Below are positions 1-51,863 of a stretch of 51,863 nucleotides of DNA, in pieces. The notes beneath the pieces are model-generated. The model worked only from the letters and a program-made list of their open reading frames with translations, had not been told where the DNA came from and searched no databases. Source of the stretch: Thermoleophilia bacterium (GTDB lineage: Bacteria > Actinomycetota > Thermoleophilia > RBG-16-64-13); assembly GCA_040768135.1 (NCBI GenBank), contig JAXGNF010000008.1, positions 1 to 51,863 of the forward strand, in the 5' to 3' direction. Position numbers and translations under genes: made by a program. Positions within the stretch are counted from its first letter, which is position 1, and every line of letters begins with the position of its first letter.

Positions 1-637
1 AAGCCTCGGCATCGGGCCCGGTCACGAGCAGTGTCTCGAGGCCCTGGCCCTCGGTAGGGAACGGATGGTCGATGTAGGCCGAGCCTGCTTCACCGCGCGG
101 GACGGTACAAGAATCCGGCAGTACTTCGTCAACGTCCTTTCGGCCGGCTTGGGCGGCCTCGTGGATCGCTATGTCGAGGATATGCCGGCTTTCTTAGGCG
201 GGCGAGCCGGATACTATCTCGCTTCTTTGCGGGCCGTGTTAGTAGGCAAAGAGCAGCCCCTGCAGGTGCGGACCACCTGGCAAGGGGATGACCGCGACGA
301 AATCATCCCCACCTACCTGATCGCCATATGCAACGGGCGGTGGTTCGGCGGAGGCATGGATGTTGCTCCCATGGCCCTACCGGATGACGGCCGCTTCGAA
401 GTGATCACCATTACTGCTCGTTCCAAGGCATACCTGGCCCGTCGAGTCCGTGGCGTGTATACCGGTCGCCATCTGCAGGAGTCGACCGTACGTCACTTTC
501 CCTGCGAACGAATCGAGTTGCGACTCGCCGACGAAGCTGCGGAGCGCCGCTTTCTTCTAGACGTCGACGGCGAAGCGTTGGGCTCACTGCCACTGACCGT
601 GGAGGTCATCCCCCGGGCACTGCGGGTACGCGCGTAG
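1..637 (+). CDS. Diacylglycerol kinase family (YegS/DgkB-like) lipid kinase, 5'-truncated by the window edge
   Basis: Frame is open from position 2. Motifs YFVNV..AG, NGRWFGGG, P..A.PDDG and VDGE are typical of the DAGK C-terminal half. Confidence 0.85.
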   Translation, partial: SLGIGPGHEQCLEALALGRERMVDVGRACFTARDGTRIRQYFVNVLSAGLGGLVDRYVEDMPAFLGGRAGYYLASLRAVLVGKEQPLQVRTTWQGDDRDEIIPTYLIAICNGRWFGGGMDVAPMALPDDGRFEVITITARSKAYLARRVRGVYTGRHLQESTVRHFPCERIELRLADEAAERRFLLDVDGEALGSLPLTVEVIPRALRVRA

Positions 638-640
638 GTC

Positions 641-1579
641 CTATACGCCGCAGACCCTGGTCCCCAGGTAATGCACCGCGTGATAGACGGCGAATGCCCC
701 GCGCGCGCAGGCAGTAACGACCTGCTTCAGTTCGTAATCAGACACGTCGCCGGCGGCATATAATCCCGGACGTGAAGTCAGCCCGTTACGATCGACCTTC
801 ACGAAACCCAGATCGTCAACCTCGCACAGATCAGCCACAAGCCCGCTCTGGGCGTCAGTTCCTACAAACTCGAACACTCCGTCGACCGCAAGCAACTTCT
901 CACTGCCATCCGTCTTCGAGCGTAGTTTCACGCCGGTCACTTTGCCTCCGTCACCCACTATCTCGTCGGCTACGTAAGAAAGATGCATGGTGATCTGCGG
1001 ATGGAAGAAACACTGTTCCTGAAGACATGGCGTAGCCCGCAGTTCGTCCCGCCGGTGGATAAGATGGACCTCCCGAGCGATCTTGGCAAGATAGAGGGCC
1101 TCTTGTGTGGCCGAGTCGCCTCCCCCGATGACAGCGACTGCTTTGTCCCGGTAGAGAGGACCATCGCACGTGGCACACCACGATATGCCTCTACCGGCAA
1201 ACTCAGCCTCCCCGGGAATCCCCAGTTTCTTGGGAATCGCCCCAGTGGCGAGAATGACCACACGCGCATCCACTTCTTCTCCGCCGACGCTGAGCACGAA
1301 GTCGCATTCATTGGGGCGGATGGCTTCAACGGGCGAGAGGATGCGGAACTCAGCCCCGGCCTCCTGAGCCTGCTTATACATCAAGTCGGCCAGTTCTTGA
1401 CCGGAAACCCCTTCGGGGAAGCCGGGATAGTTCTCCACCCATGAAGCGGACACGATCTGTCCACCCGGCAACCCGGTCTCGAACACTACCGTCCGAGCCC
1501 TCGCTCGGGCCCCGTAGATCGCCGCGGTGAGCCCCGCCGGTCCACCGCCTACGATCGCAATATCGATGACATCGGCCAC
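641..1579 (-). CDS. trxB: Thioredoxin-disulfide reductase
   Basis: GGGPAG FAD motif, VENYPGF, redox CATC, GGGDSA NADPH motif, GLYAAGD; GGGAGG RBS upstream of GTG. Confidence 0.93.
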   Translation of the reverse strand: MADVIDIAIVGGGPAGLTAAIYGARARARTVVFETGLPGGQIVSASWVENYPGFPEGVSGQELADLMYKQAQEAGAEFRILSPVEAIRPNECDFVLSVGGEEVDARVVILATGAIPKKLGIPGEAEFAGRGISWCATCDGPLYRDKAVAVIGGGDSATQEALYLAKIAREVHLIHRRDELRATPCLQEQCFFHPQITMHLSYVADEIVGDGGKVTGVKLRSKTDGSEKLLAVDGVFEFVGTDAQSGLVADLCEVDDLGFVKVDRNGLTSRPGLYAAGDVSDYELKQVVTACARGAFAVYHAVHYLGTRVCGV

Positions 1580-1658
1580 GCCGTCCTCCCTTTTTCTACT
1601 CCCTCACTTCGGCCGTTCGAGTCAAAGCCGCAGTTATTATCGCCCACTCTGCGCGGAT

Positions 1659-2426
1659 CTACCGAGAGGTAAGCCGTACTCCGCGCAACTCTACTGCTTT
1701 GTCTGATACGTTGATGGTCAGAACAAACGGTCCGCGCGGAACGGCGTTCGCCAAAATGGAGCTCACCATCCCATCTGTCGCCTTGAGCCGGGCCCAATAT
1801 CCTTGGGATCCCAGGACGACACCCTCATAGGTGCCCGCCATGATATCTTCCCCGACCAAATAGATCCCATCCCCGTACACAGTGGTGACGCCGCCGGTGT
1901 TCGTGGCGCCCCCGGTGGTCCGGTCGCTGCCGGTGGTCGTGGGGGACGGCTGCACCGGATCTCCATTCTCTCCGGCTTCGATCTGTGCCTTCAGGCCCAG
2001 GTTCTCTCGATAGTAGCTCCAGTTGCGCTCCTCGGCATTAGACAGAGCCCTTTTCACCACTCCCAGCTCCTCGCGTACGCGATCCAACTCGGCGGCGGTG
2101 CCGTTGTTCTGCGAGCGGACGACGGCAACCCCCAACGCTGCACCTACCGCCATGAGCACCACCGCGCCCGCGACCCAGGCCGCGAGAAGCGTCACCCGCT
2201 GACGTCTGCGAAAAAAGCGCCGCGGGCCGTGGGAGGACTTTGAGCGTTCGGGCCCACCTAAGCCTTGCGCCTCGGTCGCCTCCCGCTCGGGGGGCTGCGC
2301 AGACGTGGCTTCGTTATGCCCGGTTTTGCCTTCGGAATCCGACGTGACCGCAGACACTCCGCCTGTATACGGCCCTGCCATCTGCCCGCTCGGTCGCGGT
2401 GAGGAGCCAATATCCCACTCGTCCAT
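1659..2426 (-). CDS. Hypothetical membrane-anchored protein (TM helix, coiled coil, Thr/Gly linker, C-terminal GDGIYLVGEDI..GTY domain)
   Basis: Lies within ORF 1659..2840. The ATG at 2426 follows a TGC-GATAAT extended -10 by 7 nt; alternative starts are 2381 and 2357. The C-terminal motif resembles actinobacterial secreted/lipoprotein domains. Confidence 0.6.
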   Translation of the reverse strand: MDEWDIGSSPRPSGQMAGPYTGGVSAVTSDSEGKTGHNEATSAQPPEREATEAQGLGGPERSKSSHGPRRFFRRRQRVTLLAAWVAGAVVLMAVGAALGVAVVRSQNNGTAAELDRVREELGVVKRALSNAEERNWSYYRENLGLKAQIEAGENGDPVQPSPTTTGSDRTTGGATNTGGVTTVYGDGIYLVGEDIMAGTYEGVVLGSQGYWARLKATDGMVSSILANAVPRGPFVLTINVSDKAVELRGVRLTSR

Positions 2427-2447
2427 AGCAAGTATTATCGCACCGGT

Positions 2448-2951
2448 ATGAAACGCTCGGGCCGCGCATGGATCTTGTTGCCTGTGATCATCGTACTCAT
2501 TGCGGTGACCGGTATTCTCGTGTCGAATTACCAGAAAGAAGTGGGCATCGCCCGGCCCGGCAAGGGAGGAGTGGCCGCCGCGTACGCTGCGATCACGGCG
2601 TTTGACTGCTCGGACGGATCCGGCTCCTCCGGCTACCAGGAGTTCAACGAAGCCCTCCTCGCCGCGCTGGTAGCCCGGAAGAACGCCCCCTTGACGAACC
2701 CGGCCGACACCAGACTCGACAACCTCTTGGCCCGGGTGTTGGACTGCCTCATGGCATTGCGAGAAGCCTGGCAGGCCGAGATCGACCATTCTTGGAGTCC
2801 GGACACGCACGGAACGGCCGCCTACTGGAACACCACTCATCCAGCCCTGCGTGTGAGCGCAGACTCCACCCTGACCACGGCCGGAATCCGCAGTCTCTGC
2901 CGTGTGCGGGCTTCAGAGATCTTGAGGGAGGCCGTTGACCTCGTAAGCTGA
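2448..2951 (+). CDS. Hypothetical N-terminally anchored/secreted protein
   Basis: 167-aa ORF with a basic N-terminus and a hydrophobic helix, then a helical domain; no family recognised. Confidence 0.6.
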   Translation: MKRSGRAWILLPVIIVLIAVTGILVSNYQKEVGIARPGKGGVAAAYAAITAFDCSDGSGSSGYQEFNEALLAALVARKNAPLTNPADTRLDNLLARVLDCLMALREAWQAEIDHSWSPDTHGTAAYWNTTHPALRVSADSTLTTAGIRSLCRVRASEILREAVDLVS

Positions 2952-3029
2952 ATACGGGCGGCGGGATCCTCCTCATTCGTGTGTCCGCGTGGTAGAAATC
3001 TGATGCATTTCGTGACATCGTGACAAACG

Positions 3030-4226
3030 ATGACTTCCCACACATCCATGGCGAACCCCGCCCTCGGGCACCGTCTCCCTCTATATCCGACTCAATTCCT
3101 GGTCGCCATGGCGGTCGTCTCCATCGGGCCTCTGCTCAACGGGATGATGAACGATCTGGGCGTATCCCTCAGCAGGGGAGGACTCATCAGCGCCGGCCTT
3201 TATGCCGGAAATGTCACCGGCGCCATCATCCTCAACACGGCCATGGCACGGGTGCAGATCAAACGTGTGCTCCTAGTCGGTACCACCCTGCAGGGGACGG
3301 GGCTCATCGCAGCAGGAGCGATCTCCCGGAACCTCTGGTGCCTGATCGCCGCCTACTTAGTCGTGGGCTTCAGTGGGGCGCTCATGAACACTTCTTGCTG
3401 GATGTGGGTCTCTGCGCACGTCAAGAAAAACACCGCCGCCGCCGCTCTGCAGATGATCCTGTTCTTCGCTTTCGCCATGATGGTCATCCCTCTGATCTTG
3501 GGATCGGCGCTCGACCGAGGCGCCGCCTGGCGGTGGATACTCATCGCCGAGGGCGCTCTCTCGTTGGTGACAACAACGACCTTTCTGTTCCTCCCCCTGA
3601 CCGACGTGCCCGGACGCCAGAACGTGCGCCTGTCGCAGTTGAGACAAGTGGTCGCGTACGACCCAGTGCTGCTTTTCGGCATCATGGGCGCAGGGCTTAT
3701 GTACGTCGGTGCGGAGATGACCATGAACATATGGTTGCCCAAATTCCAGATCGACGTGTTCGCTTCAAGCGACACGTGGGCGGGCCTGTCGGTCACCCTC
3801 TTCTGGATAGGCCTGATCACAGGCCGGCTGCTGGTTATGAGGCTGACCCGGCGCTACTCCTCTTCGTTTCTTCTGTTGATCTGCGCAGGCACTATGGCCG
3901 TCTTCACCATCGCCGTTGCTCTGGCCCCGTCTCAGGCCGTCTCTCTCGCACTGGCGGTGGGAGCCGGTTTGGGCGCCTCGGCTTCGTATGGGCTGATCGG
4001 GAGCTATGCCGGCCGCTTCCCGGGCTGGCAGTCCAGCGTCACTTCTTCGCTTTTCATTTTGGCCGGTGGGGTGGGAAGCATCACCTTCCCGTACGTGATG
4101 GGGCCCCTAGCCAACGCCGCAGGCTTTCGAATTGCCCTCGCCATGATCGCCGCTCCTGCCGTCATCTATGCCCTGTTCGGGCTGCTCATCCGAAGGCGCA
4201 CCGGCGAAGGGGCACGTTCAGCCTAA
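3030..4226 (+). CDS. MFS transporter (12 TM, TsgA/FucP-like)
   Basis: About 12 hydrophobic helices; YVGAE..W and FW.G...GR motifs. Confidence 0.85.
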   Translation: MTSHTSMANPALGHRLPLYPTQFLVAMAVVSIGPLLNGMMNDLGVSLSRGGLISAGLYAGNVTGAIILNTAMARVQIKRVLLVGTTLQGTGLIAAGAISRNLWCLIAAYLVVGFSGALMNTSCWMWVSAHVKKNTAAAALQMILFFAFAMMVIPLILGSALDRGAAWRWILIAEGALSLVTTTTFLFLPLTDVPGRQNVRLSQLRQVVAYDPVLLFGIMGAGLMYVGAEMTMNIWLPKFQIDVFASSDTWAGLSVTLFWIGLITGRLLVMRLTRRYSSSFLLLICAGTMAVFTIAVALAPSQAVSLALAVGAGLGASASYGLIGSYAGRFPGWQSSVTSSLFILAGGVGSITFPYVMGPLANAAGFRIALAMIAAPAVIYALFGLLIRRRTGEGARSA

Positions 4227-4325
4227 CCCCATCGTACTCCTGCAGCCTTCGGCTTCCCGCCGTACGCCGCACATTGGTAAAATCCCTCGGTCGTCTATCG
4301 CCGCCGACCGAGGGAGGGCCGGTCT

Positions 4326-4781
4326 GTGTTTGCCGTCGAGACATCTCAAATGGTTTCGGTACTGCAAACCGCAATCAGCCCAGTGGTGCTGATCTCAGGC
4401 GTGGGACTACTCCTGCTCACCATGACAAACCGTTTGGGGAGGATCGTAGACCGGGCGCGCTCTCTCGCCCTTCGCCTGCGCGGTGCGGACGGGGAGGACC
4501 GAGAGCCGATCCACGCCCAACTCCACATCCTCGCCCAAAGGGCGCGTCTGGTACGCAGGTCTATCGCTTTGGCCTCGTTCTGCGTCCTCTTCGCGTCGCT
4601 GCTGGTGATATCGCTATTCATCACCTCTTTGGCGGGAGCGGAGATCCCGTGGCTGGTGGCCGGCCTCTTCATTCTGAGCCTGCTCAGCTTGATCGCCTCG
4701 CTGGTGGAGTTCATCCGTGACGTGAACCGGTCGCTCGAAGCGACTGCTCTCGAGGTGGGCACCGACTGGCACAAGGAGTAG
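4326..4781 (+). CDS. DUF2721 family membrane protein
   Basis: AISPVVLISGVGLLLLTMTNRLGRIVDRAR signature; start may be ATG 4350. Confidence 0.8.
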   Translation: MFAVETSQMVSVLQTAISPVVLISGVGLLLLTMTNRLGRIVDRARSLALRLRGADGEDREPIHAQLHILAQRARLVRRSIALASFCVLFASLLVISLFITSLAGAEIPWLVAGLFILSLLSLIASLVEFIRDVNRSLEATALEVGTDWHKE

Positions 4782-4905
4782 GGTCGATACGTACCGACTA
4801 CGTCGTCGGGCGACTGAGCTAGTCCGTGTCAACTGCGTGGTTGTGCACCGTACGAGCTGATCCGTCCCTCCTCGCCGGACGACGTTTTGCGCTATCCTCG
4901 CCACC

Positions 4906-5451
4906 ATGGACTTCTCGCGCATCGACACCATGGACGCCGGCGAGTTGCGGACCTATCTTGAGTTTCTGCTCCGGCACTACCGGGTGGTCGACTCCTTCTG
5001 GTTCCTCTACATGGCCGAGGACTACGGCCAGTCCGCCGCAGAACGGTTGAACGAACGGGTCTGGGCCCGCGTGTCGGGCCTGGGCGCACGGGATCTGGTG
5101 AGTCGGTTCAATATCACCGAGAAAGGCTTGGAGGGCTTTCTCAAAGTCCTTCGCCTCTATCCCTGGACTATTCTGATCGAGCACCAGATCGAAGAGTCGC
5201 CCGATGAGATCGTTATCTCGATTCCTTGTTGCGCCACCCAGGAGGCCCGCCGGACCCGAGGACTACCCGAATACGAGTGCAGAGAGATGCACCAGCGTGA
5301 TCTCGAAGGCTTAGCCGGACAGGTCGATCCGCGCATTCGCGTGTACTGCGATTTTGCCCCACCAGGCGAGCGGCCCGCAGGTTACGATTGTCGCTGGCGG
5401 ATCAGGATGGACGCAGACGACGAGCCCGGCCAAGACAAGTCGTCGGCCTAG
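4906..5451 (+). CDS. DUF6125-like protein
   Basis: VDSFWFL, C..QEARR..GLPEY.C..MH, C.FAPP and CRW pattern. Confidence 0.65.
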   Translation: MDFSRIDTMDAGELRTYLEFLLRHYRVVDSFWFLYMAEDYGQSAAERLNERVWARVSGLGARDLVSRFNITEKGLEGFLKVLRLYPWTILIEHQIEESPDEIVISIPCCATQEARRTRGLPEYECREMHQRDLEGLAGQVDPRIRVYCDFAPPGERPAGYDCRWRIRMDADDEPGQDKSSA

Positions 5452-5870
5452 CCGCGCCGTGGCCGACGGCCACCGCCTTTGAGCATGATTATGTGAGCCG
5501 TCACCCCGACGGCAATCAGCAGCAGAAGCGCCCGCAGCCACCACGCATCCACTGCAAACGCGACGGTGCTTCCCATCACCCCCCAAAGGAACGTCAGAGT
5601 GAGCGCTTTGACTCTCCAAGGGATGCCTCGGCCATGCAGGTAGTCGTCAAGGTAGCGACCGAATAGCCGATTAGTCAGCAACCACCGGTAGTAGCGGTCG
5701 GAGCTTCGCGCATAACAAAGTGCGCTGAGAATCAGAAACGGTGTAGTCGGAAGCACCGGGACCACGACCCCCACTATCCCCACTCCAAGAAACAGCGACC
5801 CAGCAACAAAAAGAAGTGTCCTTCGAATCCGGCCGCCGGGTCTAGGTCGAACTGACGTTTCAGCATCCAT
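5448..5870 (-). CDS. ybaN: YbaN/DUF454 family inner membrane protein
   Basis: G.VG.VVPVLPTTPFLILSA.CYARSS signature. Confidence 0.88.
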   Translation of the reverse strand: MDAETSVRPRPGGRIRRTLLFVAGSLFLGVGIVGVVVPVLPTTPFLILSALCYARSSDRYYRWLLTNRLFGRYLDDYLHGRGIPWRVKALTLTFLWGVMGSTVAFAVDAWWLRALLLLIAVGVTAHIIMLKGGGRRPRRG

Positions 5871-6015
5871 TGCCGTACGTTAGCAGAAGGTTGCTAACAC
5901 CAGCCAGGCAGCCCCACCGACAATGTGCCCAATCTGTGGGCGCCTCGCGGATTGTACGAATGCCCCTATGGGTAGAATGCGTCCAGGGCCGGAACACGGA
6001 TGAAAGGGGGTCACC

Positions 6016-6477
6016 GTGCTGACCGAGGCTGACGATTTGCGGGAATTCAAGATCTTCGAGGAGCTGAACGAGCGGGAGCTCGAGACTGTAGCCGCGATTG
6101 CCAAGACTGAGGAGCTGGGAAAGGGTGCCCGCCTCACCCGTGCAGGCTCACCGGCCTCGAATCTGTACCTTGTGAAGAGCGGCCGTGTGACAATCATGAG
6201 CACAGACCCGGGTGGCAAAGAGGTGGCGGTCGACGAAGTGGGTCCGGGACAGGTCGTGGGCTGGTCGGCCTTGACAGGTCCGTACATCTACACAGCCACG
6301 ACTATGACCGCTGAGAAGTCGACGATCGTCGTTATCAGCGGCACCAAACTCCGCCGAATATTCGAGATCAACAACCACATCGGTTATCGGGTGCTGAAGG
6401 GCATCGGATACGTGGTTTCCCGCCGATTGTCGGGTATGGAAGGCAAGATGGCGGTCGGCAACCATCCGTCGGACTAG
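6016..6477 (+). CDS. Stand-alone cyclic nucleotide-binding domain protein (no HTH)
   Basis: F..L...EL, LYLVKSGRV and GPGQVVGWSAL cNMP-binding fold; 153 aa. Confidence 0.8.
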   Translation: MLTEADDLREFKIFEELNERELETVAAIAKTEELGKGARLTRAGSPASNLYLVKSGRVTIMSTDPGGKEVAVDEVGPGQVVGWSALTGPYIYTATTMTAEKSTIVVISGTKLRRIFEINNHIGYRVLKGIGYVVSRRLSGMEGKMAVGNHPSD

Positions 6478-7844
6478 GTAGAAGAGCGCCACCGACCAGA
6501 CGACTGACTGTGTAACCCGTCTCCGCTATGAGCCGCGGAGCCTGCGTCGCTCCCCAAATACGTAGCCACGGCCTCGGCCAGGGTGCGGAAGATCCAGGCG
6601 CGCTTGGCATCGTCGCTCTCAAGAAGCGTGAACCTGAAGCCCGGATGCGGAGTGTAGAAGCCTGTCAACGGGACTACACAGATCCCGGTCGAGCCCAGAA
6701 GGTGGTAGACAAAACGCCAGTCAGGAGCGACGCCCGTCGACTGCCGTTGGACCAACTCCCGCAGGTGGCGATCCTCTATGGGTAGATGGTTCTCGCGATC
6801 TAAGGCTCCGTGCTCGAAGAACACGGTCGTGTAGAAGGCGCCCTGTGCACGATGAACCTTGATCCCAGGTATGGATCCCAGAGCTACGTACGCCTCCTGC
6901 GCCCGCTCGGCGTACATCTGTGCACGTGTAGCCAGGTGTCCTGAGTACCGCGGGTCTCCGAATATGCGGGGCACCGCCAGCTGTGGTCCGCTCGTGGAGC
7001 ATACTTCTAGACGTTTCGCCGCCAAGACTGAATCGACATACGAAGAGAAGTTCTGGTCACGCGACCGGTTAAGCACCTCGATCCAACCACATCGCGAGCC
7101 CGGCCACGGCAGTTCCTTGGATATACCGCGCATGACTATGGCCGGTACGTCGGAAGCCACCTCCGATAGATGAGCCGTGTCTTCTCCCGGATAAATCATG
7201 TGTATGTAGATTTCGTCTGCAACCAAGAACAGGCCGAACTCTCGGGCCAGAGCCACTATCTGCTCCAACAAATCCACCGGATACACGGCACCGGTAGGGT
7301 TGTTTGGGTTGATGATCAGGATTCCCGCGATAGAGGGGTTCTTCTCGATCTTACGTCTGAGGTCGGCCACGTCGGGCAGCCAACCGTTATAGGGATCAAG
7401 ATCATAGGTGAGATGCGGAAGAGCACAATGCGCCGACTCGGCAGAAGAATGGGTGCTGTAGGCGGGAGAGGGACCGATGACCCGCGCATGTGGACTCAGG
7501 AACCCATAGACTTTCGCCACCGCGTCGGCTACACCGTTGAAGAAGACGATATCTGCAGCCGAGATCCGTGCGCCTCCCCGGGCGTTGACATGCGCAGCCA
7601 AGGCCTCGCGCGCTTCTAAGAAGCCTTCGGTGGGACAGTAGCCCCACGACTCGTCGAGATCGATCACTCCGTGCAGGATCTCCCGGATCCAAGGAGCAAC
7701 TACTTCTCCTTTGGCGATAGGATCGCCGATGTTCTCCCAGGTAATGTCGACCCCATGCTGACGCACCAGATCGCCGAACTTGACGATGTCGCGAATGGCG
7801 TACGAAAGGTGCGCCGACGAGGGGCTAACTAAGTTCGCCCTCAT
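6474..7844 (-). CDS. PLP-dependent aminotransferase class I/II (AlaA-like)
   Basis: ENIGDP, INPNNPTG, ADEIY, GISK..PWPGSRCGW (PLP lysine). Confidence 0.88.
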   Translation of the reverse strand: MRANLVSPSSAHLSYAIRDIVKFGDLVRQHGVDITWENIGDPIAKGEVVAPWIREILHGVIDLDESWGYCPTEGFLEAREALAAHVNARGGARISAADIVFFNGVADAVAKVYGFLSPHARVIGPSPAYSTHSSAESAHCALPHLTYDLDPYNGWLPDVADLRRKIEKNPSIAGILIINPNNPTGAVYPVDLLEQIVALAREFGLFLVADEIYIHMIYPGEDTAHLSEVASDVPAIVMRGISKELPWPGSRCGWIEVLNRSRDQNFSSYVDSVLAAKRLEVCSTSGPQLAVPRIFGDPRYSGHLATRAQMYAERAQEAYVALGSIPGIKVHRAQGAFYTTVFFEHGALDRENHLPIEDRHLRELVQRQSTGVAPDWRFVYHLLGSTGICVVPLTGFYTPHPGFRFTLLESDDAKRAWIFRTLAEAVATYLGSDAGSAAHSGDGLHSQSSGRWRSST

Positions 7845-7953
7845 TGAGTCTCCCAATCACTCCACTAGAAGGACCGCAGTATACAGCACGCTCAGAAGCA
7901 CGACGGCAGGACCACTCGTGATGTATACCCTCCGACTGGTACGCTGTAGCCTC

Positions 7954-9366
7954 ATGGAACGTAGGACACAGAGCATCATCCTCTTCGCCACGTCGTTTGC
8001 AGGTTTCAACGCCACCTTCATGGCGTCGTCTATCAACATCGCGCTGCCGCTCATAGAAGCGGAGTTCCGCGTCTCCGCGGTAACTCTTGGTTGGCTGTCG
8101 ACCGCATATGTGCTGGCCACCGGGGCGGTGCTTATGACGGTGGGACGCATAGCCGATCTCTACGGCCGCACCCGGGTCTTTCTGATAGGTCTGGTGGCGT
8201 TCACGATCCTCTCGTTCGCCTCCGCACTGGCCCCCAGCGAAAGTGTCCTACTCCTACTGCGTGCGCTCCAAGGCCTATCGGCTGCTCTGCTCTTTTCCAC
8301 CAACATGGCCATAATCACCCTCTCTCAACCCCCGGAGACCAGAGGGCGAGCCCTCGGCCTCATGGTGGCCGGGGTCTACCTGGGGACAACCACCGGGCCA
8401 TTGCTCGGAGGCATCATCGCAGGCAATGCCGGGTGGAGAATGCTGTTCGTGGCGGCCGGCGTGATGAGCGTCTTCAATTCCGCCCTCTCGTTCTGGAAAC
8501 TCCGCAGATTCGAATGGCGTGAACCAAAAACAGCACGTTTTGATGTGATTGGCTCGGTCCTTTGGGCGATCGCTTTCTCCGCTCTGCTGCTCGGGTTCAC
8601 ATACATCCCCAGCGCGACCGGGGTGATCCTCATGCCGGCAAGCCTGCTGGGACTGGCACTGTTCTTCTGGTGGGAGGCACGGGCGGACGATCCCTTGCTG
8701 AGCCTCGACCTCTTCCGACGTAACCGAGTCTTCGCCTTTTCCAACGGAGCTGCCATGATCAATTATGCGGCCACGTACGCCATGGCGTTCCTCATGAGCC
8801 TCTATTTGCAGTACACACGCGGGCTGGACCCCCAAGCGGCCGGCCTCGTGTTGGTGCCGGGCCTGCTTGTGCAAACCGGGTTATCCATAGTGGCCGGTCG
8901 TCTTGCCGACCGGCTCCCGGGTCGATCACTGGCTTCTGTGGGCATGAGCCTTACGGTATTCGGTTTGTTCGCGTTCGCGTTCCTCGGTGAAACCACCCCT
9001 TACTGGTACATCTTCAGTGTGCTCGCGCTGCTCGGGGTGGGCTTCGCGCTCTTCGCATCCCCGATCACCCACACGATCATGGGCAGTGTAGATAGGCGCC
9101 ATGTGGGAACCGCCTCGGCCACCCTGGCTACCATGCGCGTGACCGGACAGAGCCTGAGCATGGGTTTGGCGACCTTCGTACTGGCCCTCGTCGTAGGACG
9201 GCACGAGATCGAGCCTGTTGACTACCCCAATTTCTTGATCAGCGCCCGAGTCAGCTTCGCCCTCTTCGCGGCACTATGTGTTTTGGGAGTGGCAGCTTCG
9301 CTCGTACGACCTCGTAGGCCGGCGCGAGAAAGAGTGACGCCGCCCAAGGTCTCCGACACCAAATAG
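7954..9366 (+). CDS. MFS drug:H+ antiporter (DHA2/EmrB-like, 14 TM)
   Basis: S.INIALP, GRIADLYGR, RALQG, RGRALG, GPLLGG motifs; ATG 7954 preceded by TACGCT -10. Confidence 0.88.
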   Translation: MERRTQSIILFATSFAGFNATFMASSINIALPLIEAEFRVSAVTLGWLSTAYVLATGAVLMTVGRIADLYGRTRVFLIGLVAFTILSFASALAPSESVLLLLRALQGLSAALLFSTNMAIITLSQPPETRGRALGLMVAGVYLGTTTGPLLGGIIAGNAGWRMLFVAAGVMSVFNSALSFWKLRRFEWREPKTARFDVIGSVLWAIAFSALLLGFTYIPSATGVILMPASLLGLALFFWWEARADDPLLSLDLFRRNRVFAFSNGAAMINYAATYAMAFLMSLYLQYTRGLDPQAAGLVLVPGLLVQTGLSIVAGRLADRLPGRSLASVGMSLTVFGLFAFAFLGETTPYWYIFSVLALLGVGFALFASPITHTIMGSVDRRHVGTASATLATMRVTGQSLSMGLATFVLALVVGRHEIEPVDYPNFLISARVSFALFAALCVLGVAASLVRPRRPARERVTPPKVSDTK

Positions 9367-9504
9367 GGGACCTCTACGCACACAGCCCGTTTCGCACTCG
9401 ATGGTTGCTTCACCTACCACGGGGCCGGCGTCCATAGCCGCGATCCTCCCGATCACAACACGGTGTACTATGGCAGTAGCGCCACTAACTGAGAAGGAGG
9501 AGTC

Positions 9505-10695
9505 GTGAAAATTCTTCAGCTCGGGGTAGGCTCCGTAGGAGAAGTGACGGCGCGAATCCTCGCCTCCATCCCTGAAGTCGAATCGGTGACGCTGGCCGAT
9601 ATCGACGAGCAGAGACTGGCCGCAGTGGCCCCCAAACTCCCTCTCGGCAAAGGCCAGACCCGCCCACTGGACGTTGAGGACAAAGAAGCACTCGTCAGGA
9701 CGCTGTCCGAGGTCGACTTCGTTATCAACGCCCTCATCCCCGAATACAACCTCGACGTCATGAACGCCTGTCTTGAGACCGGCACCCACTACCTCGACAT
9801 GGCGGCCGCCGGACCCCGTGACATAGTCGGCACAGCCGATGTAGACGAGGAGATCGCCCTGGACGACGAATTCAGGCGTAAGGGGCTCACCGCTCTAGTC
9901 TTTTTTGGGATGGACCCAGGAGCGACCGACGTGTTTGCCCGGGCCCTTTACGACGAGTTCGATACCCTCGAGAGGCTGACCGTATACGACGGCGACAACA
10001 GCTCCGCCGATGGGGTCGACTTCGCCCCCGGTTTCTCTCCCAGCACTATGGTCGAGGAGTGCCTCATCCTCCCGCCGCACGCCTTTGAGGACGGTAGGAT
10101 CATCCGCAGGGAGCCCTTGACGGTTTCGAGGGAGTTCGACTTCCCTGCGCCGGTCGGGCGCATGCGAGTATGGAACGTTGACCACGAAGAGTCGCAACTG
10201 ATGCCTATGTACCTCCAAGGCAAGGGACTCCGGTACGCCGACTTCTTCATTGCGCTCGCCGACGAATGGGTTGATCTTCTGCTCGTCTGGCGTAAGCTCG
10301 GTTTTGCTCACAACAAAGAGATCGAGTTCGAGGGAGCGCGCTTCCGACCCCTCGACCTACTGGTATCCCGGCTACCGCGATCGGTCGACCTAATCGGCAG
10401 GTTGCACGGCGCTGCCTGCGTCGGGACTCTGGGCGAAGGGACCAAGGGCGGGAAGCCTGTACGCCGCTTCATGTATCAAACCACTTCTCATGACGAAGCC
10501 TTCGCGAAATTCGGTGTCCAAGGTACCGGCTTTCAGACTGGTGTCCCGGCTGCAGCCGCTGCTGTGATGCTTGTGCGAGGTCTGGTGGGTGAGACCGGAG
10601 TACTGGCACCCGAGCGCATCGACCCTGGCCCGTTCCTTGAACTGATGACGACTCTGGGAGCACCTTGGGGGGTGGTGGACCTCCCTCCGGAGTAG
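9505..10695 (+). CDS. Saccharopine dehydrogenase family oxidoreductase (carboxy(nor)spermidine dehydrogenase-like)
   Basis: GVGSVG Rossmann motif, HYLDMA, GMDPG.T, HEE, TGVPA and G...PE..DP.PF; strong AAGGAGGAG RBS. Confidence 0.82.
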   Translation: MKILQLGVGSVGEVTARILASIPEVESVTLADIDEQRLAAVAPKLPLGKGQTRPLDVEDKEALVRTLSEVDFVINALIPEYNLDVMNACLETGTHYLDMAAAGPRDIVGTADVDEEIALDDEFRRKGLTALVFFGMDPGATDVFARALYDEFDTLERLTVYDGDNSSADGVDFAPGFSPSTMVEECLILPPHAFEDGRIIRREPLTVSREFDFPAPVGRMRVWNVDHEESQLMPMYLQGKGLRYADFFIALADEWVDLLLVWRKLGFAHNKEIEFEGARFRPLDLLVSRLPRSVDLIGRLHGAACVGTLGEGTKGGKPVRRFMYQTTSHDEAFAKFGVQGTGFQTGVPAAAAAVMLVRGLVGETGVLAPERIDPGPFLELMTTLGAPWGVVDLPPE

Positions 10696-10801
10696 ACCCG
10701 GACCATGTAGCCGGGTCGACGAAAACCCGGCACGGCCGCCGGGCGGGCCCTGTCTGCCAGTGATATAGCGGTAGTCCAACACGGCCGCCGGACACGTAAG
10801 G

Positions 10802-10928
10802 TATACTATCTCGACCATATTACAGACACGGTTGTCCCCGCGCTCTTCTGCCCAAGACTCGAATGGATCAACTGCGTCTACAACGGCAGTGCATCCAGAG
10901 AGACGCACGGCAAGGAGCAATACCCTAT
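10802..10928 (+). promoter_or_regulatory. -10 element (TATACT) and about 115-nt structured 5' UTR of the DEAD-box helicase gene
   Basis: TATACT at 10802-10807; complementary segments at 10864-10907; AAGGAG at 10912-10917. Confidence 0.5.
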
Positions 10929-12206
10929 ATGAGTTTCGCTGAACTAGGCCTGGAGCCAGGCCTCCTCAAAGCCGTACACGACCTCGGCTACCTCGATCCC
11001 ACCCCCATCCAAGAACAGGCGATCCCGCTCGCTCTCGCCGGACGCGACATACTTGGTTGTGCTCAGACCGGCACCGGCAAGACGGCGGCCTTCATCCTAC
11101 CCGCCCTCCAGTTGACCAAGCCCCTTACCGTCCCTGCGGCCTACGCTGCACGGGACAACGGAGGAGGGGCCCGCGGCCGCCGAGGCGCCGCTGCGACCCG
11201 AGTCGTCACCACTCTTGTCGTCACCCCTACGCGCGAGTTGGCCGGACAGATCGAAGAAGTAGCACGGGCCTGCGCCAAATACTCTGACCGGCGCGTCACG
11301 GCCGTCTATGGAGGTGTCGGCTACGACCCGCAACTGAAGAAACTGCGCAAAGGGATAGACCTACTGGTCGCCACTCCCGGACGATTGCTTGACCTACACC
11401 AGCGGGGTGACGTCGATCTTTCCCATGTGCAGATCCTCGTCCTTGACGAAGCCGACCGGATGCTCGACATGGGCTTCTGGCCCGATGTGCGCCGTATCCT
11501 CAGCCTCTTGCCCCCAAGCCGGCAGAACATGCTTTTCTCGGCCACATTGTCGAGCGACGTCATGCGCGTCGCCGGGCCTACTCTCACCAACCCGGCGCGA
11601 GTGGAGGTCGCACCCAGCGCCACGCCCGTTGAGGCCATCTCGCAGGCCGTGTACCCGGTAGCGGAGCCTCAGAAGATCGACCTGCTTGTGCGCCTTCTCG
11701 AGGAGGAGAAGCTCGATAGGGTGCTGGTCTTCACCCGCACCAAGCACCGGGCCGACCGTGTGTGCCGCCAACTCGAGCGCAACCGCATCCGCGGGGCGGC
11801 CATCCATTCGAACCGCACTCAGGCCCAGCGTCAGCGGGCCCTCGACGGATTCAAAGACGGCACCTACCGAGTGCTGGTGGCCACCGATATCGTAGCTCGC
11901 GGCATCGACGTCGACGGTATCTCCCACGTGATCAACTACGACCTGCCCTCTCAGGCCCAGGACTACGTACACCGTATCGGCCGTACGGCTCGTGCGGGAG
12001 CCTCGGGGGCGGCCATAAGCTTCTTGGCTGCCGAACAGGCAGGCGAACTCCGACAGATCGAGGTTATGCTCGGAGAACCTCTACCCTGTCGTGACCTTGA
12101 AGGCTTCACTTACATGCAGCGCCTGATACCTAATCCCAATCGGACGGCGAAGAAACCCAAACCCCGCCTTATATACAACGGCAGCGCCCGCAGACGCTAC
12201 CGGTAA
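10929..12206 (+). CDS. rhlE: DEAD-box RNA helicase (RhlE-like)
   Basis: Q motif PTPIQ, AQTGTGKT, PTRELA, TPGRL, DEADRMLDMGF, SAT, ARGID, HRIGRTAR. Confidence 0.9.
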   Translation: MSFAELGLEPGLLKAVHDLGYLDPTPIQEQAIPLALAGRDILGCAQTGTGKTAAFILPALQLTKPLTVPAAYAARDNGGGARGRRGAAATRVVTTLVVTPTRELAGQIEEVARACAKYSDRRVTAVYGGVGYDPQLKKLRKGIDLLVATPGRLLDLHQRGDVDLSHVQILVLDEADRMLDMGFWPDVRRILSLLPPSRQNMLFSATLSSDVMRVAGPTLTNPARVEVAPSATPVEAISQAVYPVAEPQKIDLLVRLLEEEKLDRVLVFTRTKHRADRVCRQLERNRIRGAAIHSNRTQAQRQRALDGFKDGTYRVLVATDIVARGIDVDGISHVINYDLPSQAQDYVHRIGRTARAGASGAAISFLAAEQAGELRQIEVMLGEPLPCRDLEGFTYMQRLIPNPNRTAKKPKPRLIYNGSARRRYR

Positions 12207-12332
12207 TAGACGCGGAGGGGGCTGGCATTAGCTCCCGACTGAAGCGCCCATGTCCGGCGCTCCGGCCGAAAAGCCAGGACGCAGCAGCCCAAAACGCATC
12301 ACTCCGGCGCTCCCGCCGGCGTCTCTGTTAGC

Positions 12333-13325
12333 ATGACCACGATGGACGCCAACCCAGATGACATTCGAGAGCGGCCGGGCCCGACCCCTGAAGTGCTCTC
12401 TCAGTCGCCCGAAACGGGAGCCCAGCCACCCGGCGATGTGCTGCCGCCGTGCGACACGACGCCCCGGCCACCCGCAGATGTGAAGCAAGCGGCGGCCCTC
12501 GTCCGCGCCAACCGCGATCTGTGGGACGCCTGGACCGACCTTCACGTGAAGAGCGAGTTCTACGATGTCGAGGGCTTCAAGCAGGGACGCGATACCCTGG
12601 ACGCGGTGGAGTTGGAGGGTGTCGGAGACGTTCAAGGTAAGACCCTCCTGCATCTGCAGTGTCACTTCGGGCTCGACACGCTGTCGTGGGCGCGTCACGG
12701 CGCCCGGGTGACGGGGGTCGACTTCTCCCGAAGGGCGGTCGCTCATGCCCGGCGCCTGGCGCGCGAGGTGGGAATCGAGGCCCGTTTTGTCCAGGCGGAC
12801 GTTGCCGATACCGCAGCGGTACTCACCGTGTTGGCCGGGGACCGTTTCGACGTGGTCTTCACTTCGTACGGGACAATCTCCTGGATCCCCGACCTCCGCC
12901 CGTGGGCCTGCACGATCGCCGGTACTCTCAATCCGGGTGGCGTGTTCTTCATCGCCGACGCCCATCCCTTCGCCTGGGTCTTTGACGATGGACTCCCCGA
13001 ACCTGCGCTCCACTTCCGTTACGGCTACTTCGACCGAAACGCCCTCCGCTGGGACGAGAAAGGCTCTTATGCAGCCCCCGATCCCGACTTCGCCGGGGTG
13101 TCCTACTCATGGCAACATACGTTCGAAGATATCGGCGGGGCCCTTATCGAGGCAGGCCTACACATCACCTCTTTACGCGAATATCCCTACTTGGCTTGGC
13201 GCTGGTTCCCGTGGATGGTGAAGGACGCCGAAGGCTACTATCGGCTACCCGACGGGATGCCCGAGATACCGCTGATGTTCTCGCTAACGGCTACCAAGCC
13301 GCTCATGTCCCCGTCGGACCCCTGA
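12333..13325 (+). CDS. Class I SAM-dependent methyltransferase
   Basis: LLHLQCHFGLDTLSWAR.GA.VTGVDFS, FDVVFTSYG...W.PDL motifs; start may be ATG 12342. Confidence 0.88.
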   Translation: MTTMDANPDDIRERPGPTPEVLSQSPETGAQPPGDVLPPCDTTPRPPADVKQAAALVRANRDLWDAWTDLHVKSEFYDVEGFKQGRDTLDAVELEGVGDVQGKTLLHLQCHFGLDTLSWARHGARVTGVDFSRRAVAHARRLAREVGIEARFVQADVADTAAVLTVLAGDRFDVVFTSYGTISWIPDLRPWACTIAGTLNPGGVFFIADAHPFAWVFDDGLPEPALHFRYGYFDRNALRWDEKGSYAAPDPDFAGVSYSWQHTFEDIGGALIEAGLHITSLREYPYLAWRWFPWMVKDAEGYYRLPDGMPEIPLMFSLTATKPLMSPSDP

Positions 13326-13334
13326 CGTCCCCTC

Positions 13335-13800
13335 GTGAGGATCGCCAGCGCCTCCCAAGACGAGATCACCATGGTCCTCGCACTGGTCGAGGAATTCTCT
13401 GCCGAACCTGGGGGCTAAGAACGGGAGTTCGCCAGCGTTGACTGCAGCAGGCTCCGAGAAATCACCGTCCGTTTCGCGGATTCCGGCCGACCCTTGGCCC
13501 TCTTGGCCCAAGACGACAGCGGCACGGAGATCAGAGTCCAGGTTCTTTCTGAGAGTCTCGCCCTCTACGCCGGGGCCAAAGACCGCGTGATCAATGAGGG
13601 GTGCGCGGACTCCAGGCACCGCAGACGAGGCGTGAATCCAGCATTGGTCGAAGAGGGCGTGGATAATTTATACGAGAAACCCATTTCAAGCCCACGAGGG
13701 CCGAGCTCCGCCGACCCGCGCGGCTCCCACCCGGTAGACTGACGTTCCACCGGTCTGCACCAGGTTCGAGTGGTCCTCCCTCGGGGACCCAAAGGCCAAG
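13335..13800 (+). pseudogene. Decayed GNAT N-acetyltransferase
   Basis: Frame reads VRIASASQDEITMVLALVEEFSAEPGG*EREF...LSESLALYAGAKDRVINEG...RHRRRGV, with in-frame TAA at 13416-13418 and TGA at 13740-13742. The 3' end is approximate. Confidence 0.65.
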
Positions 13801-13916
13801 AGCCGACACTGTCTGTCGTCCCTCCGCATCCCTCTGATGGCCCTACATACCCTCCGTGGTACCCTCTAGTCTGCGCAGCGAGCGAATACGACCTTCTGAC
13901 TTGGGGGAGACATCAC

Positions 13917-14408
13917 GTGGCGACCCGAGCAACGATCGAGTCCAACCTCGAGGACATACTCGACATTCACAACGACACGGTTTCCCAGACAATGGCGACC
14001 TTGGATCCTGCGTCCCAGGCCGTAGGCCGTGAGAAGACCCGCCTCACCGGTCATCGCCCCCCAGACTATGCCACCCTCTTCAAGAACGACGGGCCTGTGC
14101 TTGAATGGGGGTCTCTTAGCGCGCACCGCTCCTGCCCCAGCTCCCGCCGCATCACAGAAGGTGCGGTCTGCTTACCACCAAACACCTACAGGCGGACGGT
14201 GGGTGCAAAACTGCCACGCGATCTGGTCGGCCTCGCTGCCCGAAATGGTTCCCATACCCTCGTCGGACTCATCGCCAAGGAGCATCCGAACAGCGACGGT
14301 CCGGCCGCTGCGATCGGGTTGCTACGCATCGGTACGTCCGCGGAGTTTGATTGCAGGTACGACCGATGGCTCAACATCACCGTTCATCGGCACAAGCCCG
14401 GATCGTGA
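13917..14408 (+). pseudogene. Heavily degenerate YncA/Pat-type GNAT acetyltransferase (ORF still open)
   Basis: GGGGAGA RBS then GTG. ILDIHND.V....ATLD, VLEWGSLS, ITEGAV and RYDRWLNI parallel the Pat family, but the acetyl-CoA R/QxxGxG motif reads YRRTVG. Confidence 0.6.
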
Positions 14409-17050
14409 ACAACTTGATTCCACCGGGCAACGCCCGGCCCGATCCCGAGGCAACTTCCGATCCCGAGGCAACTTCCGATCCCGGAACAGCTTCTGATGCC
14501 AGAGCAGCTACTGATGCAAGAGTAGCTTCCGATAACGAGACAACTCTCGAGCGGGACGGCCCCCGAACGTCCGGTCTAACCTCCGCTCAGGTCCGCGACC
14601 GCATTGAGGCAGGCCAGACCAATGTCACACCACGACCCGGGGGGCATACTACCTGGGACATCATCCGCACCAACGTCTTCACCTGGTTCAACCTCATTCT
14701 AGGGGTCCTCTTTGTGGCGGTGATCAGCTTCGGGTCTTGGAAGGACGGGCTGTTCGGAGCCATCATCGTCGTCAACGCACTCATCGGAATCGTCCAAGAG
14801 ATGCGGGCAAAAATCGCCCTCGATCGGCTCTCAGTCCTTACGGCCCCCGCCACAAAAGTCATCCGGGATGGTCGGGAACAAGAAATCCCAGTAGCCGAAG
14901 TGGTGCTCGATGACGTGGTCCGTATCACCGCGGGTGATCAGATTGTAGCCGACGGTGAGACTCTTGAGTCCCGCAGTCTCGAGGTGGATGAGTCGCTCCT
15001 CACAGGGGAGTCGGTGCCGGTGACCAAGACCCTGGGCGATCCCCTTCTCTCGGGCAGCTTCGTGGTGGCGGGAAGCGGCATGTTCCGGACCACCGCGGTG
15101 GGATCCGCTGCCTATGCCCAGCGACTGACGGGGGAAGGGAGACGTTACGAACGCCTCCGCTCCGACTTGGTCACGGGTATCAACAACATACTCCGCGTGA
15201 TCGGGGTAGGCATCATCCCCGTCGGCGCATTCCTGATCTGGGCTCAGTTTCGCATGGACGCATCCCTAGTCCACGGTGTCAACAACACGGTCGCAGCCCT
15301 AGTGGCTATGGTGCCGCAAGGCCTGGTCCTTCTGACCAGCATCGCCTTCGCCGTTTCGGCCGTCACACTGGCTCGGCGAAAAGTCCTTACCCGAGAACTG
15401 CCGGCTGTGGAAGGCCTTGCCCGCGTAGACGTCCTTTGCATCGACAAAACCGGCACCATAACCGAGCCGCGCCCTGCGTTCGAGCGGTTCGAGGGGTTGC
15501 CACTGGTACCGCCGATGATATCGAAAGCAGACCCGACAACGACTGCCGGGCAGATGCGCGACAGCCAGAATCCGAGCCCCGATGCCCTCTCTCTCAAGGT
15601 CCTCGGCCTCATGGCAAATACGGCCTCGGGCCGCAACTCCACTTTCGATGCCATAGGTGAGGCGCTGCCGGCTCCTGAGGGTTGGATCATCGACGATTCG
15701 GTCCCCTTCTCTTCCGCCCGCAAATGGAGCGCCATGCGTATCGCGGGCCGAGGCTCTTGGGTCCTGGGGGCCCCGGAAATCATAGCCGACGGAGCCTCCG
15801 CCGGCCCCCCACCGTCTGAGACTCCGGTAGATGCCCCTTCTGAGGCGGCCGGCAACACTCAAGCGCGCGCCCGGGCGGCCGCTTTGGCCGACGAGGGGCT
15901 CCGGGTGCTGCTTCTCTCCCATACGGATGCCGGTCTGAACGGTGAGGTCCTGCCCTCGGGCCTTCGGCCCGTAGGCCTGGTCATCCTGAGCGAACGAGTG
16001 CGCTCTGATGCTCCGCGGACCCTTGCTTACTTCCAAGAGCAGGGAGTGGAGATCAAGGTGATCTCCGGCGACAACCCAGCCACGGTTGCCACCATCGCCG
16101 CAAAAGCCGGTGTTCCCGGCGCAGAAAGGGCCGTAGACGCCCGCACGCTCCCGGAGGGCGAGGAGTTGGCTGAGATCATGGAGGCGACCACGGTGTTCGG
16201 TCGTGTCGATCCCGACCAGAAACGGGCCATGGTCGAAGCCCTGCAGAGCCGGGGTCACACGGTAGCCATGACCGGTGATGGGGTGAACGACGTGCTCGCC
16301 CTGAAGAGAGCCGACATGGGGATAGCCATGGGCAGCGGGACGGCGGCGGCCCAGGCGGTGTCGCAGTTGGTGCTGGTCGACTCCCGCTTTTCGACTTTGC
16401 CGGATGTGGTAGCCGAGGGCAGGCGGGTAACGGCCAATATCGAGCGCGTGTCAAAGATGTTCACGACCAAGAGCGTCTGGGCCGCCATCTTGGCCATTGC
16501 GGTGGCGGCCCTCACCATTTCCTATCCGATCTTGCCCCGGCACCTGACCATCATCGACGGCCTGGTGATCGGCATTCCCGGTTTTTTCCTGGCCCTTGCT
16601 CCCAATCCGCGCCGCTTCATTCCCGGCTTTGTGTTCCGCATGGCCCGCTTCGTCATACCCACCGGTGTACTTGCGGGTATCGCCATGCTCCTCTCTTATC
16701 TGCTGCTCCGCAGGCTGGGAGCCTCGGTCGCCGAGGCTCAGACGATGGAGACCATCATCTTCTGTATCGTCGGGTGGCGCGTGATCGCGGCGATCGAGCG
16801 TCCTCTGCGCGGATGGCGATTGTGGCTGGTGCTCGCCATGGTGATGCTCCTCATCGGCGCCTTCGCCATCCCGTTTACCCGGGACTTCTTCGCCCTCGAT
16901 CTACCAGCATGGCCTGTGGCTGCAGCAACAGCCGGAGCCTGCGTATTCGCCTGGTTCTTCGTAGGGTTAGGATGGCGTATCGGCGCCCGGCTCCCGTTCT
17001 GGAAAGAAGCGGCCGCCCAAGAGGAACAAGCCCGCAGGACCGCAGACTGA
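14405..17050 (+). CDS. P-type (HAD-IC) cation-transporting ATPase, CtpE-like
   Basis: DESLLTGES, DKTGT phosphorylation site, FSSARKWS, ISGDN, MTGDGVND; GTG start overlaps the upstream TGA (GTGA 14405-14408). Confidence 0.92.
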   Translation: MNNLIPPGNARPDPEATSDPEATSDPGTASDARAATDARVASDNETTLERDGPRTSGLTSAQVRDRIEAGQTNVTPRPGGHTTWDIIRTNVFTWFNLILGVLFVAVISFGSWKDGLFGAIIVVNALIGIVQEMRAKIALDRLSVLTAPATKVIRDGREQEIPVAEVVLDDVVRITAGDQIVADGETLESRSLEVDESLLTGESVPVTKTLGDPLLSGSFVVAGSGMFRTTAVGSAAYAQRLTGEGRRYERLRSDLVTGINNILRVIGVGIIPVGAFLIWAQFRMDASLVHGVNNTVAALVAMVPQGLVLLTSIAFAVSAVTLARRKVLTRELPAVEGLARVDVLCIDKTGTITEPRPAFERFEGLPLVPPMISKADPTTTAGQMRDSQNPSPDALSLKVLGLMANTASGRNSTFDAIGEALPAPEGWIIDDSVPFSSARKWSAMRIAGRGSWVLGAPEIIADGASAGPPPSETPVDAPSEAAGNTQARARAAALADEGLRVLLLSHTDAGLNGEVLPSGLRPVGLVILSERVRSDAPRTLAYFQEQGVEIKVISGDNPATVATIAAKAGVPGAERAVDARTLPEGEELAEIMEATTVFGRVDPDQKRAMVEALQSRGHTVAMTGDGVNDVLALKRADMGIAMGSGTAAAQAVSQLVLVDSRFSTLPDVVAEGRRVTANIERVSKMFTTKSVWAAILAIAVAALTISYPILPRHLTIIDGLVIGIPGFFLALAPNPRRFIPGFVFRMARFVIPTGVLAGIAMLLSYLLLRRLGASVAEAQTMETIIFCIVGWRVIAAIERPLRGWRLWLVLAMVMLLIGAFAIPFTRDFFALDLPAWPVAAATAGACVFAWFFVGLGWRIGARLPFWKEAAAQEEQARRTAD
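14441..14548 (+). repeat. 18-bp in-frame tandem repeat, 6 units (DPEATS-like)
   Basis: GATCCCGAGGCAACTTCC twice exactly, then four progressively diverged units. Confidence 0.9.
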
Positions 17051-17090
17051 TAGAATCCCCGAACGTCCACCCTCCCCCTGGCTTCATTCT

Positions 17091-18197
17091 CTAGGCCAGA
17101 TTCTCAGGATTGAGGCCCTCCAGGCCGGGCAGAACAAACCGCCCGTCTTTGCGCACCAGGACGTCGTCGAAATAGATCTCGCCGCCCCCCCACTTGGGTG
17201 TCTGGATCAGCACCAAGTCCCAGTGGATACTAGAGCGATTGCCGTTGTCGGCATCCTCGTAGGCCCGTCCAAGGGCGATATGCAGGCTGCCGCCGATCTT
17301 CTCATCGAACAGAGTATCTTTCATGGGCCGATCGATGCGGGGGTTCAGACCCAGGGCGAATTCACCCAGGTAGCGGGCTCCTTCATCGGTGTCGAGCATG
17401 GTCCGCAACCGCTCGGGTTCCCCGGCATCACTGTCGACCACCCGGCCGTCTTTGAAGACAAGCTTGATGCGTTCATATGTCACCCCATCCTCAAGAGAGG
17501 GTGTGTTGAAGAGGATCGTGCCATTCACCGACTCCCGCACTGGAGCCGTGTAGATCTCTCCGTCGGGGATGTTGTTCTTGCCGGCAGCCTTAAGAATCGG
17601 GATACCCTTGATGGAAAGTGATAGATCGGTGCCCGGGGCGACGATACGCACTCTATCAGTGTTTTGCATCAGCTCGACTAATGGGTCCATGGCCTTGTCC
17701 ATACGGGCGTAGTCCAAAGTCGAGACGTCCAGGCAGAAATCCTCGAAGGCCTGAGTGGACATACCGGCTGCCTGTGCGGCCGAAGGCGTGGGATAGCGAA
17801 GTAGGACCCACTTCTTCTTCTCATACAGCTCCATGAGCGGCTCAGCGGCCAGATGAGAGGCCTCCATAATGTGTCCAGGTACATCGGACAGTTCTGAGGC
17901 GTTGGCGCCGGCCAGCACCGACACCATGGCATCTACGTCTTCTAAGCGGTTCATTTCCCATGAGATCCGCAAGTCCATCTGCTCTCTTGTGGCACCCAGA
18001 AGCCAGACGCGGCGGAGCCGCTCGTCGCCGAACTCCACGTAGGGGACAGCACGGCGCACGTAGGCTGCCTCGACCAAGGCGATCAGTAGGTCTAACGACC
18101 CGGACTCTCCCGCGATGAGAACCTTGTCCCCCGGCCGGAGGTCCAGTGAATAGTCGAGCAGATTAGCGGCCAGTTTGTCCAACCGAGGGTCCTTCAT
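17091..18197 (-). CDS. Aminopeptidase, M29 (AmpS/AmpT) family
   Basis: NIPDGEIYTAP, TDEGARYLGEFALG, LFDEKIGGSLHIALG, SSIHWD. Confidence 0.92.
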   Translation of the reverse strand: MKDPRLDKLAANLLDYSLDLRPGDKVLIAGESGSLDLLIALVEAAYVRRAVPYVEFGDERLRRVWLLGATREQMDLRISWEMNRLEDVDAMVSVLAGANASELSDVPGHIMEASHLAAEPLMELYEKKKWVLLRYPTPSAAQAAGMSTQAFEDFCLDVSTLDYARMDKAMDPLVELMQNTDRVRIVAPGTDLSLSIKGIPILKAAGKNNIPDGEIYTAPVRESVNGTILFNTPSLEDGVTYERIKLVFKDGRVVDSDAGEPERLRTMLDTDEGARYLGEFALGLNPRIDRPMKDTLFDEKIGGSLHIALGRAYEDADNGNRSSIHWDLVLIQTPKWGGGEIYFDDVLVRKDGRFVLPGLEGLNPENLA

Positions 18198-18417
18198 CCT
18201 CCGGTCCTTTCTCGTACAGGCTCCAGCGTCAGTGCAGGGCCTCTCTCAACAGATATTCGATGCGATCGTTGACACTCCACAGCCCAGACGATCTACGCTC
18301 CACAAGCGCAATGACTGTTAAGGATACTCCATGAAAACCGCATCACCCCTCATGGTTCGGCCACGTCTCTCGGGTTACAATCCCGGGCGGCAGATTCCCT
18401 AAACGGCGGGAGACGAA

Positions 18418-18885
18418 ATGCTGAAGAACTATCCGGTGGTCGTCGACATCGTAGTGCGGTGGGGGGATCAGGACTATCTTGGGCACGTCAACAACATCAT
18501 GTACCTGCAGTACTTCGAAACGGCCCGCATCGAATACCTCATGCGACTGGGGATCGATCCTCCGGGACCGACCTGGCAGGAAGCAGGTCTCATCATCAAG
18601 TCCGTCAGTTGCCGTTTCTTAGCCCCCGTGACTTTTCCCGACACACTGGCCGTGGGAGCACGTATCTCCTCCATCGGGGACGACCAAGTAGTAATGGAGC
18701 ACGCCGCTTACAGCCGGAAGCTGGAAAGACCGGCCGCCAAAGGCGACGCCGTCATCGTTTCGTACGACTATGTGGCCGGCACGCGCACCCCGTTCCCCCC
18801 AGAGACTCTCGCCGCCATCACAACGCTTGAGGGCAAAGAGCTACCGCAGACCGGCAGGCCCAGCGGCTCTAGCAAGGACCAGTAA
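18418..18885 (+). CDS. Acyl-CoA thioesterase (4HBT/YbgC hotdog fold)
   Basis: VRWGDQDYLGHVNN.MY..YFETAR. Confidence 0.9.
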   Translation: MLKNYPVVVDIVVRWGDQDYLGHVNNIMYLQYFETARIEYLMRLGIDPPGPTWQEAGLIIKSVSCRFLAPVTFPDTLAVGARISSIGDDQVVMEHAAYSRKLERPAAKGDAVIVSYDYVAGTRTPFPPETLAAITTLEGKELPQTGRPSGSSKDQ

Positions 18886-18899
18886 CCTACCGCCCGACC

Positions 18900-20453
18900 T
18901 CAGTGGTTCACCCCTCCGGACACGGTCGGCCCGTGGCTCCCACCGGGTAGATCGGGAAGACCATCCCGATACAGCCACGCCTCAAAGAGACCGCGCAAGA
19001 CTTCCGATGACACATTCGCCGCCCGCGCCTTCTCGTGGGCGAGTGCCACGAAGTCTCCAGTGGTCACATTCCCGTAACGGTAGCGGCCTACCCATTCCCG
19101 CAGGATCTCGAAGAAGACGTCATCTCCTACCGTCAGCCGCAGGGCATGAAGTGTGAACGCACCCCGCCGGTAGACGCTCACGCCGAAGAGTTCGTCGATG
19201 CTCGGATCACCGGGCGGCTTATGAGCCTCCTTCCGCAACATCAAAAGGCTCTCCTCCACCATCGCGGCCAAGGTGGCAGGGCCGTGGTCGTGCTCCAACC
19301 AAAGCCAGGAGGCATACGTGGCAAATCCTTCGTTCAGCCAGATATCCTGCCAACCCGAGATGGTCACGCTGTTGCCGAACCACTGGTGGGCGAGCTCATG
19401 TGACAGGTAAACGGCCCCAACGAGCGGGTCCGACATCCGATGCTCGAGCACATCGCGACCGAAGAGCGACAGGGTCTGGTTCTCCATGGCCGCCCCGGTC
19501 TCAACAGACGGCACCACCACCCCGTACGCCTCAAACGGGTAAGGGCCGAACAATTCGCTGAAAAAGCTCAGCACCTCACCGGTGCGACAAAACGCCGCCT
19601 GTGCCGCCTCGACCAGTCCCTTGGCGAAGAAGTCCCTTATCGGCACTCCGTTCGGGGCGACACTCTCCACGATGACGTATTCGTCTACACTGACCGCAGC
19701 CAAATAGCCCGCCAGCGGTTGTCGCATCTCCCACACAAAGGTCCGGCCTGTCCCCAGTTCCTCTGTATCTACAAGCACCCCGTTAGCCGCCGCCACATAG
19801 GGCATCGGGACTGTGAGACGGAACGTGTAAACGGCTTTGTCTGAGGGATGATCGTTGACGGGAAACCAGGTGGCCGCCCCGAGAGGCTCATCCAACGTGT
19901 AGCTGACCCGTCCTTTTTGCTGCCAACCCATAGGGTACGGTTGCCGCTCCGTGAGCGTCCCCGGCCTGCCGGAGTACGCGACTTTGACAAGCAGAGTCTG
20001 TCCCGACGCCGATCGCTCCGCAGGGGTGATGATCAGCTTGTCCCTATCGCGCCGGAAACCGACGGTGGCTCCGTTCACCGTGACACTGGTTATCTCAGGA
20101 CCCGCGTAGTCGAGACTGAAGGAACCCAGCTCTTCCAATATCACCGCCTCAATGGTGGTGCTCCCCGAGATCGTCCCCGTACTGGGGTCGATGGCCATAG
20201 CGATCTCGTAGGAAACGACGTCGTAGCCACCGTTACCGGCCCGGGGATAGTAGGGATCACCGACACCTACCGCGCCCTGCAGGTGAGCGCTGACGCCTCG
20301 GCCGCCGTCACAACCACAGAGGGCCACCGCCAACAGGATCACCGCGACCGCCACCATCGCGGCGAACCCCAGCAGAAACCTGGTCACCAGCCTTCTGCGG
20401 GCGTCACCCGGGATAGATACCCGCCTACCTACCGAACAGATGCGCCGAGACAT
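18900..20453 (-). CDS. M1 family zinc aminopeptidase, probable lipoprotein
   Basis: GDPYYP..GNGGYDV, AAMEN (GAMEN variant), HELAHQWFGN...WLNEGFATY; signal peptide ending in ALCGC. Confidence 0.9.
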   Translation of the reverse strand: MSRRICSVGRRVSIPGDARRRLVTRFLLGFAAMVAVAVILLAVALCGCDGGRGVSAHLQGAVGVGDPYYPRAGNGGYDVVSYEIAMAIDPSTGTISGSTTIEAVILEELGSFSLDYAGPEITSVTVNGATVGFRRDRDKLIITPAERSASGQTLLVKVAYSGRPGTLTERQPYPMGWQQKGRVSYTLDEPLGAATWFPVNDHPSDKAVYTFRLTVPMPYVAAANGVLVDTEELGTGRTFVWEMRQPLAGYLAAVSVDEYVIVESVAPNGVPIRDFFAKGLVEAAQAAFCRTGEVLSFFSELFGPYPFEAYGVVVPSVETGAAMENQTLSLFGRDVLEHRMSDPLVGAVYLSHELAHQWFGNSVTISGWQDIWLNEGFATYASWLWLEHDHGPATLAAMVEESLLMLRKEAHKPPGDPSIDELFGVSVYRRGAFTLHALRLTVGDDVFFEILREWVGRYRYGNVTTGDFVALAHEKARAANVSSEVLRGLFEAWLYRDGLPDLPGGSHGPTVSGGVNH

Positions 20454-20474
20454 CGGTCGCCCTCCGTCACCCGT

Positions 20475-21776
20475 TCACTGAGCCCCATCGGCCGTTTCCG
20501 CAAAAGAGCCGCTTCCCCCCGGCGATGCCGCCCCATGACGACGATGATAGACGAGTCCCGCGAGTACCCCGGCTCCACACAAAGCAGCCAGGCAAAGGAC
20601 GGTCCCCCTCACGCTGGTCGCAAAATCCGACGACAAGTGCTCGGCCAGAAACCCGATGAGATAGCTCCCGATCGGAGTAGTCCCAATGAATAGGAGCACG
20701 TATATCCCCATCACCCGACCCCGCAGATGGTCAGGCACCCCCAGTTGGAGCCGAGTATTAGCCGTGGTCATGAAGAGGACTCCCAAAAAGCCCGAGATGA
20801 ACAGCAGGGCCAAAGTGAGCACCGTCCACCGCGAAAAAGCCACTGCCGCGAGAAGCACCACGAAGGCTCCCGCCGATCCCAGTAACAACTGAAGAGTCGG
20901 CCGGCTCCGATAAGCGACGAACAGACCTGCCACCACCGATCCAGCCGCCATGGTCGTAGTCAGCCAGGCCAATGTCGAGGCTCCGGCTCCGAGCAGATAC
21001 TTGGCCACCAGAGGCAACAGCGTCTGGAAATTGTAGCCGAAAGCTCCGATCATTCCCATCACGATGAAGATGACTACTACCTGCGGAGTGGACCGTACAT
21101 ACCGGAAGCCCTCGCGCAACTGACTCCACGAGCTACTCCGCGGGGCACGCGAGACCAGATGCAACTCACTCGTCCGGATGGCCGCCACCGCCCCGATCGC
21201 CACAGGGAAACAGGCGGCATTGATGAAGAAACAGGCGGCGATGCCCAGAGTGCTGATCACGGCGGCCCCGATGGCCGGCCCAACCAGACGGGCCCCGTTG
21301 AACAGCATGGAGTTGAGGGCTACAGCGTTCGGCAGGTGGCCGGTCCCCACCATCTCGGGGACGAACGCTTGGCGGGCGGGACCTTCCACCGATTCAACCA
21401 ACCCGCGGATACCGGCAAGCAGATAGATGAGGGCCACTGTGATAAGCCCCGTCGAGGTGAGGATCGCCAGTGTGAGGGCCACAGAGAGTTGGATGTGCTG
21501 CGCGATCAAGATAGTCCGTCGTTTCGGCCACGCGTCGGCGATGACGCCGCCGTACAGCGAGAAGACCAGGGCGGGGAGGAATCGGATTGCCATAGTGAGA
21601 CCCAGCGCTGCTGGCGAATCGGTCAGGCTGAGTACCAGCCAGCTGAGCGCGATGTCTTGCATCCAAACCCCGGCCAGGGACACCAACTGACCCGACCAGA
21701 ACAGGCGGTAGTTGCGGATGCCGAGCGAACGGAACGCGTGCCCAGCCGCCTCAAGAGAAGAGCGTAGAAATCTCAT
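20475..21776 (-). CDS. MFS transporter (EntS/MFS_3-like)
   Basis: RNYRLFWSGQLVSL.G.WMQ, PARQAFV, NAVALNS, RGRVMG. Confidence 0.88.
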   Translation of the reverse strand: MRFLRSSLEAAGHAFRSLGIRNYRLFWSGQLVSLAGVWMQDIALSWLVLSLTDSPAALGLTMAIRFLPALVFSLYGGVIADAWPKRRTILIAQHIQLSVALTLAILTSTGLITVALIYLLAGIRGLVESVEGPARQAFVPEMVGTGHLPNAVALNSMLFNGARLVGPAIGAAVISTLGIAACFFINAACFPVAIGAVAAIRTSELHLVSRAPRSSSWSQLREGFRYVRSTPQVVVIFIVMGMIGAFGYNFQTLLPLVAKYLLGAGASTLAWLTTTMAAGSVVAGLFVAYRSRPTLQLLLGSAGAFVVLLAAVAFSRWTVLTLALLFISGFLGVLFMTTANTRLQLGVPDHLRGRVMGIYVLLFIGTTPIGSYLIGFLAEHLSSDFATSVRGTVLCLAALCGAGVLAGLVYHRRHGAASPGGSGSFAETADGAQ

Positions 21777-21778
21777 CT

Positions 21779-23452
21779 CTACCTGTTCGACCCGGTGGCG
21801 GGGGGACGACCGAGGCGTGACACCTCGTCCTGGCTGAAGCTGGGCCACTCCGTCGGAACCCCGTCGCGGAAGGCTTCCACCCCATCGCCTTTCTCTAGAA
21901 CCTCACCGATATCGGACACCTCGACCCCGGCAGCCTCAAGCGTCCGCTTCAGGGAACCGGCCTCTGCAGGCCGACAAACGATGAGCAGGCTGCCCGAGCC
22001 GATCAACCCTAAAGGATCAAGGCCCAAATCTTCAGAGATGCGCTCGGTATAGGGGTAAATAGGGATCTTGTCCAAGTGGAGGCGCAGCCGGCGGCCGCCG
22101 GCTGCGCCCAATTCCCTCACGGCGGTCGCGAGCCCGCCCTCAGTGACGTCGTGCAGGGCGGCGACCCCCGCAAAAGAAGCGGCCACGCGTGCTTCGTCTA
22201 CAATGCTGATCTTGTCCAAAAAGGTAGCGGCCTCAGCGATTTCCGTTTCTGTCCATCCTGCTTCGCGCAGGCGAGTGCCGTGTTCTCGAGCTATGAGCCC
22301 CGTACCCTCTACCGCGACCCTCTTGGTCAAGAGGATCCGGTCACTCTCCCGCATCGTCCGCTTATCTAGAAGGGCGGAGGAGCGGGTCGTGCCCGCCATC
22401 GTCCCCACCACTAGAGGCCGCGACACTGCATCAGTGATCTCTGTGTGCCCTCCACAAAGCGTGACCCCACAGTCCAAGCAGACCGCCTGGATATCGCACA
22501 CCATGGCCAACACCTCCCCGGCGGTCGAGCCGGGGGGAAACAGCATGGTGCTTAGCAGCCAGCGGGGAGCGGCTCCGCTCGTCGCTACGTCGTTGGCGTT
22601 CACAATCACCGCGTAACGGGCCATATCATCCGCCGCCAAGGTGATTGGATCAGACGCCAGCACCAGCACCTCATCTGCCGCGATGTCGATAACAGCCGCA
22701 TCCTCCCCGATCCCGGCACCCACGAGGAGGGCCGAGTCTGTTGGGGCGATTCCCGCAAGAGCCTGCTCCAACAGATCCATGGGCAGTTTGCCCGGGGGTA
22801 ACGGCAGTCCCCATCGAATCACCGTGAGGGCCTCGGCAAGCGTTCCCACTACGAAGTCCGCCCCCCTGTCGGGCTGAGACTCGGCCGGATCGTTCCACAG
22901 GAACATCGTCGGCGCTCCGGCTCGTTTCCCCGCCTCCACATCGAAGGCATGGTCCCCGATCATCAACAACCGGGTCACGTCTACGCCCAACCCGTCGGCC
23001 ACGAACCTAACCCCATCAGGCAACGGCTTGGGACCGAGAGGAAGATCTCGGGTAACCACGATCGCAAAGTCGGCCGGATTCATTCCAGGAAGGTTGGCGA
23101 AGGCCCTGTCCACCGCCGCCCGGCTGTTGCGAGTGATGATCGCCATCGGGATCCCCTGTCCACGTAGGAAAGCCACCAACTCAGCAGCTCCCTCGTTGGG
23201 CCTGCAAAGTGTGGCTGCCTCCATCTCGGCCGCATGGAGGATCTCCTCCTTGGGCCGCCTGGCCGATGGATCGTCGATCGAGGCCAGATGCTCGAGCAGG
23301 CCGATATGATGCGGGCAACCTACCGCCGCTCGAATCGCGGCGAAATCAAGCGCTCCCGGTTGCGTAAGCGTTCCATCGAAGTCGAAGACGATGGCTTCGA
23401 ACCGGGGTGGACGGCCGTCTCGTAGGTAAGGACCGATCGCCCCCTTTTTCAC
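21779..23452 (-). CDS. Fusion: HAD-IA hydrolase + AIR synthase (PurM/HypE/ThiL-superfamily) domain protein
   Basis: N-terminal FDFDGTL, TRN, KP.P, GDHAFD. C-terminal GKLP, GEDAAV, DPIT, NAND, GGHTE, HDVTEGG. Start uncertain (GTG 23452 or ATG 23575). Confidence 0.85.
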   Translation of the reverse strand: MKKGAIGPYLRDGRPPRFEAIVFDFDGTLTQPGALDFAAIRAAVGCPHHIGLLEHLASIDDPSARRPKEEILHAAEMEAATLCRPNEGAAELVAFLRGQGIPMAIITRNSRAAVDRAFANLPGMNPADFAIVVTRDLPLGPKPLPDGVRFVADGLGVDVTRLLMIGDHAFDVEAGKRAGAPTMFLWNDPAESQPDRGADFVVGTLAEALTVIRWGLPLPPGKLPMDLLEQALAGIAPTDSALLVGAGIGEDAAVIDIAADEVLVLASDPITLAADDMARYAVIVNANDVATSGAAPRWLLSTMLFPPGSTAGEVLAMVCDIQAVCLDCGVTLCGGHTEITDAVSRPLVVGTMAGTTRSSALLDKRTMRESDRILLTKRVAVEGTGLIAREHGTRLREAGWTETEIAEAATFLDKISIVDEARVAASFAGVAALHDVTEGGLATAVRELGAAGGRRLRLHLDKIPIYPYTERISEDLGLDPLGLIGSGSLLIVCRPAEAGSLKRTLEAAGVEVSDIGEVLEKGDGVEAFRDGVPTEWPSFSQDEVSRLGRPPATGSNR

Positions 23453-23596
23453 ATCCCCATCTCTCAAAGTCGGCCGGCCTCCTTCCTCAAAGCCCGTCGC
23501 CCCCACCGCGGGTCGCCCCCCTCGGCCTGCCACGCTCTCTCCCGTCCACCCTGCCCAAGTACGCCTCACCGCCATGCGGTTCCCCGCAAAGTCACC

Positions 23597-24481
23597 TTAC
23601 GTCAGATAGTAGAGCAGCGCCGGGATCACGCCCACCGCCATGATCGTCGTGGTGAGCACGATCGACGATACCAACTCGGCCTGGTTATCGTACTTACTGC
23701 AAAGGACCGCCGTCGCCACGGCGCTCGGCATCGCCGCCTGAAAAAGCACTACGGCCCTCGGCACCCCCGTCATGCCCAACAGCCATACGGCAAGCAGCCC
23801 TAGAGCAAACCCCCCGCCCACCCGGATCACGCTGGCCACAAGAGTCACGGGGATCTGAGTGAAACGATAACGGCCGATATTCATACCCAACACAAGCAGC
23901 ATCAACGGAACCGAGGCCTGGCCCACGAACTCAAGCGAATTGGCGGCCACCCTGGGTAGGGATACTCCTGTGAGATTGAGAATCAGGCCGATCACCGCCG
24001 CGTAGATGAGCGGAGTGTGTAGCACGGCTTTGATCCCCTGCCTGAGCTGTCTGTGGCCCGAGGCAATGTAGATGCCGACGGAATAAATGAGGAGGCCGTT
24101 TGGGATATAGAAAAGCACGGCGTTCGCCACTCCCTCGTCCCCGAAAGCAAGGTAGAGGATAGGAAAAGGGATGTTGATCGTGTTCATGAACGAAATGGGC
24201 AAATAGAGCGCGGAGTTCCCCTTCCGCCGGAGGCCGAACACCGGCCAGGCGATTGCGAAGCTGCCCACCATGACGATGAGGCTCGAAGCCCAGATGTTAA
24301 GAGCGTTGCCGACCACGATCTTGCTCTCGTAGAGCGAATAAAAGACCAAACAGGGAGTCGCGATGAAGATGGCTACGTCGATCAGGGTGGCCACGCTCGC
24401 ATCTCGGCTCACTCGGCCGTAGAGGTACCCAAGAGCGATCGCGAACACCGTCGGACCGATGATGTTGATGATCTGTTCCAC
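23597..24481 (-). CDS. AEC (auxin efflux carrier) family transporter
   Basis: About 10 TM; FMNTINIPFP, PLIYA, PLMLLVLG, AMPSAV; GTG 8 nt after TATACT. Confidence 0.88.
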   Translation of the reverse strand: MEQIINIIGPTVFAIALGYLYGRVSRDASVATLIDVAIFIATPCLVFYSLYESKIVVGNALNIWASSLIVMVGSFAIAWPVFGLRRKGNSALYLPISFMNTINIPFPILYLAFGDEGVANAVLFYIPNGLLIYSVGIYIASGHRQLRQGIKAVLHTPLIYAAVIGLILNLTGVSLPRVAANSLEFVGQASVPLMLLVLGMNIGRYRFTQIPVTLVASVIRVGGGFALGLLAVWLLGMTGVPRAVVLFQAAMPSAVATAVLCSKYDNQAELVSSIVLTTTIMAVGVIPALLYYLT

Positions 24482-24591
24482 GGCGCGGAAGTATACCGAG
24501 GGCCTTATACGCGGGTCGGCTCTCGCCGCCCGACCGCACCACACGCCGCTCACGTCGTGCGCGAGCAGCCCTCAGATGGTATAAGTGCTCA

Positions 24592-25353
24592 ATGGACGAA
24601 GCGACTTTCTACCGCTGGCTGGTAATAGCCTGGATGATTCTCGCAGCCGCCACCTTCGTGGCGCTTTTCTTTGTGACGGCTCCCTATGGTCGTTTCACCC
24701 GCAGCGGATGGGGACCACGCATCAATGCCCGTTGGGGATGGATACTGATGGAAATCCCGGTGCTCTTCACTTTCCTGGTCATCTACGGAACAAGCGATCG
24801 TAAGTCGAGCCCGGTCAGCCTCGTGCTCCTGGTGTTCTGGGTGGCCCACTATCTCCACCGCTCGTTGATCTATCCCTTCCGCCTGCACGGCAGCCGCCCC
24901 AGCATCACCGTGTCGATCGTCGCCATGGGAGCGGTGTTCAACGTAGGCAACGGCTACCTGAACGGCCGTTACCTCTTCACCCTGGGGCCCCCGCTCGAAG
25001 CCACTTGGCTCTACGACCCCCGTTTCGTGGTGGGAGCACTGCTTTTCTGGTGCGGGTACGCCCTCAACCAGCACTCCGACCGGATCCTCATAGAGTTGCG
25101 GGAGCCTGGCGAGAACGGCTATAAGATCCCGCACGGCGGGGGATATCGGTTCATCAGTTGCCCCAACTATTTGGGAGAGATGATGGAATGGGGAGGCTGG
25201 GCACTTTGTTGTTGGAACCTCGGCGCGCTGGCCTTTTTCGCTTGGACTGTGGCCAACCTGGCTCCACGGGCCATCAAGACCCATCGTTGGTACCAAGAGC
25301 GGTTTCCCGATTATCCGGCCGACCGAAAGGCCCTTCTGCCCTTCATCGTGTAG
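24592..25353 (+). CDS. 3-oxo-5-alpha-steroid 4-dehydrogenase (SRD5A-like steroid 5-alpha-reductase family)
   Basis: APYGR, GWILME.P, HY.HRS.IYPF, NGYLN, HSD.IL..LR, YKIP.GG, SCPNY.GE..EW, NL.PRA...H.WY. Confidence 0.9.
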   Translation: MDEATFYRWLVIAWMILAAATFVALFFVTAPYGRFTRSGWGPRINARWGWILMEIPVLFTFLVIYGTSDRKSSPVSLVLLVFWVAHYLHRSLIYPFRLHGSRPSITVSIVAMGAVFNVGNGYLNGRYLFTLGPPLEATWLYDPRFVVGALLFWCGYALNQHSDRILIELREPGENGYKIPHGGGYRFISCPNYLGEMMEWGGWALCCWNLGALAFFAWTVANLAPRAIKTHRWYQERFPDYPADRKALLPFIV

Positions 25354-25455
25354 ACCGAAGACACTTCTTCGCCTGATGGCCCACCAGACCGCCGCGCGAT
25401 AGAATGGCCGGGCGGGGCAGTCTTTTGCCATCGAACACGAACAGCGGGAGACGTC

Positions 25456-26217
25456 GTGATAACAGGCATGGGCCAAACCAGAACGAGGGCACCCGTCGCC
25501 CGGAGTGTCTTCTGGGTCATGCTCTCGGTCGTGGCTTGGGAATTCTTCCAGTTCATCCGGTCCGGAACTCCGGCACCAGAAGGCTCTTGGGCCCTACCGC
25601 TTGTCGATCTGCTGTTTCTCGTGCTATTGCCGGCCCTTGCGGCTTTTGCCCTCACCCGGCTGTTCCTGGTTCTCAACCAATCAACGCGGGGCACTCTCAA
25701 CATCTATTCGATCATTTCCAGCCCGCTTGCCTGGTTGTTCTGGATCGGTCTCGGCATCGGCATGATCGGGCACGGTCTCCATGTGGCCGGTCACGCCCTG
25801 CGACAAAGCATGCCCGAAACGTTCGCGCAGGGTGAGTTTGCCGCTAAGATCGCCTTTCTCGACAGCACCTCTGGGTATCTGCTTGTAGGCATCGGCTTCT
25901 TTCTCACCACTCTCGTGATCCTCCTGATCGGGCAGGGCGCGGGCCAGCAGATAGTTGGCCCCGTACGGCTGCTTTTCGTGCTGGGCTCACTCGCCACTTA
26001 TGGCACGATCGTCATCTACCTGGGTGTGGGAGGCGGACAGATCATCCTAGCTATTGTCGTGAGCGCAGTACTGAGCGCCGTCGGTTTTTGGACCCTTCAC
26101 CCCTCCGAGATCACCCGAGATCCGGTGGGGGCCTTCGTCGTTCCCGGGACGTTCCTCGCCGGAGTGACCCTCATCGTCTGGACAGTCATCGTGGGAGGGC
26201 GACCTACCTGGCCGTGA
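25456..26217 (+). CDS. Polytopic membrane protein, possibly CLN6-like
   Basis: About 7 TM helices; GHGLHVAG and FLD..SG motifs; see findings. Start may be ATG 25468. Confidence 0.7.
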   Translation: MITGMGQTRTRAPVARSVFWVMLSVVAWEFFQFIRSGTPAPEGSWALPLVDLLFLVLLPALAAFALTRLFLVLNQSTRGTLNIYSIISSPLAWLFWIGLGIGMIGHGLHVAGHALRQSMPETFAQGEFAAKIAFLDSTSGYLLVGIGFFLTTLVILLIGQGAGQQIVGPVRLLFVLGSLATYGTIVIYLGVGGGQIILAIVVSAVLSAVGFWTLHPSEITRDPVGAFVVPGTFLAGVTLIVWTVIVGGRPTWP

Positions 26218-26348
26218 AGCTCCGCCCGTTCTATGGGGTCGACCTCAGCGGGCCGGACGCCGAGCCGCGCCGCCCGGCGTCCCTAATTCATGTCGAACCG
26301 GATGGTTGGGCTATAATCGCGCTTTGCTCGAAGCCTAAAACACCCTGC

Positions 26349-26442
26349 GGAGTGGTGTCCGAGATGGCTTAAGGAGCACGACTGGAAATCGTGTAGGCGG
26401 GGGCAACCCGTCTCGAGGGTTCGAATCCCTCCCACTCCGCCA
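26349..26442 (+). tRNA. tRNA-Ser (anticodon GGA)
   Basis: Acceptor GGAGTGG/CCACTCC + GCCA; anticodon arm CACGA-CTGGAAA-TCGTG; long variable arm; GGTTCGAATCC T-arm; TATAAT at 26312-26317. Confidence 0.97.
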
Positions 26443-26463
26443 TCTTTCCGGGAGGAGACCGCT

Positions 26464-27066
26464 TTGGCCACGCGTATGTCGAAGGCAGGGGCAGTAGCTG
26501 GCTGCCTACTAGTGCTGGTCGTTGCTCTTACCACTGCAGTCGGATGTTCCTCAGACGCAACCACGACCACAGCAGCAACGGATTCGGTTCAGACGTCGAC
26601 TACTGATGGCTCTTCTCCGCCGACCACCGGCTCCCTCATGACGGAATGGGACAAGCTGCTGCGTAACAACGCCAAGATCCAGCATCAGTTTGCCATCTAC
26701 CTGAGCGAGATCGACGCTGCCAACGATGATCCTCTGTTGGGCCTCTACTACGGCATACAGGCCCGCACTAACGCTTTGACCTGCCGAAAGGCACTTGCCG
26801 AAGAGGCGCTCGAGACGGCCGACGCCGCCATGCTGGAGGTCTACTACGCCCTCAATCGAGGCCGCAGTCTGGCCCAGGGCTCTGTAGCCGACATGCTGAG
26901 CGACGCGTATGCCGTCGTCGAGACACTGGGCGCACCCTCGAACGACCCCCAGAACGCAGCCGCCATCCTCGAACGCTTCCTCGAGACATCTGAGCCCATC
27001 GTCGACCAAGTTACGGCGACTATATCGTCCGCGGCCACCACGACGCCCCCTTCGGCCGGTCCATAG
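26464..27066 (+). CDS. Hypothetical lipoprotein with Thr-rich linkers
   Basis: GGAGGAG RBS; signal peptide with AVGC lipobox; helical domain. Confidence 0.7.
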   Translation: MATRMSKAGAVAGCLLVLVVALTTAVGCSSDATTTTAATDSVQTSTTDGSSPPTTGSLMTEWDKLLRNNAKIQHQFAIYLSEIDAANDDPLLGLYYGIQARTNALTCRKALAEEALETADAAMLEVYYALNRGRSLAQGSVADMLSDAYAVVETLGAPSNDPQNAAAILERFLETSEPIVDQVTATISSAATTTPPSAGP

Positions 27067-27131
27067 CCCCCGACTCCGGCAGCACCCCTTCTTCGACTCC
27101 GCCATCGGGCCCCTGCTGTATACTTCGCTGC

Positions 27132-27400
27132 GACCGTGCTAGGTGGGGAGCCAGCGGTGCCCTGTAACCCGCAAACCGCTTCAGCGGGGCTGAACTCCCA
27201 CCCGAGGAGCGGGCCTGTGAGGTCTGACGCCGGTGTGTGGTGTTGACGGCCAGGTCCTGCGCAATGGAAATCCGTGAACCGGGTCAGGACCGGGAGGTAG
27301 CAGCCCTAAGCGGACTCTTTCATGTGCCGCGGGGTAGCTTGGCCTGAGCCGGCTACCGGCGGGCGCTTGGAGGTCCGTCTTCGGAGGTGGGTGCACGGTC
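27132..27400 (+). ncRNA. ffs: Signal recognition particle RNA, large (Alu-domain-containing) bacterial type
   Basis: 5' GACCGTGC pairs with 3' GCACGGTC. Alu-like GGGGAG..AGCGGTGCCCTGTAACCCGCAAACCGCT; helix 8 TCAGGACC-GGGA-GGTAGCAGC. TATACT -10 at 27119 and a T-tract after the 3' end. Confidence 0.93.
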
Positions 27401-27480
27401 TTTGTCTTTTTGATGTCTGTGCGACAAACGAGTCCGGTTCTTACCGCCGGCGGGATACCGGCAGCGCAAGAAAGGAGCAT

Positions 27481-28377
27481 GTGGTAGCGACGACGACCTT
27501 TCTGGCGGCCACTGACTTCTCGGAAGGCGCCTGTGATGCAGTCCGGCGCGCCGCGCTCCTTGCCGCCGAGCAATCGAGCCGGCTCGAGTTGCTGCACGTG
27601 GTCAGTGGGCCGTTCTTGAGAACTTTGGGCGGATTGCTGGGCATGCCGGCGGACATCGAAGACCGTCTCACCGACGAAGCCCGGATTTCCCTGAGAGAAC
27701 TGGCTGCCAATACCGCCTGTGAGGCGGCAGTGGAGGTATCTCATCAAGTCAGAACCGGCAATCCCGTTGAGGAGATCCTGGAGGCCTCCGCAGAAGCCGA
27801 CGTGCTCGTGCTTGGAGCCCACGGATCCAGTGCGCTCAGCGATCACATCTTGGGGACGACCGCGGAACGGTTAGTGCGTAGGTCGACGCGCCCGGTGCTC
27901 GTGACGAACAGGCCGCCCCGGGGGCCTTATGCCCACGCACTCGTGCCGGTGGCGCTCGGTCCGGGATCGGCCGCCGTACTGCAGTTCGCGGTGATGATCG
28001 CCCCAGACGCCGACATAACGGTCTTCCATGCCGCTTCGGTCCCCTATGAAGCGAGGCTGCAGTTTGCAGGTCTCGCAGGCGACGAAATCGAACGATTCAG
28101 GGCCGAGACCAGGCGGAAAGCGCTTTTGGAGATCGATGACCTGATCGAACGCACCGGCGAGACGACCCGGCTTTTTCGCAGATCGGTCGAATACGGCGCG
28201 GCCGTCCGGCTCATACTGCAGAAAGCCGAAGAGCTCGAGGTCGATGTGATCGTCATGGGCAGGCAGGGCGAATCGACCTTCGAAAAGATGCTACTCGGCA
28301 GCGTCACCCGTCACATACTGTCAGGAGCCGCCTGCGACGTCCTTGTGGTAGGGGGACAAGCGTTGGACGACGAGTAA
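27481..28377 (+). CDS. Universal stress protein, tandem two-domain
   Basis: LAATDFS, LVLGAHG...LGTTAERLVR....PVLV and a second IVMG.QG...LLGSV..H......DVLVV; AAGGAG RBS. Confidence 0.92.
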   Translation: MVATTTFLAATDFSEGACDAVRRAALLAAEQSSRLELLHVVSGPFLRTLGGLLGMPADIEDRLTDEARISLRELAANTACEAAVEVSHQVRTGNPVEEILEASAEADVLVLGAHGSSALSDHILGTTAERLVRRSTRPVLVTNRPPRGPYAHALVPVALGPGSAAVLQFAVMIAPDADITVFHAASVPYEARLQFAGLAGDEIERFRAETRRKALLEIDDLIERTGETTRLFRRSVEYGAAVRLILQKAEELEVDVIVMGRQGESTFEKMLLGSVTRHILSGAACDVLVVGGQALDDE

Positions 28378-28401
28378 CCCTACTCTCTCTTAACTTCAAC
28401 C

Positions 28402-30132
28402 ATGCAGGAGCTCGATCTCATCCTCACGCTGGCCGCCGGCCTCACGGCTGCTCTGGTACTGGGCTATGTGACACAGCGCATCGGTCTATCGCCCATTGTC
28501 GGCTATCTCATCGCCGGCATCGCGTTGGGGCCGGCCACGCCGGGCTTCGATGCCAACCGCGAAGTGGCGGCTCAACTCGCGGACGTCGGGGTCATACTTC
28601 TGATGTTCGGCGTGGGGCTACAGTTCCACTTCCGGGAACTCCTGGCGGTACGAAGGGTCGCGGTGCCGGGAGCGTTGGCCCAGATCGTGATAGTGACCGC
28701 ACTGGGAGCCGCAGTGTTGGTATGGGCCGGAGGCACATGGCCGTCGGGCATCGTGTACGGCTTCGCCATCTCCCTGGCCAGTTCGGTCGTTCTTATCCGC
28801 GTCCTCTCCGATCACGACCACCTCCACACGCCTACCGGCCACATAGCCGTCGGCTGGGAGGTTTTGAAGGATCTCTTCACCGTAGTCGCCCTCGTGCTCA
28901 TCCCCCTGTTCTTTGGAGGCGCAGAAGGCTCCGCTGGCGACGCAGCCCTGCAGATATTCTATGCGCTTCTCAAGATCGTAGGACTGCTGATCTTCACCAT
29001 TGTGGTGGGCAGTCGGGTCATTCCCTGGATCCTCGGCCGCGTGGCAGCGGCCCGCTCGCGCGAGCTCTTCACCCTCACAATATTGGTTGTCGCGCTAGGG
29101 ATCGCGGTCGGTTCAGCGAAGGTCTTCGGAGTCTCGATGGCTTTGGGAGCGTTGCTGGCAGGACTGGTGGTAGGTCGGTCTGATTTCAGCTTCCGCGCCG
29201 CCTCTGAAGCTCTACCCATGCGCGACGCTTTCGCGGTGTTGTTCTTCGTCTCGGTGGGGATGCTCTTCGAACCTTCTTCCATCGTGAGATCTCCCGGACT
29301 TCTGCTCCTCACCCTGGCGCTCGTGATGATCGCCAAGCCGCTGATAGCGCTCGCAACCACCACTCTCCTCGGCTACCCCAGCAGGATCGGGCTCGGAGTG
29401 GCTGCTTCCCTCGGTCAGATCGGGGAGTTCTCGTTCATCATCGCGACGCTCGGGGTCGGACTCGGGATCTTCTCCGCCGATGCGGTGAACGGCCTGATCG
29501 GAGCCGCCGTCGTCTCCATCTCGCTCAGTTCGCTCGTATATAAGACGGTCGGACCTCTGAGCCGCTGGGTCTCGCGGCGACCACGCCTGTCCCATGCCCT
29601 CAACTTCCGAGTCCCCGCTACGACCCCGACTCCGATGTCTACGACCGAAAGCCCCCCGCTCGACCCACAGCACCGGGCGGTCATCGTGGGCTACGGTCCG
29701 GTGGGCCGCACCCTTGCCCGGCTGCTCCAAGAGCAGGGGATCGAGCCTACGATCATAGAGATGAACCTCAAGACCGTGCAGGAGTTGAAGAAGGCCGGTG
29801 TCAGGGTCTTCTTCGGCGACGCCACCCTTCGGCCCATCTTGGAACAGTCGGGGGTCGCGACCGCGGGAACCCTGGTCCTGACCGTGTCAGGATTCAGGAA
29901 CGCTAAGGAGGTGATCAAGCTCGCCCGGCAATTGAACCCCAAGATCCACGTGATCGTGAGGGCCGCCTACCTGGCCGATATCCCCGACCTGCGCGCCGCC
30001 GGAGCCGACCAGGTGTTCTCCGGTGAGGGCGAAGTGGCCCTCGGCATGACGGAATACGTTCTTTCTGAGTTGGGCGCCACCCCCGATCAGATCGATCGCG
30101 AACGAGCGCGCGTCCACGGGGAGCTTTTCTAA
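28402..30132 (+). CDS. CPA2 cation:proton antiporter with TrkA-N/RCK domain (YbaL/RosB/Kef-like)
   Basis: SPIVGYL, GVILLMFGVGL.F, RDAFAVLFFVSVG, QIGEFSF, IVGYGPVG, GDAT. Confidence 0.92.
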   Translation: MQELDLILTLAAGLTAALVLGYVTQRIGLSPIVGYLIAGIALGPATPGFDANREVAAQLADVGVILLMFGVGLQFHFRELLAVRRVAVPGALAQIVIVTALGAAVLVWAGGTWPSGIVYGFAISLASSVVLIRVLSDHDHLHTPTGHIAVGWEVLKDLFTVVALVLIPLFFGGAEGSAGDAALQIFYALLKIVGLLIFTIVVGSRVIPWILGRVAAARSRELFTLTILVVALGIAVGSAKVFGVSMALGALLAGLVVGRSDFSFRAASEALPMRDAFAVLFFVSVGMLFEPSSIVRSPGLLLLTLALVMIAKPLIALATTTLLGYPSRIGLGVAASLGQIGEFSFIIATLGVGLGIFSADAVNGLIGAAVVSISLSSLVYKTVGPLSRWVSRRPRLSHALNFRVPATTPTPMSTTESPPLDPQHRAVIVGYGPVGRTLARLLQEQGIEPTIIEMNLKTVQELKKAGVRVFFGDATLRPILEQSGVATAGTLVLTVSGFRNAKEVIKLARQLNPKIHVIVRAAYLADIPDLRAAGADQVFSGEGEVALGMTEYVLSELGATPDQIDRERARVHGELF

Positions 30133-30163
30133 GACGACCGGCTCAGGTACCGGCCCAGGTCGG

Positions 30164-30508
30164 CTACCTGTTGTCCGAACAGGCCTCGTTATGACAGATC
30201 CCCGCAACACCGTCTAGAGCAACCACGAAGGCGATCCCCTTGCCCGGCAGATTCAGCTGTGTCGCCTCAACTATGCGCTCGAGCACCTGTCGGCTCAGCG
30301 TATGGGGCACAACGGTGAGCAGGATCTCTTTCTCGGGTTCGATGGGAACGCCCAGGATCGTACGCTTCTCGTGAATGCCTGCCCCCCGGCCGTACAGAAC
30401 AGTGCCCCCCTCAGCACCCGCCTCCCGGGATGCCCGTAGGGCCTTCTCCGCCGATCCCTTAGGGATGATGGTCACAATAAGATCATGGTGGAGTTCTTCA
30501 GGATTCAT
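30164..30508 (-). CDS. PII-like signal transduction protein (DUF1538-associated type)
   Basis: AGAEGGTV..GRG, EPEKE, PGKGIAFV. Confidence 0.85.
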   Translation of the reverse strand: MNPEELHHDLIVTIIPKGSAEKALRASREAGAEGGTVLYGRGAGIHEKRTILGVPIEPEKEILLTVVPHTLSRQVLERIVEATQLNLPGKGIAFVVALDGVAGICHNEACSDNR

Positions 30509-31238
30509 ATTCCTTGCGCCTCCAAGGTGGTTTGTAGATCAGTCCCAACAACAGTATGCAGATTATAGGAGCCATACCCACCACCGCAATGAGACCCAGC
30601 CCCTCAACCGCCGGGTCTCCACCCATCCCCAGAGCGGCTCCTATGGCCAGTGACATGACAAACGTCACCGACATAGGACCTGTGGCCACCGCCCCTGCAT
30701 CATACGCCAGCGCTGTGAAGGAGGAATGAGAAAGGGCCACCAAGATCACGGCCAGGAGATAACCGGGGCCCACAATGTAAAGAAGAGGAATCCCGTACCG
30801 GATCCGTACCATGTTCAGGGCCACCGAGACCGCTACGCCCAAAGCGATCGTGTACAGGATGGTCCGCTCTTTCAGATAGCCGCTTGAGAAGCGGTCGACT
30901 TGCCCGGCAAGGATGCGCACCGCGGGCTCGGCCAGCGTCGCGGTGAGGCCGATAGCGAACCCTGTGACGATCGAAACGCCCACAGACCGTTCCGTAACCA
31001 GACGGAATCCCATCTCTCTGGCGTAGGGGATAAAACCGATCCGCACCCCCATCAAAAAGATCGTCAGACCCAGGGCGGCGATGATCATCCCTCTTACCAT
31101 GGCCCATAACGATTCTTTGGGAACGTCCCGGAAGAAAATGAGAAAGACCACAGCCAGTACTGCCACCAAGGGTCCCAGGGCCTGACCCGACTCACTCAGG
31201 GTGTCGAGTAGAAGGGCGCCTATGGCCTGATCGTTCAC
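30498..31238 (-). CDS. DUF1538 family membrane protein
   Basis: GL.IFL.G...GFIP, TLAEPAVRIL, DAGAVATGPMSV. Confidence 0.85.
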   Translation of the reverse strand: MNDQAIGALLLDTLSESGQALGPLVAVLAVVFLIFFRDVPKESLWAMVRGMIIAALGLTIFLMGVRIGFIPYAREMGFRLVTERSVGVSIVTGFAIGLTATLAEPAVRILAGQVDRFSSGYLKERTILYTIALGVAVSVALNMVRIRYGIPLLYIVGPGYLLAVILVALSHSSFTALAYDAGAVATGPMSVTFVMSLAIGAALGMGGDPAVEGLGLIAVVGMAPIICILLLGLIYKPPWRRKEYES

Positions 31239-31247
31239 AGCCCTCCT

Positions 31248-31940
31248 TTACGCGAAGAGACCGATGATGGCCAACACGAGCACAGGACCGAGCGAGGCGA
31301 TACCAATGAGGCCGAAGCCGTCTCCGAGCGAGCTCGCCTTCCCCACGGTGTGAGCCACACCGAGGCCGATCGCCATGATCAACGGCACTGTTAGCGGCCC
31401 GGTCGTCGACCAACCTGAGTCCAAAGAGATGGCGACGAACTCTGGAGCCACAAAAAGGAACAGCGCCAGGACAATCGCCCACCCCACCCCTAAGACAAGG
31501 GCTATGGGCACCCCGGTGACCTGACGTAGCACGGCCAAAGCCAGCGTGAACCCCAACCCCACCCCGATTATGAGCACGAGGACAGACGAGGTCAGGCGTC
31601 CGCTCGAAACACTGTCGATCACGTCGGAGAGTACCCGTACATCCGGTTCGGCGATGGTGGCGACAAACCCAATGATCAGCACCACCCCAACCAGTAGCCA
31701 AGCGGGAACCCGTTCGGGCAGATGAGCACCCACATACTCGCCCACCGGTATGAGGCCCAAACGGACGCCGACCAGAAAGAGAAAGAGTCCCACTATTACG
31801 AGGACCACCCCGATTCCGAACCGTGCGAACAGTTCCCAGGGTACCCTCACAACAACCAACTGCAGGAAGGCCACGAGCAACGCCACCGGTATCACCGGTC
31901 CCGCCACCTCGAGGAACGCATCGCGTATCTTCCTACTCAT
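31248..31940 (-). CDS. DUF1538 family membrane protein
   Basis: GLFLFLVG...GLIPVGE, TIAEPDVRVL, DSGWSTTGPLTVP, DGFGLIG. Confidence 0.87.
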   Translation of the reverse strand: MSRKIRDAFLEVAGPVIPVALLVAFLQLVVVRVPWELFARFGIGVVLVIVGLFLFLVGVRLGLIPVGEYVGAHLPERVPAWLLVGVVLIIGFVATIAEPDVRVLSDVIDSVSSGRLTSSVLVLIIGVGLGFTLALAVLRQVTGVPIALVLGVGWAIVLALFLFVAPEFVAISLDSGWSTTGPLTVPLIMAIGLGVAHTVGKASSLGDGFGLIGIASLGPVLVLAIIGLFA

Positions 31941-32098
31941 GAGCCTCCCACATCAGTTCACATCCATGCTACCCGAACCCGCCACGAGTCACGCTTCGTC
32001 CCTGCGGAGCGGGCGGAGCGCCCTAGACGACGGACCCCATGAGGACGGCTGATATAATCGCGCCACTCGGCGAGCGCTATCAAGGAGCCAACCGGCGC

Positions 32099-33862
32099 AT
32101 GGCAGTCTCTCTGTATCGCAAGTACCGCCCGGCGCGCTTCGAGGATATCATCGGGCAGGACCACGTGGCCCGTACCCTCGTCAACGCCATCAAGCTCGAT
32201 CGGGTAAGCCATGCCTATCTTTTCACCGGTCCGCGCGGTACAGGCAAGACCTCCACCGCCAAGATTCTGGCCATGGCCTTGAACTGCGAGGCCGGCGAAG
32301 GCAGACCCACGGCCACACCCGACGGCACCTGCCCGAACTGCCTGGCCATCCGTCGGGGAAGCGCTCTTGATGTGATCGAGATGGATGCGGCCTCCAACCG
32401 AGGCATCGACGACATCCGCGACCTTAGAGACAAAGTGCACTTTGCTCCGGTAGAGGGTCGCGTGAAAGTCTACATCATCGACGAGGTCCACATGTTGACC
32501 CCCGAGGCCTTCAACGCCCTGCTCAAGACCCTGGAGGAGCCCCCCGCCCACGCCGTCTTCGTCCTGGCCACTACCGAACCCCACAAAGTACCGGCCACTA
32601 TCCTGTCCCGCTGCCAGCGTTTTGATTTCCGCCGCCCGTCGGTGGGAGAAGTGGTCGGCGTACTGGCTGGGGTGGCTGCGCAAGAAGACATCGAAGTAGC
32701 CGAGACATCCCTCATGGTCATCGCCCGGGCGGCGGGAGGCAGCTTCCGCGACGCCGTCGGTATCCTCGACCAACTGGCCACCTACACCGGAGGGAAGATC
32801 TCCCTCGAGGAGACCCTCGACATCCTGGGGATAGTCCGCCACGACCTCCTCTTCGAGATCGTCGACCTGGTGCATGAGGAGGACACGCAAGGCGCTCTGC
32901 TCTTCGTCGAACGGCTGAGCCAAGCGGGGACCGACTACACCCAGTTCGTCAAAGACCTGCTGACCCACCTACGCGACCTCTACGTAGTCAAACACACCGA
33001 CGGCCTGCCCGCCGGTATCGCGGCAACTGAGGAACAATCCGATAGGCTGCGCAGCCAAGCCGGTCGGGTATCTGTAGCCCGCACCATCACCCTTATCGAC
33101 CTCCTCGGCGAGGCGTTACGCTCCATCCGACAAGGATCAGATCCGCGCTTGGAGTTGGAACTGGTGCTGATCAAGGCGACCGTCCTCGGAGCCGGGACGC
33201 CCCGTAGTGCTGGGGGGATATCTCGGAGCGCTGCAGAGGCGTCTCCCGGCGGCCCCACAGTACCGTCGGACGTGGAGACTGCACCGGCCGGCGACTCCAC
33301 AGTGCCATCGGGCATCGAGGGAGCAAGGACAGTCGACTCGACCCGATTTGCGACTCCCCCCCCGGCCCGTCCTTCGGACGCGTCCGAAACTGCCGCGCAC
33401 CCTGATTCACGGTCTGCTCCCGCCATCGCCACTGGATCGGGCACGCCGGCGGATTCGCGCAGCCGGGCCAGACCCACTGTAGCGCCCGACATCGACCACC
33501 TGAGGCGCGCATGGCCTTTGGTGCTCGAGGCCGTCAAAAAACGGGCCCCGGGCCTCCCCGCTCTGTTGGGAGAGGGCAGACCCGACAGTATCGAGGACAA
33601 CGAGCTGGTCATCAAGTTCCCCGCCGGCTATAGCTTCCAGGCCAACCAAGTCGCACGCGGGGACAACCCCCTGGCCATTGCCGAGGCGCTGCTCGAGGTC
33701 ACGGGTACGGAGCTCCGTGTGACCACGAAGCTTGCAACCGGTCCGACGCCTGAGCCGGCCACCAAAGACGAAGATGCTAGAATCCTGAGCAGGGACGAGT
33801 TGATCCGGGTGCTCAAGGAAGAGTTTGACGCCCAGATCATGGATGATGGGCCCACGCGCTAG
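32099..33862 (+). CDS. dnaX: DNA polymerase III subunit gamma/tau
   Basis: [40 protein letters not shown]; Pro/Ala/Ser/Thr linker before the C-terminal domain. Confidence 0.97.
33255..33338 (+). repeat. 42-bp imperfect tandem duplication in the DnaX linker
   Basis: CCACAGTACCGTCGG...GACT (33255-33296) and CCACAGTGCCATCGG...GACT (33297-33338). Confidence 0.65.
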
Positions 33863-33881
33863 ATCAGCCGAGGAGATGCCG

Positions 33882-34199
33882 GTGAACCCAAACTATCAAA
33901 AAATGATGAAGCAGGTCCAGAAGATGCAGGCCGATATGGCCAAAATGCAGGAAGATCTGGCCAACGAAACGGTAGAGGCTTCCGCGGGCGGAGGCATGGT
34001 CACGGTGCAAGTCAGTGGAGCCATAGAGATCAAGAGCATCAAGATCGAACCCACGGCCGTCGATCCCGAAGACGTCGAGATGCTCGAAGACATGATCATG
34101 GCAGCCACCAACGAAGCCCTCCGTTCTGCGCAGGAACTGGCGAACAAGAAGCTGGGGGGCATCACCGCGGGCCTCAACATCCCCGGTCTGCCCTTCTAG
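33882..34199 (+). CDS. ybaB: YbaB/EbfC nucleoid-associated protein
   Basis: [28 protein letters not shown]; located between dnaX and recR. Confidence 0.95.
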
Positions 34200-34270
34200 C
34201 CGCAGAGTTGCGCCCCCTCCGGCTCTGCAGCCCGGCCGTCTCGTAGCAACCCGCCCGGAAGTCACCACGC

Positions 34271-34876
34271 ATGTTCGGCCCTACCGTGCAGAAGCTCATC
34301 GATGAGTTGAGCAAACTACCCGGCATAGGGCCCAAGACGGCCCAACGCCTTACCTTCCACCTGCTGAAACTCCCCCCCGAGGACGCGCTGCCTCTGGCGC
34401 AGGCGCTCATTGACGTCAAGGAGGCCGTCCGTTTCTGCAACCGGTGTTTCAACCTCACCGAAGAGGAGCTGTGCGGAGTCTGCCTGGATCCGGCGCGAGA
34501 CCAGACCACCATCTGCGTAGTCGAAGAACCCAACGACCTCATCAGCATCGAGCGCACCCACGAGTATCGGGGGCTGTATCACGTGCTGGGAGGCGCTCTC
34601 TCTCCGCTGGACGGCATCGGACCGGACGATCTTCACGTGGCTGAGCTTCTAGAGCGTGTCAATGAGGGCGACATACGAGAGGTGATCGTGGCCACCAACC
34701 CCAACATGGCCGGAGAGGCCACCGCCCTCTACCTTGCTGAGGAACTGCGTCCCTTGATCTCTGCAGGGACACTCAGGGTCACCAGACCTGCAGCCGGTCT
34801 GCCCATGGGGGGCGATCTCGAATACGCCGACGAGGTCACTCTGGGCCGCGCACTGACCGGGCGGCGCGAGCTGTGA
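34271..34876 (+). CDS. recR: Recombination mediator RecR
   Basis: LPGIGPKTAQRL, C4 zinc finger, YHVLGG.LSPLDG, GEATA, LEYADE.TL. Confidence 0.97.
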   Translation: MFGPTVQKLIDELSKLPGIGPKTAQRLTFHLLKLPPEDALPLAQALIDVKEAVRFCNRCFNLTEEELCGVCLDPARDQTTICVVEEPNDLISIERTHEYRGLYHVLGGALSPLDGIGPDDLHVAELLERVNEGDIREVIVATNPNMAGEATALYLAEELRPLISAGTLRVTRPAAGLPMGGDLEYADEVTLGRALTGRREL

Positions 34877-34995
34877 CGTCTGTTCTCAGAAGACGGTAAC
34901 GTCCGCTCTGGGGAGACATCTCCCACCAAGCTCCAAAAAATCGGTTAGAATTCAGCGTTCTGGCAAATGGCGATCCAAGTGGAGCACTGATCCCC

Positions 34996-36345
34996 GTGGC
35001 CGAGTCACAGCAACCGCAGCAGAACCCGCTACCTGCGCCCGAGGACGCGCTCGGCTCGCAGTACGTCGTTATCGGCGGACCCGAGCGCAGGGCCGAGCGC
35101 ACCAATATCATCGTGATGAAATTCGGAGGAACGTCGGTAGCCGACGCCACGTGTATCAAGCGCGTCGCCAGCCGCATCGTGGAGGCCCGGGTGGCCGGCC
35201 ACCCGGTGGTCGCGGTGGTTTCGGCGCGAGGAGACACAACCGACGACCTCATTGAGATGGCGCACGAGATCTCAGAGGATCCGCCCGCGCGCGAGATGGA
35301 CATGCTGCTCTCCACGGGAGAACGTATCTCGGCGGCCCTGGTGGCTATGGCCATCTATGAATTGGGCTACGAAGCCATCTCGCTTACCGGGTCGCAGGCC
35401 GGCATCGTGACCGATACCGTTCACACTAAGGCGAAGATCCTCGACATCCGGCCTCACCGCATCTTCAAAGCCCTCGAAGAGGACAAGATCGTCCTGGTGG
35501 CGGGCTTCCAAGGAGTCTCGACGGCCCAGGACGTGACCACGCTCGGCCGGGGAGGCTCCGATACCACAGCGGTCGCATTGGCGGCGGCGTTGGGGGCAGA
35601 AGCCTGCATGATCTTCACCGATGTGGACGGCATCTACACTACCGATCCCCGCATTGTCCCCGAAGCCCGCAAACTGGATTTCATCTCCAACGACGAGATG
35701 CTGGAGCTCACTGCCGCCGGCGCCAAAGTCATGATGCTGCGCAGCATCGAGGTGGCCCGCCGGTTCGACGTGCCCCTATGGGTGCGCTCCAGCCTCACCA
35801 ATGCCCCCGGAACTCTGATAGGACCAGAAGGGAGAGGCATGGAACAAGCCATCGTTTCCGGTGTGACCTACGCTCTCGATGACGCCAAAGTCACCGTTCA
35901 CGATCTACCCGACCAGGTAGGAGTAGCTGCGAAGGTGTTCACCGCCCTCGCCCGGGCGAGCGTCAACGTCGATGTGATCATCCAGAACGTCTCGGCGGGC
36001 GGCGCAGCCGACATCTCGTTCACAGCGGCTGAGGCCGATCTTCCCAAGGTCTCCACAGTCCTCACCGAACTGCAAGAGGAGCTGGGCTTTTCCTCGTTTG
36101 ACTTGGACAAAGAGGTGGCCAAAGTCACCTTGGTGGGCGCTGGAATGAAAACCTATCCCGGGATCGCCGCGAGGATGTTCGAGGTACTGGCTGAGAACAA
36201 CATCAATATCGAGATGATCTCGACCAGCTCGATCAAGATCAGCTGCGTGATACGCAAGTCCCAGGTCGACACGGCTGTCAAGGCGCTTCATGCCGCCTTC
36301 AAACTCCACGAAGACATGGTGAGCCGTGAGGAGGTCTTCAGCTAA
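34996..36345 (+). CDS. lysC: Aspartate kinase (alpha subunit)
   Basis: [30 protein letters not shown], two ACT domains. Confidence 0.95.
35839..36345 (+). CDS. Aspartate kinase beta subunit (nested in-frame internal start)
   Basis: GAAGGGAGAGGC immediately before the in-frame ATG of MEQAIVSGV, at the start of the ACT region. Confidence 0.7.
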
Positions 36346-36436
36346 AGGCCTCTGGAGCGGGTGGATCTGAGCCCCTCATGTGGGACAAGCGAAGCGTTTC
36401 GCCGAGGGACGGACGAAGAGGAACGGGGAGGGTGAG

Positions 36437-37384
36437 ATGGAAGCCATCGTGGTCGAGGGACTTCGCAAACAATTCGACCCACCCAAAGGCCCCGTAGCGG
36501 TGAACGACGTCTCGTTCGAGATCCAAGAGGGCGAGGTATTCAGCCTATTGGGTCCCAACGGCGCCGGCAAAACCACTGTTATCTCCATCCTGTCCTGCCT
36601 ACTCAAACCCGATGCAGGTGAGGCCCGGGTAGGCGGGTTCTCTGTGACCAAAGAGGCCGAGAAAGTCAAACGACTCATCGGCGTGGTGCCCCAAGACATA
36701 GCCCTGTATGAAGATCTGAGCGGTCGAGAGAACCTACTTTTCTGGGGTCGCATGTATGGATTGAGGGGAGCAGCTCTCAACAAGCGGGTGGACGAGGTGC
36801 TCGAACTCATAGGTTTGGTCGACCGGCAGAAAGACCGAGTCCAGAAGTACTCCGGCGGCATGAAGCGTCGAGTGAACATCGGAGCGGCCCTGTTGCACAG
36901 CCCTCGCCTCCTGTATCTCGATGAACCTACGGTGGGCATCGACCCCCAGAGCCGGCGGGCGATCCTCGAGGGAGTAAAGGCGTTCAACGCCGCCGGGGTC
37001 ACCGTGCTCTATACAACGCATTACATGGAAGAAGCCCAAGAGCTGTCCGACCGTATCGGGATCATGGACAAAGGCGCCATGATCGCTTTGGGTACCCAGG
37101 ATGAATTGGTCCGTTTGGTCGGGGAACAGACGCGCATCGACTTGGCGGTGGATCGTGCGGCCCAGACCCTGGCGACTAAGTGGCGCGGGCTTCCCGGGGT
37201 CTCCAGTGTCTCCGACCCCGAAAACGGACGGGTGGAGCTACTTGTCGACGACGCCAACACCCTCATGCCCCGGCTTTTTGACGAGGCTCGGACTGCAGGG
37301 GCACGCATCACCGAGATAAACCTGGCCGAACCGAATCTAGAAATGGTTTTTCTGCACCTTACCGGTCGGGCGTTACGGAACTGA
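36437..37384 (+). CDS. ABC-2 type exporter ATP-binding protein
   Basis: GPNGAGKT, YSGGMKRR, LDEPT, TTHYMEEA. Confidence 0.93.
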   Translation: MEAIVVEGLRKQFDPPKGPVAVNDVSFEIQEGEVFSLLGPNGAGKTTVISILSCLLKPDAGEARVGGFSVTKEAEKVKRLIGVVPQDIALYEDLSGRENLLFWGRMYGLRGAALNKRVDEVLELIGLVDRQKDRVQKYSGGMKRRVNIGAALLHSPRLLYLDEPTVGIDPQSRRAILEGVKAFNAAGVTVLYTTHYMEEAQELSDRIGIMDKGAMIALGTQDELVRLVGEQTRIDLAVDRAAQTLATKWRGLPGVSSVSDPENGRVELLVDDANTLMPRLFDEARTAGARITEINLAEPNLEMVFLHLTGRALRN

Positions 37385-37392
37385 CAGGTCGT

Positions 37393-37457
37393 AGGACTGT
37401 CAAGCCGCGAGGCCGAGAGACCAAAGGACTATCAAGCCGCGCGGCAAGGAGACTCAA
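37393..37457 (+). repeat. Imperfect 32-bp intergenic tandem duplication
   Basis: AGGACTGTCAAGCCGCGAGGCCGAGAGACCAA and AGGACTATCAAGCCGCGCGGCAAGGAGACTCAA. Confidence 0.7.
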
Positions 37458-37524
37458 GTGCTGACGATAGTCCAAGTACGATATTCACAGCACTGATGCC
37501 GGCCACAGGGGAGTTGAACCCTCG

Positions 37525-38790
37525 ATGATGCAGGCGCTCAACATCGCGTGGAAAGACTTCAGGCATGTTTACCGCGACATTGCCGCTCTGGCCATGATGT
37601 TCGTGGCCCCGCTGCTGTTGGCCGGAGCCATGGGAGCAGCCTTCGGTTCCGGAGACAACTATTCCGTCGCGGTCGTGAAGACGGTGATAGTCGACCAGGA
37701 TGTGGCCGCCGGGGCGGGCACACCCGCCGCCGGCGCCACCCTCACTGCTGCCCTTACCTCCCCCCAGGTCGGTGACCTGCTGGATGTCACAACGGCGGAG
37801 ACCCCTGCGGCCGCCCGGGCCGCGGTCGACAAGGGCGACGCGGCCGCGGCGGTCATCATCCCGCCGGGATTGTCGGCGGCCCTCCTGGGCCCCATGGCTC
37901 CGGGTGCAGGCACTGCCGGTGCGCAGGTCGAGATATACAAGGACCCCGTCCTCAACGTGGGACCCGCCATCATTGCGGCTGTAGTCGGCTCGGTCACCCA
38001 GTCCCTGAACGGAGGACGGGCGGCCGCCCTAGCGGCCGCCCAGTTGGCCGTCTCTGTGGGCGTGACCGACCCGAAAGCCATCGCTGCCTTGGCGGCCAAA
38101 GCGGCAGAGACCACGGCCTATAAGGCCCAAAGCGAGGCGCCTCTCACCCTCGAACAGCGTAATCCCATGGTTGAGGGGGTCGACACTGAAAAACGTCCCA
38201 ACGTAGCCGGTCAGGTGCTCCTGGGTATGATGCTGTTCTTCATGCTCTTCGGTGCGGCCACGCCGGCACGCAGCATCCTCGACGAGCATCGTAGCGGCAC
38301 GCTCCCCCGGCTTTTCACCACCCCCACGCCCCGAAGCACGATCTTGGGGGGCAAGTACGTATCGGTGTTTATGGTGGTATTGATCCAAGCGGCCGTCCTT
38401 CTCGTGACGGGCCGCTTTCTTCTAGGAGCCGAATGGGGTAAGCCCGGACCTGCAGCCGCACTCACCCTGGTCGGGGCCCTCGTGGCCGCCTCACTTGGGC
38501 TGGTCACCGTCTCTTTCGCGAAGACCCCCGGCCAGGCGGGCGCGATCAGTGCGGCCATCTTCGTGTTCCTCGGCCTGATCAGCGGCAACTTCGTCGGTAC
38601 GGCCAATCTTGGGGAAACGTTCGCCATAGTTCGGCGGGTCAGCCCGCTGGGATGGTTGCTCGAAGGCTGGAACAGCGTGATCTATGGAGGGTCGTGGGGA
38701 AGCATCGCCCTCCAGTTGGGAGTCGCTCTCGCTTTCGCCGTAGCGCTATTCGGCATCGCCACCTTCTTTTTTAGGAGACGCTACGCATGA
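37525..38790 (+). CDS. ABC-2 type exporter permease
   Basis: IAWKDF...RD, extracellular domain, E...GTL.RL.TTP.....ILGGK. Confidence 0.88.
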   Translation: MMQALNIAWKDFRHVYRDIAALAMMFVAPLLLAGAMGAAFGSGDNYSVAVVKTVIVDQDVAAGAGTPAAGATLTAALTSPQVGDLLDVTTAETPAAARAAVDKGDAAAAVIIPPGLSAALLGPMAPGAGTAGAQVEIYKDPVLNVGPAIIAAVVGSVTQSLNGGRAAALAAAQLAVSVGVTDPKAIAALAAKAAETTAYKAQSEAPLTLEQRNPMVEGVDTEKRPNVAGQVLLGMMLFFMLFGAATPARSILDEHRSGTLPRLFTTPTPRSTILGGKYVSVFMVVLIQAAVLLVTGRFLLGAEWGKPGPAAALTLVGALVAASLGLVTVSFAKTPGQAGAISAAIFVFLGLISGNFVGTANLGETFAIVRRVSPLGWLLEGWNSVIYGGSWGSIALQLGVALAFAVALFGIATFFFRRRYA

Positions 38791-39983
38791 GAAGCGCGTG
38801 GGCCATAGCCATGAAAGAAATCCTGCAGAACCGCCGTGATCCGTTGGCGGCACTGTTCACGCTGGTGCTGCCCGTGGTTTTTACCGTCTTTCTCGGGCTA
38901 CTGATCCCCAGCGCCGGTGAAGAAGGAAGCCGCCTCCCTGTTGCCTTGGTTGACGCGGACGGGAGCCCAACCGCAGAGCAACTCGTCACAAAGCTGACCC
39001 AAGCCCCGTTGCTCGAACTGCAGCCCAGGACCTCCACCGAAGCGGAACAGGCCGTCCAAGACCAAAGAGTGGCCGCCGCTCTGATCATTCCCAAGGGGTT
39101 CGGCGCTGCCGTGGAGACGGGCGGGCCCGCCACCCTCACTTTCGTACGCATCCTGACCTCGAGCGGAGCTCAGTCGGTCCTCCAGGCAATACAGACGGTG
39201 CTCGCCGAAACAAATATCGCGACGCTCGCCTCTCAGGCGGCTGCCGAACAGGTCGCCCTCGAAACAGGCCGTCCGGCAAATGAAGCTCCGCTGGACTCTG
39301 CCCGCTCCCTAGTCGACGCGGCCCTCGCGGCCCCAGCGATCACCGTGCAGGTGACCGATGCGGCCGGGTCGACCACCCTTCAGGTCGGCGGCTTCGACCA
39401 AGCCTCCACAGGGGCACTTGTGAACTGGGTGCTGTTCAGCCTCATAGGAATAACCGCCAACGTCGTGTGGGAGAGACGCCAGGGGCTGCTTCGCCGGCTC
39501 AGTGTGGCCGGGATCAAGGCCCGCGAGATCATCGGAGGCAAGATGTTGGCGATGGTCATGCTGACGTTCGGACAGCAACTCCTTCTTGTGTTGCTCGGCC
39601 AATTCGCCTTCGGGGTCGACTACTTCAGCAACCCGTCTGCGCTCCTCGTGACAATGATCTCGCTGTCGATGTTGGCGGCGGTACTGGGTCTCCTCATTGT
39701 TTCGCTCTTCCGCTCCGAGGGGGCCGTCATCGCAACCACGGTTATCACCGCGCAGTTGTTGGCCGCCCTGGGCGGGGCATGGTTCCCGCTCGAGATCACC
39801 GGGGCGGGGTTCGCGCGGGTGGCGCGCGTGCTGCCTTCCGCGTGGGTCATGGACTCTCTGCATGGCATCACGCTGCAGAACTGGGGGGTCGCCGACGTTC
39901 TCCGGCCCATGGGTATTGTCTGGATGTGGATCGTTGGAATCTTGGTGATCGCCATATGGCGGTTCCGGCCTAATCGGTCATAG
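38787..39983 (+). CDS. ABC-2 type exporter permease
   Basis: ATGA overlap; IAMKE...RD, ERRQG.LRRL, LGGAWFPLE. Confidence 0.88.
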   Translation: MRSAWAIAMKEILQNRRDPLAALFTLVLPVVFTVFLGLLIPSAGEEGSRLPVALVDADGSPTAEQLVTKLTQAPLLELQPRTSTEAEQAVQDQRVAAALIIPKGFGAAVETGGPATLTFVRILTSSGAQSVLQAIQTVLAETNIATLASQAAAEQVALETGRPANEAPLDSARSLVDAALAAPAITVQVTDAAGSTTLQVGGFDQASTGALVNWVLFSLIGITANVVWERRQGLLRRLSVAGIKAREIIGGKMLAMVMLTFGQQLLLVLLGQFAFGVDYFSNPSALLVTMISLSMLAAVLGLLIVSLFRSEGAVIATTVITAQLLAALGGAWFPLEITGAGFARVARVLPSAWVMDSLHGITLQNWGVADVLRPMGIVWMWIVGILVIAIWRFRPNRS

Positions 39984-40082
39984 CGAGCCGGCTTCATCAG
40001 GGACCCCCCTGCCCTTTGTTACCGGCTGGAGAAGCGCGTGAATGCTAGAATCTCCGGGCTGTCGGTCGGGCAAGGAGGCATC

Positions 40083-41111
40083 GTGGGCAGGGAATATCGA
40101 GTAGCAGTGGCGGGTGCCACAGGCGCCGTGGGACGGGTTATGCGGGGCATCCTTGAGGAGCGGGGGTTCCCGGTCAAAGAACTGGTGGCCCTGGCTACGG
40201 CCAAATCCGCGGGAACCCGGTTGCAGTACGCCGGCGAAGAGATCATCTGCCAAGAGCTCACGCCCGACAGCTTCAAAGGGATCGACCTCGCCCTGTTTTC
40301 GGCCGGTGGGGGCACGTCGCTGAAGTTCGCCCCCTTCGCTCGGGATGCAGGGTGCGTCGTGGTAGACAATTCCTCAGCCTGGCGTATGGATCCTGAGGTG
40401 CCCCTGGTCGTCCCCGAAGTCAATCCTCACGATCTCGAATGGCACAAAGGCATCATAGCCAACCCCAACTGCTCTACCATCCAGATGGTGCACGTCATGA
40501 AGCCTCTCCACGACGAGGCCCAAATCAGGCGCGTAGTGGTCTCTACCTACCAAGCGGTGTCGGGTACCGGCCAGAAGGCGGTGGCTGAGTTGCTCGAACA
40601 GACCCCCAGAGTCCTCGCCGGCGAAGCCGTCCGGCCTAATATCTATCCACATCAGATAGCGTTCAACTGCCTGCCGCATATCGACGTGTTCCTCGAAGAC
40701 GGGTACACGAAAGAAGAACGCAAGATGGTCGACGAGACCAAGAAGATACTGGGGGACGAAAGTGTGGCCGTGACAGCCACCTGTGTACGCGTGCCGGTGC
40801 AGAACGGCCATTCTGAGTCGCTGAACCTGCAGTTCGCCCGGCCCCTCAGCGTCGAACGAGCCCGCGAACTGCTCGCCGCCACCCCGGGAATCATGCTGGC
40901 CGACGATCCGGCCGACAACATCTACCCCATGCCTATCGATGCTTCAGGCCGAGACGAGACCTATGTCGGCCGCATCCGTATCGACCCGACCATCGAGAAC
41001 GCCCTTAACCTCTGGGTGGTAGCCGACAACCTGCGCAAGGGAGCCGCGCTCAACACGATCCAGATCGCTGAGTCGCTGATTGAGCGCGACCTTGTCCGTG
41101 TCCCTCGGTAG
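40083..41111 (+). CDS. asd: Aspartate-semialdehyde dehydrogenase
   Basis: VAVAGATGAVG, DNSSAWRM, ANPNCSTIQ, STYQAVSG, CVRVPV..GHSE, DNLRKGAALN. Confidence 0.97.
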   Translation: MGREYRVAVAGATGAVGRVMRGILEERGFPVKELVALATAKSAGTRLQYAGEEIICQELTPDSFKGIDLALFSAGGGTSLKFAPFARDAGCVVVDNSSAWRMDPEVPLVVPEVNPHDLEWHKGIIANPNCSTIQMVHVMKPLHDEAQIRRVVVSTYQAVSGTGQKAVAELLEQTPRVLAGEAVRPNIYPHQIAFNCLPHIDVFLEDGYTKEERKMVDETKKILGDESVAVTATCVRVPVQNGHSESLNLQFARPLSVERARELLAATPGIMLADDPADNIYPMPIDASGRDETYVGRIRIDPTIENALNLWVVADNLRKGAALNTIQIAESLIERDLVRVPR

Positions 41112-41160
41112 GAGGCTGCTGTAAGAAGAAAACGCGGCCGTCAGCATCTGACCGCCTACT

Positions 41161-41183
41161 GCGCGCCGGCTGAGCCGGCGCGC
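41161..41183. terminator. GC-rich hairpin downstream of asd (terminator or stabiliser)
   Basis: GCGCGCCGGC-TGA-GCCGGCGCGC perfect 10-bp stem; no U-tract. Confidence 0.4.
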
Positions 41184-41191
41184 CGGATGAC

Positions 41192-42058
41192 GTGAGCGTC
41201 CTTAGAAAAGGGCGCCGGCCGGGCTGGGTAGCGGTTCTGATCACCATCACTGTGGTGGTCGCCGCAGTCCTCGCTTACGGATTTACCGAGACCTACCGCC
41301 TTGAGGTCAAGGAGTACACTTTCGCCAACCCGGATGTGCCGGATGTGTTCGCCGGTACCCGGATCGCGCTCCTCACCGATATCCACCGCGGACCTTTCTT
41401 CTCACAAGAACGAGTGAGGTCGCTTGTGGAGCGTGTCAACTCACTCGAGCCCGACATGGTCGTGCTGGGTGGGGACTACGTGTATGCCAAAACCGGCTAC
41501 GCCGAGTCATGCTTCGCCGTGCTCCGCAACCTGCAGGCGCCGCTGGGGGTCTTCGCCGTGCTCGGTAACCACGACTACGGAGAGCACGAGGAAGGGGTGA
41601 ATGGACCCAACGAGGTCATCCGGGCCATCGAAGAAGCCGGTATCACCCTGCTCTTCGACTCGGCGGTATGGATCGACAAAGCCGGGGCGCGCATCCGGAT
41701 CGGGGGAGTGAGCGACCTCGACGAGGGGAGACCGCGCCTGAAACCCATCCTCAAAGACGTGGACGAGGATGATTTCGTGCTCCTTGTATCCCATAACCCA
41801 GACTACTCAGAGAGGATCCCTGAGGACTCGATCGACTTGGTTCTATCCGGACATACGCACGGAGGACAGGTCAGCCTGTTCGGCCTTTGGTCACCGTACG
41901 TACCCTCCAAGTTCGGCCAGAAGTACCGCACCGGCCTGGTGACCAACGACGTGACCACGGTGATCGTCTCCAACGGGGTCGGCACGAGCAGCCTCATGCC
42001 CATCCGCCTGCTCGTTCGCCCGCAGATAGTGATGATTACGCTCGATGTGCTGCCCTAG
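41192..42058 (+). CDS. Metallophosphoesterase (YkuE/YaeI-like), N-terminal TM
   Basis: DIH, GGD, GNHD, SHNPD, GHTHGGQ. Confidence 0.92.
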   Translation: MSVLRKGRRPGWVAVLITITVVVAAVLAYGFTETYRLEVKEYTFANPDVPDVFAGTRIALLTDIHRGPFFSQERVRSLVERVNSLEPDMVVLGGDYVYAKTGYAESCFAVLRNLQAPLGVFAVLGNHDYGEHEEGVNGPNEVIRAIEEAGITLLFDSAVWIDKAGARIRIGGVSDLDEGRPRLKPILKDVDEDDFVLLVSHNPDYSERIPEDSIDLVLSGHTHGGQVSLFGLWSPYVPSKFGQKYRTGLVTNDVTTVIVSNGVGTSSLMPIRLLVRPQIVMITLDVLP

Positions 42059-42199
42059 CTCCACCTTTGGTCGTATGCTCACCCCGCGCCGAAGCGGCTA
42101 CGCTTGGCCTGTCAACAGCAACAGTGACGAACGCAGGCGTGAATCCGAACATTCTGGTAGGCGAACGACTCAGTGGCGATACTCACTAGGCGAACACGT

Positions 42200-44470
42200 A
42201 TGAGTAGGGAACTGTTCGATCTCCTCTCTCCCGAGCGGTTCCCTCAAGTGGAGGCACAGACGGTGCTGCCCGGGCGTCCGGGCAAGTCAACCTCTCTGCC
42301 CGCCGACCTACATCTGCAGCTCGCCGACACCCTAGCCGCCCAGGGCATCACCCGCCTGTGGACACATCAGGCCGAATGCTGGGTGGCATCGCGGTCGGAC
42401 GACCATTTCATGGTCACCACCGGCACCGCGTCGGGCAAAAGCCTCTGCTTCAACCTGCCGGTAGTCGATGGGCTTCTTCGCGACCCGCACGCCCGCGCCG
42501 TCTACCTCTACCCCACCAAGGCCCTCGCTCAGGACCAGCTCCGTCGCCTCCGCATGCTCGCAGGCAGAGGCATCGAGGTCGCCACCTATGACGGCGATAC
42601 TCCGGCCGCTGCCCGACAGGTTGCCCGTCAGAAATCCCGCGTGCTGCTCACCAATCCCGACATGATCCACCTGGCCATGCTCCCCCATCACGAGCGGTGG
42701 GATGATTTCTTCTTCAACCTCCGTTACGTGGTCATCGACGAGGCCCATACCTACCGGGGGGTATTCGGTAGCAACGTCGCCAATGTGCTCCGGCGATTGC
42801 GCCGGGTTGCTTCGCTTTACGGAGCGCAACCCTGCTTCATCCTGGCCTCGGCTACCATCCGTAACGCCCGTGAGCACGCCCGGCACCTCACCGGATTAGA
42901 CGTACGCCACATCAGCGGCGACGGAGCGCCGGTAGGCCCCCGCAAAGTGGTTTTCTGGCAACCTCCACTGGTCGAAGACCAAGCCAACGTCAGGCGCAGC
43001 TCCAACGCCGAAGCGGCCGAACTACTGGCCGAACTCGTCCGCGCCGGCATCCGCTCCATCTGCTTCACCAAGTCCCGGCGCAGTGCTGAGCTCATCTATC
43101 AACTGACTGTCGACCGGTTGAAAGAGACCGCTCCACGCCTGGCAGACCGAGTCTCCCCCTACCGGGCCGGATACACGCCCGAGCAGCGACGTAGTATCGA
43201 GGCCATGCTGTTCGGCGGGCAACTCCTGGCCGTAGTCAGCACAAGCGCCCTCGAACTCGGCATAGATATCGGCGCGCTCGATGCAGCTATCACCGTTGGA
43301 TATCCTGGGACCATGGCCAGCCTCTGGCAACAATGGGGGCGGGCCGGGAGGGGCAAAGGCGAGAGTCTGGCCGTTTTCGTGGCCGGCAACGATGCCCTCG
43401 AGCAGTTCTTCGTCAAACACCCGGATGAGCTCCTGACCCGTGAAGTGGAGGCAGCCACGGTCGACTTCGCCAATCCCTTCATCCACACCCGCCACTTGGC
43501 AGCCGCTGCTTACGAGAGCCCCTTGGTGGTCCAAGACGAACAGTTCTTCGGCCCGCGTCTGCGCCAAGCCCTCGAACGCTGCGTAACCGAGGGATTGCTG
43601 CGACACGCAGGCGACATCCAAGGCACTGAAGCCTGGCATTCCACCGATACCGACTTTCCTGCAGCAAAGATCGGGCTGCGAACCACGGCGGGGGAACAGT
43701 ACACCATCGTCGAAGACGATACGGGTGACATCGTCGGCACCGAGGGGGCCGAGACCGCTTTCTCGGCTCTTCACCCCGGGGCAGTGTACCTGCATATGGG
43801 AGACGCCTATCTGGTCACCAAACTCGACTTGGACAAACACCTCGCATTTGTCCGACCATTCTGGGATACCTACCACACTATCCCCCGGCGTGAGACCGAC
43901 ACCCGCATACTGAGTGAGAGCCTACGGACCACTAGTGGGCCCCTGACCCTGCATCTGGGGGAGATCTCCGTCACCAGCCGGGTGGTCGCCTTTCAGAAGA
44001 AACGCACCGGCAGCGACGAAGTCCTCGGCACCGAGGAGCTCGACCTGCCCTCGCGGGAGTTCGTCACCGAGTCCATGTGGTTCACTATCCCGCCGGCGCT
44101 ACTCCCCTCTCAGGAAGAGCTGGTCCGTCTCCCGGGCGCCATCCATGCGGTGGAGCACGCCCTCATCGCCCTGCTGCCGCTTTTTGCCATGTGCGACCGT
44201 TGGGACATCGGGGGTCTCTCTACACCCGTGCATAGCCAGACCGAGGAGCCGACCATTTTTGTCTATGACGGCCACGCCGGGGGAGTAGGGATCTCTCGTC
44301 AGGGGTTCGAACGCTTCGCCGAGTGGGTGCGCGATGCCCGGAATCTTTTGCGTGACTGTCCGTGCGAGAGCGGCTGCCCCTCCTGCATCCAGTCGCCCAA
44401 ATGCGGGAATTGGAACGAACCTCTTGACAAAGCGGCCGCTCTGCAGCTCCTGGAGGCGATGCTATCCTAG
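42200..44470 (+). CDS. DEAH-box DNA helicase with DUF1998 (MrfA/YprA/SftH/Hrq1 family)
   Basis: TASGKS, YPTKALAQDQ, TNPDM, DEAH, SAT, GRAGR; C-terminal YDG..GG.G and CPCESGCPSC..SPKC. Confidence 0.93.
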   Translation: MSRELFDLLSPERFPQVEAQTVLPGRPGKSTSLPADLHLQLADTLAAQGITRLWTHQAECWVASRSDDHFMVTTGTASGKSLCFNLPVVDGLLRDPHARAVYLYPTKALAQDQLRRLRMLAGRGIEVATYDGDTPAAARQVARQKSRVLLTNPDMIHLAMLPHHERWDDFFFNLRYVVIDEAHTYRGVFGSNVANVLRRLRRVASLYGAQPCFILASATIRNAREHARHLTGLDVRHISGDGAPVGPRKVVFWQPPLVEDQANVRRSSNAEAAELLAELVRAGIRSICFTKSRRSAELIYQLTVDRLKETAPRLADRVSPYRAGYTPEQRRSIEAMLFGGQLLAVVSTSALELGIDIGALDAAITVGYPGTMASLWQQWGRAGRGKGESLAVFVAGNDALEQFFVKHPDELLTREVEAATVDFANPFIHTRHLAAAAYESPLVVQDEQFFGPRLRQALERCVTEGLLRHAGDIQGTEAWHSTDTDFPAAKIGLRTTAGEQYTIVEDDTGDIVGTEGAETAFSALHPGAVYLHMGDAYLVTKLDLDKHLAFVRPFWDTYHTIPRRETDTRILSESLRTTSGPLTLHLGEISVTSRVVAFQKKRTGSDEVLGTEELDLPSREFVTESMWFTIPPALLPSQEELVRLPGAIHAVEHALIALLPLFAMCDRWDIGGLSTPVHSQTEEPTIFVYDGHAGGVGISRQGFERFAEWVRDARNLLRDCPCESGCPSCIQSPKCGNWNEPLDKAAALQLLEAMLS

Positions 44471-44474
44471 CTCT

Positions 44475-44978
44475 ATGAAGCACCTGTACATCTCGGTGAT
44501 CGGCGGCAGCCGCTGCAGTGCCGCTGAGTACGCCTTGGCCGAACAGGTCGGGCGACTTATTGCTCAAGAAGGAGCCACATTGGTCTGTGGTGGGCTCTCC
44601 GGAGTCATGGAAGCAGCCGCTCGGGGAGCCAAAGAGGGTGGGGGAGTCACCATCGGTATCCTGCCCGGGCATGACCGTGCCCTAGGCAATCCCTACCTTG
44701 ACTACGCCCTCACCACCGGGATGGGGCATGCCCGCAACCTGGCCGTGGCCAGCTCCGGCGACGCCGTTATCGCCGTAGGAGGGGAGTTCGGCACGCTTTC
44801 TGAGATCGGTCTGGCCGGCAAAATCGGCCGGCCCGTAGTGATCGTCGGTGGCTGGCGGCTGCAGAACGATCAAGGAACTGAGGGTGTCTGGTACGCCTCC
44901 TCGGCCGAAGAAGCCATGACCCTTATCAGGGAGGCTCTCGCCTCTCGTCACACCAGCCCAAACGGCTACGACGGCTGA
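44475..44978 (+). CDS. TIGR00725 family LOG-like Rossmann-fold protein
   Basis: CGGL.GVMEAAARG, GILPG, TGMGHARN, GG..GTLSE. Confidence 0.88.
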   Translation: MKHLYISVIGGSRCSAAEYALAEQVGRLIAQEGATLVCGGLSGVMEAAARGAKEGGGVTIGILPGHDRALGNPYLDYALTTGMGHARNLAVASSGDAVIAVGGEFGTLSEIGLAGKIGRPVVIVGGWRLQNDQGTEGVWYASSAEEAMTLIREALASRHTSPNGYDG

Positions 44979-44983
44979 CGGCG

Positions 44984-46180
44984 ATGGCTCAACCTCCTCT
45001 ACGCGACCCCGAGACCCGCGAGCTGATCCGCCGCTTCCAAGCTAAACGGGAGCGACGGCGAAGGCTGCACCTGCTTGGAGGAGCGGTCATCGGGCTGGTG
45101 CTCGTGGCACTTGTCACAACGGCGGTCGTACTGGCCGTGCGTGGCCCGGGAATGGGAACCGCTTCGAATACGACGATGAATGCGGCACACGCGGTCACAA
45201 GCACCACTCCGGGTCCCGCAGGACCATCTGAGAACGGCAGCGCGCCGGGGGAGAGTCCGTCTCACGGTAACTCGCCGGGTAACACCGGGTCGGGCGGAGA
45301 TCCGTCGGGTGGCGCCTCATCAGACACCGGGGGCACTCCTACGGCCGACGGTACCACGACAGACGACACCACGACCGACGGCACTACGACCGACGGCACT
45401 ACGACAGGCGGCAACACGGTCGGCGGTACCCCTACGACAGAACCAGGGATGACCACCACGCTGCCGCCGACAACGGCCCGCCCCACCACCACTTCCCGGT
45501 CCACCACTACGTCGACCGCAGCCCCTACGACCACTACCGCCGCCCAGGCGCGAAAATTGGTGGTCATAGACCCCGGCCATCAGGCAAGGGGCAACTCGGC
45601 CACCGAGCCCGTAGGTCCAGGTTCAAGCGAACGCAAACCCAAGGTGAGCAGCGGTACGGCCGGCGTTGCTACCGGCATCCCTGAGAGCGAATTGGTGTTG
45701 GCCGTGTCCCTCAAACTCCGCGATGCCTTGACGGCGCGCGGCATCGAGGTGGTCATGACCCGCACCACCCAGAATGTCGACATCTCCAACATCCAACGGG
45801 CGCAGATCGCCAACGAGGCCAAGGCCGACCTGTTCGTCCGCGTCCATGCCGACGGCTCCAGCAATTCGGCGGTTTCGGGCATCCATGTGCTCTACCCCGC
45901 GTCGATCAAAGGCTGGACCGACGACATAGCGGCCGCCTCCAAGAAGGCCGCCCAACTGGCCCAGCGCGAACTCATTGCCGCCACCGGCGCCGTCGACCGG
46001 GGTATCGATGCCCGCAGCGACATGACCGGGTTCAATTGGTCGGATGTACCTGTGATCCTCCCTGAGATCGGCTTCATGACGAACCCGGCGGAAGACCGGC
46101 TGCTCGCGACCCCCGCCTACCAAGACAAGATCGTCAGCGGGCTCGTACGGGCCATCCTGGCCTTCCTAGGAGTGAGTTAG
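44984..46180 (+). CDS. N-acetylmuramoyl-L-alanine amidase (Amidase_3) with TM anchor and Thr/Gly-rich linker
   Basis: VIDPGHQ, E, MTR, RAQIAN, VHAD, EIGFMTN..ED. Confidence 0.92.
   Translation: MAQPPLRDPETRELIRRFQAKRERRRRLHLLGGAVIGLVLVALVTTAVVLAVRGPGMGTASNTTMNAAHAVTSTTPGPAGPSENGSAPGESPSHGNSPGNTGSGGDPSGGASSDTGGTPTADGTTTDDTTTDGTTTDGTTTGGNTVGGTPTTEPGMTTTLPPTTARPTTTSRSTTTSTAAPTTTTAAQARKLVVIDPGHQARGNSATEPVGPGSSERKPKVSSGTAGVATGIPESELVLAVSLKLRDALTARGIEVVMTRTTQNVDISNIQRAQIANEAKADLFVRVHADGSSNSAVSGIHVLYPASIKGWTDDIAAASKKAAQLAQRELIAATGAVDRGIDARSDMTGFNWSDVPVILPEIGFMTNPAEDRLLATPAYQDKIVSGLVRAILAFLGVS
45341..45430 (+). repeat. 15-bp in-frame tandem repeat, 6 units (TTDGT-like)
   Basis: ACGACCGACGGCACT exact at 45371 and 45386, with diverged flanking units. 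Confidence 0.85.
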
Positions 46181-46368
46181 TAGACTATGCTCCGAACATG
46201 ACGCCGCGAGGCCTGCGCCGCGCACGCCTCGCGACAGAAACGAACGTCACCCAATAGCCGGGCAACGCGCAACATGCGGGCGTGGTCCGGCAGCCGGGCC
46301 ACATACGACGGTTGTGGTCATTCCACTCCACGGGCGCCGGGCATAATCGAACCTAGGAGGTCTTTCGG

Positions 46369-47664
46369 GTGAGTAAGTTGACGGTGGTCGGTGCCGGGTA
46401 TGTAGGATTGGTCACGACCGCCTGCATGGCGGAATTGGGCCACGACATCGTCGCCATGGATATCGACGCCGGCAAGATCCAAACACTCCGCGAGGGCAAG
46501 GTCCCCATCTACGAGCCGGGCCTTGCCGAGCTGATCGCCGCCAATCGCGCGCGGATAGAGTTCACTACCGAGCGCGAATATGCATACCGATCGGGGGAGT
46601 TCATCTACCTCTGCGTCGACACTCCCCCGACTCCGTCGGGTGACGCCGATCTCTCCCGCATTTGGCAGGCCATCGACGACCTCCCTCCAGACGAGGGCGA
46701 GCACGTCCTTGTGACCAAGTCGACCGTCCCGGTGGGTACCGGAGCCGCGGTCAAAGCTGAGCTGGCCCATCGCGGATACCGCCACATCACCTACGCCTCT
46801 AATCCGGAGTTCTTGCGCGAAGGGACCGCTATCGACGATTTTAAGAACGCCGATCGCGTGGTGGTCGGCGCTGACGATCCCGAGGTCGCCGCCCGAGTGG
46901 CCCGGCTGTACGAGGGACTTGGGCGACCGATGCTGGTCACCGACGTGGCTTCAGCCGAAATGATCAAGTACGCCTCGAACGCCTTTCTCGCCACTAAGAT
47001 CAGCTTCATCAACGAGATCGCCAACGTGTGCGAGATCACGGGCGCCGACGTCACGGTGGTCGCGCAGGGCATGGGGATGGACCGCCGCATCGGGCCGCAC
47101 TTCCTACAGGCGGGCATCGGGTATGGCGGCAGTTGCTTTCCTAAGGATGTGTCCGCCCTCAAGCAGATCGCCGGCAACTCCGGATACCACTTCCAGCTGT
47201 TGAGCGCCGTCATCGAAGTGAACGAACTCCAGAAACGCCGGGTGATCGGCAAGCTCAAGCGCCATCTTGGGGACGAGCTGCGCGGCAAACGGATCGCCCT
47301 TCTTGGCCTGGCGTTCAAACCTAATACCGACGATATCCGTGAGGCTTCATCGATTGTGCTTTCCGGCCGCCTCCTAGCCGAAGGGGCTGAGGTGGTCGGA
47401 TACGATCCGATCGCAACGGACAACATCCGAGCGCTGCTCCCCAAAGTGACCTACGCCTCGTCGGCAATGGCCGCCCTCGAGGGAGCCGACGCCTGCGTGC
47501 TGGTAACCGAATGGAAGGAATTCGTGGAGCTCGACTGGGCTGCGGCTAAGCGCGTTATGGCCTCACCCCTCGTGATCGATGGACGCAACGCTTTGGACGG
47601 ACGGGCATTGGTCGAATTGGGTTTCACCTACGAAGGAGTTGGAACCGGGGTCAAGAACGGCTGA
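46369..47664 (+). CDS. ugd: UDP-glucose 6-dehydrogenase
   Basis: GAGYVG, KSTVP, SNPEFLREG, KYASN, GYGGSCFPKD, AFKPNTDD.R. Confidence 0.95.
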   Translation: MSKLTVVGAGYVGLVTTACMAELGHDIVAMDIDAGKIQTLREGKVPIYEPGLAELIAANRARIEFTTEREYAYRSGEFIYLCVDTPPTPSGDADLSRIWQAIDDLPPDEGEHVLVTKSTVPVGTGAAVKAELAHRGYRHITYASNPEFLREGTAIDDFKNADRVVVGADDPEVAARVARLYEGLGRPMLVTDVASAEMIKYASNAFLATKISFINEIANVCEITGADVTVVAQGMGMDRRIGPHFLQAGIGYGGSCFPKDVSALKQIAGNSGYHFQLLSAVIEVNELQKRRVIGKLKRHLGDELRGKRIALLGLAFKPNTDDIREASSIVLSGRLLAEGAEVVGYDPIATDNIRALLPKVTYASSAMAALEGADACVLVTEWKEFVELDWAAAKRVMASPLVIDGRNALDGRALVELGFTYEGVGTGVKNG

Positions 47665-47921
47665 AAGACCGGCAACTGAGCCGTCTCCGCCGCCCTTACC
47701 GCCCCTCTGGTCGGGTCCTCTTGCCACTCATGCGGTGGGCCCCCTGCTGCCTCTCCGGTCGGCGTGTCGCCGCTCCACCCGATCGGGCTGTGGTCTTACT
47801 ACGCGTGCTGACATCGTTCTGTCGGCTACTTCTCATGTATGTCGAAGTACGTCAAAGTCGATGTCATTAGACACGTAGCTTTCGCATCTTATCCTTCACG
47901 TTCATTTCGCACGCTCTTCTC

Positions 47922-47949
47922 TCAACCCATAGGCACACCATGCCGATAG
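47922..47949 (+). promoter_or_regulatory. Putative sigma28/WhiG-type promoter
   Basis: TCAA-N16-GCCGATAG upstream of the ORF at 48025. Confidence 0.5.
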
Positions 47950-48024
47950 AGGGGTTATTGCTTGCTGAACAAGAGTCACCCGCGATCAGGTGCTGATCGT
48001 GTGCGTCAGAAAGTGAGGGCTATC

Positions 48025-48267
48025 ATGGCCAAAACTAAGGGATTCGAACTGGTTCCCCGGCGTGTTCCTCTACGTCAACGTTCAAGCTTCTACAAACAGA
48101 TACTCACAGAGTTCCTTGCGACCGGGGAGGCCAGCGTCCAGATTGCCGGCACCGACCGCAAGCCGGCCACCCTCGTGCAGGGTTTGCGCAAGGTGGTCCA
48201 GTCCGAGGGAGCCAAGGGGGTCAGGGTGGTCCAACGCGCCCAGGACGTCTATTTAACCAGGGGTTGA
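48025..48267 (+). CDS. Small basic hypothetical protein (80 aa)
   Basis: GAGGG RBS; Lys/Arg-rich alpha/beta pattern; followed by a terminator-like palindrome. Confidence 0.7.
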   Translation: MAKTKGFELVPRRVPLRQRSSFYKQILTEFLATGEASVQIAGTDRKPATLVQGLRKVVQSEGAKGVRVVQRAQDVYLTRG

Positions 48268-48352
48268 CCGGCCGCAGCCCCCGCACGCGGGGTCTGGCCG
48301 CATCCGTCGTTCAGCCAAACCAGGCGCCCCGCAGAACGTGCACAGACTATAG

Positions 48353-48386
48353 GCAAGGAGGCCGCCCCTAGGGGCGGCCTCCTTGC
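48353..48386. terminator. Bidirectional terminator-like perfect palindrome between convergent genes
   Basis: GCAAGGAGGCCGCCCC-TA-GGGGCGGCCTCCTTGC followed by GTCTTCT. Confidence 0.8.
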
Positions 48387-48455
48387 GTCTTCTCCGCATA
48401 TTCAGCGCGTGAGCCGGACCCGGGGCCGGGTACGTGACCCCAGCGCGCCTCTCTA

Positions 48456-49085
48456 CTAGCGTTTGTTCCGAGCCATCTCGTTCGTGTTGTCATGGATACG
48501 GAAGAACACGATGAACAGTTCGAGGAGGACTCTGACGTACAACAACATGAGGAAGCCGTAGATCAGGCCGCCGATAAGAAACATGACCCCGGTCCTCGCC
48601 GAAACCATGAAGCCGAAGACGATCCCGGCCAACACCCCCAGTCCGATCACTACGAGAGAGACGATGAACAGGACCTTGATGATGCTGGGAGTGATGAACT
48701 CCCGAAACGAGAAGTCAAAGAGCCGACCGAAGAAGCCCTTCGACGACGAACCATCGTATCGCGGCCCTCCATAACTCGGGGGCGGAGCCCCATACCCCCC
48801 ACCGGCGCCGTACTGCGGGGGTGCCTGCGGGGGAGCACTGTACTGCGGCGCGCTCTGACCCGACGGCACGGCCCCGTACTGGGGCGCTGCATGGGCGGCA
48901 GCCGCTGCTCCGGCCGCAGCCGCACCGGCAGTAGCTGCGCCGGCGGCGCCACCCGGAACGGCCGCGGGTGGCGGCGGAGTCGCTGGGGCAGCGGTGGCCG
49001 GCATACGTGTGCCACACTTCTCGCAGAACTCTCCCGCCGTCTGGACGTTGCCGCAGTTGGCACAGGTCTTTGCAACATCAGCCAT
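48456..49085 (-). CDS. Zinc-ribbon + DUF4282 membrane protein
   Basis: CANCG..CEKCG, Pro/Ala/Gly/Tyr linker, LFDFSF..FITP.IIK and RV.LE..IV.FRI; AAAGGAGG RBS. Confidence 0.85.
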   Translation of the reverse strand: MADVAKTCANCGNVQTAGEFCEKCGTRMPATAAPATPPPPAAVPGGAAGAATAGAAAAGAAAAAHAAPQYGAVPSGQSAPQYSAPPQAPPQYGAGGGYGAPPPSYGGPRYDGSSSKGFFGRLFDFSFREFITPSIIKVLFIVSLVVIGLGVLAGIVFGFMVSARTGVMFLIGGLIYGFLMLLYVRVLLELFIVFFRIHDNTNEMARNKR

Positions 49086-49133
49086 GAAGTGCCCTCCTTT
49101 GTGTCGATCAATGCGGGGTCGGGCAATGTTTAC

Positions 49134-49162
49134 ACGGTACGATGCTCTGGGAACCGTGTCAA
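49134..49162 (-). promoter_or_regulatory. Housekeeping sigma70-type promoter for the DUF4282 gene
   Basis: Minus strand TTGACA-N17-TACCGT. Confidence 0.6.
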
Positions 49163-49242
49163 TAACCCGGTGCCAAGAACACCGGCCACGAAAGGGTCGG
49201 AGGCACCTTGTTACGTCCCGGCGGAATTGCCCTCCCCACGGC

Positions 49243-49270
49243 TTGATGCATTCCGTAGGGCTGCCGATAG
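49243..49270 (+). promoter_or_regulatory. Putative sigma28/WhiG-type promoter
   Basis: TTGA-N16-GCCGATAG upstream of the CapD-like gene. Confidence 0.45.
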
Positions 49271-49358
49271 TATATGCACAGTGCGTTGAGTTGAGTTTAG
49301 TAGTACGATAGATTTCTACCGTCCCACTACAGCCGTCTCAGTGGGACAAGAGGTGTGA

Positions 49359-51311
49359 ATGGGTACGAAACTCCTGATCCGGCCGAATCGAAGCCACGTA
49401 TTGGCGGTGACCGTGGATGCAACCATTGTCGCCGTCATGTACTACATCGTGCTCAACTTCCGCTATGCGGGAGGCATCAGAGACCTCCGCTCATGGACCG
49501 TCGAGTTCGCCGTGTTTGCCGCGGCTGCTGTGATAGTGCACATCACCGTCGGCTGGTTCACCGGGGTCTACAGCATAGTCAGCCGCTACATGAGCTTAAC
49601 GCAGGCGGTGCGCCTTGGTCAGGCCGGTCTCGTCTCTGTAGCCATTCTGTTCGTACTGGTGCTGATCTGGCCTCTGGTGCCCGGCACCTCAGGCTACCTG
49701 GTCCCCCGCACCGTCGTACTCGGCGGCGGCCTTGCCACCATAATCGTCATGATCGCCGCCCGTTTTTCCTGGCGCATCTATTTCGAGACGCTCTCGCGAC
49801 CGGACAAACCGACGGAGCGGTTACTCCTCGTGGGCGCAGGTCAGGCGGCCGATATGCTGCTCCGGGAGATCAAGCGTACCCCGTCACTCAATGCCGCCGT
49901 CGCGGGCCTCTTGGACGACAGAAACGACCTGCAGAATATGAGCATCCAGGGGTATCCCGTGCTGGGGCGCGTGTCAGACGCACCTGCCGTGGTCGAGAAA
50001 TGCGATGTCACCCAGATCGTGGTGGCCATCCCCTCGGCAACGGCGGAGGAGATCCTCTCGATCTACAGACAGTGCAAACCCGCCGGAGTCCCCATGAAGG
50101 TGCTTCCCAGCTTGACAGAGCTCGTATCCGGAACAGTCAGCCTACGAGACGCCCGCGATCTAGACATCAAAGACCTACTCGGCCGCCCAGTTATCGAGAC
50201 CGATGTGGGAGCCATCTCTGACTACGTCCAGGGACACACCGTCCTTGTGACGGGAGGCGGGGGCTCGATCGGCTCGGAGTTGTGTCGTCAGATCGCGGAA
50301 TTCAGCCCCAGACGGTTGGTGGTGGTCGATCACGACGAATCGTCGCTCTACGATCTGCACGAACAACTCATGAACAAGGGCTTTCGTCACTATACGCTCT
50401 ACCCTGCCTCTATCCGTCACGAACGCAAGCTGGACAAGATCTTCGCACTGCACCGCCCCCGCCTGGTCTTTCATGCGGCCGCGTACAAGCACGTGCCTCT
50501 TATGGAATTGAGCCCGGACGAAGCGGTGCTTACCAACGTCAAGGGCACCTACATTGTGGCCGAGACCGCAGCCCGTTATGGAGTGGAGCGGTTCGTCAAC
50601 ATCTCCACCGACAAAGCGGTAGAGCCCTGCAACGTGATGGGCGCGACCAAACGGGCCGGCGAACTGATCATGCGCCTGATGGCCGAACGATATCCAGAGA
50701 CCTCGTTTGCCTCCGTCCGCTTCGGCAACGTACTCGGCAGCCAGGGGAGTGTTATCCCTATCTTCCGGAGTCAAATCGAGGCCGGGGGACCGTTGACCAT
50801 CACCCATCCCGACATGACTCGGTACTTCATGTTGATCGAGGAAGCCGTGCAACTGGTCATACAGGCGGCCGTCCTTATGGACGAGAACGGTTCGGGCGGC
50901 GAGGGTTCTGAGCGCGACCTCAATACCTTCCTGCTCGACATGGGTAACCCGGTATCGATCGTCGACTTGGCCCAGAGGCTGATCGATTTCTACTGGAAGG
51001 ACAACGGACGCTCACTGGGCGTGGAGTTCTCGGGACTCCGGCCCGGAGAGAAACTCGAGGAGAGCCTGACTTATCCCTTCGAAGAAGCACAGGACACCAG
51101 CCATCCTCTCGTTAAGCGGGTCGCACTCCGAAGCGGGGTGCGCCCGTACGACGGGCATGGCGCCCATTTTGAGCGACAACTCCGAGGCCTCCTGGAAGTC
51201 GCCGAGACCCACGGTGATCGACGCGTCGTGACCGGTGCGCTTAGAGCGTGCCTGCCCGACTACTGTCCGCTGGACGCCCCGAGACTTGAGAAGTCTGCAG
51301 TTATACCTTAG
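49359..51311 (+). CDS. Polysaccharide biosynthesis nucleoside-diphosphate sugar 4,6-dehydratase (CapD/PglF/WbpM family)
   Basis: 4 N-terminal TM, VGAGQA, DLLGR, TGGGGSIGSELCRQ, HAAAYKHVP, STDKAV, MGATK, RFGNVLGS, RPGEKL.E. Confidence 0.93.
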   Translation: MGTKLLIRPNRSHVLAVTVDATIVAVMYYIVLNFRYAGGIRDLRSWTVEFAVFAAAAVIVHITVGWFTGVYSIVSRYMSLTQAVRLGQAGLVSVAILFVLVLIWPLVPGTSGYLVPRTVVLGGGLATIIVMIAARFSWRIYFETLSRPDKPTERLLLVGAGQAADMLLREIKRTPSLNAAVAGLLDDRNDLQNMSIQGYPVLGRVSDAPAVVEKCDVTQIVVAIPSATAEEILSIYRQCKPAGVPMKVLPSLTELVSGTVSLRDARDLDIKDLLGRPVIETDVGAISDYVQGHTVLVTGGGGSIGSELCRQIAEFSPRRLVVVDHDESSLYDLHEQLMNKGFRHYTLYPASIRHERKLDKIFALHRPRLVFHAAAYKHVPLMELSPDEAVLTNVKGTYIVAETAARYGVERFVNISTDKAVEPCNVMGATKRAGELIMRLMAERYPETSFASVRFGNVLGSQGSVIPIFRSQIEAGGPLTITHPDMTRYFMLIEEAVQLVIQAAVLMDENGSGGEGSERDLNTFLLDMGNPVSIVDLAQRLIDFYWKDNGRSLGVEFSGLRPGEKLEESLTYPFEEAQDTSHPLVKRVALRSGVRPYDGHGAHFERQLRGLLEVAETHGDRRVVTGALRACLPDYCPLDAPRLEKSAVIP

Positions 51312-51407
51312 ACTGTGGGTGAACTTGATTCCGACTGTTTTCGTTTTAGTAGTGGCTTGCACGGGAATGATGCCGGAAACGGCTTATGGTGGTCCAAGGA
51401 GGGGCAC

Positions 51408-51761
51408 ATGAGAAAGAGAATGACGCTTGTGATTTTGGGGTCGATCGTGATCACCCTGCTCCTCACTGCGGCGGCACTAGCCTGGACCCCCCAAGACATC
51501 TACAACGACTTTGCGCAAAACGGCAGGCTCACCCGGGACTATACCGAAGCTGAGTTGAAGGCCTATCTCAACGATGCCACCCTCGCTCAGTATGCCGATA
51601 GCTCAATCAAGGACCCCTTGGACAGCGCAGTACTCGACCTCGTCCAACGGGATGTGTTTCCGTTCACCGGTTTCCAGTTGATGATTGCCGGCATCGTTGT
51701 GGTGGTGTTGATCGGTGGAGGCCTGGCTCTTCGTCGCTTCTCCCGTCCGCAGCGCTCCTGA
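51408..51761 (+). CDS. Small secreted protein with C-terminal FPFTG-TM-basic (sortase-like) sorting signal
   Basis: AAGGAGG RBS; signal peptide ending ALA; FPFTG, then a hydrophobic helix and RRFSRPQRS. Confidence 0.8.
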   Translation: MRKRMTLVILGSIVITLLLTAAALAWTPQDIYNDFAQNGRLTRDYTEAELKAYLNDATLAQYADSSIKDPLDSAVLDLVQRDVFPFTGFQLMIAGIVVVVLIGGGLALRRFSRPQRS

Positions 51762-51863
51762 TCACACTCAGACCCGGAGCCGGTGACAGAGCTTGTCCGT
51801 TGAAGGCAGCAGCATCGCTGAGGACGAGGGCCGCTCCCGCTTCATAAGCATCTGGGTCGGACC

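Follow-up and report, generated by a model that had tools for sequence, protein, structure and literature searches.

A seven-helix membrane protein family of Thermoleophilia-like Actinomycetota with a possible, very remote relationship to CLN6

The window (the whole stretch of 51,863 nucleotides that was analysed) contains a gene, referred to below as the target, whose product is probably, if only by a little, related very remotely to CLN6, the human ER enzyme of Batten disease, and would have a pocket that is altered in a conserved way; its link to a neighbouring SRD5A-type reductase gene is one event on the branch leading to a single clade, clade A. The preliminary description of this DNA had proposed that the product is a prokaryotic member of the CLN6 family. 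That claim gained no statistical support, and what speaks for it is that the proposed block alignment predicts the residues E, H and E found at three positions of a second clade, clade B.

The target gene, its product and its family

The gene that encodes the candidate protein was taken from the list of open reading frames and its translation:

25456..26217, + strand: target gene, 253 aa, GTG start, member of clade A

This open reading frame (25456-26217) is far beyond a chance ORF, and an intact, single-copy target gene was found in 50 of the 55 sampled genomes of f1, the GTDB family to which the window belongs. A Shine-Dalgarno-like GGGAG, recognised by eye, is located at 25446-25450, 5 nt 5' of the GTG codon. 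Short RNA-library contigs from four runs of four studies lie on the ORF (25420-25649, 25472-25690, 25814-25964 and 25969-26208), two of the four runs with zero differences, and DNA carry-over is a possible source of these contigs. The protein gave no Pfam match at E<=1 and no NCBIfam match.

The preliminary description had counted seven transmembrane segments in the product, and seven helices are indeed predicted in the AlphaFold2 model (residues 14-34, 49-78, 90-118, 127-159, 169-192, 196-213 and 223-246). This model was obtained with 86 input sequences, including those of divergent genera, and reached a pLDDT of 87.8 and a pTM of 0.85. An earlier model from 25 close sequences was weak (pLDDT 69.5, pTM 0.44), and the fold searches performed with it were replaced by searches with the 86-sequence model. 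No related fold was found in the PDB with the target model. The fold is confidently predicted and, as modelled, differs from all solved folds. The target product would be a seven-helix inner-membrane protein, the orientation of which is suggested at most by a count by eye of Arg and Lys on the predicted helices, with about 6-7 of these residues on the side of the N-terminus versus 4 on the opposite side.

A word-index search recovered 162 relatives of the target at E<=1e-3; among the best 120 listed, they are unnamed or 'hypothetical' proteins from Actinobacteria/Thermoleophilia MAGs. When the target was compared by phmmer with 1.84 billion representatives, 23 matches were returned, each of them a family member or a (frameshifted) fragment of one. 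The 245 genomes screened from other families of the same class yielded two partial and weak matches (20-21 bits), and a sample of 401 genomes from the phylum yielded, beyond family f1, three matches at chance level (13-17.5 bits). DNA nearly identical to the window is present in anaerobic-digester and sludge metagenomes. As sampled, the target family thus appears limited to one Thermoleophilia-like Actinomycetota family from digesters, sludge and sediments.

For the phylogenetic tree, 101 loci were screened in addition to the window. Eighty-five rows, the window's included, had no stop and an aligned length of 225 residues or more, and 57 of them were distinct; the loci L019, L023, L028, L032, L033, L035, L036, L082, L099 and L103-L110 were dropped as frameshifted or partial. 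The family falls into two clades with 100/100 support. Clade A comprises 33 rows, including that of the window, all of which are reductase-adjacent, and clade B comprises 24 rows, none of which is. A 226-aa relative that lacks helix 3 (P0128) might have linked the target to other families, but was rejected, being probably a deletion or assembly variant of clade B.

Comparison with CLN6

The biochemical function of CLN6 was first assigned in October 2026, in two bioRxiv preprints dated 9 October 2026, the accessible parts of which present the protein as a Ca2+-dependent glycerophosphoglycerol epimerase acting in S,S-BMP synthesis (10.64898/2026.10.07.757350, 10.64898/2026.10.07.757477). According to the available text of the former, alanine at D59, D131, D173, E174, H178 or E227 leads to loss of function, His178 is the proposed nucleophile, which would form a phospho-histidine intermediate, and the protein has a cytosolic N-terminus, a luminal C-terminus and a pocket facing the lumen, with an AlphaFold 3 homodimer as working model (10.64898/2026.10.07.757350). 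In the available text of the latter, R62 and H127 touch the substrate, H127Y is inactive, D173, E174 and H178 constitute the Ca2+ site, and Y182 and Y223 line the pocket (10.64898/2026.10.07.757477). The structures in the accessible parts of both preprints are AlphaFold models (10.64898/2026.10.07.757350, 10.64898/2026.10.07.757477). The words bacteria, archaea and ortholog are absent from both main texts, which do not mention a prokaryotic relative (10.64898/2026.10.07.757350, 10.64898/2026.10.07.757477). A 2008 review, in its accessible part, places CLN6 in vertebrates alone, and our search of the published literature found nothing on prokaryotic relatives of CLN6.

The target and CLN6 were aligned by eye throughout, the human sequence being read from a codon-optimised construct printed in 10.64898/2026.10.07.757477 and translated by eye. 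The numbering of this translation fits D59, R62, G123, H127, D131, R149, I154, L168, D173 and E174, and also H178, Y182, Y223 and E227. Each of the human blocks that the preliminary description had quoted is present in it, LDFGRPI, SVGDYFH, KPET, IPGPALLL, YLVTEGQI and DSNGLFL...ALW being confirmed. On the bacterial side, all eight quoted blocks were found in the translation of the target, in the order described: WEFFQFI (residues 28-34), PLVDLLF (48-54), GMIGHGLHVAGHAL (102-115), MPET (119-122), AFLDSTSGYLLVGIGFFL (133-150), IVGPVRLL (166-173), YLGVGGGQI (188-196) and DPVGAFV...IVW (222-242).

CLN6 has been described, in the part of the literature available, as a 7-TM protein, and it thus shares with the target the number of helices, which are predicted ones in the latter. 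Collinear anchors run through both proteins: helix 1 begins with A-P and contains an acidic residue, helix 3 has G-x3-H (G123-H127 in CLN6) and is followed by a loop with P-E, helix 4 has D...G...F-F-L, helix 5 has I-x-G-P-x-x-L-L with Y-L...G-Q-I behind it, and helix 7 has D-x-x-G-x-F...W. D222 and W242 of the target are 20 residues apart, as are D256 and W276 of CLN6 (by eye). The two proteins differ in size (253 aa for the target versus 311 aa for CLN6), in the N- and C-terminal extensions of CLN6, which the target lacks, and in loop lengths; the alignment requires gaps of considerable size, the target being longer by about 17 residues ahead of helix 3 and shorter by about 21 in the loop behind it.

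The residues of the target that stand opposite the functional sites of CLN6, and their distribution in the two clades, are as follows:

25540..25542, + strand: codon of E29, opposite CLN6 D59; nearly invariant (at least 90% of 86 sequences)
25780..25794, + strand: H109-x3-H113, opposite CLN6 H127-x3-D131; first His kept, second in place of Asp
25861..25878, + strand: D136-S137-T-S-G-Y141, opposite CLN6 D173-E174-Y-L-G-H178; Asp kept, Glu lost, Tyr at the phospho-His position
26017..26040, + strand: Y188-L-G-V-G192-G-G-Q195, opposite CLN6 Y223-L-V-T-E227-G-Q; Tyr kept, Glu replaced by Gly
Position 137 (opposite E174): E in 16/24 rows of clade B and 0/33 of clade A
Position 141 (opposite H178): H in 13/24 rows of clade B and 0/33 of clade A, where all 33 have Tyr
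Position 192 (opposite E227): E in 15/24 rows of clade B and 6/33 of clade A

Equivalents of H127, D173 and Y223 are thus present in the window protein, and the replacement of D59 by E29 is a conservative change. H109, which corresponds to H127, was found in 81 of the 86 sequences and in 53 of the 57 distinct rows, Y188 (Y223 in CLN6) is kept in 75 of the 86 sequences, and D136 (D173 in CLN6) in most rows of the family. The differences from CLN6 are His to Tyr at the nucleophile, D131 to His, R62 to Gln (Q32), Y182 to Gly (position 145, where Gly is nearly invariant across the family) and the two Ca2+-binding Glu to Ser and Gly. H113, opposite D131, occurs in 69 of the 86 sequences and in 28 of the 33 clade A rows, and N or D occupies this position in part of clade B. 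The window protein therefore carries one of the three carboxylates of the Ca2+ site, namely D136, with S137 and G192 replacing E174 and E227; of the six residues that CLN6 cannot lose without becoming inactive, it is without four. The preliminary description had remarked that several polar residues of CLN6 appear replaced, rightly so for S137, Y141 and G192 opposite E174, H178 and E227.

These observations bear on the idea that the window protein is itself an active CLN6-like epimerase of glycerophosphoglycerol or a similar glycerophosphodiester. Its seven predicted helices and the retention of E29, H109, D136 and Y188 at the positions of D59, H127, D173 and Y223 would be consistent with such an activity, but the phospho-acceptor position is Tyr in every clade A row, the positions of E174 and E227 hold Ser and Gly, and that of D131 holds His. 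According to the available text of 10.64898/2026.10.07.757350, alanine at D131, E174, H178 or E227 in each case kills the function of CLN6. An active epimerase of this type is consequently very improbable for the window protein.

It is in clade B that equivalents of E174, H178 and E227 are found. Typical motifs of this clade are F-[LW]-D-E-x-L-G-H-W-L-L-G-x-G-F-F-L and Y-[IL]-G-V-E-G-Q-Q-I, and the spacings shared with CLN6, as seen by eye, are Y-x3-E, D-E-x3-H and H-x3-[D/N]. Since the sequence used for the alignment came from clade A and has none of these residues, the E, H and E of clade B represent a prediction borne out in unseen data. A pattern derived from the published CLN6 residue numbers alone, H-x3-[DN]...DE-x3-H...Y-x3-E, was found in none of the 4927 open frames (150 aa or longer) that the genome of the window contains and in none of 19998 shuffles. 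Within the family, the strict form of the CLN6 residue pattern fits one of the 85 rows and its core fits three, position 188 being often Phe or Leu, which accounts for the small number of rows that fit. H141 is absent from 11 of the 24 clade B rows and has changed at least four times on the tree; a nucleophile that is essential would not usually behave in this way. Co-variation of H141 with E137 or E192 could be assessed on just three independent pairs, too few to give the test any power.

The Pfam profile of CLN6 (PF15156), which the preliminary description had put forward as a check of its family assignment, gave a negative answer: none of the 166 members of the target family matched it at E<=10 (curated cut-off 27 bits). 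The same profile matched none of the 61 genomes of the target family at E<=10 and nothing in the window's own genome; in these searches at E<=10, the speed filters of HMMER drop most matches above about E 0.1. Six PF15156 matches of 15-18 bits in 401 Actinomycetota genomes were taken as chance, as one of the two that were inspected lies in an ORF resembling an ABC permease and the other in a membrane protein of 683 aa. Sequence searches of the PDB with the profiles A1, A4 and A3 gave no match at E<=10. In the word-index search with the target, only the family was recovered and no PF15156 protein was among the best 120 matches listed; in the corresponding profile search, none was among the best 120 of 178 matches. 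A 146-aa fragment profile compared with longer proteins gave one match, a family member, emptiness of this kind being weak evidence. Scattered sub-threshold Pfam matches in the 166 members, such as DUF7333 (best E 0.046), HisKA_7TM (E 0.0026, in one member) and DUF2070, were judged to be noise due to helix composition.

In the ESM Atlas, the clusters near the target include a bacterial cluster of 362 members, 12% of which carry PF15156. This cluster is close to the target in language-model feature space (score 0.91, 208 of 256 features), and its length of 246 aa is like that of the target. By calibration of the Atlas, the CLN6 label is probably wrong, given that just one of the ten best named matches shares the label.

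The target could also be an unrelated, lineage-specific seven-helix protein, its likeness to CLN6 arising from a coincidence of short motifs or from convergence. The uniformly negative statistical searches, the Atlas calibration and the uneven occurrence of CLN6-like residues in clade B all favour this reading, which is possible, yet we consider it doubtful. Clade B has E, H and E at three independent positions that were predicted from the other clade, and the CLN6 residue pattern is absent from the open frames and shuffles mentioned above. Moreover, the helix count is equal, the anchors are collinear over all seven helices, and the preliminary description had independently named the sole Pfam family that occurs among the neighbours in the Atlas. 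Judged from the sequences, a real but very remote kinship of the target with CLN6 would have a probability of a little over one half.

The reductase and the other neighbouring genes

The genes and RNAs surrounding the target in the window are as follows:

21779..23575, - strand: HAD hydrolase fused to AIR-synthase-related domains (HAD-AIRS), Pfam matches; clade-A-specific upstream block
23597..24553, - strand: Mem_trans (AEC-type) transporter gene, PF03547 (E 7.1e-22); clade-A-specific upstream block
24592..25353, + strand: SRD5A / polyprenol-reductase-type gene (Steroid_dh), PF02544; adjoins the target in clade A only
25354..25455, + strand: reductase-target gap of 102 nt; contains the GGGAG at 25446-25450, and one RNA-library contig starts at 25420
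26349..26442, + strand: tRNA-Ser(GGA), ARAGORN and Rfam; downstream neighbour kept in both clades
26464..27066, + strand: conserved ORF of 200 aa that separates the tRNA from the SRP RNA; lipoprotein-like by eye, no Pfam family
27134..27398, + strand: SRP RNA (ffs), RF01854 (205 bits); conserved downstream anchor

The location of the target directly 3' of a 5-alpha-reductase-type gene, as given in the preliminary description, was confirmed: the upstream gene matches PF02544 with 170.4 bits (E 3.2e-50, profile positions 3-149 of 150; cut-off 22.6 bits), on the same strand and at a distance of 102 nt. PF02544 is the family of SRD5A, polyprenol reductase and TECR, to which the target itself shows no similarity. 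Neither a consensus promoter nor a consensus terminator was found in the gap (25354-25455). No RNA-library contig lies on the reductase ORF or across the gap, the runs being low-share ones that are silent on co-transcription. A complex prediction for the reductase and the target scored 0.00, which gives no verdict and has no bearing on either side.

A reductase match lies directly upstream of the target, on the same strand, in all 38 close loci, and it is full length in 34 of them; these loci come from species-representative genomes that are all near kin. The Mem_trans gene was found in 35 of the 38. The HAD-AIRS gene was detected by tblastn in about 33-34 of them (33 of the 37 where the upstream region is visible); its match is absent in L007, L008, L025 and L037, and L017, the contig of which stops a short way upstream, likewise shows none. 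Thirteen divergent loci were available from other genera of family f1, where the protein is 38-48% identical to that of the window. In these loci, the reductase, Mem_trans and HAD-AIRS genes are absent from the surrounding 6 kb or so, or from as much of it as the contig covers, and the upstream gene varies (pyruvate kinase, amine oxidase, DUF362+Fer4, H+-pyrophosphatase, Band 7 or HAD). Conservation of the reductase adjacency, another check suggested in the preliminary description, is thus complete among the close loci (38/38) and nil among the divergent ones (0/13).

Downstream of the target, a tRNA gene is present in 13 of 13 divergent loci and the SRP RNA in 12 of 13, followed by dnaX. The 200-aa ORF gave tblastn matches in close loci and in the divergent loci L072, L079 and L081. 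The stable neighbours of the target gene are therefore the tRNA-Ser, the SRP RNA and dnaX, and not the reductase. The reductase adjacency maps to a single branch of the tree, the one leading to clade A; it is one lineage event and no family-wide property. The two genes also occur apart, as 12 target-carrying genomes have no PF02544 match at E<=1e-5, two genomes have a strong reductase match on a contig separate from that of the target, and four genomes of GTDB family f8 possess close orthologues of the reductase and no target gene.

These data can be set against the suggestion that the clade A target and the SRD5A-type reductase form a two-gene lipid module, for instance for a polyprenyl or isoprenoid phosphate, to which the change of the site would be an adaptation. 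Such a module would be compatible with a remote CLN6 kinship. It is in line with the same-strand reductase of the 38 close loci (34 full-length matches), with the 102-nt gap that has no terminator-like site in the window, and with the fact that the gain of adjacency and the change from His to Tyr fall on the same branch, supported at 100/100. On the other hand, this is a single evolutionary event, so the co-occurrence is unreplicated and functional coupling cannot be shown from the adjacency; the entire neighbourhood is conserved among these close relatives; the target gene persists without a nearby reductase in 13 of 13 divergent loci; and there are the 12 genomes that have the target and no PF02544 match, and the four of family f8 that show the reverse. 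The module proposed in the preliminary description is consequently weakly supported, and we regard it as unlikely.

Possible chemistry and significance

Taken together, these features suggest a way in which the target family may relate to CLN6. CLN6, an ER enzyme, converts R,S- into S,S-glycerophosphoglycerol, via the proposed phospho-His178 and with the help of Ca2+-binding carboxylates, in a pocket at the non-cytoplasmic face. Clade B often keeps the corresponding set of motifs, with H-x3-[N/D] in helix 3, D-E-x-L-G-H where helix 4 begins and Y-x3-E-G-Q in the stretch that joins helices 5 and 6, and may still perform a CLN6-like phosphoryl migration on the head group of a glycerophosphodiester. 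To our knowledge, no BMP pathway is known in this bacterial host. In clade A, E29, H109, D136 and Y188 would be what is kept of the site, with Y141 at the nucleophile position, H113 at the D131 position and small residues at both Glu positions.

Because of the clade A substitutions at the nucleophile, D131 and Glu positions, the window protein would have kept an outward-facing head-group pocket and not the Ca2+/phospho-histidine chemistry. The replacement residues are themselves conserved (Y141 in 33/33 and H113 in 28/33 clade A rows), which argues for an altered function and not for decay; a neofunctionalised enzyme or binder is more likely than a decayed gene. The linkage to the reductase, gained once, on the branch to clade A, coincides with this change of the active site.

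A more specific scenario can be drawn, although it is quite unlikely to hold in full. Clade A would be a neofunctionalisation within a CLN6 superfamily, in which the His became an invariant Tyr and the calcium site was dismantled on the same branch as the reductase linkage arose. Its proteins would carry out a metal-independent phosphate transfer, through phospho-Tyr or with His113 as a base, on the head group of an isoprenoid- or glycerol-phosphate lipid at the outer face, and those of clade B would act as CLN6-type epimerases in bacteria. In that case, clade B would offer a purifiable and crystallisable stand-in for the human disease protein.

If the kinship with CLN6 is false, the target is an ordinary lineage-specific membrane protein. 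If it is true, the target family is a divergent branch of CLN6 with a remodelled site. It would then provide natural variants at the residues mutated in the human protein (His, Tyr, Leu and Phe at the nucleophile position), in bacterial proteins that lend themselves to expression for structural studies, and it would hint that the chemistry of glycerol-phosphate stereoinversion predates eukaryotes.

Downstream neighbours of the membrane protein gene

The region downstream of the target gene, which encodes the proposed remote CLN6 relative, contains the following features:

26464-27066, + strand: 200-aa ORF between the tRNA-Ser and SRP RNA genes
27134-27398, + strand: bacterial large SRP RNA (RF01854, 205 bits)
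27322-28377: mechanically called 351-aa "Usp" ORF

Judged by eye, the product of the 200-aa ORF looks like a lipoprotein, having a signal-peptide-like start and a Cys after "AVG". No Pfam family was found for it. The ORF is kept between these two RNA genes in many loci of both the reductase-adjacent branch of the target family (clade A) and its sister branch (clade B).

The first ~77 nt of the "Usp" ORF are overlapped by the SRP RNA. The Usp domains begin at residue 59, and the real start of the gene is therefore probably later than the mechanical call. The 26-aa "Usp" tblastn matches at other loci are in reality SRP RNA.

Probable assembly artefacts and weak profile matches

Two assemblies carry the target locus twice in nearly identical form, namely L002/L003 from one MAG, both positioned near contig ends, and contigs C3 and C11 of genome G642. 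This doubling is probably an assembly duplication and not a true second copy. Frameshifted calls from error-prone assemblies also occur among the database "relatives" (P0121, P0124, P0125, P0128, P0130 and P0137; loci L033 and L038). In some of them the reductase and the target are run together. P0128 (226 aa) is missing the whole third helix.

The Pfam CLN6 profile PF15156 gave weak matches (15-18 bits, profile positions 117-173) at loci L039 to L044, from genomes of families f20 and f45. The two loci inspected contain an ORF resembling ABC permeases and a membrane protein of 683 aa, and the matches were taken as chance.

Upstream genes and other surroundings

The clade-A-specific upstream block includes:

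21779-23575, - strand: HAD-type hydrolase fused to AIR-synthase-related N- and C-terminal domains, 598 aa

Between the target and its tRNA, locus L078 (G542:C1, about 1600-5850) carries group II intron RNA domains and an ORF for a DDE_5 transposase, and at its end it has a cobalamin riboswitch. In genus g256, the upstream neighbour of the target is a DUF362 and 4Fe-4S protein at all three loci (L075 to L077), with a prismane/hybrid-cluster protein farther upstream in L075 and L076. These g256 upstream genes are unrelated to the clade A reductase block.
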